A stretch of DNA of 61,197 nucleotides, filler included, from Porpidia crustulata (taxonomy: Eukaryota): NCBI GenBank assembly GCA_964255105.1. It is 12 parts of 12 records of this genome, joined end to end, with 100 filler letters (N's around TTAATTAATTAA, not from the genome) between each part and the next. Parts side by side here need not be neighbours in the genome. Positions count along the whole stretch, not along the records: positions 35,810 to 40,817 come from CAXUWE010001937.1; 11 more parts are not named here. One strand, given 5' to 3'. Position 1 is the stretch's first letter, and every line of letters begins with the position of its first letter. The position numbers and the translations under genes were made by a program. Positions 1 to 61,197 of the stretch are shown here, one piece after another. Below the pieces are notes generated by a model. That model saw only the letters and a program-made list of their open reading frames with translations. It ran no database searches and was not told the DNA's origin.

Positions 1-308
1 CTCCCTTTCCCCCATCCTTTTCATTCTCCTCCCCCTTCCCCATCGCACCTTAAATCGGAGAACCATATCCGCCTCCTTTGGCCCTTTTGGCCATCACATG
101 ATTTCATGTTTGCTGGAAGTCCCTTGCCGATTGGAGTCTGTTGAGGGGTTTGGTATCTTAGGTGCTGGGATCTTCGAAACGTGGTGCTCCGTCGTTGAGT
201 GAGCGTGCCGCCAGCATTGTTTACGGCTTAAAGAATATCTATACTGAAGCGAGTTCCTCTGGTAGGCCATGGCGAAAGTTTCAGTTTAATGAAGAGGTCT
301 TTCTTCTC

Positions 309-2075
309 TCATCCATGCTCGGTAGTACTTCTTCTTAGACTCTCGTTGACACCCCATCCGTCCTTCAAAAGTCCCCGGACATCTTCTAATCCTAATCCCT
401 TGGTCTCCGGGTAGATTTTCCACGCAAGGCCCCAGCCTGCAGTGCAGATGGCTGCATAGATCACAAAGGTCCAGACTGGGGTCAGGAATTCCATCATTGG
501 AAGGAACGTGAGGCCCACGAGGAAGTTGCTACCCCAGTTCGTCGCGGTGGAGAAACCAGACCCCAAGGAGCGGACCGATAAGGGGAAGAGCTCGCTTTGT
601 TGCCATGCTATGTTTCCGATACCTATTGCGTATCCGCAGACGTAGATGATCATTGCTCCAAGAATCACAACGGCCCATGGACTTTGCACCGCGGCTATTG
701 GAGATCTTCCCAGTTTGACCTGGCTGGCAGGACTATCCATGAAGTAATACGCAACAGAGCACGACAGAAGTCCGAGTATCATGACTGGCACCGAATAAAG
801 CAGAATTGGGCGTCGACCGACACGATCAATAATGGCTAAGGCGATCAGAGTGCAGATGAAGTTCGTGACAGCAATGGACAAAGATGTCAAGGTTGGCGAG
901 GAAAAGCCTAGAAGGGAGAAAATTGTTGCCGAGAAATACATCAAGGAGTTCTAGAGAGAATCAGCAACGTCTGTTTTAAGAGGAGGTACACATACGAAGC
1001 CACAGAGCTGCTGCAGGCCTTGCAATAAGCATGCAATAGTCAAAGCTCTCCTGTTTCCACCGATGCTAATAAGTTCCTCCAATCCATGTTGGAGGCGAAG
1101 GAGCGATGGAAAGGCAGTTTCTACCGTAGAAGGATACATGGCTTCGCTCGCCACCTCTTCCTCGATCATCTCAGTCTCGATATCATGGATGATCCCTTCA
1201 ACGACGTCATCCTTTCCAACAGCATACACTTTTTTGAGAACATCCCTGGCTTCTTGAGTGTGGCCAGCTGACATCAGCCATCTCGGAGTCTCAGGCAAGA
1301 AGATCATGAGTACAAATTGGAGGATGGCAGGTACAGCACCAAGACCAACCATCCATCTCCATCCATGTTCTCGGTGGGACAGGATCCAGCCAACTATGTA
1401 AGCAACGACTTGACCAGCGGTGATGAAAAGAATGCTTAAAGTGACCAACATCCCCCGGAACGCTGATGGCGAAAGCTCGGAAATATATCTGCGGTCTCGA
1501 CGTCAATAATTGACCTCGGAGTCTGACTGAGCAACTGACAATGGAACAACTAAACTTGCGCCTCCCACCGCAAGCCCAATCACACTTCTCCCAATAATCA
1601 TACGGACCACATTGACAGAGAGAGCCTGACACAACGCCCCGATAATGAACAATACATCTGCAATAAGAATCACCCTCCTACGGCCGAGCTTATCCGCTAG
1701 TATCCCAGCAATGGGGCTAGCAATCAGAGCATAAAGACTCGTGCAAGAAGTGATGAGGCTTTTATCGAGGGTGGTCAGTTCATGAGAGAGATCGGAGCCA
1801 ATCGATACAAGAGTTGACGAGATGACGCCAGTGCTGCGCGGATATTAGCCCTTGTGTAGAGAATGTGAAGGGTGGATCGCGGACTCGTAGCCAAATACCA
1901 GGCCGGATATGCCCGCTGAGAACGTGAGCGCCCAGATGAAGGCGCTTGGAGTGGTTGATTGGCTTTCCCGAGAGCGAGAAGGGATATCAAGATCATTAGA
2001 TTCATAGGTTCGGGCATCTATGGTATCCTTTCCTTGAATCAACGGGGCACTCGCGGCATCGTCCTGGTCAACCAT
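309..2075 (-). CDS. MFS sugar porter, myo-inositol transporter (multi-exon)
   Basis: ATG at 2075. Spliced GLVFGYDTGVIS (intron 1834-1884), PLYISELSP, GWRWMVGLGAVPA, LPETPRWL, LQQLCGF, DRVGRR, QQSELFPLSVRS, YPETKG. Stop at 309-311. Confidence 0.9.
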
Positions 2076-2550
2076 TTCGACGAGTTCAATCTCTCGTTCG
2101 TCCGTGTCTGTATAGAACTTCCATGTTTATAGATGGATGGGAACAAACACACGCTGGATATCTTAGAGGTCACCAGGGCAAGATCACAGGTTCTTGGGGA
2201 TAAGCCAGCTTACTAAGCCCGGATTACCTCAAAGGGCTATAACCAGGGTTGAAGCCCTAAGCCTGACTTTTGGATCAGTATGTTTCACCAGGGGGTATTT
2301 GGAGATCAATGGGTGATATGACTATGTTCTTAGATATTTATACACTCTAATTAATGCCAGTCACCCATCAGGACTCTTTTATGTTTAGATGGCCTAATCC
2401 ATCTTTTGTTGAGAAGGAAACATTAACTCCCGAGACCGGGAATGATCCCAGTCATATATCTATATACACCTGCCCCTATACAAAGAACATCAAACTTGTA
2501 CAACAAAATTTACTTTTGACCGCACATCGAATCTACATCATCGGTCGTCA

Positions 2551-3810
2551 CTAAGGCTTGTATCCACATTCGCCCAAGCTCGTCTTGAGCGCCTCGAGCG
2601 CCTTTTGGATGTCGTCTCGTTTCGGGTCTGTCACACTCACGCCCATGTGCCCAAATCTTATGTACTTGGCAGCAATTTCCTTGTGGAGGCCGCCGGCGAA
2701 AATGACGCCTTTCTTCATCAGATTCGGCAGGATCTCTGGAGCTTTGATGCCTTCGGGTAGATATATAGCAGTCATGCCGTTAGCTTGGTTTTCGGGCTTC
2801 GAGGCTACCTGCTTGAGGCCCATTGACGTGATGGTGTCCTTGATGCGTTGAGATGTTTCGTGGTGGACAGCGAATCGCTCAGAGAGTGGTCTCGAGAGTA
2901 ATTGTGTCAAGGTGGTATGGAGGGCGTGTACTAGTTGGATGGGAGGTGTGGCGAAATATGACGGCTTTTTGGCTTCGTAATTTTGCATTACTGAAACGAG
3001 TGTCAGCAGTGACTTCGTGGTGAGATAACATTGTAGACATACTAGGTAGCCAGTTTTTTATTGAGGCAAAGTATGACGCTGATGGTGTCTTTCTATTCTT
3101 GAACGTCTCGATTGCTCGCCCCGAGCACATCATAATGCAGAGACCAGGAGGACAGCCGATCGCTTTCTGGCTGGCCGTCAAGACAACGTCGATACCCCAT
3201 GCATCGAATTGAATCTCTTCGCTACCAACACTACATACTCCGTCGACGACAATCAAAGTCTCCGGGCTGACCCGGTGCACGAGATCTGAGACCGCCTTGA
3301 TTTCGCTCAAAACGCCCGTCGAGGTATCTACATGTGTGATGGTTATGAGCTTGAACTTCCTTTCCTTCAAAGTTTTTTCTATTTCTGGAAGCTGAGGACG
3401 GTCTCCGATCGGGGCTTTGAGCTGCGTTGCCTTGACACCGTACGTCTCGAAACAATCCGCGAACGAGTCTGCGAAGTAGCCGGTATGGAGGACCAGCGCT
3501 TCTTCACCGTGCTCTGCTAGATTGGCTGCTACCATATCCCACCCGAGCGTACCACTACCAGAGATGACGAAGGGCTGGGATGCGGGATCTGAAGTTTGGA
3601 CTAGCTTTCGGAGCATCGAAAGCGACTCACCAAAAGTGGCGACGAAAGGGGCGCCAACATGACTCTGGCTGAAACCGATCAGCTCTGTAAGGATACTATT
3701 TTAATAGGCAGAACTGCGTACCTATAATGGCTCATAGACTGAAGAACATTGTCATCGAATTCAATGGGCCCTGGAATTAGGAGCGCCGGGTGCTCTAGTT
3801 GATTCGACAT
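2551..3810 (-). CDS. AGX1: Alanine-glyoxylate aminotransferase (class V PLP enzyme), 3 exons; possible N-terminal extension to ~4026
   Basis: LLIPGPIEF, ISGSGTLGWD, THVDTSTGV, VVDGVCSVG, TASQKAIG (PLP lysine), YFATP, YIRFGHMG. First in-frame ATG at 3810. Confidence 0.92.
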
Positions 3811-4460
3811 CTTGCTCTTCTTTGCGTCTTGTATATCCGTAGGAGATGATCTTGAAAGGGGATTATATGGAATGTCGTCTTGTTCGGTGGACTGTCTTTC
3901 GGTGGAAAAAGGGGTATTGATCTCGAGGACTGGTCTTTTGGACAGATGTCTCGAGATGAGACTCAATCTGGAGCGTGGGGTAGCCAGGGCTAGGGATCGG
4001 AGGGGCACTCGGCAAAAGAGCGCCAGGATGACGATTTTCTAGATATTAGAGGGTTGATGCGCACCAGCGTTAATACGAGCAGATCTCTATCCCGTTATGT
4101 AGCAGAAGCATCTGAGACCCAACATTGACACGTAGAACGTTAAACTGTGACTTTCTTGACTTCATTGACCGAACGAAATCGCGTGCTTAGGGCATACCGA
4201 AATTGTCACGTTCTCCAAGGAATTTTTGGCAGGGATCTCGGATAGCCGCGAAATTCGTCACTGCAGACAGCTCCATAGGCAATTTACTGCGACATATCCA
4301 ATTTCTTCGACGATTTTTCTGTTCAAATCCTACTGGCTTGGCTTGACAAATTATCTCAGTCAGTCTGAAATCAGCCGACTGGATACTGAAAAAAGCCACC
4401 GGGACACACGATAATTGGGGGGAAAAGGGCAGAGCTCAATGGTTTAGACAATCGGTCGCA

Positions 4461-5024
4461 ATGGCATCCAGGCTCGTCCTGGTCCTCGGTGACCTATTCA
4501 TCCCCGATCGAGCACCCGTATGAGCAATTTCCATCCCAAATCATACTCCAGTAGCGCCGATAGACTGATGTTTGTCGAAGGATATACCGGCTAAAGTACA
4601 ACCTCCCAAACTCGTATATCCTACGCGCATGCTAAGCATCACGCCTACAGTTCAAGAAACTCCTTGCACCTGGCAAAATCGGCCAAATACTATGTCTAGG
4701 CAACCTCACCGACAAAGAAACCTACGACTTCCTGCGCCAGATCGCGCCCGACCTTCAGGTTGTCAAAGGCGATTTCGACGTCGAGGCTCCTAATCTTGCG
4801 CTTTCAAAGGTGGTCACGCACGGCTCGCTGCGTATTGGGTTCACGCATGGACACACGATCATACCGCCCGCAGATGCGGATAGCTTACTGATTGCGGCGA
4901 GGCATATGGACGTTGACGTGCTGCTTTGGGGTGGCACGCATAAGTTCGAGGCGTACGAGCTCGAGGGGAAATTCTTCATAAACCCTGGGAGTGCGACGGG
5001 CGCCATGGGGACGGGGTGGCAGGC
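4461..5024 (+). CDS. VPS29: Retromer subunit Vps29 (3'-truncated by contig end)
   Basis: MASRLVLVLGDLFIPDRAP / DIPAK (15-nt exon 4581-4595) / FKKLLAPGKIGQILCLGN...VKGDFD...HGHTIIP...DVDVLLWGGTH...FFINPGSATGA. Confidence 0.95.
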
Positions 5025-5124
5025 NNNNNNNNNNNNNNNNNNNNNNNNNNNNNNNNNNNNNNNNNNNNTTAATTAATTAANNNNNNNNNNNNNNNNNNNN
5101 NNNNNNNNNNNNNNNNNNNNNNNN
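5025..5124. other. Artificial contig linker N44-TTAATTAATTAA-N44; identical copies at 10144, 15259, 20374, 25488, 30601, 35710, 40818, 45925, 51024 and 56112 (each 100 nt)
   Basis: Identical 100-nt structure occurs 11 times, carries six-frame stops, truncates genes, and separates segments of non-increasing length. Confidence 0.99.
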
Positions 5125-6098
5125 CACCTTGATCCGGTGGGCTGCTGGGGATGTTGGGGAAGGTCTGATCGTAACATAATGTATTGTAACAAAGACAATA
5201 ATTTTAAGAATATTGATAGAACTTTTCATGTGCTCGATCGCGATTTATCGCTACGTGGAAAGATTGATACTTGCGATGCTCGCCCTTATTGGGAATAGGG
5301 GGAGCTTGATAGGGGCTTTGTAGTACAAGCTTGACGCAGGGTGAGAACCTCGCTCGAGCCACGAAATCCTCGTTCCTCAGCAATTAGTTCTACTCTCTAC
5401 AAGAAGCACCTACCATTCTTTACTACGCAGCTCAACGTCAGAGGCCTCCATCACAATTTGTCGTATTATCAAAAGTAAAAAGTGTTATTACAAATGTGAT
5501 TAACGTGATTAACGACACGCAAGGTTATATAATGTTGTTGTAATAAACTCTTCGATCATCGAGATACTTAAATATTACTCGCTTCGATTCAATCGTAATT
5601 GCATTTCTCACTTGTATACTTATATATATACATATAAACTTGAGTAATGAAAGTCGCTACGCGGTTGAGGCTCAAACGAATTCGACGCGTCAGCCCTGTG
5701 AGGGTGAAGTGACGGGCATTAGCGTCCGTTCGCTTGCGGAAAAATGGTGCTTTTCCTTTTTGCGACATTAGAGAGCGAGAGCTGAACTAGACCATTATTG
5801 AGCTACTGCTATCAAAGCACCGCGGTTCAACGTTGATCGCTGATGATGAATAAGGCATGGTGGTCTCAATACTTCTTCAGCGGTTACTCTGTTGTTTGTA
5901 TCCAGCTTGTGGTTCTTTCTACCTTCCTCCTTCCTCCAACGTCAATAACATCAGCGACACTTACCACCTCAAATTGGTACAGCATACCCGGCAGTCGCAC
6001 TGTTGATACACATCACCTTCTACATTTGATTGTCACATCATTGCAGCTTCCCAAACACAATCAAACCCTGATTGCAATTGCTCCAGTCAGAGGTCGTC

Positions 6099-9000
6099 AT
6101 GGACACCACTGGTGAACCCATGGATTGGCGCGTCGACACTCCCCCCATTGTCATTCACAAGCGACCTCGAGATGAGACAGAAGATGATGAGACTAGGATA
6201 CGACTAGAAAGAGACACACCTATTCGTTCCATACCGGGAGCTTTTGAGCCTGCGCCAGAACGTCCAATCATAAAGCACGACAATCTCAACCGCTTTGCGA
6301 CTGTTGGCGTCGAGTCTGCGCCGGCTCAAGCAACACCTCAGCTAGGCCTAAGTAGCCAAAAGGGGTCGTTCTGGCAATACGTTAATGGTACCATCACCTT
6401 GATTACATATGTTTCAAAATGTGTTGTCAAATCCATTGGCGCCAGAACATTCAGGGCCGGACGGTTCATCTACGAAAATCGCTATGTCGCTGCCGTCAAT
6501 GCCACCGAAACTGTGACTGCATCCCAGGTCGGAGCAACAGGCCCAAAACGGCGCAAAGTGCAATACAACCCCGACGCATTTACCCGCAACCCTCAACCCC
6601 CCCCACGCCGACCACCCCCACGACTCCAACCTCATCCGTACCATACCAACCCGAGAATTCGACGCCGAAATGAAGAGCGCGCCAGAAAAGAGGAATGGGA
6701 AGCTGCATCGAGAGAGATGGCGGAAGCTGGTCGTCGCCCTGAGCCTACAATGTCCGGTGCACTTCCGATTCCAAACAACTTTGAGCCTACAATCGCTCCG
6801 ACTCTACAGGTCGCCTTCGGAAGTCAGACTCATGTCTCTCATACTCCACAGCTCGCTACCAACCCCAAGGTTTCTACCGGCGCAATGTCAGATGATGCCC
6901 AGCCTCTGTTAGGCGATAAACAATTTGTCACAGAGGACAATTCTGACAGCGACGAAGTTGATGAAGATATGGGGTCGGACAGAGAAAATTTCGCAGACAC
7001 TCTCCCAGAACCGTGGCCACCAGCGGTCATCGATCACATCGACTCTTTCGGCTCAGATATCCAGGACTCAGACTCGGACAAGGACGAACTCATGTCTGAG
7101 GAAAACCTGTCTGAGGGCTCGGATATAGACGAGTTGATGTCTGGAGACGACGACAACGAGTCTCCTACTACGGATAACACGAATCCTCGAGTGGGTCTCT
7201 GGGAGGCAGCCGACCGGCTCCAGTGCGTCCAGGATGTGAATGAAAGCTCTGGTTTGGACTGGACGTCGCCCCTTGATCTTTTCAGCAAGCCCGAGGCACC
7301 TAAAAATCCGCAGTCAGCCACCGGTGGACTAAGCGCCTCGATTATGTTCTCGCCAACAATGACAATGCAGAAGTCATACAAGATCTTCAGGGAGCCTCAA
7401 AGCTCGCCCCTGTCTGACGTCCCGTCAGACTTTGATAGCTTATCGCCTGCTATGACGCCAGTGAGACGATCTCCGCAGAAGTCGGTCGCTTTCTTTGCGA
7501 GCCCAAAGACGGGTAAACCAGTTGATTCAGTCAGGAAGTACTACGTCAACGAGCCAATGTTTGAGATAGTAAGTTCGAGTCCACAGGAAAACAGCGAGAG
7601 TGACAGCATCTCGGGTTTCGTGGATAGTGACGATTCAATCTACGACGACCCTACACGGATAGCAGCCGCAGCCGCTTCTGGAGTGGAAAGTCAACAACAG
7701 CTAGCCTCCGCGTCTAAAGCGACACGGTCAAATCTCCCCCTTATGACCACTAGCTACACTCCCCCTGGAAGTCCGGATCCGGCCTCCTTTTTCCACCCGA
7801 GGAATTTTCTTCCTATCACTGGTGATGGCAATGAAGATGAAATTGCAGGCTGTGCCGACTCTGTGTCGGCTGATGCCTCTTTCATTTCCGATGGATCGCT
7901 CAGACTGGAATCAAAAGATCGTGGGATAGCAGGCTGTAACGGTGACATGCCGGTTGATGCCTCTCTCATATCTAATGGTTCTATAGATTCAGAAAATAGT
8001 GAGGTTGATGGCGCGGTAGGCTACATGCCAGCTTCCGCCTCTCTCCCTATTCATGGACCTATCCTCGCGCCGATCCAGAACAATCAATATGTAGGTCGCC
8101 AGACTCTTCGCCGAACAAACCCATCCTACATGATCACCGCCACCGAGCTCGGGAGTCCAATCAAGAAACGACGCTCGCCTCCAGCCTCGGCAAGAAGCTT
8201 ATCAAGGATTTCTATGGACTCCATGATCATGCAAGAGAACATTGAACACGCTCCCGCTCTGGTTAATATACCAGTCATGGCACCTGTGGTACATAAGCAT
8301 GCTGCGAACCAGGGCGAGAATACTTCACCTGCGGAACGTACCCAGGCACCTTCAAAAGGAGATAGTCCGGCTAGACAACGGAGAGACTCTCCGATGCAGG
8401 TCATGGCTTCTGAGATTGCCGCTACCCCTGGACCTCAGGCTACCGGCAGCGATCAGAGTACACCGTCATCCGATCTCGTAGCTCAATTGGGAAGCCTCAA
8501 GATGTCAGATCGTCGCCACTCTGTGCGTAGGATACAGCATGAACGAGAAGAGCGGAAACTTCGTGAGAAGGAAGAGAAGCGTGTTGCCGAAGAAAAGGCA
8601 CGCAAGGAGAGAGAACAGGCGGAAGCGATCGCAGAAAAGGCACGACTAGAGGCGGCAAAAGTGGAAGAAGCAGTCCGTCTTGAAAAGGAAGCCGAAGAAG
8701 AACGCAAGAGCCGGAGTGTTCGCGAGATCCCGGTCGAGGAGGTCATCCAGCCTTTGTCTGGAGAGTGGGAAGCCAAGGTTGACGTAGCGATGGCCCAAGG
8801 GCGCAATGACGTACTTGCCTCAACATCTACTGGAACCACATTGACTCGCAAGGATCTTGGAACGCTCTTCCCTCAAGCCGGTAGAGACCCAGCCAGTGGG
8901 TGGCTGAATGATGAGGTTATCATGGCCTACCTTCAAGCTGTTGTCGACCACGGACGGGAGATCTCTGGCTACAAAGATGGCGACGTTCCCAAATACCATG

Positions 9001-9602
9001 CCTTCAATACATTCTTCTTCAAGAACATCCGTGACAAAGGTGTCCAGAGTGTCAAGCGTTGGGCCACCAAAGCCAAGATCGGCGGCAAGAGCCTCGACTC
9101 CGTTGAGCGCGTCTTCATCCCCGTGCACTCCGGCGCTCACTGGACTCTCCTGGTCGTCAGCCCCATGGCCAAGACCATCGAGTACTTTGACAGCATGGGC
9201 GGCAGGACGGCACCGTTCGTCAAGGCGGCGCAGGAATGGCTGAAACAGGAGATGGGGAAGAGCTACCACGACGAGGAGTGGATGGTTCTGTTGCCGGAGG
9301 GCGGAGGGCCGCAGCAGGACAACGGGAGTGACTGCGGCGTCTTCACGGTGACTACGGCAAAGATGATCTTACTCGGGATCGACCCCATGGCCTATTCCAG
9401 CCTGGATATTCCTTTGCAGCGGAAGAGGATGGTGGCGGAGTTGATGAACGGCGGTTTCACGGCGGACTTTGCGCCGAGTTTTACGTTCGAGTCAGAGGAT
9501 GATGGGGATGAGGTCGAGGATGAGGTCGAGTATGAGGAGGATGGTAGCGATGAGGTTGAGGACGAGGTCGATTACGAGGACGAAGATGAGGAGGAGCTAT
9601 GA
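6099..9602 (+). CDS. ULP1: Ulp1-family SUMO protease (C48) with long disordered N-terminus, coiled coil and acidic tail; intronless, ~1167 aa
   Basis: GWLNDEVI, FNTFF, VKRW, IPVHSGAHWTL (His), YFDS (Asp), PQQDNGSDCGVF (Gln/Cys). First ATG at 6099. Confidence 0.9.
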   Translation: MDTTGEPMDWRVDTPPIVIHKRPRDETEDDETRIRLERDTPIRSIPGAFEPAPERPIIKHDNLNRFATVGVESAPAQATPQLGLSSQKGSFWQYVNGTITLITYVSKCVVKSIGARTFRAGRFIYENRYVAAVNATETVTASQVGATGPKRRKVQYNPDAFTRNPQPPPRRPPPRLQPHPYHTNPRIRRRNEERARKEEWEAASREMAEAGRRPEPTMSGALPIPNNFEPTIAPTLQVAFGSQTHVSHTPQLATNPKVSTGAMSDDAQPLLGDKQFVTEDNSDSDEVDEDMGSDRENFADTLPEPWPPAVIDHIDSFGSDIQDSDSDKDELMSEENLSEGSDIDELMSGDDDNESPTTDNTNPRVGLWEAADRLQCVQDVNESSGLDWTSPLDLFSKPEAPKNPQSATGGLSASIMFSPTMTMQKSYKIFREPQSSPLSDVPSDFDSLSPAMTPVRRSPQKSVAFFASPKTGKPVDSVRKYYVNEPMFEIVSSSPQENSESDSISGFVDSDDSIYDDPTRIAAAAASGVESQQQLASASKATRSNLPLMTTSYTPPGSPDPASFFHPRNFLPITGDGNEDEIAGCADSVSADASFISDGSLRLESKDRGIAGCNGDMPVDASLISNGSIDSENSEVDGAVGYMPASASLPIHGPILAPIQNNQYVGRQTLRRTNPSYMITATELGSPIKKRRSPPASARSLSRISMDSMIMQENIEHAPALVNIPVMAPVVHKHAANQGENTSPAERTQAPSKGDSPARQRRDSPMQVMASEIAATPGPQATGSDQSTPSSDLVAQLGSLKMSDRRHSVRRIQHEREERKLREKEEKRVAEEKARKEREQAEAIAEKARLEAAKVEEAVRLEKEAEEERKSRSVREIPVEEVIQPLSGEWEAKVDVAMAQGRNDVLASTSTGTTLTRKDLGTLFPQAGRDPASGWLNDEVIMAYLQAVVDHGREISGYKDGDVPKYHAFNTFFFKNIRDKGVQSVKRWATKAKIGGKSLDSVERVFIPVHSGAHWTLLVVSPMAKTIEYFDSMGGRTAPFVKAAQEWLKQEMGKSYHDEEWMVLLPEGGGPQQDNGSDCGVFTVTTAKMILLGIDPMAYSSLDIPLQRKRMVAELMNGGFTADFAPSFTFESEDDGDEVEDEVEYEEDGSDEVEDEVDYEDEDEEEL
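9500..9600 (+). repeat. Imperfect duplicated acidic unit (DGDEVEDEVEYEE / DGSDEVEDEVDYED) at the Ulp1 C-terminus
   Basis: gatgaggtcgaggatgaggtcgagtatgag-like unit occurs twice. Confidence 0.7.
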
Positions 9603-9884
9603 GGTCCAGGGACGAGTACTCCATTTTTTCTTCGCTTGTACAAACGCAAACCAGCGAGTCAGTCATGTATCGAGTGCCGTTTCCAATCTTGTTTTCTTCA
9701 GCCACTCAGAGGCGTTTGTGTCATGCCGTCATGATGGGAGAGATTTTGTGTTTTTTTGGATTCTGAGTTTACGGGCGTTTTGTTCTATACCCCCGCCGAA
9801 ACCGAGTCGCAAGTGCTGCACCGGTTCGGCTTTTTGTGGTTTTTTTTTGGGAGATGGGGAGATGGAGAGATGGAGGGAGTGAGA

Positions 9885-9912
9885 GTAGGGTAGGGTAGGA
9901 TAGGATAGGATA
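9885..9912 (+). repeat. Short (TAGGG/TAGGA)n microsatellite in the Ulp1 3' region
   Basis: gtagggtagggtaggataggataggata. Confidence 0.6.
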
Positions 9913-10243
9913 AATTGGAATGAGAATTCTTCCGTGGTTTGTGTGTGCGTGTGTGGTGCGTGACCTGTGAGATTGGCTGTTACGGGGTTAATGTAAATTG
10001 AGTGACTTTGCATTTTGTGTAGAGTGTTTTGGGAAAGCGTGGTGGAGATGGATGTGGACGGATTGGAACTCCAACCCCAAAGATAAATCTCATAAGTATT
10101 CATTCTCATCTATCTATCTAACTACCTGTAACGGGAAAAGAAANNNNNNNNNNNNNNNNNNNNNNNNNNNNNNNNNNNNNNNNNNNNTTAATTAATTAAN
10201 NNNNNNNNNNNNNNNNNNNNNNNNNNNNNNNNNNNNNNNNNNN

Positions 10244-11031
10244 TGATTGGCTAGATTAGCGGCTTTGGTGGCGCCCGAGAGCATATTGAGAAAACTGGTG
10301 CTGGAGCTGCATTTGCCTCGCGCTTGGGGACGGCCTGATGCTGGTGCTGGAGCTGGTGCGGGTAGCATGTTTGGTAGACTGCTGGTGATGTCGCCGGAGT
10401 TCTTGTCATGGCCGTCTGGCATGTAGCCTTCGCTAGAGCCGTCCTTTCTGACGAGCATGAACAAAGGGTTGTTGGGGGTGCCGCTGGAGGAGACGGAATT
10501 GAAGGTGGAGAGAGATGGGTACTGTTGCGAGCACTTGTTAGTGATTCAATTGATGGAGAGGATATAGCTATATCATCGACGGTTGTCTAGGAGGGTGGCT
10601 ATGGAAGGCATAGCTTACATGGATCTCAGCAAAACTTTTCATGTTCGCAAGGAGTTCTTCCAGCCTCGTGTACTTGTCGCTTAGGTTCGCAAGCCAGACC
10701 CGTCCGTATTAACGACGACGTATGTATTGTCGACGCTGAGAGCGACCAGTTTGGTGCCAGCGGTCTTGGAGCTGCGCAAGCGGACTGCAAGAGGTTCTGG
10801 AATGCCGCACCATTGCATCTTGTTCTTGTCTTTGACGACATAGCTGCCGCTGGGGCCCAGGGTGATCATCGTGGTGGGGATGTCATGTTCCACAAAGCCT
10901 TTGGCGTTGACAGAGAGATATTTTTCCAGGGGAGCGGGGAGGCCGTGGTTCATGCAGTAGAGCTTATCATCAGCATCTTTATAACCAATATAGTAGGAGT
11001 CGGCGGGACCGAGGGAAAATTCATAAACGTC
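10244..11031 (-). pseudogene. Hypothetical fungal protein with repeated LGP-x-(G/D)-SY units; apparent 1-nt frameshift near 10697; runs off contig end; 5' end uncertain
   Basis: DVYEFSLGPADSYYIGY...ITLGPSGSYVV...VALSVDNTYVVVNTDGS continues in another frame as LANLSDKYTRLEELLANMKSFAEIH. A GTAAGC...CTAAC...CAG intron then joins in phase to YPSLSTF...FMLVRKDGSSEG. Confidence 0.5.
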
Positions 11032-11870
11032 CTAATACTATAGATCAAGCAGATGTAGAACTCCCCATTCCATCTTGTACCCCCAAGGCTTGATCTGTTG
11101 GGACGAGCTCCTCTGAGGACTGCAAACCACTTATATTTATCGCACAATACCTGGCTTTTCTACTACGTCAATTTTGACCTAAGTTATATGACCATACCCT
11201 TAGGGATGATAATGCGCCGTTCAACTTCCTTAGCAATAGCTGTGATGTTTAACCTCACCCCTCTAAATTTCCATCAGCGTTATAAAACGCCTGGGGATAA
11301 TTCAACCACACAATGGTTTCTTCTTCCATGAAAGCACCTCTTAAATGTGCATTATTGCAGAGAGCATGCAACCCTACTAAAGGCACCAAAAATAGCCTTG
11401 TTCCATGGTACGATGTCGGTTGTCTATTGCATCGGCACAGACAAGTCTTGAATGAGGCATAGGTAGATAGCTGTATATCGGATTGCCCAACAGAAGCTCT
11501 GGAGAGCCATTGATGGATGTGGTCAGAGCGAGCTATGCTCGACAGAACTGCACACAATAGCAACGAGCTACTAAGATTTTTTAGTGCCCGATCCGTGGAT
11601 CATTGAGCAATACACGTGCCGTCGGTCGAGTAGCGACCACGTCAGGAGTAGTCAATCCGTGGCTAAGAAAAACCAGAGGAAGTGCACAACTTGGTTATCT
11701 TTGCAGGACTACCCAGTGTTGGAATTTGGGGGTTTATTGGCAATCTCCTCCACATGAGGCTGGGGACGCTAGTGGAGAATATCAATGCCATCAATTCCTG
11801 ATCCGCCAACACCCAGAGTCAGAGCCTCAACCTTACAGTTTTGGCAGGGCATTAGGCTAAGACACTGGAA

Positions 11871-14102
11871 TTATGATACATCCCTTTTATTTCTGTGACA
11901 CCTTCTACGGTCATGATCTGATGATCCACATTGACCACATCGTCGTTTTTTTCCCTTTGACATAGTCTGTGAACTTTTTGGAGCATCAGACAGAATGGCA
12001 CTTAGATCGGGGCTATCTTCACTTGTTCCCCCATTAGTTTTGCGGATTTCATTTTTGGGCTTATCCAGGTTTAGGACAAATCCCTTTGTATACACTGTTG
12101 GATAATGTGGTGACCAAGTATTCTCTCCGCGCCAAGCTCCAAGCGCTCCATCCCATCCAATTGCAATGCATGCCATGGGATTTGCGGACTGGCGATGGTC
12201 AAAATTTTCTGCGTCCCACCTTTCATAATAGAATCTCAACGTGATGTTTTCCTCAACTAGAGATCTTGCCATGGGACTCTTTGGGGATGCAACAAGGTCA
12301 TTATATCGTAGCATGCGGTCTTCGTCCTGATCAAGCATCATAGCATATGTCCTAGCTGTTGTTTGTATGCACTCACTGCCAACATGGATCCGAGAAGATT
12401 CTCTATATGATGAATATGGTTCTCGAAGAACGTTAACATAACAGTAAATGCCATTGCTAGACATGGCAGATATCTTTGGTTGGAGAGGAATTGAGATCTC
12501 CTCTTGAGCACCAAATCCAGAAAATAGACGTACTAGTATTTCAAACTGGCTAGCAAAAGGAATTCCGAGGTCCGTCGAAGCAACATCTGGTCGATCCGAT
12601 AATAACATGTATGCGCGGATATTTGCGGTGCCAGACTTTGGAATCCGAGCTTCAAATATCCTTTCGTATAGGTATCTGAATCCGAGCCTTGAGATAGCGA
12701 TTTTAGAATCCTCGATAGTACCCCTGAGAATATAAGCCAGCACCACCAAAATATAACAAGCAGCTATAGTAGAGCATCGATAAGGGTGATTTCTGCAGTG
12801 GCACTCTTTTTGTATCGCTGCTACAGCATCAATTTGCATGCTAGCACAGCTCTGCTCTAGCATTTCCCCGCGTCATATTTCCTTCATTGTTGCTTCGTAT
12901 CCATCGCCGTATATTTCCGAGGTGTCTTTGTAATCCTCGATTTTCCGTTCGATATTGGCATGCATACGTTCCCAATGAGAGATTGCAGGGTTACGGAGCG
13001 GCTCCAGCTCGGGCAAGAGCTCTACAATATAGTCAATAGCTCCTTTAGGGCTTTGATAGTCCTGGGCTCGCTTGTATTCTGAGAGGACTATTGCGCATGA
13101 AGTAAGAAGCTGTGAAACTGGTATGACTGGCGTTGTGTCAAGCAGGTCTCCGAAGCAATCTTTGACTATCACATCGAGACTAAGTCGACTCGTGAGGAGG
13201 TGAGCGTCTCGGGGGTTGCCTTCAGTTTGCCATCTAGCCAAAAATTCCATAGGATTCAGAGCAAACGTACAGCTCGTTGAGCAAAGCGATGTACTCACAC
13301 CCCCGGCGAACTAAAATCGAATTTGAGCTTGATGATTAGCTGAATCAAAATTCTGGAACGCGATATCGCCACTCTTCAACCGGAGTTGAACACGGAGACC
13401 GAGCAGGTAGTCGCAAAAAGCCACAGGCCAGCAACATCCAGGTCCACCAATCACCTCAATGCTTTCCACGTGTCCCATTTGTATCTTTCCGATCTCGAAA
13501 ATAAGTTGTGCAAGCTCTTCTGGCTTAGGACAACGATTATTTGCGGAATCAAGAATATGGACTGGGGTGTTGAAGCCACCAAGCTGAGCTATCTGAGCAT
13601 ATTTATACCCAAATATGGAATTGGCAAATATACCTGCACACACTCTAACGTAAGTCTCCCACTGCGAGAAGGAAGGAGTGAGCTCGGATGGACTCCTGAT
13701 GAGTTTGGCCATTTCGTAGAACACTTTGGCAGAGTACTGGGCGCTATGACTCTCGGCAAGGCAAGCTGCTAATGCAACACTCGATGCGCCTTGAGAGCTC
13801 TGTACAAGCATTCGAAGAATGTGACGAACCCCCACTCCAAACCAGAAAACATCTCCAAAGCTAGAAAAGGCCTTTAACGATGCCATTGCCTCGTTCAATT
13901 TACGTTCACCACACAATCCTATTGGAATGTTCATACGCACAGCTTGTGCCATTGCTACTGTCAGAGATTCGAGACCTGCGCTGGAGAGTCGTCCCAGAAC
14001 TGAAAGAGAGGCAGAGAACGAAGTATGCGATAAAGCGGTCCAGTCGATAGTGCCTTGCTGCGCAAAGCTCGATCCAGCTTGAGACTTTGGAACAAGCTCC
14101 AT
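11871..14102 (-). pseudogene. Large uncharacterised fungal protein interrupted by two in-frame stops; C-terminal CCHC zinc knuckle
   Basis: ORFs 13311-14231, 12873-13298 and 11871-12863 share one frame, separated by single TAG (13311-13313) and TGA (12873-12875). N-terminal FAQQGTIDWTALS...LGRLSSAG motif. Ends CGQCGSSDHDRRRC (CX2CX4HX4C). Confidence 0.6.
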
Positions 14103-14881
14103 CGCATAAGACAATCCACGTATCTCAGATAAGAGTGATTCAGAAGATCGGGGTGTCGTGGTAGTAGCTTGAAAGAATGAAGAGGATATCACCTCATGGA
14201 ATAATGCGAGCCTTGCGACGTGAGTCATCAATAGTCAGGTGGGCTTTAACTCGTCAACTGAAGTACGCAATAGTAAATTGTGGAGGCGCCTAAAGCTCCT
14301 CCGGGAGGCCTGCAAACTTTCATGGAGGGCAGTCAGAGCATACTCGGGGTCGTCATCTCCAATAAATATAATAGTCCAACGTTTGTGTATAGAATGTGAA
14401 TACGCTCATGTTGTAAACTGCACTGTGTCCATTCCAAGTAAGCGCTCCGACAGTCGCCCAGATGAAAGTTTACTTGCTCTCTGTTCCTCGTTCAGCTTCT
14501 CCCAGCATCATACAAGAATGAAGAGGCGGTCACTCTACGCTCAAAGTGAGATTAGATCACGGCAGCTTTCTATAAGCTTCGCAGGATGAGACGGATTGAT
14601 TCGCTCTGAAATCTGTCATCTGAGATTCGTCGAGAATTCTCGTCATCGTGAAAGATTCTGTAGAAAGTGACGAAATTTAAGCAGCAGACTGAGTTTAAGT
14701 CATTGAAATATCTACGACGAAATTAGCTCAAGCCGTTATCGATGGAGGCATTTCAGGCTCCCAGCCCCTATGCCCCTGCACTATCCCATAGGATTGCATC
14801 TAACTCCCTCACTGCTCTTCCTGTAGCGGCCCTGCTCCCTTTCCCGACCGGAAACGGTAATCTCAATTCCTAAGTTCGGTG

Positions 14882-14913
14882 TATATAATATATAATATAT
14901 ATATACATATATA
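14882..14913. repeat. Imperfect (TA)n microsatellite
   Basis: tatataatatataatatatatatacatatata. Confidence 0.8.
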
Positions 14914-15836
14914 CAAGCAGGGAAGGGCAAAATCCATTGGAAAACTTCCACACGCTTCCCGCATGATTTCTCTCCATCGTTTAATTGTTATATCTAGACT
15001 TCGATCCAGGCATACTACTGGCACTTTCTTTCAAGTCTGGTATCAGGACTTGTATCTCGCCACCGACATCCATACCCTGACATCCAATCCCTTCAAATAA
15101 CCCCCCCGACCCCTTCCAAAAAACATTGTTCTTGAAGCTCGTCCTCTATTCTCGCGCAGGAAGGGGAGAAGGGAGATATTTTGATTGCGGAAGGAAAGTG
15201 GATAATGGGGCGTGTAGGGCGGTGTCGGCGAGCTGGGATGGTGGGATTGGTGGGGGGGNNNNNNNNNNNNNNNNNNNNNNNNNNNNNNNNNNNNNNNNNN
15301 NNTTAATTAATTAANNNNNNNNNNNNNNNNNNNNNNNNNNNNNNNNNNNNNNNNNNNNGTCGTGAGGATGGCGAGCGGAGGGTGGAGGGTGGAGAATGTA
15401 GCTTGCTGCGGAGCGCTCTCTTGTGTGAATCCCGAGAAGGATCGTGAAATGTAGGCTTGTTACTGTATTGAGCTAGTTCTGCCGATCAAAAAGTCGCGGG
15501 CCCTGCCAAGCCTTTTCAGCCGAGGGCGGCGTTTTTGGATCGTCATTGTTGAGAGAGAGATTGACAGTCGTGACAGCCCATGGGGGTAGTCAGACCATAT
15601 ATCCTAACCATCAATTCCTCCACGTGCAGTCTTCCATCGCTGTTAACTGATAACCTATCCACATCATCTTATATATCCAATACTCCACATAGAAGATCAA
15701 TTTCGCACTACTGATGGCATTATCTACACCCCGCTTTGCATGACAAACAGAGAGACAGTCCCTCACTACTCGACTCTTCTCGTCATCTCTACTCGCTCCT
15801 GAAGCACCTTGGCCGCCCTAACTATAACCCTTGACT

Positions 15837-17385
15837 ATGGCTTGCTCTTCTACATCTCTCACACTTGAATCATACGATGAGCGATCCACTGGACGCAAAT
15901 ATGGCACCTTATCGCCGCCTGCGCAATCACCCCACCAGAGGCGGCGTCATTCGTCATTCCAACCAGTCCGAAGGCATTCTCACGAGTTAGATGCCGAGGC
16001 GATATTCATGAAGGTGATACACACACTTTACTATTAGGATCAGACAGCATGAATACTAATTGAAGAATAAGGTCGACCTCTTCATCTCCGAACTCGAAGC
16101 CCGACTCGATTGGATTGAAAGCTATGGGAATCTCAAACTAGATTCTGGCATTAACCGTGCCTACTCTACCCTCGGAGCTGTACGGGACTCATGCTCACAA
16201 GTCTCCGGAGATCTCATCGGCGCCGGCAGACGGCGAGCCAAAATACTAGTTGAGACGGTAGAAGGCCGATACAATGACGTCCTGGCCACTCGTGGAACCT
16301 TAGAAGCCAAAGCTCAAGCTGGCATGCGTCTCATGGAAGGATTCCTCTCCGAACTCGAAGCTCGCGCATATGCCGTCCGCGACTCTGGCCTTTCATCCGT
16401 CATGGATGAAGGGTGGCGTATCGCTGAAGAGGGGTTCGGGAAAGCTCGGGAAGTTGTCGATGAGGGTTTTGAAAAAGCACGTCGGGCAAAAGAGACTCTC
16501 AAGGAAAGTATCGAGCACGCTATCAAGCGTGCTCAAGAGCATGGACTTATCAAATACGAAGACCTTCCTCACCCATGGCGAGTAAACCCTCATATCACCA
16601 AAGGATACCGCTTCTCAGGCTCCAAGATAGAGTGTGTACGGTCAGCCTTTAACTTCCACAACGAGCTCGTCAATATCTGGTCTCACGCCATAGGCCTCTT
16701 GATTGTCCTTGCAATCGCGTTTTATTTCTACCCAGCCTCCGTCAACTTCTCCCAATCGACCCGCACCGATATCTTCTTCGCCGCTGTTTTCTTTTTCGCG
16801 GCCTGCAAATGCTTAATATGCAGTTGCATGTGGCACACCATGAGTAGCATTTCGGAACAAAACCTGATGGAACGATTTGCATGCGTCGACTACACGGGGA
16901 TAAGTCTGTTGATCGCAGCGAGCATCATGACGACGGAGTACACGGCCTTCTATTGTGAGCCCGTCAGCCGGTGGATCTACATCGTCATGACCGCTACTCT
17001 CGGCGTCGCCGGTGTGATCCTACCATGGCATCCTACCTTCAATCGTGCAGACATGAACTGGGCCCGCGTCGCTTTCTATGTCTCCCTCGCCGCCACGGGT
17101 TTCGCCCCCGTGTTCCAGCTCAGCTGGACCAGAGGCAGCGAATGGTCGTGGTACTTTTACGCACCCATTATCAAGAGCATCACGGTCTACCTTGTCGGAG
17201 CCGTCATCTACGCGGGCCAAGTACCCGAGAGGTGGCTGCATGGCTGGTTCGACTACGTGGGTGGAAGCCACAACATCTGGCATCTGGCGGTGCTGGGAGG
17301 GATACTGTTCCACTATTCGGCAATGCAGAGCTTCTTTGTCGTGGCGTTTGAGAGCCGGGATTCGTCGGCTTGTTCGGTGTATTGA
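15837..17385 (+). CDS. PAQR / haemolysin-III family membrane protein, IZH3-like (2 exons; intron 16014-16071)
   Basis: HNELVNIWSH, SCMWHT, CVDYTGISLLI, VPERW..GWFDYVGGSHNIWH; coiled N-terminal region. Confidence 0.9.
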
Positions 17386-18431
17386 GGATCGCATTCACTC
17401 GGCTGTTTGAGTAGTGAAGTCTCTAAAGCTTCATGGCTAGTAGCTATTGAGTGACGGTAGGACGTTTGAAGGGCAATCACTTTCAAGTCAGGGCCAACCC
17501 AAAACAAGGGTAATATCATCCCTTCACTTTGGCCCTCCTCCACGTCTAGCCACGACGCCAACAGCAATATCCCACCGCAGTATCGGCGGCCCAGCGTCAC
17601 ACCACCAGCAGTCACCCGCGCAATATTCACGCCCCCGACTCCGAACAACTACCCTCCGCAACCCACCCTTGCTCTACAACAATCCATATCCACCACCTCG
17701 CCACGGAACCGATCCCATCTCCGCACCCAAGCCGCAGCTCGCACGGGAAGGTTCTCGACCACCCCATGACGGCAGAAGTCTAAACGACGAAAGAGAATAT
17801 CAAGAGCACAGATCGAAGAATCAATTCCTTCGACTCCTCGATGACGGAATGGGTAATCATGCGGCACGTTTCGAAACAAACGTATCACGTGCCTACTTGA
17901 CTCCCCTCAGTCAAATAGAGCGCAGAGACATGACGGTTCTAGAAATCTAGCGAATTCGTACGTGACGTCGGTGGTTTGTAGGCTAGGAGAAACCCCCTGT
18001 GATGGTGTGTATGGTTTTCGCATCTTTTTCAGCGGTCATGGGTTGATTCAAGGTGGCAAGAGGGACACAGATAGTGCAAATTGCGAGCAGGTCATTGTCA
18101 CCAAATGGTGTGGTATGACATTGCGGCGGACTGTATGGCCTTGTGTACGGCGAAGTGAGTCCGGCGTGGTAGGGATGGTTGGGGATAGATATGAATGGCA
18201 TCGCGGCCTTTTAGTAAATATTTGGGTCCTTCGCAATTCCAATACAGCAAACAAAGTATTCGTGAACTCAACAAGTCACCTTGCCAAGGCTAACATGGCG
18301 GATGGAAAATGGATTGAATATTTATGTAGCAACGTAGCCCGCTAATTCTGAGACCCAGGAACTCCCCCCAAAAATGCCACTCCATACGTGATGCATAATT
18401 TCCGCTATCGACTCCCTCGCTAGTAACTTTG

Positions 18432-19757
18432 TCACGACATCCTCCCTTCCCCCCTACCGTACATCACCCCGGGGCTGACCCGCGCCGGACTCCCCAGATA
18501 CGGCTCCCCGGCTTTGAACCCCGCATCCCGCATCATTTCCGTAAATCGTGTGTTCCTCAAATCTCCATCAAGCGCAATGTTCGGCGGACTGTAGATCCGG
18601 ATGCTCTCGCTGCTGGGCTCGTGTTTTAGGTCGGGAGTACGATAGTTCACCATCTCCGGGGTCTTGGGTACGATGCTCCTGCCGATCCCGTCGCGGAAGG
18701 TAGGGCTGCGCGAGAAAAGGGAGCGAACGCGCGAGGTGCGGGCGTGTTGTGTGCTTTGGGAGGACAGGGAGGGCGCGGCGGCGAACATTTTTGCGCTATC
18801 GCGGCGGAGGAAGTCGGTGCGAGTGGGGCCGAGGTGGCCGGGGTTGTAGATGGGGTCGGAGACTGTGGCGGCGACGGAGGAAAAGTCGGAGTTTGCGGCA
18901 GCTTTTGCTTCTTTGGCGGAGCGTCGGCGGCCGATGCAGAGGATCATGCCGACGGCGAGTAGGACACCTAGGAAGAGGCCGGGAAAGAGGCCGGCAAGGA
19001 TCGCGGGTGCGGGAAAGGGGTTGTTGTTAGCCACTGCAGGCGTCGTGCTGGTTGCTGGGGCGCTTGCTGGGATGCTGGTGGGGCTCGAGGTGCTGGAGTG
19101 GGTTGAGGCGGAGTTCGTCGTGGAGGAGGAGCTTGTGGGGGAGGAGCTGGGAGAGACTGTTTTTGATGAGCTTGTTGTACTGGTTACACTTGGAAAATTG
19201 AAAATGGGTAAAGTTGTAGTTGGTAATGCAGAAGTGGAAGTGCTTTTACCAGAAGTTGATGCCGCAGATGCGGATGCAGCAGAAGCTGCGCTTGAGCCCG
19301 CCGCTGTCGGCGGTTTCATGATGCACTGCACGGTATTGTCGCACGTGTAGCCTTGTGGGCAGCAGTCGCCGCCACATTTTACCAGTGGGCCCCCAAAGTC
19401 CGTACTATGGAGCTCATTGTCTGGATGTAGAGTGGCGTTATTCTGACTTATGTCGCACGAGGTTGGTGATATGGTTTGACAGTTTTTATGGCCTGGAGCA
19501 CAGCAGATGACGGAGGCGTTGTTGTTGAATTGAACGCACGATGTATCTTGAGGGCAGCAGAAGTTGGCTTGCGGTCCTGAGAGATGGCATGATTGATAGC
19601 CAGTGATGGCGCAAGACTGAACAGAGCTATCAGACTGTCGTTCCAGTAAACTTGTCGTCCGCGCGTTGAAAGGAGCTGCTATCAGGGCTGAGACCACTGG
19701 AAGAGTTGCCCATATAGCACACGCTGCTGTGAGGTTGAATATGGTCGCCCGGACCAT
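18432..19757 (-). CDS. Type I membrane protein: signal peptide, Cys-rich ectodomain, Ser/Thr stalk, one TM, cytoplasmic tail (cell-wall sensor-like)
   Basis: Hydrophobic N-terminus from MVRATIF; CC...C...CC...C clusters; S/T-rich segment; TM AILAGLFPGLFLGVLLAVGMILCI followed by GRRR; tail motifs VSDPIY and RTDFLRR. Confidence 0.8.
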   Translation of the reverse strand: MVRATIFNLTAACAIWATLPVVSALIAAPFNARTTSLLERQSDSSVQSCAITGYQSCHLSGPQANFCCPQDTSCVQFNNNASVICCAPGHKNCQTISPTSCDISQNNATLHPDNELHSTDFGGPLVKCGGDCCPQGYTCDNTVQCIMKPPTAAGSSAASAASASAASTSGKSTSTSALPTTTLPIFNFPSVTSTTSSSKTVSPSSSPTSSSSTTNSASTHSSTSSPTSIPASAPATSTTPAVANNNPFPAPAILAGLFPGLFLGVLLAVGMILCIGRRRSAKEAKAAANSDFSSVAATVSDPIYNPGHLGPTRTDFLRRDSAKMFAAAPSLSSQSTQHARTSRVRSLFSRSPTFRDGIGRSIVPKTPEMVNYRTPDLKHEPSSESIRIYSPPNIALDGDLRNTRFTEMMRDAGFKAGEPYLGSPARVSPGVMYGRGEGRMS

Positions 19758-20573
19758 GTTTGCTACGTGCCTGCACAAAATGGTCTGGTGAGTATTCTCC
19801 AGGAACGTTGAAAACTTTACAAGTGATAGATCTGTGGGGGAGGCAGAATAACCCTCCTCGTTGAGTCGAGGATAAAGAAATATGATTAAAATTAGTCAAT
19901 GAAGGGTGAACAATGAGACAATTGGAGAGTCAGCAAGGAAACTTATGGCACGCTCAATGCTCAGTGGGTATATTAATACATTCATTGACAAGGCGAGGGA
20001 AGAAAGCAGGTCAAGTTCTCTTGACCTTCGCAAACAAAGAAGATGGAGCGCTGAGGCACTCGAATGCTTCACGTAGTTCCCGGAATAAAGCATTGTGGCA
20101 CGCGCCAGAACTTGAGCGATTGGACAATGGTAGGGTGCACGTTCTACAGCAGAGTGAGATGACTCTTCACAATGAGAGGTCATTCAGGACTGATATAGGA
20201 AGTGAAACGAAACTTTGACGATAGTCTGGCGGCTGTTTGTAACATGTCGAACAGAAGATGAAGCAGCGAACGCGTTGACTGGTTGAAACATTCAATACCG
20301 CGCTAGCGTGATTGGAAACATATCGCTGTGTGCAAATTGGTATGGCCGATTTTTGAATTTAGCGAAAACGAAANNNNNNNNNNNNNNNNNNNNNNNNNNN
20401 NNNNNNNNNNNNNNNNNTTAATTAATTAANNNNNNNNNNNNNNNNNNNNNNNNNNNNNNNNNNNNNNNNNNNNGTCTTTCATAAGCCTAGCTTGCATAAG
20501 GACAATAAACCTGACATAACAAACAAACGTAAAAACACCTCGTAAGCAAACTTTGCCGACATAGGCTCGCACG

Positions 20574-21151
20574 ATGCATCTCTTCTATGGAGGCTTTAAT
20601 TTCACTAAAACCAACAGCATCGGTGCTGATATTGGCAAGTTCGTCCATGACCGCTCGCTATTCCTGCAAATTTGGTCCTGGGCCTCTGATCAAGGCAACA
20701 ATGTCTTGGAGTGGCTCAAGCAACCTCGTGAGCAGCTACCGGAGGAGTGGATTGGGCAGAATGAACGTTGGCTGACGAGACCTACAGATGTGTTGGCACT
20801 TATCATGGCATGGTGGATCACCTTTACGGTCGTGCTTCTGCTGTTGTTTGCATTAGGCTTCAACCCTATTGGCATTGGCGCAGGTATGACTTTCTTGGTT
20901 GGCGAGATTAGCATATCATCATTTTCGTACTTGTTTTCCTTAAGCATAAGGCTGATCCTTATGCAACAGGTACTCTAGCCGCAGCCTTCCAATCCTTTGC
21001 TTACGGAGGCTTCACACCTGCCGGAGGCATTTTCGCTACACTGACGTCAATGGGGATGCTTGGGGTCCTGAGGCCGCTGGAAGTAGGCCTGGCAGCTGTG
21101 AGTGCCACAGGGATTGCAATTATTGTGTGGGCTTATGGAGTCGGACGTTAG
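20574..21151 (+). CDS. Small membrane protein with IFI6/IFI27 (ISG12)-like glycine motif (intron 20884-20969)
   Basis: Spliced LGFNPIGIGAGTLAAAFQSFAYGGFTPAGGIFATLTSMGMLG; canonical GTATGA...GCTGAT...CAG intron; stop at 21149-21151. Confidence 0.8.
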
Positions 21152-21509
21152 GAGAGCAAGCAGGGCTGTTGAGGAAAAGGCAATACAAACAGGAGACAAG
21201 AGCTACACCTCCTTGTGTTAGAGAAACTGATGGCCACACTTCCCGCATGTAGTCAGTGAGACCATAAAAGTCACCCTAAGACTAAGATGCGCCCTAAACA
21301 TTGAGCCACGGAGCAGCCGATTCATTAAATGGAATATATATTCAGCGTCAGGTTGGCATTTTTGTTATGTATTTATTGTGGAAGTATGGGCCGTAATCAG
21401 TGAGAGGTAGCTTAGAACTGTCAAGAAACGTATCATGATGTCTTAACATCAGATCGTTCAATAAGTTTTAAAAAAAAGTAAAGCTTCGAAATCAAGGCGT
21501 TCACGTAGG

Positions 21510-22004
21510 CTATAGTACATCTCTTCCTCGTCCATCATGGGCATGAATGTCCATTCCGGTGTTCAATAGCCTCTGTACCGAAGATTTGTCCTTGGACCAT
21601 ACAGGATGATGTAACTGAATACTGCTCAAGTCACATATAAGATCTCCGCATTCACTATAGAAATCATCCCAGCCATCATACATATCCATAATGACCAAAA
21701 GGATCAGTGCAAATTTCTCCGTAATTCGGGGATCAAACCAAGCCCATTCGAGAAACGGGATTTCTGTTTTGGGATCACGCGATTGGATCTATTTTGGTAA
21801 AGATAGCTGGTCTCAGGCGATGAGATTGCCCAATCTGGTCACGCATTCCTTTAAACTGGTAATGTCTTCCTTCATGCCCTTTGTCTCCTGCAGAAGGAAC
21901 TCCACCTTCACTTCCGTCTTTTGAGCATGTCTTTCGGCCTTTTGGATTCGTTCTTCTGCCCGGCCGACACGTGTATCTTGGTCTCTTTGGAGATCAATGA
22001 CCAT
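21510..22004 (-). pseudogene. Degenerate gene relic: coiled-coil segment plus one ankyrin-like repeat, with in-frame stops
   Basis: ORFs 21813-22004 and 21510-21698 are in one frame, separated by TGA and TAG. Ends LHHPVWSKDKSSVQRLLNTGMDIHAHDGRGRDVL (ankyrin consensus-like). Confidence 0.5.
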
Positions 22005-22843
22005 GTTAGCAAGCTTGGCTGGCTAAGAGAGCGTTATCGGTGTTTTGACGTGCTGCGGGGCGCATGCCTTTCTTCCTCGGGGTTGGGTTTTGGAGGAGGG
22101 GGGTTCAACGGCCTCGTCGTCTATATCTGTTTCGCGCGACTTGTCAGTGGAACGTCGAGTCGTTGTAGGACATTGCAAGCCCATGGACAGCTTAAGATTA
22201 ACACAGTCTTAAGTTTCTGAGGGCGGTGGCGTTGCCATTGCGCTTGCCGCCGGCGTTATAGCCTAGGATGTATGTGGGAATTAGTAGAGGGGGTGGGTAT
22301 ACAATAAATAATAGGTTAAGGTCAACGTTCTCTTGACTACAATGTAAGGTAAGTCAGATATCGAAAGATTCAACTCTGGTACGTGGCGTAGACTGTGTTG
22401 TCCTCGAGCGGACTCATATGTAGGCGTTGAGAGATAGTGAGGATCCTCTGCCTTTGGGATACAATTTAAGGGTGCTACCAGATACTATCGTGCTGTGCTC
22501 TGCGCATGAAGAAAATCAGAAATTCTCGTCATGTGATGCATAATGCGCGCGCGCACTTTCAGTCACGTGATATGAAAACATTAGGCAACGCGAATAATTT
22601 GTGTGCAGGTGAGAACGCGCCCGATTCGCGATGGTCTCGACGCCGTTTTACGAGGGCTTCCCACTGTTCCATTTTAGCGCCCGGAATGGTTGAATCTTAC
22701 GGTATTGATCGGTAATTTTCAGAACAATTTAATGACTTTTTAGATGTTCTGCGGAGGATTCGCTCCCGCGGGACAGTGCAGGGAGGGCGCAGCTCCTATT
22801 TCCAACACCAAGATCTCCTAGACCTCAAGCACTTGTCCTCCTC

Positions 22844-24475
22844 ATGAGTCTCGACCCATACCGACATGGTTGGGTGCCAGAAGCCGACGTCAACCAGCGT
22901 GGAACGGCGAACATCCTCTACACCTGTTTCTTCACCATCTACGCCTGCACCTGGACCGCCTTGCACCTCAACATCGCTCACCGCGACCTGTCGTCTTGTG
23001 GCAAGCTCTTCCGCAAATTTCAATGGATGGTCCTCGCCATCTTTGCTCCTGAGTACATCACCCTCACCGCCCTCGTTCAACGCTCTAGTACCGTCATCGC
23101 TCTTGCCGAGACATGGCCTCTGAAAGAACGCTCACGCGCTCTTGTCTTCTATGCTTTGATGGTAGGATTCGAGCTGCGTTTTGATGATGGGACGCTCCAT
23201 CGACTCACCTATTCTGAATTTCGGGGCCTCATTCGCGCTAGGTTCATCGATGCGCCCATCATCTCGGCTGAAGAGGTCGATGATAAGAGTAAAGGCAACT
23301 GGTTCACCAAGTCGCTGGCTTTGCTGCAGATTGGCTGGTTTGTCATACAGCTACTGAGCAGGGTGGCGCAGCATCTGGAGACGACGCCGCTTGAGCTTTT
23401 CACGTTGGGTGTGGTGGGTTGCACGATCATCAGCTATATCTATTGGTGGGCTAATCCGCTTGATTTCAATACTTCTACTCCGGTTTCTAAAGGATCGAGT
23501 TTCGAGATCTCGCAGCAGGTATTTTTTGAGCCGTTGGAGGTTTACCGGTTGAGAGAGGTGGTTTTAGAGTCAAAGTCTGAGCCATGGTTCGATGCGTTGC
23601 GAGCCTTTGTTCCATCTTCCCTCGATCGCTGCATTTCCGAGCAGCGGGCAAGGGGAAGCCTTGCTCCTGAACTACAGGTGGGAGCTTTCGATGATCGTCG
23701 ATTACCAGCATTTATCGGACTCCATCCTCCGAACGCTCCTCAAAAGGTCTTGAACCTCCTTGGTGGGCTTTCACTGTTGACACAAGACGAGCTTGTAAAG
23801 TGGGAAACGAATCGTGATGGTATTATGGCTCTGAGATCTATTGACCGCGCAGTATCGCGCATTGACCGTGCTCGTTGGGGTCGACGACGTGACATGTTTA
23901 CGCTTTCTGGAACAAAGAAGCATCAGCCACGGCCTTCTGGCGCACGACCAGGCGGGTTCTGGAGCAATGCGTTCTTCGAAGACCGCGTGGTCCACACTTC
24001 TTCGTCCCTTGGTTTTGCGTTCACATGTCTTGTTTTCGGCGCTTGCCATCTGCTCGCGTGGAATTATACTTTCCCCTCCACCGCCGAGCGCGTGCTCTGG
24101 CGCGTGATGAGCATTTCCTGCACGGTTCTGCCAATGGTCCTTCTCGTTGTGGATAATGGATCCAACTGGCTGAATAAGAAGCTGACGAAAACGGCCAAGC
24201 CGGTCGTGAACAAAGAAAATGCGTTATGTTCGTCCTTGAAACACTTACCCAACCAGATGACTACGATAGCGGGCTCAATCTTTCGAACTGGAATCACTTG
24301 CTTTGAAGCCTTGTATTCTGGACTAACTTCTTTCATCGCTTCCCTGATTGTACGATGTCTGTATATCCTTATACGTCTTTATCTACTCGTCGCCATCTTC
24401 ATCAGTCTTCGTCTGGTCCCATCTAGCGTGTATACCACCGTTGACTGGTTTCGTTATATACCCCATTTTGGCTGA
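22844..24475 (+). CDS. Uncharacterised fungal multi-pass membrane protein (543 aa, intronless)
   Basis: GWV...RGT..IL.TC..TI.ACTWTALHLNI, PEY, DKSKGNWFTK, TPLELFTL, CHLLAWNYTFPS.AERVLWR. I recall this motif set from a widespread fungal hypothetical family. Several TM segments. Confidence 0.8.
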   Translation: MSLDPYRHGWVPEADVNQRGTANILYTCFFTIYACTWTALHLNIAHRDLSSCGKLFRKFQWMVLAIFAPEYITLTALVQRSSTVIALAETWPLKERSRALVFYALMVGFELRFDDGTLHRLTYSEFRGLIRARFIDAPIISAEEVDDKSKGNWFTKSLALLQIGWFVIQLLSRVAQHLETTPLELFTLGVVGCTIISYIYWWANPLDFNTSTPVSKGSSFEISQQVFFEPLEVYRLREVVLESKSEPWFDALRAFVPSSLDRCISEQRARGSLAPELQVGAFDDRRLPAFIGLHPPNAPQKVLNLLGGLSLLTQDELVKWETNRDGIMALRSIDRAVSRIDRARWGRRRDMFTLSGTKKHQPRPSGARPGGFWSNAFFEDRVVHTSSSLGFAFTCLVFGACHLLAWNYTFPSTAERVLWRVMSISCTVLPMVLLVVDNGSNWLNKKLTKTAKPVVNKENALCSSLKHLPNQMTTIAGSIFRTGITCFEALYSGLTSFIASLIVRCLYILIRLYLLVAIFISLRLVPSSVYTTVDWFRYIPHFG

Positions 24476-25280
24476 GCAGAGGAGAGAGAATGTGGGCACT
24501 GCTATGGAGGCGCAGGATCGAAAGGAGACTTCTATCAAGCAGCAGGCAGATTCCGTTAAGAAGAACGCTAGGGATTGCAAATCAAGGCGTAGAGGAATGC
24601 AGAAAGCAATCTCAAGCCACCACTACTGAGAACGCGCCGTCGCGCCCGTACGGTCTAAAAGATATGTCGATTCACATTCCCCACAAGGTCATAGTTATTC
24701 ACATACGTTACCACAAAATGCGAACGCAAGTGTCTACTTTAACAATGTCCCACAGTCAAAGCCATCAAAGACTTTTAAGAAATCTGAAGGAAACCTCCCC
24801 AAAACGTCGCAAACCAGCCACGTTTTCCCTGCACCGAACAGAGGGGCGACCCCAAACGACGATCACTTGCCCTTTCTACGACTTCATGCCTCACGCGAGC
24901 CCACGCTCTTACTTTTGGGATCTGGAACAGTACTGGTGTCAGATCTGTCCTAGCCTTTACCTCTTACAGAAGGACCAAGTATGTATTCAGCGTCTGCATT
25001 TAACTATTAACCATGTCTCGAGGATTAAAGATCGGTGGTTACGTGTTGAGCTGGAGGAATCTGGAGCCTCAGAGCGAAGTCATACTGTAGTATACATGAC
25101 ACTTCGTAGGATTATGGAAAAGGACCATAGAGGCTTAGGCACTGAGTTTGGAGGCAGTTTATATGAGAAGTGGTCGGTCTCTGCACAACTGTTGACCAGG
25201 AGAATGTCTAAAGTTTCAGAGTATAGAAAGCTCATAAGTGTTGAAAACAGAGCATTGTTAGAACCCGCTTAGGACGGTAA

Positions 25281-25487
25281 GACATCTACGGCGTAGATGT
25301 CAGAACGTGACAGGACCCTGATCATAAGAGGATCACGGTCACGTGTCAATGACCCTAGGGGAAAGGGTCAAGGGGATCACCAAGCGACCTTGGTGATCCA
25401 GGATCAGGTTCGCCAGGTTCGACCAGCGAACCAATGTAACGGTTGTCCCTTTAACAACACAAGATATAAACAGAGAGAGTAATAGAC
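25281..25487. mobile_element. Probable transposon/LTR-end fragment with clustered inverted repeats at the contig end
   Basis: Perfect IRs at 25281-25301, 25350-25370 and 25374-25399; TGTCAG and TGTAAC starts; contig breaks shortly after. Confidence 0.3.
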
Positions 25488-26222
25488 NNNNNNNNNNNNN
25501 NNNNNNNNNNNNNNNNNNNNNNNNNNNNNNNTTAATTAATTAANNNNNNNNNNNNNNNNNNNNNNNNNNNNNNNNNNNNNNNNNNNNGTAAAGTGGGGTG
25601 TGCACGGGACCGGAACGTGCACGGGCCCGGGAATACTCCTAACGGAGAGCTAAGTTGAAACTCCGAAGGAGCAAGCAGAGCGTGTTACGAGACAATTAGT
25701 ACAACGATGAGATCGCGACAAATAGATAGATAGAAAGGTAGAACAAGGAAGTTTGAGGGCAGTAGATGAGGTGTTGTATGGTAAGAATACTAATGGGGGC
25801 ATGCCGTTCGTTCTACTGATGAGGCTTCAGTTTTGAAGCCAAAGGAGCCGATTCTCCGCCTCCACCCCCCGGGGTTGCCATCTAAAGTTGATAAAATCAA
25901 TACGGTATGAGCGACTAATAGGCACGAGAAATAGATATGCAATAGCGAATAGTGGCTGAATAGAGTGAGCAGGGCCTAAGCAGTGGTGAGTTGGGTGAGT
26001 AATGGGTGAATAGCCCCTGAGCAGAGCCGCGGCGGGGAGAGCCTCGTAGGGCTGCCCCACGTGCAGACGGCGGCCACAAATTTGGCGACTCGATGGACAA
26101 CCTTCGCCCAGAGCTCTCACCAAAGTCCATCAACGCGGATCAACCCAAAAAGGAGCATTCATGCGGCAGCTATATCACCACAAGACATTAGGTTCTATTC
26201 GCAACTGGTAGTACTTACCAAT

Positions 26223-29200
26223 ATGCAGCAACTTCCAGCTGCAGGCGAATCTGTGAAGGAGCAGGTGGTGGATACAGTTCCCAAACGGATCAAGGAGCTC
26301 AAATTTGGTCTGCCGTATGTCTGAAATCTAGAACTAGCTGTCTAATTGCTCTCTGAATCATTCACAGGTCGAACCAAGACATAGTCAACCAAAGCGTCAT
26401 AGAAATATGTGATCGAAATATCTACGACACTTCTAGGAACCGTGCAATCATGGTCAATGGTCCTCTTGATCCGCGAATGGGAACATCAAGTAAAAGTGGA
26501 TTCTGTGAGACATGCGGCGAAGCTCTGCAACAATGCAATGGTCACTTTGGTCTTGTCAAGTTGGTCTTGCCTGCGTTCCACATCGGCTATATGAAGATGA
26601 TAATTGCAACGCTGCAAAACATCTGCAAGGCACGAAAAAGCATCTTTCCAGAGATGCCGCAGACTGACCAGTTTATTCCAGGATTGTGCTTGTATACTGC
26701 TTCCGGAGAAGGAGCGGAGGCAGTTCCTTCGAGATTTGCGCCGGCCCAATATCGATAATCTAAGGCGCACACAGATATGCAAGAAGATCAACGACCAGTG
26801 TCGAAAGGCCAAGACATGCTTCTCGTGCGGATCGATCAATGGGCAGGTTAAGAAAGCTGGCCAGCATCCGTTGAAGCTCGTGCACGATCGCTTTAAAACC
26901 TTCAACAGCTCCAACGCGGCCAAAAAGATACCACCAATAGCAAAAATAATATTTGATAAGTCTCTCAACGATGCTCGCAAGGTCAATCCAGAAATAGAAA
27001 AGCACGCAAAGAAGGCGGTGGATGACTTGAACCCCCTGAGGGTCTTGAATCTCTTCAAACAGATTACCGCCCCTGACTGCGAATTACTAGGTATGAACCC
27101 AGCTGAAGGAAGGCCCGAACTATTTCTGTGGCAGTACGTCCCGGCTCCTCCCGTATGTATCCGTCCCTCGGTTCCGCAAGATGGATCAAGTACGGAGGAT
27201 GATATCACAGCCAAGCTATGCGACATAATCCATATTAATACACTCATTAAGCAAGGTCTAAAGAAAGGATTACCTGTACAAACTATTTTGGAGCAATGGG
27301 ATTTTCTTCAGGTCCAGATTGCGATGTACATCAATAGCGATGTGCCGGGCTTGCTACCCATGGGCTATCAAAAAACGATCCGAGGCTTCTGTCAGCGATT
27401 GAAAGGTAAACAGGGACGCTTTAGGGGTAACCTCTCAGGAAAGCGCGTTGACTTCTCTGGGCGTACCGTCATTTCTCCTGATCCGAATCTCGGCATTGAG
27501 GAAGTAGCTGTGCCAGAGCTTGTCGCTAAGAATCTCACCTATCCAGAAAAGGTATCTCGCTATAATATTGCTAAGCTGAGAACGCGAGTTAATAATGGAG
27601 CGAACAAATGGCCCGGTGCAAATTATGTGTGGAAAAAGGATCAAAATATTAAGCAGTTTCTAAAATATGGTAAATTGAGCGCCCATGCGGACCATCTCCA
27701 GATAGGCGATATTGTGGAACGGCACCTCGAGGATGGCGATATTGTGCTTTTCAACCGACAGCCCTCTCTTCATAAGCTCTCTATCCTCAGCCATTATGTC
27801 AAGGTCAGACCTCATCGGACCTTTCGTCTAAACGAATGTGTGTGCAATCCTTATAATGCCGATTTTGATGGAGATGAAATGAATTTGCATGTCCCACAGA
27901 CTGAAGAAGCCCGAATCGAGGCTATTGAGTTAATGGGAGTAAAGCATAATCTGGCAACACCAAAGAATGGAGAACCCATCATTTCTGCAATTCAAGATTT
28001 CATCACTGGAGCATACCTTCTCAGCAGTAAAGATAATTTCTATGACCGCAAGACCTTTGCCAATATCTGCATGTATATGGTTGATGGTAATGCGCAACTT
28101 GACTTGCCACCTCCAGCGGTGCTGAAGCCACAGATGCTTTGGACCGGGAAACAAGTCTTCAATATAATGATGCGCCCCAACAAGTCTTGTTCCAATCTTG
28201 TCAACCTGGACGCGGCATGCCGCGAGTATCGGGTCCAGGATAAGATACCGCGCGATCTTGATAAGAACGATGGCTGGCTAGTAATCCGGAATTCTGAAGT
28301 CATGTGTGGTGTTATGGACAAGTCTACCATAGGTTCTGGGAAGAAAGATTCGGTCTTTTATGTTCTCCTCCGTGATTTCGGACCTGATGCTGCGGTGCAG
28401 GCTATGAATCGTCTTGCCAAATTATCAGCTCGGTGGCTCACCAACCAGGGATTCTCAATTGGTATCAGCGACGTATATCCGGGTGAAAAGCTGGTCGAAC
28501 TAAAGAAGCAGCTCGTGGAAACAGCATATGCACAATGCGACGGGGTGATCGAAAAGTTCAAATCTCAGGAGCTTGAAAAAGCCCCGGGCTGTGACGAGGA
28601 GCAGACGATGGAAAACCTAATATCTGGTATACTGAGCAAAGTTCGGCAGCAAGCGGGCGACCACTGTATTGCAGAGCTCAGCAGATGGAATTCGCCGCTG
28701 ATAATGGCGACGTCCGGTTCGAAAGGTTCAAACATCAACGTCTCGCAGATGGTTGCTGTTGTAGGACAGCAGATCATTGGCGGTAAACGTGTGCAAGACG
28801 GTTTCCAAGATCGAAGTCTTCCCCATTTTCCTAAGAATTCTCGTGAACCACCATCGAAAGGTTTTGTGAGGAACAGCTTTTTCTCTGGTCTGACACCCAC
28901 AGAATTCCTCTTCCACGCAATATCTGGTCGAGAAGGGTTGGTCGACACAGCGGTAAAGACTGCCGAGACAGGATACATGTCTCGACGGTTGATGAAGTCG
29001 CTTGAAGACCTGTCTACCCAGTATGATCATACTGTGCGAAATTCGTCTTCGAATGTCGTACAGTTCCAGTATGGTGATGATAAGCTTGATCCAGTAGATA
29101 TGGAGGGCAAAGCTAAACCGGTCCATTTCGAAAGAACTTTCACGCACGCTGAGGTAGGCTTGCCCTTTGTTCAGATCTTTTACTATACTAAGTTTGCACT

Positions 29201-30600
29201 AGGCCACTACTTGGGACAATACAGAGCGAAGTTTGCTTCCTTGGGAGATTATTCTTTCATGTACCGAGCTGCTGGCTCATGAGCGTAATAAGCTGAAACG
29301 CTTCTCCGCCAGCGGGATTGAGCTGGACTTCAATGATCGAAGCGACAATGGAATCGATAACTTGGAGAGTGCTAGAGATTTTATGCAGTCTATCGAGGAA
29401 TTTGTAAACCGAAAGGCTCATAAGCTGGCAGATGCTCGAACAAAAAAGGGCATATTAGATGGACTCGATAAAGGTAAGCTTGCACGATGGAGGCCGCCTC
29501 GTTGGCAGTTCAAAGTTGCTGGGGAGTTTCTAGAGCGTATTGCCAAGCTATCAAAAACCACATTGACAGCGTTTGTCGCTGCATGTTTGAAGAAATACTT
29601 CAGGGCTCAAACCGAATATGGTCATGCAGTTGGTGCAGTGGGCGCCCAGTCTATCGGAGAACCCGGCACCCAAATGACCTTGAAGACGTTCCATTTTGCT
29701 GGTGTTGCCGGAATGAGCATAACCCAAGGTGTACCGCGTATCAAGGAAATTATCAATGCGTCTCGTACCATTAGTACACCCGTGATTAGCTGCGAGCTTC
29801 ATAGCAAAACAGATATTACAGCGGCTCGCGTTGTAAAAGGTCGTATAGAAAAGACGTTTCTCAAGGATATTGTTTACTGGATTGAGGATGTTTGGTCAGC
29901 CACTGGCAGCTATCTGGCCTTGAGAGTGGACGTTGAAACAATAGGCCGTCTCCAACTTGACATTACGCCCCACGACATCGTGAGCGCCATCGTCAAGCAC
30001 AAAAAGCTCAAGCTTAAGAGGGAATACATCAAATGCTATCGAGAACACATCCGCATCGACGTCACCGCCGTAGACCGCTGGAAAGGCGTCAAAGCAAAAG
30101 TCCGCGAAGACGTCGACCTCTTCCTCCGCGTCCAGACCATCAAGCGCATGCTCCCCGACGTCCCCATCCGCGGCTACCCCGAAGCCACGCGCGCCGTCAT
30201 CAAAACCGACGACGCCGGCCGCAACGCCCTCCTGGTCGAAGGCTACGGCCTCCGCGCCTGCATGACCACGCAGGGCGTCAACGGCCTCGCCACGAAAACC
30301 AACTCGGTCATGGAGATGCGCGACGTGCTGGGCATCGAAGCGGCGCGCAAGACCATCATCGACGAGATCGGCGTCGTCATGGGCGACATGGACATCGACC
30401 CGCGGCACATGCAGCTGCTGGCCGACGTCATGACCTACAAGGGTGAGGTCCTCGGCATCACCCGCTTCGGGCTCGGCAAGATGCGCGACAGCGTGCTGCA
30501 GCTCGCCAGCTTCGAGAAGACGCCCGATCATTTGTTCGAGGCCGCGTGGCATATGAAGCGCGATCGCGTCGAGGGCGTCAGCGAGTGCATTATTATGGGC
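26223..30600 (+). CDS. RPC1: RNA polymerase III largest subunit (3'-truncated); introns 26315-26367, 26630-26681 (GC-AG), 29154-29202
   Basis: [12 protein letters not shown]...[51 protein letters not shown], Pol III-type FRLNECVC and [30 protein letters not shown]. Confidence 0.97.
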
Positions 30601-30700
30601 NNNNNNNNNNNNNNNNNNNNNNNNNNNNNNNNNNNNNNNNNNNNTTAATTAATTAANNNNNNNNNNNNNNNNNNNNNNNNNNNNNNNNNNNNNNNNNNNN

Positions 30701-32235
30701 AAGTTCTGGTGGGGGAGGAGTGTCACGTCCTTGGCCGCGTGGGGCGGAGGGCCCAGAGGTAGCCGGGGAGAAGAGGTCGATGGCAGGTGGTGCGGGTGTC
30801 TCAGGGAAAGTATTCACGGGCTGGATGTGGTCGATTTTGGCACCTAATCCCTTGGGACGGGGTACTGGCTCACCGGATGCTTCTTTTTCTTTTGGTCGAG
30901 GTCGACTTTTGGCTTTACTGGCCATAGCATCCTTGAGTTCACCTAACGTGTCTTTTGAGACACTTCCTTTGACCTTGGTAGGCGAGTTCATCGGATCGGT
31001 ATTTGCATTTTCTAGAAGAGATTTTAGCAGAAATAGCAAGGATGGGGCAACGGAAGAAACTTACTAGGGCCAAGTGCCTTTCGAGCGGTGGTTGTTGCTG
31101 CAACCTCTCTAGTTCTATCACGGCTCATTTCTCTAACAGTGGCGAGATCTTGAGATACTTTCTGCCCGATTGACTGTGCTATCTTTTCGCCATCCGGTTT
31201 GATCCCGGTGGTGATTGAAGCTACATCCTTACAGTTGAAGCGGAAAATGTTCTTCTCGGAGACCTTTTCTGTGGGGTCTTCGTCATCTCTAACATTTAAT
31301 TTCCTTTTTGCACCGGATCTCAAAGGCTGATCCGTTGTAGATTGTATACCTGTTGGCTGTACAGGACGAGAAGTGGCTTCTAGATTATGTGAACTCTCTC
31401 TCCTTTTTCTCCGAGTTTCTAGATTCACAGATAGCTGGGGCTCTACTCCGTCTGCGGCGGTATCCGTGTCTTTTCTGGAGGGTTTTGCTTGGTCGTGGTC
31501 AAACTTGATAGGATCTCCTTCTTCAAAGTGAGCAACAGGCGGAGGTCCAAGATCCGGCGAATCAGTAACATTCTCGGGCTCCGCAAGCATGCCCAGTAGC
31601 TCTTCAGCGCTACATCACTGTTAGTATCTCATGTGCCAACACGACAGTGTACATACTCCAAAGTTCGTCTCGGAAAGTATTTGTCCTCCACAATTGGGGG
31701 TAGCCGGCCATCTGTACCCCCTGTTACTTCCGATATCGTAAGAGTGTTCTTCCAGTTCTTTTGATCAGGAGATCTTTTAGGAGATTTCCGGATATATGAT
31801 TTCCTTCGGGGTGATCGGGTACTTTTCTGAACAACCCCAAGCTCTTGCACCAGACTCCCTAGCTCTGTCAACTTTGCCTCCAATCTACCCCTAATGTCTT
31901 CCATGCTCTCCGTAGCGTCTCGACCAGGACTGTTATCGAGTTCATACTGCAGCTTAATGCACTGCTCTCGGAAGGCAATATTCTCTGCGAGGAGCCGAGA
32001 TGTTTCGCTCTCGAGATTCCTTATGCGAAGCGACTGCGTTGAGTTTGCCCTAGTAGCTATTAGTTGAGTCTACCTAGGTACGAGTCGCACAGACTTTGCA
32101 ATCTCTCTATTTTGACGGACAAATCGACGTTTCACTGTAGATATTTAGCTTCTATCTTGGTTTCGGCGATCGTAGTCTCAACCCACAAGCATCAATAGAT
32201 TCAACAGAGGGCGCAGGCTCATTCAGACGTGCCAT
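30701..32235 (-). CDS. SGO1: Shugoshin (multi-exon, 3'-truncated)
   Basis: MARLNEP...L/KRRFVRQNREIAK/ANSTQSLRIRNLESETSRLLAENIAFREQ coiled coil; LPPIVEDKYFPRRTL; DSPDLGPPPVAHF; RKALGPK. The C-terminal SGO motif is not present in the contig. Confidence 0.85.
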
Positions 32236-32314
32236 GGAAGATTTGTTCTTACAGTATCAAATAGGAGAATAAGTTTTCAACATAATGGTTGGCGCTTGTC
32301 AGAATCTGCAGTGG

Positions 32315-32374
32315 GCGCGTGTGTGTTGAACTCGTTCATTGATGGTTGCTATCGAAAGCAAATCATGTAAACAA
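32315..32374. promoter_or_regulatory. Bidirectional SGO1/DAD2 promoter with RFX-like half-site and forkhead site
   Basis: GCGCGT 32315-32320, GGTTGCTAT 32344-32352 and GTAAACAA 32367-32374 lie in the 297-bp gap between start codons. Confidence 0.5.
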
Positions 32375-32532
32375 AGCGGCGGCCGTAATTCCGCTCCGTA
32401 GCCCTACAGCCCTACAAGGTTTCCAAAATCACGATGAACATGACCAAGATTTTGAAATTGGATACAAGGCCAGACTATCCTTCTGCCAATTTCAACCAAG
32501 AGCCACGGACCCGAAACCATTATCTACCCACC

Positions 32533-33082
32533 ATGTCCTACCAAAATCGATCCATCAACCCTGGATTGCGACATCCTTCGATGGGTGGTTCACAGGCTTC
32601 ATTGGGCCAATCGCCCATGCTAGTGGCTCGAATCAACGAGAAGAGAGCAGAATTGGAGAACTTGAGACAGCTACGGGACTTGAGTGCAGGATTGGCGACG
32701 CAGATGCAAACGCTCGAAGAGAAACTATCGACGTTGTCTGATGGCACAGAAGGTCCGTCAAGGCTAGCTACAAAAACAGGCTGAAGGCTGACGAATGCTG
32801 AGCAGCGGTTGCTGCTGTTTTATCTAATTGGCATAATGTTCTGCGAGCAATCAACATGGCATCGAGTAAGCAATGGCGAGGCCACTGACAGCAGCTATAC
32901 ATTGCTAATTATTTGCAGTGAAAATGCCAAAGCCAAAAAGTACGGAAGATGAAAGCCAAAATATACAGAGCCACGCAGTTCCTAATTCAGAAGTACCATT
33001 ACCACAAACGCTTGTACGAATACCAGTTGAAACTGGGTCTCAACAACTGGAACCCCAGGAAAGCTCAAGATCGCAAGGCTGA
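32533..33082 (+). CDS. DAD2: DASH/Dam1 complex subunit Dad2 (3 exons)
   Basis: LVARINEKRAELENLRQLRDLS..LA.QM..LEEKLSTLSDGTE/AVAAVLSNWHNVLRAINMAS/...PLPQTLVRIP; stop at 33080-33082. Confidence 0.92.
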
Positions 33083-33378
33083 GTCCTTTTTCACTGTTCA
33101 CTCTCTCGTTTCCCACGTCCTATGCTGTAGGTATAGGGTACAGACTGCCATATTGCTCGAAAATCTACAAAATACCCTGGGCCGGCGTTCAGCGACATGA
33201 TAGGTAGTGCTGGTCCTGGTGCATCAAAAGGTCTTCTTGGATACGTATGGCAGAAGCTAACGCAATGTCGATTGTCAGCAATAGAATCGTTTGATTCGGT
33301 CCGACATTTAAAGAATGAAAGCCTCCGTGTTCGAAGTATCAAGTTTGTTTCAGATTCTTCTGAGTCACCTCATTCAAG

Positions 33379-33448
33379 ACGCGTTGAGAGCATGGGCGCG
33401 TTATGAGGTCGCGCTAACTTCGGTACGACCCGGTTGCTATGTAAACAA
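33379..33448 (+). promoter_or_regulatory. MCB + RFX-like + forkhead motifs upstream of the 33610 gene
   Basis: ACGCGT 33379-33384; GGTTGCTAT directly fused to GTAAACAA at 33432-33448. Confidence 0.5.
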
Positions 33449-33609
33449 TTGGCCCTCATCACTGGGCCTCTACAACATCCTAACCTGATGCTCAGAACAA
33501 ATATTTCCTTGAACTCTTGCCAATGAGTAATACCAGCTAGATTTCCCAGCACCTGCAGTATTCAAATACCATACAAATTCCCCTTTGTTGAATTTCAAAT
33601 ACTTAAAGT

Positions 33610-35559
33610 ATGCCTCGCGTTACTCGCGCCGCACTTCGCTCAAATGCGCTTTTAGAAGAGTCGACCACAGCGGCGTTGACACCTTTAGCTTTGATACCGG
33701 TCAAAGAACGCGTCGCTCTTGGAGAGATCACCGATAATCGGACAAGGGAGATGCCTACACTAGAATCGATTGGAGAGGTCAAACAGACAGGGAAAATGGA
33801 TTCTGGTAAGTCGGGATGCGGCAAAGGAAAGAAAGGGAAAGTTGTGAAAAAAGGGAAAAAGCAGGTTCAGAAGATTGAGGGAGGTAACGTCGAGGTCCTG
33901 GAAGACGACAATCAAAGTGACGCAAGCTCCGCGGTGGAAGAAGCTTGTCAGGATCTCATGAAGGAATGCTCTGGAGGTAATACACTAATTTACCCCTTAA
34001 TATCGGGACCTCGCTGACTAGGGACGTCAATAGAAATCCATCAGGTCGTTCTGCACGACCAGCGCCCACGCAGCCCACCTTCACCAGCCGTTTTTGCGCT
34101 TCGGAATGTGCTGTCCCCCAAAGCTAAGACACCGCGTTTTGACCCGAAGATACACAAGTCAGACATAACCATGACCACCCCTGTTACAGACAGTCAAGAC
34201 GAATTTGCCAATGCAGTTGTCTCTCAGACCCCAGCCAGAATATTGTCTATTGACGGGGCTATGGAGGATACTAGCAAATCACCAATTGAGAATGTCGCGA
34301 CTCCGCTCGAAGAAGTCTCGTTTGCAGCACAAATACAGACGGGATCCCCAGCGAAGTCAAGTAGTCGAATTGAAGACTCAATGGAAGCTATTGATGCATT
34401 CGAGGACGAAATTGAGAAAATGGGAGAGCTTTTTCCGGTACTAAAGGATGAACCGCAACTGCCAACGGAGGGGACGAACAAGGGGGGATTGTTCGGCGAA
34501 TTCGTTGATAAGTCGACAAACCTTGAGCGAAAAGCCTCAGGAAAGTCAAAACCAGTAACTGCGATGGCGGGTGGCCCCAAAGTAGTGCGCAAGGCAACCA
34601 ATCCAACTCCAGCTCAAACCCCGGCAACGCGTTCAAAGCAGCTTACAACCAGGAAAACAACAGCAGCGGCAGGTGTCTCAAGGTTGTCATCCATAAAAAG
34701 AACCCCAATTCCCAAGATTTCTCCCACGCTTGGACCCGCAAAAGCCCCAGCACCCACCCACGCGCGCGTCAGCTCCCTCCAAAAGGCACCTTTCCAGCCA
34801 GCCAAATCCTCAAAACCGCCTACGCGCCCCAGCTTCGAGCTGCCGGGCGAAGCCATCTCCCGCAAACTAAAGGAGCAGCGCGAAGAGCGCCTCAAAAAGG
34901 AAGGCCAAGGCGAAGTCCAGAAAAAGACCTTTAAAGCCCGACCTGTACGCCTGAGCCACGCCCCTGTGGTCAAACCTACTGCAACTAGCAAGGCCCGCAT
35001 GAGCCTAGCGAAGGCGGATCCTACCGAACGCACGACTGTCAAGAACCAAGCACCGGCAATCAAACCCCTGACCCCTCGCATATCCATGGCTACTAACGAT
35101 AAAAATAAACGCCTCTCCACTCTCCGCGTCGGCAAACGCATCTCTACTGTTCCTACCAACAAACCCGCGTGCGCGGCTCGTGGACCCTCCCTTGGCGGCT
35201 CTACCATCTCTTGCACCACATCCTTGACCCCCCGCAACTCACTCCTCACAACTACGAGCGCTCCCCGCGCAGCAAACGCTCCTCCGGCAGCGACCGGCGT
35301 CCGTCAGACCTCAAGAGGCAAAGAGGTCTTCGGCAGAACGAAGGTAGAGCTCGAGGCGCGTGACAAGGAGAGGAAGGAGAAAGAGGAGGCGGCGAGGAAG
35401 GCGAGGGTGGAGGCGGCGGAGAGGGGGAGGCTGGCGAGTCGGATGTGGGCGGAGAGGCAGAAGGTTAGGAAAATGGGGGGTGGGGCTGGTGCGGCGGTAG
35501 AGGCGAAGGTGACTAGAGAGGGAGAGACAGAGGCGGGGGTGCAGGAGGTGGTGGGGTGA
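33610..35559 (+). CDS. Basic, disordered protein with FKARP motif and C-terminal coiled coil; candidate TPX2-like microtubule-associated protein (intron 33977-34033)
   Basis: MPRVTRAALRS, RVALGEIT, RIEDSMEAIDAFEDEIE, KSSKPPTRPSFELPGEAISRKLKEQREERL, FKARPV, RGKEVF.R...AAERGRLASRMWAE. Confidence 0.75.
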
Positions 35560-36620
35560 TGGTGTGGTTTGATGAATTCAAAGTAAGTAGGAGCGGGAGT
35601 ATCACGGGGTGTAGACTCGGGAAAGACCCGGTTTGATATCGGTCGTTGGGGCCTGTCTCTCCCTGCATCATGAGCATCGTGAGCATCAGAACATCCCATA
35701 GTCTCACGGNNNNNNNNNNNNNNNNNNNNNNNNNNNNNNNNNNNNNNNNNNNNTTAATTAATTAANNNNNNNNNNNNNNNNNNNNNNNNNNNNNNNNNNN
35801 NNNNNNNNNAGGTAGAGGAGTAAGGGAGTACGGGAGTACGGGAGTTGAAGGAAGGTAAACCGGGGGGGAGGGGGTGAATGGGATTGTGTCTGCGTGTTTG
35901 TTTGCAGCAGTAGATACTTTTTTACCATTAGGTTTTCTTTCGACTATGTGGCCGGCTAGAAATTACGACGTCACATGCGTCTTGTTTGCTCCTCTTGTTG
36001 TCCGTATTCAAACGTATTCACCACCTCTGCAAAACCTCGGTCGCTTATAATTCAACTTCTCATACCCTATTCGTGACCCCGAAAAAGTTTTGGCGAACAA
36101 CTTGAGATTTATTATGATTGTACTGTTAGAAATAGCAATAACGAGGCACAGAAGACATGAAGGGTGTGCTACAATGATGGATGATCTTCTCCAGTGCAGC
36201 GGACTTCCCGTACAGCGGATTTTTTAGGTGTTGAAACCAGGTTTACGTAGAGATTGTGAAGAGGGAGAATTTTACAAAGATTCTACCAGAGTTGGTCACG
36301 ACAAATAGTGTGTAGGAAGAGGGTTTCGTGATCGTATCGATTGAGATTTCTTTTGTGTAAAGCAATTAGGAAATGACGCTTAGAGGCTCTGATTATTCTT
36401 GATACGGTTCTAGAGCGACGCGTAGAAGAGGTAGAGTAGGGAGAGGCAGCAAGAATGCTTGCTGAGTGTTGCTTCCCTATAAGACCATGGATATTAAAAC
36501 TCCCAAGCAAGCAGTGTGAATAAGATAAGAGTTGCAGGCTAAAAGATAATAGTGCTCAGTATCTGATGACAGGGATACTCTCTGAAGCCCGGATATGAAG
36601 CCGTTGGGCCTCGTGTCTGC

Positions 36621-36965
36621 CTATTTCGATTGCCACGACCAGCGTCCATGTGCCCATCGACTCGCCTCCTTATTTCGTTCCCCCATGTCGTTAATAAAGC
36701 GATTCTTTTCTTCTTCCCTCTTTTCCCTAGCTTCGGCCTCCCGAGCTTCCCTCGTCTCCTTGTCTTTCCTTGCCTGTTCTTCCTTCTGGGAAATTATATC
36801 GCTTAAGTTCTCAGCGTTGCTAACGATCTCCTTTCGATCAGCTAATCTAAGCTCACCCAGGACGATGCTGAGTAATTCTTTGGCTTGATTGGGGTCTGCT
36901 GTCCATAGTGCTCGGAGGTTGCTTCGGATGTCCTCACTCAGACTCGGTGTGAAATAGGCGCTCAT
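36621..36965 (-). CDS. Small orphan protein A (114 aa), member of local three-gene family
   Basis: ATG in ACCATG context; helical N-terminal motif with DP at 24-25; charged coiled-coil tail; ungapped similarity to the ORFs at 38393 and 39275. Confidence 0.6.
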   Translation of the reverse strand: MSAYFTPSLSEDIRSNLRALWTADPNQAKELLSIVLGELRLADRKEIVSNAENLSDIISQKEEQARKDKETREAREAEAREKREEEKNRFINDMGERNKEASRWAHGRWSWQSK

Positions 36966-38392
36966 GGTTTGTCCCGAGACAGTGTTGGTTTGGAAAGAAA
37001 ATTTTGGATAATGAGGTAGAGATTATTTGATTTCACCAAGGAGATGAAGTGTAAAATATACAGAGCTGCACGACTGCTATACTGAGCTTCCGAAGAAGGT
37101 CTACAAAAGAGAGATCGAATATGACTAACAACAGTCGCGAGGAACGATGTTTTTATACACTCTGGACGCGAGGAATACGAACACGAAATAATTGTGCGGT
37201 GGTTCAACAGAAAACAAACAGACTCGGCAAACCCGAGCAGATTGCTACAAACAGAAGAAACGAACAACAAAATCCTGGAGTCAACAAATCTTTACCGACT
37301 TGCGAACATGAAGTATATCATTAGACAATCCTTTGATTTTGCTGAGCTGTTGCTTGACCCAATGTTATATCTTACCGGGCCCTTCATCTTGCTTCAGATT
37401 ACTCCATGAGCAGGGGCTCACATATCTCTTTTGATAGCTGATCGAGACTAATGCCTTACATGAGACGCATCTTAATCGGCGGTATCCCACACGATGCACT
37501 TTATCGTAGGGATAGTCCAGCCAGGACCAGGACTTCCTTATCGTTTAGGTCAGGGTAGATGGCCTAGACGTGCGTCCTCACCCCAGCGGATGAGTGCATG
37601 AAAGTCTACGCTCGACATTAGTCATTTGGATTATTTCTGCCTATTGAAATCGAGCGGAACTGATGCTTTGTTAATACGTGGATTGATATGGTTCTTTACT
37701 TCCTATCATTACTGTCAAGCCCTAACCCTAGGCGAAATACCCCGTTGAGGAAGCTTGTATCTCACAATTTAGTTTTCTCAATCCACACATGAAGACCCTC
37801 CAAGTTCCACATGTGGAAGTCAGTCATCTATCGTAAACTCGATTGACACTAACCTTGGCCAGTCTGATACTTTCTTTATTACAATATTTGAGACACCGGA
37901 TCTTAAATTCGAAGTTGTCGAGCGAGACAAAAAAATGAGCTACAGGTCCTTCGATCATGAAGTCGTCTCAGCCAGTCGTGGACGAACAACCTGAGATCTT
38001 TCGTATGTCTTGGAACACAGCACTGACATGTCATCTTTATTTCACGACCGTGTTCACTCCAGGTCTGAGCTGATTCTATTACTTCTGGAACCATATGACT
38101 GTGACAAGCTGTCTCAGTGTGAACGTTGCCAATTTCAAATAATCCATCATTGTATATATGACGAGTCCAGAGGGATATCCAGGTAACTTTTATGCATCGC
38201 GTTAACTAGGTACATCAGCGTTGAATTACAGAAACGTATTCTATCAATATCGTCTCACTTTCTCTTCTAGGACGTCACTACAGCTTTCGCATCTCATTCA
38301 CTATATCATCTTAGAAACCCATCAATTTCACAATCTCTTCGTACTTTTCCGCCCAATATTCAAAGCCTCGCTTCACCGACTTCATACTACTA

Positions 38393-38731
38393 ATGGACCC
38401 CATTACAATACTGGAAGTGAGCTTAGGCATCACTCGCGCCCTTGTTGACTTGAGCAGCAAAGATCCTGATCGAGCTGACGGGCTGATCAGCTATTGCCTC
38501 GCTGGGATCCCGGATCAAAGACAAGCGATGATCAATACCAGAGCCAAACTGAAAAAAGTGGAGAGACGGCGGACGCCGCTGGTCGCGATGGCTGAGAGGT
38601 TGAACACATTTAGAAGAGCAGATGGAATGAAAGCCTTGACGGATAGACATTGGGAGATTATACGAGGCAAAATAGCGAGACGGATGAAGGAAGTGCGCGC
38701 GAGGAATTCAGTCGAGGACGAGGTTTTTTGA
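38393..38731 (+). CDS. Small orphan protein B (112 aa), member of local three-gene family
   Basis: ATG after a C/T/A-rich leader; DP at 24-25; 12/44 ungapped identities to protein A. Confidence 0.6.
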   Translation: MDPITILEVSLGITRALVDLSSKDPDRADGLISYCLAGIPDQRQAMINTRAKLKKVERRRTPLVAMAERLNTFRRADGMKALTDRHWEIIRGKIARRMKEVRARNSVEDEVF

Positions 38732-39274
38732 TGAAAGCTATGGTGATGCTTCAAGAAACTTTGGGCTGAGTTGAAGAAATCGTATGTATCAAGTACACGT
38801 CAGGCTTGCAAATTTCTAGAGCTTTTCTGCAATAATGTTGGAAGTCTTTTGTCGTTCAGATTTCACAAATATCGATTCCCGCGGTCTACTTTCTATGGCT
38901 CATCGCGTTGTCTATTTTCGTCCACCAAATCAGAGATTATATCAAATTTGAGGTAGGACAGTATGTCTATGTTAGTATATCGATCTCATTGTGCGAATGA
39001 AAAATCGCCAACAGAAGCGACCTGGTTGTTTTTTGGTATTCCAAAGCATGGCTGTATTTGTTTGCTAAGCTGCGAACCACGATGCAATTTCATCTATGTG
39101 CTAGTACGGTTTGTATGGTCAAGATGGCTCTCTATCATCAATCCATTGAATCCACTTAAGTATGCAGCTTTCTCCTTCGAATTAAGATCAACACGCTTGT
39201 CAATTCTTGTTTACAATAACCAACTCATCACCTAGGAAGAAGAGCATCATCACCCTTCGTTACCCCATGTCCTG

Positions 39275-39748
39275 ATGGAGGTCCCCAACATAGCCTCCCG
39301 ATACGCAGGCAACGTCAAGAGCCTGGCCGTCACCCTCCTCGAAAACCTTGAGCAATTACGCATCGAAGATCCCGAAGGAACTGATACTATATCAGCCAGG
39401 CACCTTGGGGACCTCTCCGTCAGTAACCAGAAAATAATCACCGACAAGGCCCAGAGAGCGAGACGTTGTAAAGAAATAAGGGAGAATCAGGGTGCAGAGC
39501 AAAGCAGACAAGCGGCGGGAGCTGAGCGAGCGAGGTCTAAACAGGAACCGTTGGATAATTGCCAGAGATGCAGCCGCCCGAGAGACAACAACAGGAGGGA
39601 TCAAGATGATAACCGCCCGAGAGACGACAACAGGAGAGACCAAAGTGATAGCGGGCGCCGAGGGGCCCGGAGAGGGAATGAAGGTGGAAATCGAGAACGG
39701 GATAGGAGAAGGGACGAACGAAGGTATCAAAGAAAGAACATCGGGTAA
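39275..39748 (+). CDS. Small orphan protein C (157 aa) with R/D/N-rich tail, member of local three-gene family
   Basis: 13/44 ungapped identities to protein A; 39-nt tandem duplication in the tail. Confidence 0.6.
   Translation: MEVPNIASRYAGNVKSLAVTLLENLEQLRIEDPEGTDTISARHLGDLSVSNQKIITDKAQRARRCKEIRENQGAEQSRQAAGAERARSKQEPLDNCQRCSRPRDNNRRDQDDNRPRDDNRRDQSDSGRRGARRGNEGGNRERDRRRDERRYQRKNIG
39574..39651 (+). repeat. 39-nt in-frame tandem duplication (RPRDNNRRDQDDN / RPRDDNRRDQSDS)
   Basis: ccgcccgagagac starts at 39574 and again at 39613. Confidence 0.85.
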
Positions 39749-41539
39749 TAACGTTCCAGTGCAGTGAGCGCGGTTTTCGAGTTTCCTGCGCCCCGGCTAC
39801 TTTGGATTCTGCTTACGGTGCCTAGATGGTGTTGCTTGATTATGTGATCTCGTGTGGGAAAGAGTGAGTGGCTGGCTATTTTCATTGATTAGGAGGGTGC
39901 GTTTGATTGCTGTAAGGATTTGATGATGCCATTTTGCGTTGTCTACTATACGCGCTCGTTCTCAATATTCTGATTTCGATCATTCATTTTCAATCTGTCA
40001 ATTCTTTTTATCCGTTGACTCATTACTTGAAGAACCTCACTCCTGCAAAATTTTCTTGTCATCAGTTTTATCTTTGCCGATCACTTTGATCTACAACTTT
40101 ACGCCCTATAACTTTCACATTCACAAGACTTTTCCCAATCTACACCCCAATCCGCCAAACCTCAATCTTAGAAATACGACCGCAAGACGCATTAATCCCT
40201 TTCCTCCGCACTATGCCTCAGCTCATTGAAAGCGCCAGATCATTTTAATCTGACTTCTAAGCATCCCTCAAAGATCTAGGTAGCCGCGTGTGCGTGCTAA
40301 ACAGCCATCTCGACGGGTTTTTCACGATGTGTTACTTTCACACGGGGGTACGGTATTGACGGCCTATAAGTAGGATGTCTAGCTGGCTTGAGCTGATGAT
40401 CTGATCTTACTTCATTTGGATTGAACAATCAATTGTTTCCTACACATAACACAAAGTCAAACTTTTGTCCTTACACCGTATCATCCTCTTTCGTTCTGGG
40501 CCTACATCTCGTATCTCATCACCGTCTTGCGTGTCTACTTCCCAGAATTCGTTTTGTCGATTCATCATGGCTTAATTGCTAAACAATGTCTCGAGACTAC
40601 CTAACCAGGATAAGACTTCGCCTGTTTCGGGAGAGAAGACCACTGTGCATTGTTTGTTATTTTCTGAGCTTTGGCACAATCGCAAAATGTACGCTTTGTC
40701 GTGTCTTGCCAACGTGGCTCTCACGAGAGTGCTTCCATGTCTCCCGTCGTCGATACAATAGTTTGTCCTTATAATTTCCACTATATAACCCCAATCTCAC
40801 ACCCTCCGTCACCACCCNNNNNNNNNNNNNNNNNNNNNNNNNNNNNNNNNNNNNNNNNNNNTTAATTAATTAANNNNNNNNNNNNNNNNNNNNNNNNNNN
40901 NNNNNNNNNNNNNNNNNGTGGAAAGGAAAAGGAAAGAGGGGATGTGAGTTTGGGGGGAGGGGTGGTTGGAAGTACGATTGTGTAAGCAGCAACTAACTAT
41001 CCCGCCCCGTTCTTTATGAGATTTATCCCTGCTCTCGCATACACAAACCAACGCAAATGGAATATCAAAGCAAACGACGACGAATCCGCGCACCTGCACC
41101 CAGCTAGATATATGTCATATAAAAAGCTTCCTACCCATTCAATTCCCAAAATTTTTCAGAGCAGAAGTTCTGTCGCGTAGTTAGTGCGCATCGCCAATTT
41201 TACAGACTTAGACTTCTCACGTCTTTTTATATTCTTATTTATTTTCGATTTGTCTTTGCGTTTTTTCGATTTTGATATTTCATGAGATAGGATAGGATAG
41301 GAAAGGCTCTGGCGACGGTGTTGCTTTGATTGGATAGGGGAGTGGAGGTTATGAAGGTGGGTTGGGTTGGTTGATGGTTGTGGTATCATGTTTTTCTTAT
41401 TCTTTTTTTTTATTCTCCTGCTGTCGCGTTTCTCTCGCGCGTCTTTCTCTATTCATCTCACTGTCTGCTAACTTATGTATCAAGCAAGTGATATCAGATA
41501 AATAATTCGTCGTTTTATTAAAGTACTTCCAGGATTGAG

Positions 41540-42181
41540 TTTTTAGTTGAGCATCTTCGTGTTTAGAAAAGCCGTGTACTTGCGAATTTTCGATTTCCTT
41601 TAGCTTCCTTCTGGGAATTCGTAGGAAACGGTCATTAGCAGAACTTGTTTTATGTCTTGATTTCTTACAAGATCAAAACATCTTTAATTGTCAATAAAGA
41701 ATCTGTGAGCCTGTAGAGCATTGCGTAAGGTTTCAGCGTCAGGTATCACTGAATGTAAGAAGCCATCCGTATATTCAGCATCAGACAGTGATTCCGTGCC
41801 ACTTCTTTCATTTTAGCTACTTCCTTTCTTAGAATTAGAACCCGGGCCTCCGATAGCTGTTGATTTGTCTAAACGGATCAAATTGGACTTTGTAAGAGGT
41901 TCCCCAGCGCCTATGGATGGCAATGCAGTGATTGGTAATGCCAATGCTGAATCAGATGTGATAGGCTCAGTGCCTTTGACTCGTAGTTCCTCATCCTTTT
42001 CCAGTGGTCAGAATGGGTGAAAGTTTCTTCGAAACACTTCTATTTTTTGACAGCCAATACTTACCTTTGTTGCAGCGGTTATGCTGACTTGAGACTATCT
42101 TCGCATTAGCAATTGTTAAATGAGGAGTATATAGGATGCACAAACGTCAGTAGAACTCCCCCTCTTTCTCTTCCTGCTCAT
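41540..42181 (-). pseudogene. Intron-containing pseudogene with in-frame TAA stops; 3' limit approximate
   Basis: MSRKRKRGSSTD / SQVSITAATK / DEELR...EPLTKSNLIRLD...GSS*NERSG...TLRNALQAHRFFIDN*. Two canonical phase-0 introns; TAA at 41813-41815 and 41684-41686. Confidence 0.55.
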
Positions 42182-42783
42182 CCTCTTTGATCCGGTAACA
42201 AATTGAGAAAGGTGAGATATTTTAGTTGGATATTGAAGACATTCGCCGCTGGAGCCGACCAATTCAATTACAAACTCTGTGAAACTTGACGAATGAGATA
42301 TGAGTATCTTCAGAATAATCAATTTCTACATAATCAGCGACTAGGCAGTTTTGAACTACTGGCGACAAGCCGACACAAATTGAAGCAGGCAGCTACGATG
42401 GACACACATATTATCGGCTTACGAGGCCGTAAATAGATAGGTGTACGGGAGACGTCGAGAGTATTGTGAGACTTGAATCCGTTTGTATGGACAGGTTTGT
42501 AGCCATCTTTACCGCTGAATTAGGACACAGTAAGTGAAATCATGGAGAGCGTCGAGCAACATGGAAGGAGCCAGTCGAAGAATTGACTCAACTTGGCGCA
42601 ATTCACGTCTGCGCTACTGAGTGACAAAATGCTGCAGATTTTCTCGTTCTCAAGGAAATGCGGAAGACGAGGCGCTACGCTGTTTTGAGGACCACGAGTT
42701 CGAAGCGAACTGCCTGGGCCAATGCCCGCAACTTTTGTTCGAACAGCTCACACTCTCCTCATCCCAGCAATGAAATCAAAGCA

Positions 42784-44848
42784 ATGTCTACAGCAAAGAG
42801 AAGACGAGGCGAATCGCTTCATCTTGACTTGCCCAACGGATTGTCAGCCAGTCTGCCGCCTGTCGAGGCCCTGTTCCTCGTACTCTTTGACGTCAAAGCT
42901 GGGTAAGCTTGGTGCAGATTTCGAAAGTTGTGATGAGAGAGGCTGAGTGGCATGAGGATAGATATACGATAGCATGGAAGCAATCTATACCCGGTCGTAC
43001 GCTTAACACTCACGTAGGAAATACGAGGACAAATGCTGAATGTCGTACTAGTGGAGCTGAGCGGAAGCGTTGAGTACAAATCGATGCCATCCGGACTACA
43101 CAATGTGCAGGAAGATCTGGTGTAAGCTGTATGTCATACAGTATGAGCGTACTCTAATATGCTGCAGCTACTTTGTTCACGAGAATGAATATATAGGAAT
43201 TAGCGCCTTTATCAACGAACCCGCAGCCGAATCGGAACGGAATGCTTTGATGCTGGCTGTGGGCGCACTGGTACCTTTACATTACGGAAGACTGGGAAGA
43301 AGCTGGAAACATGCAGAAGGGCTAAAACAATTGGCAAGGTCTAACACATGACACCAATTTCTGATGGGCTTGGGACTGAATTGTGACACAGGGCGCTTGC
43401 TCAAGATCCAAAGAATACTCAACCACTGGAAGACTTTTGGAAGAGACATCAAGATCAAGAAGGCGAGGAGCTTTCAGCATCAGAGATTCAGAATGGCTCT
43501 CCGTCAGCTGAAAGATTCGAGAGACAACAAAGTCAGCCCTTGCCAAACAGTCAACCACGGGCACGAAATCGTGCAATATCCACAGCATCTGCGCTTGTGC
43601 CTCCAGGCCAGTCTCTGTCACCCCACCATCCCGCCTTATCTCTGCCAACTTTCCTCGATACCTTTGGCCCTCTGATATTTCCCTTGTACAAGGCAGCATT
43701 GTTACGGAAGAGAATATTGCTTGTTGGGCAGGCCCCCGTAGAGCTTTCATGTGATTTTGGTGAGCTATTTACCAGCCATCAAGCTACTTAGAGCTGACTA
43801 GGAAACCATAGTGTACGATATCTCTATTCTGTCAAATATACCCGCTTCAATCTCCAATCTACTTCCACTTGAACCTCTTCCAACCCGTCTTCAACCGCTT
43901 TTCTCGGTAGGCGTCCATGATATTCCAATTCTCTCTGAGGGATCTCGTGACCTCAACAAGGTACCGGACGACGCAAACAAAGATAGCACAGGGTACGGTT
44001 GGGTTGCCTGTACCACTGATGATATTCTGGCCACAAAAGATAATTTATACGAAGCGCTTGTGACTATACCACCATCGTATACCAAAGAGGCTAAAGAGAA
44101 GGTTTGGCCTCGAGTGGAGATGAAGAGAGGAATCGAGGTAAAGGCAACGCAGCGGGATCTGAGAAGGTACAAAACACTTCGGGGAGAATTACAACGTCAT
44201 CAGAGAAAAAGCCAGGTCCAGTCACCATTCACGTTATCCAGGACCAATGTCAGCGGCGAGGAGGAACCCAATTCCAAGTTCCCAATCGAGAACACGCAAG
44301 AAACATTCGACGACGCCTCCTCTACTAGCGATCAAAAGCTAGTCGAATCTCAATCATGGTCAGCGCTGGCTTATTCATCCTTTATGTGGTGGGCATCAGC
44401 AGGCGAGAAACGTACCGACCTTGAAGAGGAGGCCGAGTACGACAATGCACTGCTGCGCGATTTAGACCGATTTCAAGATTCTCCAATAGATCGTCCGAGA
44501 TCAGCAAGATCGCCGATCATGTCTCAGGGTTTTGGTCGTTCGGACTCGGGGTTCGAGATGACGGTCATCGCCTACTTCCATCGCCTGACGGCGCTTATTC
44601 TCGGGACTATCGCTGAAATCATCGACTTTTTGGACGATGGTGAGGAAGAGCAGCAGGAGGGCGAAGCAAATATTCACGAGCGAAATGATGTGGTCTTCAT
44701 CGCGAGTGAGGATATGGCTCGGATGGGTCTGGATATCTGGAGTGAAGGCGATCGACGTTTTGTGAAGGAGCTGGTGGAATTTTATTGGGGGCGGCAAGCT
44801 GATGTGCAAGGAGCAAGGGTAGAATGCTGTGGAGTAAGGATTTGCTAA
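42784..44848 (+). CDS. DENND11/Anr2-like DENN-related protein (multi-exon)
   Basis: LFLVLFDVKAG/YTIAW.../VEYKSMPSGLH...DLV/YFVH...GISAF, GRLGRSW.H, HHPALSL..FL..FGPLIFPLYKAALLRKRIL, WVACTTD.IL, KATQRDLRRY, SFMWWASAGE, IAYFHRLT. Confidence 0.85.
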
Positions 44849-45252
44849 TGTATCACCATCTATCGAAGCTCGTCAGAGGCTCGGCGTGTCAGCATCTGGT
44901 GCATCAATATAGGAGTTGTCCTTTCAACCGACGGAGCTCCGAAATTGTATCTACAAATGGGGAATTTCAAAATTGAGTCAATTAATTCTCGGTGCTCATT
45001 CAACAACTTCCAATCTTAGAGCGGATGAGTAACAAGATTCCTTTCTCCATATCCTGTCGGCAAGCAAAGACCTAAGATGAGGGTCGGCCTTAGAACCCAA
45101 AATAGTTAGACCGATCCCTACGTTCCTGGACCTCGGCACCTCCACATTTGACGACAGCTCTCTCTGCAAGAGTATCTATGGACCCAACACTCTCCTTCCT
45201 CGCCCCAATTAACCCACCATTCCTTCTATTCAACCCACCCTAGCACCCCATC

Positions 45253-45924
45253 ATGGCCGACGAAGCAAAAGCCCAAACCGAACTCAAAGACTTCCAAAAC
45301 ATCTTCTCCCTTGATGGCAAAGTCGCCGTCGTAACCGGTGGCTCCCGCGGCCTCGGCCTCCACGCCGCATCCGGGTCCGTCCTTCTCCCTCTATCCAATC
45401 TCTCCACCTAACACAATCCGCAACAGTCTCCTCCAAGCCGGCTGCGCCAAAGTCTACATCACCTCACGCAAAGCGCTCGCGTGCGAGCAAGCCTGCGCGG
45501 CCCTGAACGCGCTCCCGCACAAACGCCCCGGCGCCGTCGCCATCCCCGTGCCCGCCGACAGCGCCAAGATCGCGGACGTGGAGGCGCTGGTCCGGGAAGT
45601 GGCGAAGACGACGGAGCATGTGGATATTCTTTTCGCGAACGCGGGGGCGACGTGGGGAGAGCGGTTCGACACGCATCCGGACGCGGCGTTTGCCAAGGTG
45701 ATGGATTTGAATGTCAAGAGTGTTTTTAATACGATTAGGCTGTGGGTTTCCTGATCTTAGGCTATCGTGCCTTCTGTGCAAGAAAGACGCGGTTCGCTGA
45801 CGGCTATAAACATAGATTCGCTCCCCTCCTCCAAAAACGCGCCACCATCGACGACCCCTCCCGCGTCATCGTCACCGCCTCCATCGCCGGTCTCGGCGTC
45901 GGCTCCCTCGGCGAAAACGCAACC
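45253..45924 (+). CDS. Short-chain dehydrogenase/reductase (RhlG/FabG-like), 3'-truncated
   Basis: FSLDGKVAVVTGGSRGLG, VDILFANAGATWG, KVMDLNVKSVF; two introns. Confidence 0.9.
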
Positions 45925-46137
45925 NNNNNNNNNNNNNNNNNNNNNNNNNNNNNNNNNNNNNNNNNNNNTTAATTAATTAANNNNNNNNNNNNNNNNNNNN
46001 NNNNNNNNNNNNNNNNNNNNNNNNATCCTGCCAGGATACAGATATGGTGGGGTTGCTGTGAGGAATAGGCGCCTGGGCATAAGCTAGGATGTGATCCTTC
46101 GTCGTTGCCATGATCAGACTCGAGAGAGAATCCGTGA

Positions 46138-47294
46138 ATGCCTTTTCTCACTTTGTTGTCCGTACCTCGACACGTCGCGAGTCTACGAATTACATGTATA
46201 CAATAGCGGTACCGATATGGCGGTCATTGCTGCGGACATTCCTACAGATGTGTTGATTGATCTCAACTCCGCCACAATAACAGCCGGAGGCACTACAGAC
46301 CTCACTGGATTTAATGATCCGCGAAACATCATCAACCGCACCGATGGGATTGACGGTGCAGGAAAGACCTGGCTATTAGCAAACAACACTGCCGGATACT
46401 GGGGAGCAGAGCTCACTCGAGTGGGCTCGCCTTCTCTTCTCCGTTTGTCAAATACCAAGCAAGATGGGCGAGGCACCAAAGCTTTCGCATTCTCTTGGTC
46501 TAGTGCTACTAGCAATGGAAATCCCCCAGGGCTTGCGAATCTCAGCTACGCGGATCCGCAGACAGGAAAGGCGGCGTTCTGCGCTGATCAGTGCCCGCTG
46601 GCAAGCTCCTCGAACAAATCATATCAGGACTTCCTCTTCGTGAATATCATCAAGCTCAATAATATTCGACTGAATGTGACCCAGTGGTACGGTGCAGGCG
46701 GGGGTTTGGATGGCTTGCTGCTCGCCGAGAACCGTAAGGGATCCTGGATCTTCCTGGAACGCTTGATGCTAATGTTGGCCATCGTTCGCAGCTTTACCAT
46801 TCGTGAGTTCTTCTGCCTCGAGTCCGTCCTCGACAACTTCGAACAGTCCTACCGATTCAATCTCGTCGGTAGCCTTCGGTACGAAGACCGATCAATCGAG
46901 CTCGAGCACCGCAGTGGCTGCCACAACCACTGTCACTCCTCCACCTTCTCCGTCGAACGAGCTTTCGTCCGGTTCGAAAGCAGGCATAGCTATAGGCGCT
47001 ATCATTTTTGCGCTTCTCCTCCTGGCCGCTCTTTGGCTTTGGCTTCGGAGGTATCGCAAGGCCCATCGGGACCCAGCTGTTGCGTCTCGACGTAGAGACC
47101 GCCAGTCTGGAATGAGCCGCCAGGAGCTAGACGCGAACACCACGAGAATTGAGAAAGAAGCCGGTGTTCAGGCTCGAGAGATGGATGCTGATGCTCCACT
47201 TGCCGAGATAGACAACGGTGACCAAGCTCATGAGATCGGAGGTGATCATTGGAAACGGGAAATGGACGGTCAAAGCCACGCGCGCGATTTGTAG
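46138..47294 (+). CDS. Single-pass membrane protein with a stand-alone Rax2 'second domain' ectodomain, Ser/Thr stalk, TM and 6x9-aa tail repeats (intron 46734-46791; 5' exon 46138-46157 tentative, otherwise start 46217)
   Basis: GFNDPRNII...DGAGKTWLL.NNT.GYW...LRL.NT.QDGRGTK.F...NLSY.DP.TG...C...CPL....YQDFLFVN......WYGAGGGLDG matches the Rax2 ectodomain as I recall it. LSSGSKAGIAIGA TM follows. Confidence 0.8.
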
Positions 47295-48521
47295 AAAGGT
47301 CAAATGGGATCTCCCCGATGATACAGCCTTTTCGAGAACTCGGCCGAGATGGGAAGATTCAAAGGATGATTCAATCACGCGTTGATGATCTTATTGGTCC
47401 TACATTTTGGAAACCCTGGGTTTACGCAATAGTAGTGGAGCAACAGAGGTAAAGCATCGTTTTGGGTACTCATTCATCTTGTGACTTCCAATCGGACAAC
47501 ACAGGCAAGGCATCGTATTGGGTTTCTGACTTATCTCGTGATTCCCAATCCGACAAGACTTGACTCTCCCTTCACACAGATTGAGTTTCAGGATTTGCAA
47601 TCCCAGCACTCGCTAAAACCTCATTCCCATCACGGTCTCCTGGAAATACAACACATACAGACATGTCGTCATGGCCAGTCAGGCTCGAATAAGTTCCTTC
47701 TATTTGCTATCCATTTGTCCTGAGACGCCTTAGATAGGAAGTTGCGATACTCTACACATGGCTTACGAAAAAGGTTATACAGCTATTGACGAGACAAAAG
47801 ATGGTAAATGTATGTCTAGTCAGCTTGGTGCTTGGAATAAGGGCGGACACTACGGAGGTCGGACTCAAGCAAGCGCGAAACTAAAATTGAGCGGCTTGGC
47901 ATGATAAGGGACATATTTTTTGGGTGGACACCGGTGGATAGGACCTGAAGATTCATGACATCTCTCAGGCAGGGGTGTACTACGCCATTCATGCCAAGCC
48001 GCTTAAATTTAGTTTCACGCTCGCAAGGCTTTAAAATCCGACCTCCGTACCTGACTGGTTCTCTCTTACGAAACTGCCAAGCCTGTCTTGGCAAGTGTGT
48101 CAGACTAGGGGAATTTGCAACTCTCCGTGAGGCTCAAATCTTCGCCAAGCACCAATCACGTCGTTAGCTCCTCAATTCTTATCACGTTGCAGGTTACCTC
48201 GGTCCCAGTAACGACCTCACACAAGGTGGCTATGCCCATTTTTCGCATTGACTTGTCTGCAGATTTGATCCTTCGAGCAAGCGGTTATTATCGCGTTCGT
48301 TGGTGGTAGCCATGGGTCACACTCGAAAAATAGTATGCAATGAGAAGCTGTCTGCAAGCGCCGACCGGTCAGGTTGGCATAGTTATCGAGTATACTCAGG
48401 TGGGCTATTTAGATTGTCGTCAAGTATTGATAATATTGAGAATCCTCGAGTAATTAGGTTGCCGCTGGAAAGGTTCTCCATCTGAGCAACAGCTATCCAA
48501 GGAAATATCCCTTCCCTCACC

Positions 48522-49563
48522 ATGCGTCTCCTCGCAACAATAATCATCATATTCCACCCTTCCTTGGCCATCGCACAGTACTTCTACGCCACGGACGTCG
48601 CCAGCAAAGCCGGTCCCTGGAAAGTCCAACCCAGCGCTCAATCATTCAGCGGGTTCCTCGCCGCCAATTACACCAGCGATGGCGATGTGTCGGTGACCTT
48701 CGACACCTCGCCGATCGACCATGATGGGAACTACTCTGTTAGCATGTACACGCCGGGGTGTATCCAAACGGGCGACTGCAACCGCCGAGGCACAGTTAGC
48801 ATCGTAGGAAACTATACGAGCGACGGGGCGTCTGCCTCCACACGCATTGCTCAGACGAATTCCTTTGATAAGTATGATCAGATTTACCATGGGGGCGTCA
48901 ATGCAAGTGGAGGGGGCTTCAAGTCCTCGGTCAAGCTAGCGTCGATTCCTGGTCCAGGCGGCGTTGTCGTTGCGCAGGCGATCAGATTTCAGTTGCTGGC
49001 GGCTTATCAGTGAGAAACATTAATCTTGGATGATGGTTGTTTCGAGACTAATAACAGCACGTAGGAGCTCTGGAAGTGCAGGGACAGGAACGGCAGGTCC
49101 CTCCCAATCTTCTCAGCGCGGGACTGCCACTACTCAGACTGGAACAAGTAACGCTACGCCAACAATCCCCAACGTCACGGTGACGGCCTCCGCGGACGCT
49201 CATTCTAAGGGCTTAAACGAAGGCGCCAAGATCGGCATCGGAGTCGGTGTCTCCCTAGGCGTGATTCTCTGTTTGGTCGTCGCATTGCTAATTTACTTAC
49301 GTGTCCAACGCAAGCAAAAGGGTAGAGCTGGGAAAGGCTCGCCGGTTGATGGGAGCGGAGCAGAAGATGAGTCGGGGTTAGCCAAGGCGGAGCTGCAGGG
49401 GGAGTCAACGCATACGGAAATGCTTGATACGTCAGTGCACGCCGAATTGCCACAAGGCCCATTGCATACGGAGCTGCCGGGAATTTCGTCACCTGTGGAG
49501 CTGCCAGGTAAATTGGTGCATCAGCAGCTACCAGGAGGCACCATGTATGAGCGCACCACCTAG
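48522..49563 (+). CDS. Single-pass membrane protein with signal peptide, stand-alone Rax2 'third domain' ectodomain, stalk, TM and 6x9-aa tail repeats (intron 49010-49064)
   Basis: GPW.V.PS.QS...L.A...GNYSV.MYTPGCIQ...C.RRG.V...QTN.FDKYDQIY.G...F..SV.L...VVAQ.I.F.L; GLNEGAKIGIGVGV TM. Confidence 0.85.
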
Positions 49564-50125
49564 AGAATTCCCTTACATAGCAGCAGTCCTGCAGTCCCGC
49601 AAACCCCTGGAAGAGCCCCTGGATAAGAGAGCCCAATGCACCCAACAACTGCCATTTGGGGTTTTGAACGAGCTATGAGACTTGCTCGACTCGCAAGGAA
49701 CGGCATCAAGACTACTTGGTGAAGACTATCTCCTCGCTTACGGCTGGAATGACCGAGTCATATTGACAAATTTTCGATTATTTCGTTCAAGCGGAGACTC
49801 GAGTGGGTCAAAGATACGAGCGATAGACGAGTCAAATTCGGCCCAAATTTGCCACTGAGCTCCTCCGGTACGACTCAGCCGGTTGCCCAACCAGGCGGGC
49901 TGGTCCCTGAAGGCACACGGACCCAGCCCGCCATCAGACTCAGTGAGGTCGGGTTTGGTCGGTCCGGGGTTGGAAACCATTGTCACCGACCCAATCGGTC
50001 GCGCAGCTAATAAAACGAAGTTGAAGCAGCTTACGACTAAAGTTCCAAACCATAGATTCAAGGCTGTCAAATTTCATATTCACTTTACTGTGCGGCCCTC
50101 GACAGGATCAATCCACCGAAACGCT

Positions 50126-51010
50126 TTAGATACCCCTCCCTCCATCAACTTCCAAATTCACGCCGTTGATAAATTTCCCCTCATCCGAAGAGAGGAAAAG
50201 CAGCGTATTCGCGACATCCATCGGCTCCGTCAACCGTCCCAAAGGCACATTGCTGATGAAACTCGCTCTGTTCTCAGGAGTATCCGGAACGCCCGCAAAC
50301 GACTCGAAACTAGACCACCACCATGAGTCTCTGGCTCCCGTAAAAATAAAAATTTTAGCACTCTCGAAAATACCTCAACTTACAGTCCAGTCCCACTCAA
50401 AAGCGGGCACACCGAATTCACCCGGATCTGATGCGGTCCATACTCCGCGGCCAACCCCTTTGTAGCATTTGCTACCGCGCCTTTGGAAGCGTTGTACCAC
50501 ACCAGCCCCGGGCGCGGTCTCATGGCCCCGATACTCGCGACGTTGACGATGGCGCCGCCGCGTTGCTGCTCGATCAGTTTCGGGACGACGACGGCGACGG
50601 AATGGAAGATTGATTTCACGTTGACGCGGAAACAGCGGTCGAATTCGTCTTCGGTTACGTCTAGCGTCGGCTGTGTTGCAGAGAAAAGAGATGAGTATCA
50701 CACTCTCCTCCTGCGGATGCAGAACAGTTTGAAAAAGAACTTTCACCACGAAATCAATACCTTATTCCGATAAGTCGTCCCCGCATTATTAACGACCACA
50801 TCGATCCTCCCCCACCGCCTCATTGCCTCCTCCAACGCCGCCTCCCAATCCGATCGCACCGACACATCGACCCGCATCGCAAACATGTTTTCCCCGCCAG
50901 CGCTCGCCGTCTTTTCCGCTCCCGCTGTGTTGATGTCGCATACGAGGACGCTACACCCTTGAGATGCGAATAGCGTTGCGGTTGCGGCGCCGAAGCCGGA
51001 ACCGGCGCCT
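50126..51010 (-). CDS. Short-chain dehydrogenase/reductase (FabG/TsaC-like), 5'-truncated, multi-exon
   Basis: GAGSGFG, IDVVVNNAG, RPRPGLVWYNASKGAV (YxxxK), IRVNSVCP, VPLGRL, NLEVDGGRGI*. Confidence 0.9.
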
Positions 51011-51633
51011 GGAGGGTTGTGGGNNNNNNNNNNNNNNNNNNNNNNNNNNNNNNNNNNNNNNNNNNNNTTAATTAATTAANNNNNNNNNNNNNNNNNNNNN
51101 NNNNNNNNNNNNNNNNNNNNNNNGCGTAAGCGTAGGTGTGGGCGTGATATGCGGTTTTATACATGCGATCATGCTCCGTGATGCGATGGGACATATCTCG
51201 AGAAGAAAGATAGATGGTGATACATTTAATAAATTCAAAAAAGTATCCATCTGAAAATTAATTGAATAACCCGCAACGAGCTTACAAGAAATCATGTTTC
51301 GGTTTCGGGAAGGAGAATCCGAGCGCTGGATGGTATTGGGCATGTGTTGAATTTGGGGTGGGTATGGAGAGATGTATAATAGTAGTATACGGAGTTGTAA
51401 ATGTAAGGTAGGTTTGATATCAATGCGTTCATCTCGCCTTGCTGATCCAAATCAAATCAAGCTAGAATCCACAAGTCCTCGAACTGTGGGTTCCATTTAC
51501 TTGAACCGTAGAAACAGTCATGCAAGTCAAGTCGTGCGGAAAAGAAAGTCTCCAGATCCGGCCGTGTTATCATGAGCGCTGACTCCAGTACATAAGGGCG
51601 ATGGTTTGGATGATCCATGCGCAAAGACAATTC

Positions 51634-53273
51634 TCAATTGCGGATTTCCTGCAGTTCCAACTGCACCGGCACGCCTCCCTGCTCTCCGCTTCGCAACATG
51701 GCTTCCAACTGAGACACGAGGAATTAGCCGTTTTTTGCACATCGTGTCACGAGGATGTGAAACCTCCACTCACCACTTCCAAGTCCGCCAACGCTTCCTC
51801 CGGACTCTGTCGCCCGCTCGGCCCCGTCTTGCCTCCTCCTCCGATCCCCCTGGCCCACGCCTCGACTTCCTGCATCACGCCCTCTCCCTCATTTGGAAAC
51901 TCTCTCCGTTCCGCTTCTTCACTGCCTTCTTCCGTCCTGACCACGACCGATCCCTCTCTGACGGTGACGCTCCCGAGGTCGCACGCGACGTTGTATTCGA
52001 AATCGTCTGGGAGCGTTGTTCCGAAACTTACGCTGAAAATCCCGGTCACGCCGGTGTTCGTTTTCATGGTCGCGTCGACCGTGTCTGTTGGCGGTAGGTG
52101 GGGTTGTAGCTGTGTTGTGTGGGCTGAGACGTGTTTGATGTAGGTTCCGCCCCCAGCAGATGCAGAAACGAGAAGGAGGCGAATGCCGGCGGTGAAGTGG
52201 ACGCCGCCGTCGAGGAGGAATCCGCCTTGGTAGGAGGGGGTTTTGCGCCATGATGTTTCTGGGTCACAAGGATAGCGTTAGTTTCTATTCCCCCATTTGA
52301 TACTTTGGGACTGTCTCGAAACGAAGAATGTATTTGACGATGGGGAATTGGACGGCGTGGACAAAGGGAAGGGATAGTGTCTCGTACCAAAGTACCTGTC
52401 CCCCGGCTTTACGAATGTAGCCATCTTGAAACTAAAGCCCAATATCCTCCCCATCTCTCCAATTCGCTTCGCAGCATATATGAAGCTCTCAAGGAACCGG
52501 AAATTCTCCGCCACGCTCCACGTGCCGCCAGACTTCTTACGCCCATCTTTCTCCCCAACATCTAAACAGTGATACCAATCCAAGAGTTCCCGTGCCGTAC
52601 CCAAATCCTTGGCGATCGGTTTCTCGGAAAGGACATGTTTCCCCACTTCCAGCGCCTTTCGGATGTAATCTGGCTGAACTACGATCGGTAGCCTATATTT
52701 TCAATGCGTTGAGCCCCCCCATCAGCTGCTCATCATCTCCCTCCTTGCAAGAAGCACAAACACACAGCGATCACAAACAGCGCATAGCAAGGTGCGGCTT
52801 ACGCGATTATAACACCCTGCACGTCTTCGCGGTTCAATAAATCCTCGTAGCTTCTCCCCTCGCCCACATCATCGCCGTACACATCGATCTCTGAACTTGC
52901 ATGCTTTTCGGAGGCGGTGGACGCGAGAGCTTGAGCGGATCTCGAGGAGCGCGAGTAGGTTGCTTTGAGGCTGAGGAGGTCGCGGCAGGCTAGGATGGCG
53001 GGCTACGCTTGTGCCGCTCGTCAGCCGGATGTATGTCGCCCGTGGCAGGGTGGAAAGTGTACGTCCAACGGAGATGGCGTACCAAATGTTGGTCTTGCGC
53101 GAATATGCCTGCGAAAGAGTGAGTGTTTGCTTTAACTTTGTCGCTGCGCACCAGGCAATGAAGATTGCTTGATTGTAGAATTGGGGAAAGGGTTGGGTGT
53201 ATGTGGAGAGGAAAGACACTTTGGAAAGGGAGGGGCGGATACCACTGCCTATGAGTGCTACGCCTATTGTCAT
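51634..53273 (-). CDS. Gfo/Idh/MocA family NAD(P)-dependent oxidoreductase (multi-exon)
   Basis: MTIGVALIGSG/IFA..HL/PA...LKATYSRS, V.GVIIA/LPI..QP, GKHVLSEKP, WSVAENFRF, GGFLLDGGVHF, SPEEALADLEV/LEAMLRSG. Confidence 0.9.
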
Positions 53274-53832
53274 TTTGGAAAATGATGGAGCAATGGGTGA
53301 CACTATATCATTCCTCTGCAAGACCGCTGAAAAGACGAATCACTGGAGTAGGCTAAAGTGGTACGGAAGAGTCGAGTACATAGAGGACTACATGGTATGT
53401 ATAGCTCTTGTGAAATGAGAAACTACCTGGTGGATCTAGCTAGGCAATATACTATAAGCGTACCTATATATTTGTAGATATTTTTGATCAGTTATGTTTA
53501 AGTCTAGCCCGGTACTGCATGCACAGTCCTGTCCTCTTGCGCAAGCTCACCTGGCCCGTGGCTATTGTCAACGTCAGGTACTTTGAATTAGGGGTATACT
53601 CCTATACACAGCGGCGATGCTAAAATATGCGGCAAGACTTTGAATAAATAATGTCCCTGATACGAAGTAGATTGCATCAACTTTTATGTCTATCTTTAAA
53701 ATCATAGATGACATTTATCATATCTGACGGGTCCAGAACATGTACAAAGGGTTCTACGTCACATCACTGTCGCCCGTGAGCTCTTTACTATAGTCCTCTC
53801 GCAGCTTACATATTTCTTCCTCATCCAGAAAT

Positions 53833-55984
53833 CTAGCGCGATGGAAAATCGGTAATCTTCAAGCACTTTGGATGCCATAAATCATGCTCGATTACATCTG
53901 GATCTATGTATGAAAAGTTCGAGTAAGCTGGCTCCTCGATGCGCATCTGTCGAAATACAGGCCAGATTGGAATATAACCTGTAGTGAAACAGTAAGCAGT
54001 AGCTCATGTACGGTATGATATGTGGGCTTACATTCTTCCTAAAAGCATTGTTAGTCGGGAACTACACAAAGTCAAGTCACTGGCTGGGATGAAACCATGA
54101 ATTACTTACGTCCCAGTCGCACAACGTGTCGCATCTAGTCCAATGTGGAGCCCAGCCCAACCACGCCGTGAGCTCTTCGATATTATCCTGCCATGCCAAA
54201 ATGCTAGCCAGTAAAGACTTCTCCCATTCGCTGTTCTCATCTGGAATGCGGTCAAATGTTCGACTCCACTCCTTTTCGATCGAATATCCGGCAGAGATGA
54301 GTACGGAGCAAATGCCTTCCATAACTTCTTCGAATGCCTGACCGATGGGGTAGTGCAGTAATGGTGAGGGCTTTCCATGAGGAGCTTTATGGACTGGCCA
54401 GGGCATGTACGCAGACTTGCAACGTTCTTGGGAAAGCTTCCTAATTCGCGATTCTTGTTCGGAAGAGTATTCCAAACGCGGATTTGTCGAGTAATCCAAA
54501 TATGGCATAAGCAAGGCATGTGAGCGCTCCCGGAGTAAGGCGAAGCGTTTCTTAGCAGTAATCCACGAGCCCGTCCATGTATGATTATCTTGTTCGAGAA
54601 GTCGGCGAAATTGTAGCAAACGCTTAGAATAGTTGTTTACAACTAGGTCGTGGATAGCACTCCAAGGTATGCTACGACCGATTTGATTGCCGTCGTAGAC
54701 TTTCTCTGCAGGTTGTGATAGTGTTGATACGATGCGTTTTAGACTTTCTTGGAATCTAGCAATGTCCGACTGACTGAGATTCCCCACTCGATGTTTGGAT
54801 CTCCGCCGCATCAAGCGTATCAGCGCATCTCCCCTCTCTTGTCGACTGTCCACACCTTTCCATAAGCCATCGGACGTGAGATTGAGCTGCTCTTTCTCCT
54901 GCTCGGCTATGATGCGGGAGAATACTTGGTACTCTGACGAGTAAAAGTTGACGAAATCTCCGTCTAACACGTTGATGCCAGGCTGCCTGTAAGACGCCAA
55001 GTCTTCCGCGCTGTAAGATCTGCTCGCGCTCGTCAACATCTCCCAGTACTGAGACATGAGAAAAGGCTCACGCTCCCAGTTATTCTTCACCGCGGGGGCA
55101 GGGAGGTCTGTCGAAGCCAATGGATCAAAAGCCGAGGAAGATAAATGAGGGCCCTCGACTTGCCCAGCAACAAGAGAGGTCCGATTATGGTCCAGCAATG
55201 GCACCGAAACATTCAACCGAGAAATTAGTCTCAGCGAAGGACTGGAGAAATTGCACCAAATCAGTTCAAACCCAGCGTTCATCCTCACGACACCTTCGAT
55301 ACCTTGTCCAGGAGCTCCGGCCTCCTGTTCGTGTATCCACCCACAAAGTCGTCGGGCACGATCATATTCATCCCAAGAGACTGGTCTGTTCGAATTCTTG
55401 GTGGGAATCCCCGTGGTATTACCATAGATCAGCAACATCTGGGTATCCAACGTGCCGCTTCCCCACAATGTTGCGGATGCGCCATCAAAGTATAAGCATT
55501 TGGTAGGACGCGTAGTCTGGTACGTCGATAGAAACGAATTACGAGTTGATCCCATGATACCATAGGCCATCTCTCTGAACAGATTCACACATTAATATTG
55601 ATAGCCTATGAACCGGGGGCCAACTTAACCCTAAATTTATGAGATGATCACCGTATTATTAGAAACTTACGGTGCGAAGGACAGCCATTCTGGACTTTTC
55701 GGAGCCTCTCCGTTCAACCAGCCGTGATAAAGCGGAGTAAAAGCGGGAATCTCACATGGAACGACAGCATAGCCATTAGGGAAGAAAGTATTATAGCCTT
55801 GACGCAGAAGCCCATGGACGGAAGAAAAGAGGTGGGGAGCAGCTGAAGAAAAGTTAAGGTATCGTTTACTTTCGAACAAAGTAGACTTTGTTTTGTCAGA
55901 GAGTCGTTGCTGTCCTACGTGCTGAGATTGAGCGTATGAGCTGGAGCAGCATAGTGTTACAACGATGCTCAGGAGGAACAACAT
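53833..55984 (-). CDS. Secreted uncharacterised fungal protein (4 exons, incl. 7-nt micro-exon 54032-54038)
   Basis: Signal peptide MLFLLSIVVTLCCSSSYA; NTFFPNG, TPLYHG, SPEWL, LYFDG.SAT..G.GTLDTQ, GIEGVVRMNAGFELIWC, WLGW.....C...CDWD/EEC/YIPIWP...W.PKC. Confidence 0.8.
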
Positions 55985-56213
55985 AGCACATTCAGCTTAC
56001 AACTTCTGAACTCAGCGCATTGAAGACCGAGTCGGCGAGGTGACTATGGGCTCTGCGTTGCATCTGGACAAACAAGGGCGATTATACTTAAGCCTTGGCA
56101 CAGTCGACAGCNNNNNNNNNNNNNNNNNNNNNNNNNNNNNNNNNNNNNNNNNNNNTTAATTAATTAANNNNNNNNNNNNNNNNNNNNNNNNNNNNNNNNN
56201 NNNNNNNNNNNCT

Positions 56214-56509
56214 TCAAGGATTTGGCGGCTCAGTGCTCAAGTTCTCTTCGCAATATATCTTATCATCTAGTTTACCATCCCGCAATAGTTTATACTGTCC
56301 CAGGGCCAAGACTCCGTGGATTTTGTAAGGGTTCGGATCGATTCCTCTGGCGCGTTGAACGTAGACTTGTTGGCCGGGTACGTACGAAGAAGGATACTTG
56401 GGAGATTCGTGATCGGTAAAGAGAGTAGCGAACGAGAGGAGTTTGTGTGTGCGGGGAATTGGCTTACCTCGCCCTTGAAATCTAATGGTTCCCTTTTGTA
56501 TCTGCTCAT
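56214..56509 (-). CDS. Putative 74-aa small beta-barrel (SH3/Tudor-like) protein, 2 exons (intron 56397-56467)
   Basis: MSRYKREPLDFKGE|GTAAGC...AAG|YPSSYVPGQQVYVQ...PYKIHGVLALGQYKLLRDG....IYCEENL. Phase-0 join; branch site is weak. Confidence 0.45.
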
Positions 56510-57200
56510 CGTCTTCTCTTGCCCTTTTGGGACGCAGTAGGGTTCGTGGTCCTACGATGCCGATTGATAGGCAACGCACCAGAGTGAGAGGGTGATAAGC
56601 CAGCCGCAGGCACAGTTTTCAGTGGCTTTAGGATTTCCTTAAGATATCAGAAATGCGCTTGCGTCGGCAGGTGAACACGCTCTAACCCGTATAACGTAGT
56701 ATTGTTTATTGACAAGCGTATACTGTTACACACAGAGAGTGTTGTTCCTTTAAGTTGAAGCCTAGGAGTGAGTGCTGAGACAGAGCGAATATGCCTAACG
56801 CAGAGGTGCGTCTGCTAGGCTCCTGCATGTAAAGGCTGACATAATACGTATTATCAACTACGCCGTCCATGGACATGCTATCTGGCGACCAAATCTGTAG
56901 CTATCCCTTCTAAATGAACGGGTGTCCCTAATGAGGTGATTGGCACCCATGGATGAAATGAAGTAGGAACGGTAGCATGCATCCATGGGCAACTTAATGC
57001 CTTACGATGTCGGAATGCGTCTTCCAGACGCAAGGATTGTAGGGCCACCACTGCGACCCACGGTGTCACTGTACAGGTATTCGCAGTGCCGACTGGATAG
57101 CGTTGGCGTGTTTACAGAGATAATCTTGCAGCTGGACCAGGAATGGCAGCTGTTCACGCTATTCAGCCGCCGCTGGAGGTCGCTGTGAGCTTCGTCGGCA

Positions 57201-60200
57201 TCATATATGCGTTCCCATCATCATAGCCTCCCTCAACTGAACTTCCCTTTTGATATCCAAATGGTCTAACTCTTCCGCTTTTACATCGTCCCAATAGACA
57301 GCGGTGAATTCATGAGATTTGTGGGTAATTTTCGCGGATCGGTAACATTTGAAGCAATAGTCGAAGTCGGTGCATATCAAGCATTTGTAGCGAGTGCCGA
57401 ATATTATCTTTTGAGAGTCAGTTTCTTGCCATTGAAGGATCTGAAATATAGGTAACTCACATACTCACATCCATCGCAGTATACATTCGAATGCATTAAC
57501 GAAGTCCTTAATTTCTCGACCTCGAAGCTTTCAGGCGTTGTTCCGCGAGGAGGTCTTAGAAATGCTACTACCTTTGGGTCTCCATATTCATCATCTTCAT
57601 AAAATGAGGCAACTGCGTATGGCAGCCATTCTTTCCCATTTCCAGGAACACCACCTGCATCCAGCAGCCGTCGTACAATAGGCAAGGGTGCGCCTTTTGC
57701 TGCCCAAACCAGAGGTGTCCAGCCGTCAATATCAGGCTGTTTCGGGTCGAGTCCATGTTCTAGCAAGAATTCGACAGCTTCTCCCGGACCCGTGGCTGCA
57801 TGATGTAAGCATGTACGCCCTTGCTTATCCACTTTCTGGAGGTCAAACCCAAGGTTTGCGAGGTATTCAAGGCATTTGAGATTGCCTTCATTAGAAGACC
57901 TGTGAAGCTGATTCCTTCCTTCTGGATCCGTAGGCAGATGTTCTGGGAACTTGGAGACTAATACTTTGAGCAGAGGAAGATGGTCTTTATAAGCCGCTCT
58001 TCGTAACGCATCATCGACCATGCCAAGTTGAATTTGTTTTGGAAGATCACACCCTAAGAGCATTTTTGTAACTTCCAGATGACCACATTCGCATGCGATT
58101 GAAAGAGGTCCCAACCCATTTCGGTCTCTGAGTGTGACGTCGGCGCCACTCTTTAGAAGTAACTGCGACAGATGAAGGTGGCCATCCATGACAGCGAGGT
58201 GCAATGCCGATTCTCCTCTGAGATTTTTAGCATCTATGTCAGAACCATGGGTCAGTAGCAAGTTCTTCACTGCTAATGAATAATTCAAAGTCCGGACTTG
58301 TTGTACCATCCGACCTCGATACTCCAACAAGCTTGACCTGAAAATGTCGTGCGCGGATATGTCATTGCAGTCCAGGGTTGCCAGATGCAGTGGAGTATTT
58401 CCCGCGCCGTCCTTAACGCGAGGGTCCGCTCCATTGTCAAGTAACATTCGTACCACATTCATGTGGCCGCAGCCAGCGGCTCGGTGCAATGCAGTATCTC
58501 CCCAACTCGATTTGATATCTATAATTCGTGGGTCTTTAGCAAGTAAACACAAGACAGTATCCTCCAATCCATAGAAAGAGGCAAGCCACAGCGCATGTAC
58601 GTTCTTCGGATACAGCTGAGAGTAGCCGAAGCCAAAAGACTCCCGAACACACAAGACTTGGATAGAGGCCGACAAGTTGGTACTACATGATAAGAAAGAC
58701 ATGATCAGATCTTTGCAGTCTTCTTCTCCCGAGGCATGGACGTGATGTCCCCATTTAAAGACTGCGTATTTTAGTAAAGACCACTGACGTGTTCTTATTT
58801 CGTAACTTTCATGCTCATAGCACGGCCCTTTGCCAAATTCCTCAAACAGGAGATACGTAAGACAAGTCTTCGCCATCTCTGTCTGGGCTTTAGGGAACAC
58901 AATATCTGCTTTGCGATTCAGGTATTCTTGTAAGGTGTAGTGTACTAAGCTCAAGTTGCCGCTCTCTTTCTGATAGACTAAAAGGCCGTTGCAAGCTGAC
59001 AATAACAATTCCTCGTCTGGGATATTGTCTTCGTCCAAGGTCCGATCCCCTATTTCGACAGCAAGAGCATGCTGTAGCTCTACCATTGTCAGAGGCCTAG
59101 AAGCATAGAACACCCAATAAAGAGCTTTTCGTGCTAGATAATTAAGATCTTGATGTTGGGCGTGAACTCTTTCGAAAGTTTCATCGTATGTCTTGCTGAG
59201 TCCCTCAGGTAGTGACATTAGGGCTTCCTTAAACTTTCGCAAAGTTGTCGCCGTGGCTAGTGAGTCTACGTGAAGACGTGCCTGTAGAAACCTGGTTGAA
59301 GCCTTGAGCTCATCAAATGCGTACGATAAGAAGGCGATGAACTCACATTCCGTCGGCTCTGGCGGCTATTGTTGACGAAATCAAGGTATCCAAGGTCGGA
59401 TCTTTCCTTACATGGGATTGAATTCTATCAGATGTTGCGACTCGCTCTTGGATGTAGTGTAAAAGGTCATCCCTTTGCGCCTCGATTTTCAGCCGTTTCA
59501 CATTTGGGAGTTGACGCTCAATATTCGGTAAGTTCCTTGATGTGATCAGTGTATTCATCTTCGGTCTCAAATGATACAATTCCGCTAGCAGTTGACTTCT
59601 CCATTCTTCAGGGCATTCATCAAACGCATCGACTATGAGAAACACCTTGGTACATCTCATGACAATACGGCGAAGCCATTGTACACTCTCCCCATATGAA
59701 AGGCAGTGTTCTCCTGATTTATGGGCTTCATAGCTTGCCGTTAGTTCTTCCGGCAAGGGAGACTCTAATGATGCTAACTGGCTAATAAGACTCATCAACA
59801 GATTTGGCACCGTCTGCTCTGCCGCGTCTTTGTAGCTAAAGTATATATATGTAAGGCTGTGGGCTTCCAGATCGACAAGGTTTTGTATATGATTTATGAT
59901 ATAGGACCTGTCGCAGAATCAGCACCGGAAAGACACCCGAAAATGTCAATACGCTCACGCTAACACCGTTTTACCAGCACCGGCTATATAAGTCAGCACT
60001 CCTCCACAACAAAGTGAATCGCAGATATATATTGACGTGAACACTCACGTATGCCAGGACACCATAAATTGGCTCCAGTAGCACTCAACCAATGCCGATA
60101 TTCCTGTGTCTTGGTGAACCATTGAGCAGTACCATCTTGCCGATTTGGTATGTTGAAGGTGTCCAAGTGCTTCCGATAGAACTTGGCTGGAAGGGGTGAA

Positions 60201-60847
60201 AGCCAATCCCACACTTTCCGAGTGTAATCTCTAGACTGAGCCAGAGCTAGTTTATCAACCGAACCAGAGATTGTCTTGGTTGAAACTCGTAGATCTTCAA
60301 CGTTTGCAGATATTGAGACGTTCCCATCCTTTAGTATGGTCATATCAGCGGCAATGCTTGTCAGCGTCTGTCCAACCAGGTCTAATCTTTGCAATGCAGC
60401 TGCTGATGAATCAATGTGAAGCAAATCCAAGGCCAGAGCCAGGTCATCCCTTAGCTCGTTGCCGAGTTCTTTGAGTTTAGCAAGAGTGCTCTCCTTGAAA
60501 GGATATAAGTATCTATGGAGTTGAGCCTTTGCTTTGGCTTTCCAACCTTCTTGCAAAGGAACAAGGCGTACTTTGTCCAGCTTTTTCTTGAGGCTTTGAA
60601 AACCTTCCTCGACAGATTTGATACAATCTTCGACTCTTTCTACAACATCAGGATCATAAAATTTATGTTGAATCGCTGACGTGAGGAGTAGCAAAGTCTT
60701 GGTCAATGCTTCGATCGAAGCATTCATCTGGCTCACGTTGGACGGCGCGTCTTTCCACGAGCCATAGTAATCTAGTAGACCCTGACAAATAGTGATTCCG
60801 AGGGAGAGAAGACCCGCTACGCCAGAAGAAACAGCAAGACCCTCCAT
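57201..60847 (-). CDS. Fungal NLR-like protein: HeLo-like/SesA-type N-terminus, NACHT, winged helix, ankyrin repeats, C-terminal ZZ zinc finger
   Basis: MEGLAVSSGVAGLLSLGI...YPFKESTL; DWLSP; LWCPGIP/GAGKT (Walker A); FLIVDAFDEC (Walker B); ADGM/FLQARLHV; RPLT..ELQHAL; L.HYTLQEY; multiple G.T.LH.A repeats; CDGC...RYKCLICTDFDYCFKC......H..HEF. Confidence 0.92.
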
Positions 60848-61197
60848 TCCGGACCCATCGCTTCAGTTTTAATAACCTCTAGAAGCGGCAGCAATCGTGG
60901 TCCAGGTAAATATCAAACGGCAGCTTCAGAGGGCTACTTTTCCTTTGAAGGTTCTACTATAGGCTCGTATAAGCTGGTGAGGGTCGTATTGGGCGCTGGA
61001 GCCAATTTGGCTATGAATTATGATGATGATAAATCCTCCAATAGGTTTCGCACCAACCCTGAATATCGAGGAGGGATCGCGGGGTATCGCCTTATGCAAA
61101 AGTCTGGAGTCGATTTTGAAAATTAAAAAAAAAAATGTTACGATCTGTGATGGGTTAGACCCATTAATTGGATTAGGTACTACGTACCTGCATTCTC

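Follow-up and report, generated by a model that had tools for sequence, protein, structure and literature searches.

Judged from sequence, three small genes on one contig of the window are real, anciently duplicated copies of a single undescribed gene family. The window (the whole 61,197-nucleotide stretch of DNA analysed) comprises 12 pieces of about 5 kb each, with N44-TTAATTAATTAA-N44 spacers as joiners, and the three genes sit within 3.1 kb of a 5,008-bp contig (35810..40817, no strand assigned) on which nothing else is recognisable. Gene A (36621..36965, minus strand) encodes 114 aa, with its stop codon within these coordinates, and is the most diverged member; gene B (38393..38731, plus strand) encodes 112 aa; and gene C (39275..39748, plus strand) encodes 157 aa, is the nearest of the three to the family consensus and has kept a longer first helix. 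Within the shared domain the proteins are 18–25% identical pairwise, as befits the old, strongly diverged paralogs that the first-pass annotation took them to be. The family is absent from every curated library and has a recognisable signature and a confident three-helix model, and its alignment can serve as a seed for annotating such genes; it is also a worked example of how real kinship can lurk behind weak pairwise similarity.

The relationship was originally proposed from an ungapped block of 44 residues, and recounting returns the same figures: (i) identities of 12/44 between A and B and 13/44 between A and C; (ii) seven invariant columns (L, L, D, P, L, I, and A); and (iii) an Asp-Pro (DP) pair at residues 24-25 in both A and B. 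B and C share 9 of the 44 positions. In A (residues 8-51; 36813..36944, minus strand) the block consists of a helix, D24-P25, a second helix, and the start of a long helix. In B (residues 8-51; 38414..38545, plus strand) it includes a 9-mer, KDPDRADGL, that is common to relatives outside the window, and in C (residues 16-59; 39320..39451, plus strand) D32-P33 lies at the helix junction. MAFFT, run unguided, aligns the three proteins in the same register.

The shuffle test divides according to how many sequences enter it. When the best ungapped 44-residue window of each pair was compared with 1000 shuffles, the real score was equalled or exceeded in 110 for A-B (where the best window differs from the proposed block), 28 for A-C, and 17 for B-C. 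The A-B and B-C scores fall within the shuffle range; by BLASTP, A-C is the sole significant pair (E 2e-5), A-B and B-C not being significant. Taken three ways, on the other hand, the proposed register is the best over all offsets, with a sum-of-pairs score of 103 that was reached in none of 1000 shuffles (mean 26, sd 10.5, max 89). A leave-one-out scan, in which a profile of two sequences was run against all 122,132 six-frame 44-aa windows of the 61 kb, always returned the omitted member as the best non-self match, scoring 56 against 30 for the next window, 79 against 13, and 71 against 17.

The genes had been described as orphans, a term that must be given up, since relatives outside the window number five and related loci nine. 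An hmmsearch of the A/B/C profile against 1,835,955,588 proteins (E<=1e-3) yielded 13 matches: A and B themselves, five small relatives, and six repeat proteins. The profile search suggested earlier thus does find small proteins of the same architecture outside the window; these relatives (P0005, P0009, P0010, P0011, and P0013) are 118-179 aa long, match over a single stretch (E 4e-6 to 7e-4), and have their parts in the same order. Reciprocally, an HMM trained on the five outsiders, with no window sequence in it, places C (E 4.5e-8), B (E 2.4e-7), and A (E 0.0076, rank 3) at the top of the 1,279 ORFs of the window, the next ORF having an E-value of 3.8. By tblastn, B is 46% identical over 35 aa to a related locus (E 9e-5), and blastn detects no nucleotide similarity between the contig and the related loci. 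The family is accordingly delimited as A, B, C, P0005, P0009, P0010, P0011, P0013/14, and the second gene of the nine related loci (L001-L009).

The family block reads L-x2-L-x3-D-P ... I-x3-A, with AD.LL after DP and RQ before I. Across an alignment of nine family sequences, the residues L, L, D, P, I, and A never vary; the family H is missing from A and B and the exact RQ from A and C, and the tail does not share the conservation of the N-terminal domain. Members are 95-179 aa long; the matched stretch begins at residue 1-36 and is followed by a mixed-charge tail. A and B are without the long first helix of their relatives, which may mean that their gene models are incomplete or that the domain is reduced; a search for an upstream exon of A and B found none, and their in-frame upstream extensions hold no family-like helix. 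For C, an intron switching to an overlapping frame (39492-39767) was considered and rejected, as the sole GT...AG candidate seen by eye is some 30 nt long, less than a fungal intron needs.

No known Pfam family matches A, B, or C, and the earlier statement that they belong to no known family holds for Pfam and for solved structures alike. Word-index protein searches, confined to near lengths, matched A and B to themselves alone and C to nothing. Scans of viral contigs and prokaryote genomes with two peptide patterns showed no relative. In the ESM Atlas, the best scores for B were 0.77 and 0.76, a low level of recognition, and P0009(1-78) had no usable match.

Gene calls for A (P0001) and B (P0002) exist in the public protein collection. 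In a test of in-frame codon signal, where confident genes score +0.20 to +0.37 and overlapping control frames +0.13 to +0.21, A reaches +0.28 bits/codon over the whole ORF and +0.28 in the N-terminal domain, B +0.13 and +0.23, and C +0.07 and +0.40, respectively; over the whole ORF, B and C do not surpass some of the overlapping control frames. By estimate, chance ORFs of 112-157 codons would be no great rarity in a random sequence of 5 kb.

The remainder of the contig is as empty as the first-pass annotation had it, since none of its 47 stop-to-stop ORFs of at least 45 aa reaches the Pfam cut-off. Among these ORFs Pfam finds no transposase, reverse transcriptase (RT), or integrase; a repeat search detects no direct or inverted repeat longer than 38 nt in the contig; and the contig bears no RIP signature, with a TpA/ApT of 0.74 and a (CpA+TpG)/(ApC+GpT) of 1.17, like the other 11 pieces. 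With no Pfam transposon domain, no long repeats, and normal RIP indices, nothing marks the ORFs as part of a known transposon. The contig has a GC content of 0.45 and is AT-richer than the neighbouring pieces of the window. A search of sequencing runs with the stretch matched one DNA run, probably the source of the sequence, with no RNA run among those listed.

Tandem arrays of the family are seen in at least two organisms. Each of the nine related metagenome loci carries a second member, in the same orientation and some 0.9 kb downstream of the first, that is matched at E about 1e-16 and took no part in the training. One of these loci (L005) carries about eight small same-strand ORFs at a spacing of roughly 1 kb; aligned to the family by hhalign, the ORF termed g1 scores 41%, g2-g5 score 19%, and g6 gives no match. 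It is possible that array genes beyond the two certain members belong to the family. A third array gene put forward by a local iterative HMM was discounted because it covers only 23 columns and the profile is inflated by nine near-identical loci. The ORF g6 is probably not a gene, because of frameshifting gaps between loci and spacer-like divergence, and its apparent presence/absence polymorphism is an alignment artefact that stems from some 0.86 kb inserted in L009. The recognisable genes by the related array, according to Pfam, are confined to dehydrogenase fragments downstream.

Variation among the related loci is concentrated outside the reading frames, with 12 segregating sites in 708 coding positions vs. 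86 in 1516 spacer positions (Fisher p 6.6e-6). Coding indels are 6 and 15 nt long. L005 and L009 differ by 1.7% in coding parts and 4.8% in spacers, and coding divergence between alleles across the nine loci is 0.2-3.6%. Protein-level constraint in these relatives is weak, because their polymorphisms are mostly non-synonymous (3 synonymous vs. 10 non-synonymous and, in a second comparison, 13 vs. 25 codons).

AlphaFold2 (AF2) models support one part of the fold that was first supposed for the block, a shared helical hairpin. The domain is helical and DP lies at the helix-helix junction in the models of both A and C; C and the outside relatives, though, have a three-helix unit in place of a hairpin. 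The model of C(1-80) has a pLDDT of 83.5 and helices at residues 6-31, 33-46, and 49-79. In A the helices are 11-23, 25-38, and 41-112, the last of them continuous, with a block-mean pLDDT of 78-88 over residues 41-100 (85-88 over 51-90) that falls to 67 and then 56 at the end. A Foldseek search of the PDB with the C(1-80) model gave no match at E<=1e-3, and the best Z in a wide VIA-align search was 6.2, all matches being generic helical arrangements. A search of PDB sequences with the A/B/C profile had the C-terminal helices of mycobacterial GyrB as its best match (E 0.0067); all rows came from one protein and were treated as chance, and no SYNCRIP or eIF3j chain was listed.

The tails were previously summarised as variable and basic. 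They do differ from one another and are highly charged, but the charge is mixed, amounting to a net +1 in A, +8 in B, and +12 in C. The tail of A (36624..36812, minus strand) is K/E/R-rich and mixed-charge, is predicted to form a single long helix, and has a W-rich motif at its end; its composition (KR 26%, DE 24%, hydrophobic 24%) and predicted helix fit the compositional class of ER/K-type single alpha-helices, which holds for A only. The tail of B (38546..38728, plus strand) is basic, and probably forms folded helices instead of an extended charged helix because 40% of it is hydrophobic. That of C (39452..39745, plus strand) is a mixed-charge segment rich in arginine and aspartate, with an RG-rich patch (KR 32%, DE 20%, hydrophobic 13%). 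In A, C, and most relatives, the tails range over KR 26-37%, DE 14-35%, and a hydrophobic share of 13-24%.

The reading that we prefer, to which we give about an even chance, is that of an undescribed family of small fungal proteins, probably intracellular, each with a helical domain and a charged tail. Read by eye alone, the sequences of A, B, and C show neither a signal peptide nor a membrane segment. In the N-terminal helical domain of about 45-65 residues, a handful of hydrophobic positions (L, L, L/I, I, and A) are predicted to make up the core, and the conserved Asp-Pro to cap helix 2 where it meets its neighbour in a tight junction. The tail is a rapidly changing mixed-charge segment (K/R/E/D), modelled in A as a single long helix. 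The family duplicates in place, giving the three-gene cluster here and the same-strand tandem array in a second organism, and its proteins evolve fast while their reading frames stay open and are better conserved than the spacers. Beyond what the sequences show, by analogy and with less than an even chance, the domain could serve in docking or oligomerisation and the tail could be a K/E/R single alpha-helix or an arginine-rich mixed-charge segment that touches nucleic acid or nuclear condensates; the paralogs would then be versions of one small nuclear adaptor with differing tails.

The analogy for the tails draws on two described classes. Arginine-rich mixed-charge domains are reported to drive nuclear-speckle localisation (10.1101/771592, PMC9324279), and the C tail resembles them in being R/D-rich. 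In the same way, the K/E/R region of CAF-1 is reported to be a DNA-binding single alpha-helix (PMC10335832), and the A tail, modelled as an uninterrupted helix of about 70 residues, is like this type. K/E/R single alpha-helices and mixed-charge domains are compositional classes and not homologous families; the likeness to the present tails is one of composition or model, and the B tail does not fit it.

Among solved domains, the best structural match to C(1-80) is the C-terminal helical domain of eIF3j (6zce chain t, 3bpj), with Z 6.2 over 71 residues and an rmsd of 2.8, values to be read against the calibration of VIA-align, in which a Z as low as 6.2 is usual for helical models. The human eIF3j counterpart has a Z of 4.9. 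Both eIF3j and C have a three-helix unit beside charged regions, but sequence identity is 8-13%, Pfam finds no eIF3j match, and Foldseek gives none at E<=1e-3. The start of B (MDP..., helix, KDP) bears a loose resemblance to the starts of PigL_N (PF17111) and SesA (PF17107), N-terminal domains of fungal STAND/NLR proteins. An ORF elsewhere in the window (59993-60847, minus strand), with weak matches to PigL_N, SesA, and the start of NACHT, is the next-best match in one leave-one-out scan, but its score of 17 is no better than a background of 14-16. Pfam matches neither PigL_N nor SesA to A, B, or C at E<=10, and the family HMM meets this ORF at E 13 and over residues 183-205 alone, with its N-terminus unmatched.

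A further likeness is that to the N-terminal acidic domain of hnRNP Q/SYNCRIP (hnRNP_Q_AcD, PF18360), which is also small and all-helical and has an 'L..L(R)..DP.RA..(I/L)L' helix-turn-helix stretch. The domain of A, B, and C might thus be a very distant member of a known small tri-helical class, of which this is the nearest representative, and the family might be a fungal, free-standing version of a known accessory domain of an RNA-binding protein; we regard this as unlikely, though as the least unlikely of the alternatives. In its favour, two of the six repeat-protein matches, P0008 and P0012, carry hnRNP_Q_AcD repeats (Pfam E 1.1e-6 and 6.9e-20), and hhalign of the family against 12 of these repeats gives 82% (P 1.1e-5) over 26 columns (L..LR..DP.RA..LL). 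That P-value is biased, however, because P0008 and P0012 were preselected as best matches out of 1.8 billion proteins, and the aligned part is helix-DP-helix alone, the third helix being excluded. The third helix and all else differ. PF18360 does not match A, B, or C at E<=10 and is not among the best 25 of 59 Pfam families for ten family members; a SYNCRIP-type acidic domain is listed neither by Foldseek nor among the 50 VIA-align matches listed, and no such chain appears among the PDB and fold matches listed. The setting is different as well, in that hnRNP_Q_AcD fronts RRMs in large RNA-binding proteins or occurs in long arrays of repeats, and the domain of A, B, and C is solitary and precedes a charged tail. 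Somewhat less probable still is a role in stress protection akin to that of hydrophilins or LEA proteins, in which activity would lie in the charged tail, with the N-terminal domain as no more than a cap for folding or oligomerisation. Their small size, the lack of an obvious signal peptide by eye, and the very hydrophilic tails of A, C, and most relatives would suit this role, and multi-copy gene arrays are common among stress proteins; conservation, on the other hand, resides in the N-terminal domain and not in the tail, the B tail is not hydrophilic, and there is no LEA, hydrophilin, or dehydrin match among the Pfam families listed.

It is improbable, and slightly more so than a protectant role, that the cluster serves genetic conflict or non-self recognition, such as poison-antidote drive or allorecognition, with paralogs that would recognise each other through the helical domain. 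Tandem arrays in two organisms, fast protein evolution with non-synonymous changes at least as numerous as synonymous ones, the deep divergence of the paralogs, and a narrow distribution (5 relatives among 1.84 billion representatives) are consistent with such a system. A deep allelic polymorphism is expected of recognition loci, however, and the alleles of the nine related loci are nearly identical (0.2-3.6% in coding parts); moreover, the sequences recall no known drive or het components, do not match the fungal STAND N-terminal families, and have in the related array nothing but dehydrogenase fragments as Pfam-recognisable neighbours. The most specific form of the idea, to which we assign a lower probability again, would make the arrays a combinatorial set that pairs paralog-specifically through the three-helix domain in a genetic conflict (a poison-antidote or drive-like system, or a self/non-self switch), with the fast-changing charged tails as the effector part; if true, it would define a new class of fungal conflict genes, dissimilar to the Spok, wtf, het-s, and NLR systems. 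That the shared block is a chance likeness of amphipathic helices, and that some or all of the ORFs are not genes, seems very unlikely indeed. The ORFs are short, C is uncalled in the public protein collection, no RNA run is listed, and the A-B and B-C scores lie within the shuffle range; yet the three-way score beats 1000 of 1000 shuffles, the omitted member ranks first among 122,132 windows, the outsiders-only HMM puts all three genes at the head of 1,279 ORFs, and the coding parts of the relatives are more conserved than their spacers, so that the similarity part of this explanation is largely refuted already. The last alternative, an origin of the ORFs as transposon or repeat remnants, possibly degraded by RIP, is scarcely credible. 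A short contig with a GC content of 0.45, AT-richer than its neighbours, would suit such an origin, and small contigs often derive from repeats, but its 47 ORFs are free of Pfam matches at the cut-off, including transposase, RT, and integrase, it has no repeats above 38 nt, its RIP indices are as normal as those of the other 11 pieces, and the stretch was found in one sequencing run only.

Fungal genomes abound in small, fast-evolving gene families of restricted lineage, the majority of which never find an explanation. For this reason, the family described here is a useful but unsurprising addition to them. It would gain weight if the arrays had a part in genome conflict, or if the domain turned out to be related, as a free-standing unit, to the SYNCRIP-type RNA-recognition accessory domain. 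One more recent event is legible within the cluster itself: the C tail contains two tandem 39-nt (13-codon) copies (39574..39650, plus strand; repeat family D1, frame checked) that are 87% identical, and their sequence marks them as a recent in-frame internal duplication.

A, B and C belong to a family of small proteins that combine a conserved three-helix N-terminal domain with a variable, mixed-charge tail, and that duplicate in tandem and diverge quickly. The three genes lie on the eighth piece (35810-40817) of a window (1-61197) made up of 12 separate contigs of ~5.0 kb each, with N44-TTAATTAATTAA-N44 spacers between them (e.g., 35710-35809 and 40818-40917); features on different pieces are therefore not genomic neighbours. 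Gene A (114 aa; 36621-36965, minus strand), gene B (112 aa; 38393-38731, plus strand) and gene C (157 aa; 39275-39748, plus strand) were found as ORFs where the first-pass annotation had placed them. The public collection lists A and B as called proteins of a 5,008-bp contig and has no called protein for C. Among the public sequencing runs searched, the A/B/C stretch is present in only one, a small DNA run.

A codon-frame score trained on seven Pfam-confirmed genes of the window gives +0.28 (A), +0.13 (B) and +0.07 (C) bits per codon for the whole ORFs, and +0.28, +0.23 and +0.40, respectively, for the N-terminal domains, against +0.20 to +0.37 for the confident genes. Some control frames that overlap B or C also score +0.13 to +0.21, so this support for the genes is only moderate. 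The ORFs are richer in GC (0.50-0.54) than the contig as a whole (mean 0.45). No link to a transposon was found: none of the 47 stop-to-stop ORFs of at least 45 aa on the contig has a Pfam match at its cut-off, transposon domains included, and neither long direct or inverted repeats nor a RIP-type dinucleotide bias was found on it. A 16-nt direct repeat (15/16 identical; 36674-36689 and 39256-39271) has one copy inside gene A, on the opposite strand, and the other immediately upstream of the C start codon; with roughly 0.1 such pairs expected in 5 kb, it is probably due to chance.

The first-pass annotation had described an ungapped block of 44 residues common to the three proteins (A8-51, B8-51 and C16-59). 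This block was reproduced with its identities (12/44 for A-B and 13/44 for A-C; B-C has 9/44) and its seven invariant columns (L, L, D, P, L, I, A), and MAFFT arrives at the same alignment register. Compared two at a time, the proteins give a poor signal. When the best 44-residue window was compared with 1000 shuffles, it was reached by 110 for A-B (where that window is not the claimed one), 28 for A-C and 17 for B-C; by BLASTP, A-C gives an E-value of 2e-5, and A-B and B-C are not significant. Taken together, the three give a strong signal. The best three-way block over all offsets is exactly the claimed register, with a sum-of-pairs score of 103, while 1000 three-way shuffles have a mean of 26 (sd 10.5) and a maximum of 89. 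In leave-one-out scans, a two-member profile was run over all six frames of the window (122,132 segments of 44 residues), and in each case the third member ranks first after the two queries (56 vs. 30, 79 vs. 13 and 71 vs. 17). The block is thus distinguishable from shuffled amphipathic helices as well as from real sequence, and the paralogy of A, B and C is real.

Word-index searches with A, B and C returned nothing except A and B themselves. An exhaustive hmmsearch of 1,835,955,588 representative proteins with a three-sequence N-terminal profile (62 positions; E ≤ 1e-3) recovered 13 proteins: A, B, six multi-repeat proteins and five small proteins, each of the last matched in one stretch close to its N-terminus. 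These five outside relatives are P0005 (142 aa, E 4.1e-6), P0009 (146 aa, 4.5e-5), P0010 (179 aa, 4.9e-5), P0011 (118 aa, 9.7e-5) and P0013 (144 aa, 6.8e-4). Neither a name nor a Pfam family is attached to them. Their layout is that of A, B and C: after a first helix comes ...SLDSLDQLRKKDPDRADGLLATHIGGISEDRQKKIFKMAESLRV..., with a K/E/R-rich tail behind it; the 9-mer KDPDRADGL is common to B and these relatives. In the reciprocal search, which serves as the main control, an HMM built from the five alone, with no sequence of the window, ranked the three genes ahead of all other window ORFs (1,279 in total), with E-values of 4.5e-8 for C, 2.4e-7 for B and 0.0076 for A; the runner-up has an E-value of 3.8. 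The genes are hence not orphans in the strict sense, as they had been labeled. Their description as old, diverged paralogs holds, since over the domain A, B and C are 25-35% identical to the outside relatives and only 18-25% identical among themselves. Two of the multi-repeat proteins, P0006 and P0007, have an N-terminal signal-like segment, 7-8 repeats of the type L.ELR.KDPEKFKE and weak Pfam Imm49 matches; they have the helix-DP-helix motif in common with A, B and C, but seem to belong to an unrelated family of repeats; from the sequence alone, our guess is that they are bacterial.

An AlphaFold2 model of A (9-sequence alignment; mean pLDDT 76) has helices at 11-23, 25-38 and 41-112, and a model of C(1-80) (10-sequence alignment; mean pLDDT 83.5, core above 90) has helices at 6-31, 33-46 and 49-79. 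In both models, helices one and two meet exactly at the invariant Asp-Pro, a position that fits a helix N-cap. The helix-DP-helix proposed initially is therefore seen in the models, but as part of a full domain of three helices. The first helix is short in A and B, and their in-frame upstream sequence contains nothing family-like, so that the domain is either reduced in these two proteins or an upstream exon has been missed. Fold searches are uninformative: Foldseek against the PDB gave no match at E ≤ 1e-3, and the best hit of an exhaustive VIA-align search, yeast eIF3j (Z 6.2; 71 residues, rmsd 2.8), is, like human eIF3j (Z 4.9), within the range that the tool calls common for helical models.

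The tails differ, as had been noted, but are of mixed charge rather than simply basic. That of A contains 26% K+R and 24% D+E (net charge +1; 24% hydrophobic), that of B 28% and 15% (+8; 40% hydrophobic), and that of C 32% and 20% (+12; 13% hydrophobic), while net charge in the tails of the outside relatives ranges from -7 to +10. Rich in R and D, the C tail has a patch of RG-rich sequence and includes two tandem, in-frame 39-nt copies (39574-39650, plus strand; 87% identical) encoding RPRDNNRRDQDDN and RPRDDNRRDQSDS. This duplication is recent, and the C tail is growing in this way. Clusters of KKKK or KKRK, read by eye in several of the relatives, look to us like nuclear localisation signals.

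Tandem arrangement is also found outside the window. When metagenome contigs were pattern-scanned using the alignment of the outside relatives, nine loci (L001-L009) were found; their identity to P0009 is 95-100%, and they are evidently variants of a single organism. In 9/9 loci, the family HMM identifies a second, different member (95 aa; E about 1e-16), outside its training set, which lies on the same strand ~0.9 kb further downstream. In L005 (2857-11612, plus strand), about eight small same-strand ORFs (g1-g8) are spaced roughly 1 kb apart, upstream of and including both certain members. By hhalign, g1 is a probable member (41%, P 2.8e-4) and g2-g5 are possible ones (19%, P 1.2e-3, collinear over 63 columns); the latter, of 133-177 aa, make up a subfamily of their own in which an N-terminal unit is joined by a second unit at the C-terminus (AYTLTSLAILL...). 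By the same comparison g6 is not a member, and an array gene seemingly added by local iterative search is not relied on, as it was matched over only 23 columns with redundant loci.

Across the nine loci, 12/708 sites segregate in the two certain coding regions vs. 86/1,516 in the spacers (Fisher p 6.6e-6), and coding indels are of 6 and 15 nt only. Between L005 and L009, divergence is 1.7% in the array ORFs and 4.8% in the spacers; g1-g5 and g8 align without gaps, and g2-g5 diverge less than the spacers. g6 diverges like a spacer and has gaps that shift its frame, and so is probably not a gene. Coding changes are mostly non-synonymous (3 synonymous vs. 10 non-synonymous across the nine loci; 13 vs. 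25 codons between L005 and L009), and the proteins are thus preserved while evolving quickly. L009 has an insertion of ~0.86 kb between g6 and g7 (8597-9459; about 9455/9370 in L005), around which the two loci are otherwise collinear and 94-96% identical; the same insertion is probably present in L006. Near the array, a zinc-dehydrogenase gene is broken up into several ORFs, as expected with introns, and the loci are taken as eukaryotic, probably fungal. Within the limits of a pattern scan, viral contigs and prokaryote genomes yielded no relative.

A, B and C match no Pfam family even at E ≤ 10, in agreement with the initial reading, and all ten alignment members give, among the matches listed, only low-complexity tail noise. 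The nearest lead is kinship of the domain with the hnRNP Q/SYNCRIP acidic domain, which Pfam assigns to two of the repeat proteins matched by the A/B/C profile, and hhalign aligns the family with their repeats (82% over 26 columns). These targets had, however, been picked as best matches of the same profile, the likeness is limited to the helix-DP-helix part, and among the matches listed no direct Pfam, PDB-sequence or fold match backs it; such kinship is unlikely. In the family's domain, conservation appears to lie in a hydrophobic core and few surface residues (AD, RQ, often H), and the domain could serve as the constant docking or oligomerisation part. The tails are similar to K/E/R single alpha-helices, such as the CAF-1 KER, which is reported to bind DNA (PMC10335832), and to arginine-rich mixed-charge domains, which are reported to target nuclear speckles (10.1101/771592; PMC9324279). 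These features favor, tentatively, a reading of the proteins as small, adaptor-like and nuclear, with a tail that would bind nucleic acid or condensates. That the family would instead consist of stress protectants is quite improbable, and a putative role in a conflict system is more doubtful still. Whether or not they are adaptors, the proteins represent a family that is new and uncurated and belongs to a common type, namely lineage-restricted, tandemly expanding small genes.

Other pieces of the window encode Rpb1, Rax2, an HlyIII-type receptor, a Ulp1 protease and an ankyrin-repeat NLR-like gene. This gene content shows that the organism is a fungus, and the NLR-type gene suggests that it is most likely a filamentous one. 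The NLR-like gene, on the last piece, comprises an ORF with ankyrin repeats and a GPI-inositol-deacylase winged-helix domain (57404-59242, minus strand) and an upstream ORF (59993-60847, minus strand) with weak matches to PigL_N (E 0.011), SesA (0.054) and a NACHT start (NPHP3_N, 0.0017). A weak leave-one-out scan hit on this upstream ORF prompted a comparison of the start of B with fungal STAND N-terminal domains (PigL_N/SesA); the resemblance was rejected, having failed both the Pfam scan (E ≤ 10) and the family-HMM scan of window ORFs. On the piece preceding A, B and C, a K/R/S/T/P/A-rich ORF of 483 aa (34108-35559, plus strand), with no Pfam match at E ≤ 0.001, probably encodes a disordered protein.

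Follow-up and report, generated by a model that had tools for sequence, protein, structure and literature searches.

The window, the whole 61-kb stretch of DNA analysed here, consists of 12 short contigs with N44-TTAATTAATTAA-N44 linkers between them. Two genes lie wholly within one 4,999-bp contig (46025-51023), on the same (+) strand. A Logan contig of 3,670 nt, from a separate assembly, covers 46041-49710 with 0 differences from the window, indicating that gene 1 and gene 2 are truly adjacent; it belongs to the one dataset listed for the contig, which is of DNA type and probably derives from the source sample. The two genes have a common layout: a head of ~150-170 aa, a GT-AG intron, a Ser/Thr stalk, one transmembrane (TM) helix and an acidic tail in which motifs recur. 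Translation and hydropathy bore out the first-pass annotation, which had described two neighbouring same-strand genes of this build; both of the junctions it proposed (46733/46792 and 49009/49065) have canonical splice sites and leave the reading frame intact. Gene 1 runs from an ATG at 46217 through exon 1, to 46733, and exon 2, 46792-47294 (339 aa); gene 2 runs from an ATG at 48522 through exon 1, to 49009, and exon 2, 49065-49563 (328 aa). Their features are as follows.

46217..46733, + strand: exon 1 of gene 1, from the start codon through the Rax2_2 head (172 aa), ending 1 base into a codon (Pfam, AF2, orthologue starts)
46734..46791, + strand: gene 1 intron, phase 1, GTAAGG...TGCTAAT...CGCAG (sequence; read-through ORF comparison)
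46792..46982, + strand: gene 1 Ser/Thr-rich stalk, about 64 aa (translation; S+T fraction 0.50 in the 60 aa past the head)
46983..47045, + strand: gene 1 TM helix GIAIGAIIFALLLLAALWLWL, followed by RRYRK (hydropathy scan, translation)
47046..47294, + strand: gene 1 putative cytoplasmic tail of 82 aa and the stop codon, bearing the motifs E-M/I-D and HEIGG (identity to orthologue tails)
47295..48521, no strand: intergenic spacer, 1,227 bp (sequence)
48522..48578, + strand: gene 2 signal peptide MRLLATIIIIFHPSLAIAQ, A-x-A ahead of the predicted cleavage site (translation; cleavage site read by eye)
48579..49009, + strand: gene 2 Rax2_3 head, 143 aa, the exon ending 2 bases into a codon (Pfam, AF2)
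49010..49064, + strand: gene 2 intron, phase 2, GTGAGA...GACTAAT...CGTAG (sequence; ORFs of relatives)
49065..49563, + strand: gene 2 exon 2 (hydropathy, orthologue comparison, translation), containing the three features below
to 49236, + strand: gene 2 Ser/Thr/Gly stalk
49237-49299, + strand: gene 2 TM helix IGVGVSLGVILCLVVALLIYL
to 49563, + strand: gene 2 tail, 87 aa with repeated H-x-E-L-P motifs, then stop

Gene 1 had initially been taken to begin at 46138, but the ATG there is out of frame and opens a 22-codon ORF that ends at 46206; the first in-frame ATG is at 46217. The ATG of gene 2 has an in-frame stop 36 nt upstream, and the gene 2 TM helix is followed in translation by RVQRKQK. A fused transcript of both genes is not favoured by the sequence: the gene 1 donor is in phase 1, and within the opening 31 codons of gene 2 the sole frame-keeping AG (AAA|GCC) has no preceding pyrimidine tract. 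Paralogy of the two stalk/TM/tail exons was also considered and set aside, as the BLASTP alignment (32% over 100 aa, E 5e-10) spans the low-complexity stalk and TM helix, and the tails by themselves gave E 0.19. The spacer between the genes carries a 57-bp tandem duplicate (47441-47556) and a 36-nt inverted repeat (47869-47904 / 47989-48024).

Rax2 is a persistent cortical polarity landmark of fungi that works with Rax1; we know of no role for its large extracellular part. A passage in one paper (PMC13741952) describes this large region as extracellular and apparently heavily glycosylated. A sequence search for a solved structure of the extracellular part returned none. Pfam assigned gene 1 to Rax2_2 (PF20842; 135.9 bits, 1.5e-39, cut-off 27, profile positions 3-146/146) and gene 2 to Rax2_3 (PF20843; 112.7 bits, 2.5e-32, cut-off 27, profile positions 21-160/161), one domain per gene, with no Rax2_3 in gene 1 and no Rax2_2 in gene 2. 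In tblastn the heads aligned with residues 224-368 and 406-544 of Lambiella Rax2 at 44-47% identity. These matches agree with the original proposal that the heads correspond to Rax2 modules two and three, which are consecutive and keep the order they have in Rax2, here separated by a stop codon and a 1.2-kb spacer. The propellers had been reported missing, and indeed neither protein matched PF12768 in Pfam, while tblastn with the full-length Lambiella protein found no Rax2 residues in the 61-kb window other than those two segments.

Gene 1 keeps 27/32 of the columns that are at least 90% conserved among 134 full-length Rax2 proteins, gene 2 keeps 23/27 such columns (131 full-length rows), and each head retains its internal Cys pair and N-x-S/T sequons. 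Full-length Rax2 has exactly three Cys in each domain region (73/74 proteins), and the extra cysteine of each domain is missing from both genes: the third Cys of domain 2 is kept in 0/10 gene 1 orthologues, and the NEPxC segment is absent from gene 2. By sequence, both heads are paralogous to the Rax2 extracellular part. They are bona fide Rax2_2 and Rax2_3 domains, and gene 1 has an intron site in common with RAX2, but each protein is about 330 aa long with one domain, against about 1,150-1,250 aa for Rax2. Unlike Rax2, both lack the N-terminal part, the C-terminal propeller and the extra cysteine, and their stalk, TM helix and tail are their own.

In both position and phase the gene 1 intron matches the one that parts domains 2 and 3 in RAX2: the head ends exactly where many RAX2 genes carry a phase-1 intron between the two modules. 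In RAX2 exon-1 ORFs, the ELFQ[DNT] motif was followed by G, with a stop within 35 aa, in 18/18 cases; proteins continuing past the motif had D at the next position (74/78); and in all six unspliced gene 1 orthologue ORFs with the motif's usual end, the residue was R, from C|GT. Metagenome scans for orthologue DNA yielded only two loci, L001 and L002, both full-length RAX2 at 40% identity, and these RAX2 genes have no intron at the domain boundary. The shared site and phase fit an exon-level origin of gene 1. The earlier suggestion that both heads were grafted at an intron boundary is supported for gene 1 by the shared phase-1 RAX2 intron. The mature gene 2 head begins where RAX2 exon 2 begins, and the short ORFs of its close relatives P0121 and P0122 end just past the head; in the more distant relatives P0165/P0261 and P0168, however, head and stalk are uninterrupted, with no intron there. 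With head and stalk in one ORF in some relatives, intron grafting is not established for gene 2.

The gene 1 clade is monophyletic (support 100* and 100/98*) with a long stem branch (0.97 and 0.53 substitutions per site). The best tree placed it outside all Pezizomycotina RAX2 (support 82/87), and a tree joining it with Lecanoromycete RAX2 was not rejected (p-AU 0.168). Among the sequences searched, the gene 1 type occurred only in Teloschistales and Caliciales; it was sought by word-based searches, and the exhaustive profile search over all lengths covered the gene 2 head. Against three orthologues, the gene 1 head was identical at 150/172, 146/172 and 108/166 positions and the tail at 74/82, 68/82 and 46/80, the tail being conserved as highly as the head.

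Gene 2, at first regarded as a piece of a Rax2 duplicate, is not a recent fragment: it groups with a wider stand-alone Rax2_3-stalk-TM family against full-length Rax2, and we consider it by sequence to be a member of this older membrane-protein family. In the tree, 17 stand-alone or short rows were parted from 43 full-length rows by one branch (SH-aLRT 87), a single-origin branch of moderate support (86-87, unstarred), and a larger tree placed P0133 outside the stand-alone group. All eight tested family members passed the Rax2_3 cut-off, and the head-stalk-TM-tail layout was seen with Rax2_3 in 10 of the 139 representative clusters. Gene 2 fits the family layout, in which the protein opens with a signal peptide or directly with the head, carries Rax2_3 alone, and continues through a Ser/Thr stalk and one TM helix into a ~60-90-aa tail; the gene 2 signal peptide is identical at 16/19 and 12/19 positions in two orthologues. 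Named members come from Helotiales and Trypetheliales; KAE8443219.1 (Mollisiaceae/Helotiales sp.) and KAI9707003.1 (Bogoriella megaspora), annotated as hypothetical, have the same layout as gene 2. Heads of these stand-alone proteins group with the gene 2 head against full-length Rax2, yet are only 34-49% identical to it, and at least P0165/P0261 and P0168 differ from gene 2 in lacking the head-stalk intron; none of these proteins is known to have a Rax2_2 gene beside it.

The pair itself is conserved in lichen fungi, its nearest named relatives being Letrouitia and cf. Caloplaca (Teloschistales). The first-pass annotation had proposed looking for the pair and its synteny in related genomes, and the genes are indeed adjacent in two Teloschistales MAGs, as locus tags Q9214_003097/003098 (contig of 5,482 bp) and Q9219_001405/001406 (contig of 174,431 bp). 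P0291 and P0263 have a common source, a 23,022-bp NCBI contig; the pair probably shares a contig in a Caliciales relative. Wherever contigs permit a check, the gene 1 type stands beside gene 2. We infer that the lichen-forming ascomycete has here two genes that are distinct from each other, both conserved and presumably with separate transcripts. The architecture had been put forward as undescribed, and the literature search returned no relevant paper, judged by titles.

AF2 models of the heads were confident (pLDDT 90.7 for gene 1, 83.0 for gene 2), and at E<=0.001 they gave 209 and 92 PDB matches, respectively, with carbohydrate-binding modules and lectins on top. Foldseek matched the gene 1 head to 7jnb, 2v72 and the C2 domains of lactadherin and factor V (E about 3e-6 to 3e-5, TM about 0.6), and a language-model look-up returned F5/8 type C at 0.96. 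The gene 2 head was modelled as a CBM-like jelly roll with xanthan lyase 6f2p as top match (E 3.2e-5), the look-up giving Golvesin_C at 0.86 as a lead only. For both heads the fold matches had TM-scores of about 0.6 at 9-17% identity. The models thus predict two lectin-like beta-sandwiches, discoidin/CBM32-like in gene 1 and Golvesin_C/CBM-like in gene 2. Gene 1 has the fold class of CBM32 and discoidin (F5/8 type C) domains without their family sequence signature, as the F5_F8_type_C profile (PF00754) had no match at E<=1; gene 2 has that of Golvesin_C and xanthan-lyase CBM-like domains, with the Golvesin_C profile (PF25275) under its cut-off (21.9 bits for gene 2 orthologue P0002, gathering score 31.6). 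Judging by fold class, the heads may bind glycans.

Yeast Mid2/Wsc wall stress sensors and signalling mucins combine an extracellular head or Ser/Thr-rich stalk with one TM helix and a short cytoplasmic tail. Genes 1 and 2 are alike in layout, though their heads are unrelated to the WSC domain. The first-pass annotation had called the stalk, TM helix and tail Mid2-like, which was apt for the layout but was not matched by the Mid2 profile (PF04478): exon 2 of gene 2 scored 17.7 bits, below the cut-off of 23.2, and exon 2 of gene 1 had no match. On balance we favour the reading that the locus encodes two conserved single-pass membrane glycoproteins with Rax2-related lectin-like heads on stalks, serving in glycan sensing or anchoring. 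Each glycoprotein would have a length of about 330 aa, span the membrane once and end in a conserved acidic tail of about 85 aa, the heads being cut exactly at the phase-1 intron that lies between the two domains in many RAX2 genes. The observed Cys pairs, N-x-S/T sequons and RRYRK/RVQRKQK after the TM helices fit heads outside the cell and tails inside. The head would then bind a cell-wall or foreign surface glycan, and the stalk, TM helix and conserved tail may report to cytoplasmic partners or be anchored by them, a layout that would resemble Wsc/Mid2-type wall sensors or signalling mucins.

A different reading is a heterodimeric receptor, in which the products of both genes associate on the cell surface and rebuild the Rax2 domain 2-domain 3 unit in trans. 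The tandem same-strand Rax2 order is kept in the window, in the two Teloschistales MAGs and probably in the Caliciales relative, and the gene 1 type was never seen without evidence of the gene 2 type in the same lineage. We nevertheless judge heterodimer formation unlikely: the gene 2 family occurs in lineages where word-based searches gave no gene 1 type, and the third domain-2 Cys and NEPxC are both gone; if the extra Cys of the two Rax2 domains staple them together, this staple is lost in the pair, which is a weak argument. Quite improbable, too, is a lineage-specific two-chain Teloschistales/Caliciales receptor, derived from a RAX2 copy cut at the inter-domain intron, with heads re-associating non-covalently and two different tails, that senses wall or photobiont glycans; were it true, a static polarity landmark module would have been turned into a sensor that signals. 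That the genes are pseudogenes, functionless and decaying leftovers of a partial RAX2 duplication, we consider very improbable. Whereas the length of the stem leading to the gene 1 clade could be read in this way, across two orders the reading frames stay open, the splice sites remain canonical, and TM helices and tails are retained; tail conservation equals that of the folded heads, and the majority of Rax2-invariant core residues are kept.

Gene 1 could also be 5'-incomplete, with exons beyond the contig edge adding a signal peptide or further Rax2 parts. No signal peptide was found for gene 1 in the window or in 11 orthologous models and ORF calls; a 236-aa N-terminal part ahead of the TM helix would have to cross the membrane without one, a point that also counts against the favoured single-pass reading. 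The contig begins 192 nt upstream of the ATG, leaving room for an upstream exon, and the Logan contig breaks off at nearly the same place, the two edges lying 16 nt apart or less (176-192 nt ahead of the ATG). Over 43 codons preceding the ATG the reading frame stays open, and the upstream ORF at 46138-46206, with its weak phase-1 donors, might formally be joined by splicing to an AG at 46246-46247. We doubt this account, however, as orthologue models on 174-kb and 20.6-kb contigs begin at the same Met, which is present in 12/12 clade sequences (window included), although ORF callers tend to favour a Met. The in-frame stretch that precedes this Met shows no relation to Rax2 and is unlike the extension found upstream in P0267, full-length Rax2 gave nothing else in the window by tblastn, and the RAX2 exon-1 ORFs seen run through that point without an intron.

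Under the favoured reading of two single-pass glycoproteins, the second and third Rax2 modules are able to exist alone as heads of small membrane proteins. The predicted carbohydrate-binding-type folds of both modules point to wall-glycan binding as a possible means by which Rax2 is fixed at old growth sites, and the stand-alone heads are small constructs suited to testing such binding. The common phase-1 intron would make gene 1 a clean fungal case of a new gene made at an exon boundary. Helotiales cultures may be easier to obtain than those of lichen fungi, and one named protein of the Rax2_3 family comes from that order.

Direct reading of the DNA placed both genes on the same strand of one contig (46025-51023), bearing out the tandem pair that the first-pass annotation had described, and its junctions for both genes proved exact. 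Its start for gene 1 at 46138 did not hold: the ATG there lies in a different reading frame, and its 22-codon ORF stops at 46206. The features are as follows.

46217-46733, plus strand: gene 1 exon 1, from its ATG (DNA reading)
46734-46791, plus strand: gene 1 intron, 58 nt, phase 1, GT-AG, with a TGCTAAT branch-like site
46792-47294, plus strand: gene 1 exon 2, completing a 339-aa product
48522-49009, plus strand: gene 2 exon 1, from its ATG (DNA reading)
49010-49064, plus strand: gene 2 intron, 55 nt, phase 2, GT-AG, with GACTAAT
49065-49563, plus strand: gene 2 exon 2, completing a 328-aa product
50126-51021, minus strand: short-chain dehydrogenase (adh_short / adh_short_C2) in three ORF pieces, on the same contig as the gene pair
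45335-45754, plus strand: short-chain dehydrogenase (adh_short / adh_short_C2), truncated where the preceding contig ends

The window consists of 12 contigs of 4,986-5,024 bp in descending order of length, joined by linkers (N44-TTAATTAATTAA-N44), so adjoining pieces are not genomic neighbours. The two genes themselves share a contig, and an independent Logan assembly contig, from the only public run found to contain this DNA, matched 46041-49710 with 0 differences; because it was assembled separately, their adjacency is no assembly artefact. The out-of-frame ORF at 46138-46206 (MPFLTLLSVPRHVASLRITCIQ*) lies 11 nt 5' of the gene 1 ATG and may be a uORF or nothing.

Pfam matched exon 1 of gene 1 to Rax2_2 (E 1.5e-39, 135.9 bits against a cut-off of 27 bits, profile 3-146 of 146) and exon 1 of gene 2 to Rax2_3 (E 2.5e-32, 112.7 bits, profile 21-160 of 161). 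When the full-length Lambiella Rax2 (P0011) was searched against the window by tblastn, residues 224-368 matched gene 1, residues 406-544 matched gene 2, and no other part of Rax2 was found in the whole window. These two analyses confirmed what had been claimed of the heads at first pass: a Rax2 origin, the Rax2 order and the absence of the propellers. The second exons gave no Pfam match above any cut-off; Mid2 reached 17.7 bits in gene 2, below its cut-off of 23.2, and was not matched in gene 1. Ser and Thr together account for a fraction of 0.50 (gene 1) or 0.33 (gene 2) of the 60 residues that follow the head. A hydropathy scan found one strongly hydrophobic helix per second exon, followed in the translation by RRYRK (gene 1) or RVQRKQK (gene 2). 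The gene 1 tail is 82 aa long with short repeated motifs (E-M/I-D and HEIGG), and the gene 2 tail is 87 aa long with a repeated H-x-E-L-P motif.

Relatives were sought by word-based search among proteins longer than the heads. The gene 2 head had 96 matches, 94 of which bear the Rax2 C-terminal family PF12768; the remaining two, both small, have PF20843 alone: Q9214_003097 of Letrouitia sp. 1 TL-2023 (324 aa, 83% identical) and Q9219_001406 of cf. Caloplaca sp. 3 TL-2023 (318 aa, 73%). The gene 1 head had 27 matches, including five small proteins with PF20842 only, among them Q9214_003098 (87% identical), Q9219_001405 (85%) and Q9191_002711 of Dirinaria sp. (64%). Since the locus tags are consecutive and each pair lies on a common contig (5,482 bp for Q9214, 174,431 bp for Q9219), two more Teloschistales genomes have the genes side by side. 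A Rax2_2 ORF (P0291) and a Rax2_3 ORF (P0263) also share one 23,022-bp NCBI contig, which probably represents a fourth genome with both types, close to Dirinaria. Letrouitia belongs to the Teloschistales and Dirinaria to the Caliciales, both within Lecanoromycetidae.

We compared conservation along both proteins, heads versus tails. Identity in the gene 1 head was 150/172 (Letrouitia), 146/172 (Caloplaca) and 108/166 (Dirinaria), and in its tail 74/82, 68/82 and 46/80, respectively; for gene 2, the values were 121/143 and 109/143 in the head and 72/87 and 51/83 in the tail (Letrouitia and Caloplaca). A tail conserved as much as the folded domain argues for the genes being functional.

The first-pass interpretation held in part. 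It had gene 2 as a piece of a Rax2 duplicate, but gene 2 is a member of a wider, older family and not a recent fragment. When its head was run exhaustively by phmmer against 1.84 billion representatives, 139 matches resulted in total. Reading the short matches with a hydropathy scan identified 10 representative clusters in which a Ser/Thr stalk, a TM helix and a tail follow the head: P0002 (the window's own), P0133, P0148, P0154, P0156, P0165, P0168, P0200 (partial), P0204 and P0207. All eight distant stand-alone clusters tested passed the Rax2_3 cut-off, at 81-125 bits. In a tree that set 11 stand-alone rows and six short N-terminal ORFs beside 43 full-length rows, a single branch separated the 17 stand-alone or short rows from the rest (SH-aLRT 87, unstarred); in a larger tree of 85 rows, 16 of these grouped at 86 and P0133 was placed elsewhere on a long branch. 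The architecture is already in databases as hypothetical proteins, two of the distant members being named records, KAE8443219.1 from a Mollisiaceae/Helotiales species and KAI9707003.1 from Bogoriella megaspora (Trypetheliales, Dothideomycetes); a title-level literature search found no published account of a stand-alone Rax2-domain/stalk/TM architecture.

The gene 1 type has a different record. Among proteins of 181-578 aa, a word-based search gave 31 matches to its head, 10 of gene 1 type (the window's ORF call P0269 included) and 21 RAX2 fragments, and across two such searches the type was found in close relatives only. Its 10 sequences formed a clade in two trees (support 100* and 100/98*), with a long stem in each (0.97 and 0.53 substitutions per site). 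In the best tree this clade stood outside all Pezizomycotina RAX2 (support 82/87); grouping it with two Lecanoromycete RAX2 was not rejected (p-AU 0.168).

The first-pass annotation had proposed grafting at an intron boundary, and here the two genes part ways. Eighteen ORFs with the RAX2 N-terminal part and Rax2_2 end within 35 aa past the motif GGGL.G..L[FL][QE][DNT]. The next residue is G in all 18 of these ORFs versus D in 74 of 78 continuing proteins, as expected from read-through of a phase-1 intron in an Asp codon (G/GT...). The same site reads R in six unspliced gene 1 orthologue ORF calls, including the window's P0269, where it derives from C/GTAAGG; a seventh, P0101, has S from A/GT, a boundary that by the same reading would also be phase 1. 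These read-through residues at the motif end place the gene 1 intron at the site, and in the phase, of the intron that separates domains 2 and 3 in RAX2. The mature gene 2 head starts (YFYATD...) where RAX2 exon 2 starts (DIFAYA...), so that the two heads end and start, respectively, at one RAX2 exon boundary. The boundary intron is absent from the RAX2 of P0277, P0290, P0112 and the metagenome contigs L001 and L002. For gene 2, in P0165/P0261 and P0168 (Logan and IMG ORF calls) a single open frame runs unbroken from the head through the stalk and the TM helix, whereas the close relatives P0121 and P0122 end directly after the head, like the window's gene 2 frame. Its post-head intron is therefore lineage-specific and offers no evidence of grafting; an exon-boundary origin stands for gene 1. 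The full-length RAX2 on L001 and L002 (9314-13065) is 40% identical to Lambiella Rax2, with a single intron near residue 1063.

Cysteines were counted in 74 full-length Rax2 bearing the motif. Exactly three were present in the domain 2 region in 73/74, and likewise in the domain 3 region. An extra domain 2 Cys (N-I-x-C-K-T) occurred in 72, an extra Cys at the domain 3 start (N-E-P-x-C) in 71, and both together in 69. The former is kept in none of the 10 gene 1 orthologues, its position in the window's gene 1 being the N of a sequon (NRT), and neither gene 2 nor its two named orthologues has the NEPxC segment; in each head the internal pair alone is kept (C122/C126 in gene 1, C80/C86 in gene 2). 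These odd, third Cys residues of the two domains (e.g., in P0112 and P0277) suggest that a disulfide may staple the two domains in Rax2 and may have been dropped in the split genes.

AlphaFold2 models built from 34-row alignments were confident for both heads (gene 1, pLDDT 90.7, pTM 0.87; gene 2, pLDDT 83.0, pTM 0.78). In Foldseek searches of the PDB at E<=0.001, the gene 1 head had 209 matches (best 7jnb, 2.8e-6, TM 0.62) and grouped with CBM32 modules, coagulation-factor/lactadherin C2 and other discoidin domains, in agreement with a protein-atlas look-up (F5/8 type C, 0.96). The gene 2 head had 92 matches (best E 3.2e-5, TM 0.64) and grouped with xanthan lyase 6f2p, phloem lectin PP2 and CBM35/16/6/36; the atlas gave Golvesin_C (0.86), a lead only, and one gene 2 orthologue matched Golvesin_C below threshold. 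No solved structure related by sequence to either head was found. By fold, both heads are predicted to be carbohydrate-binding-type beta-sandwiches, with binding itself only putative.

The charged residues that follow the TM helix, together with retained sequons (NRT40, NLS108, NKS133 and NVT153) and the Cys pair, point to a gene 1 head outside the cell. About 236 residues would then need to pass through the membrane with no cleavable signal. No signal peptide was found in gene 1 or in 11 orthologous models and ORF calls, which have a common start Met. Gene 1 may encode a type III (signal-anchor) protein whose N-terminal part is unusually long, or every model may miss a small 5' exon. The contig starts only 192 nt upstream of the ATG, leaving room for such an exon beyond it, and splicing from the 22-codon uORF could formally occur, but it would rely on weak donors (GTCTAC, GTATAC) and would remove a segment conserved among gene 1 orthologues.

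Downstream of gene 2, the assembly graph branches at 49646-49713, where three other Logan contigs share just that stretch and have unmatched ends to either side, and read depth falls from 10.4 to 6.7 past the branch; the link to the downstream dehydrogenase gene may not be real, or may be true of some strains only. The spacer between the genes holds a diverged tandem duplicate (47441-47556, period 57, 2.1 copies, 78% matches) and a 36-nt inverted repeat (47869-47904 / 47989-48024, 89% complementary, arms 84 nt apart) that looks like a small hairpin or MITE-like remnant.
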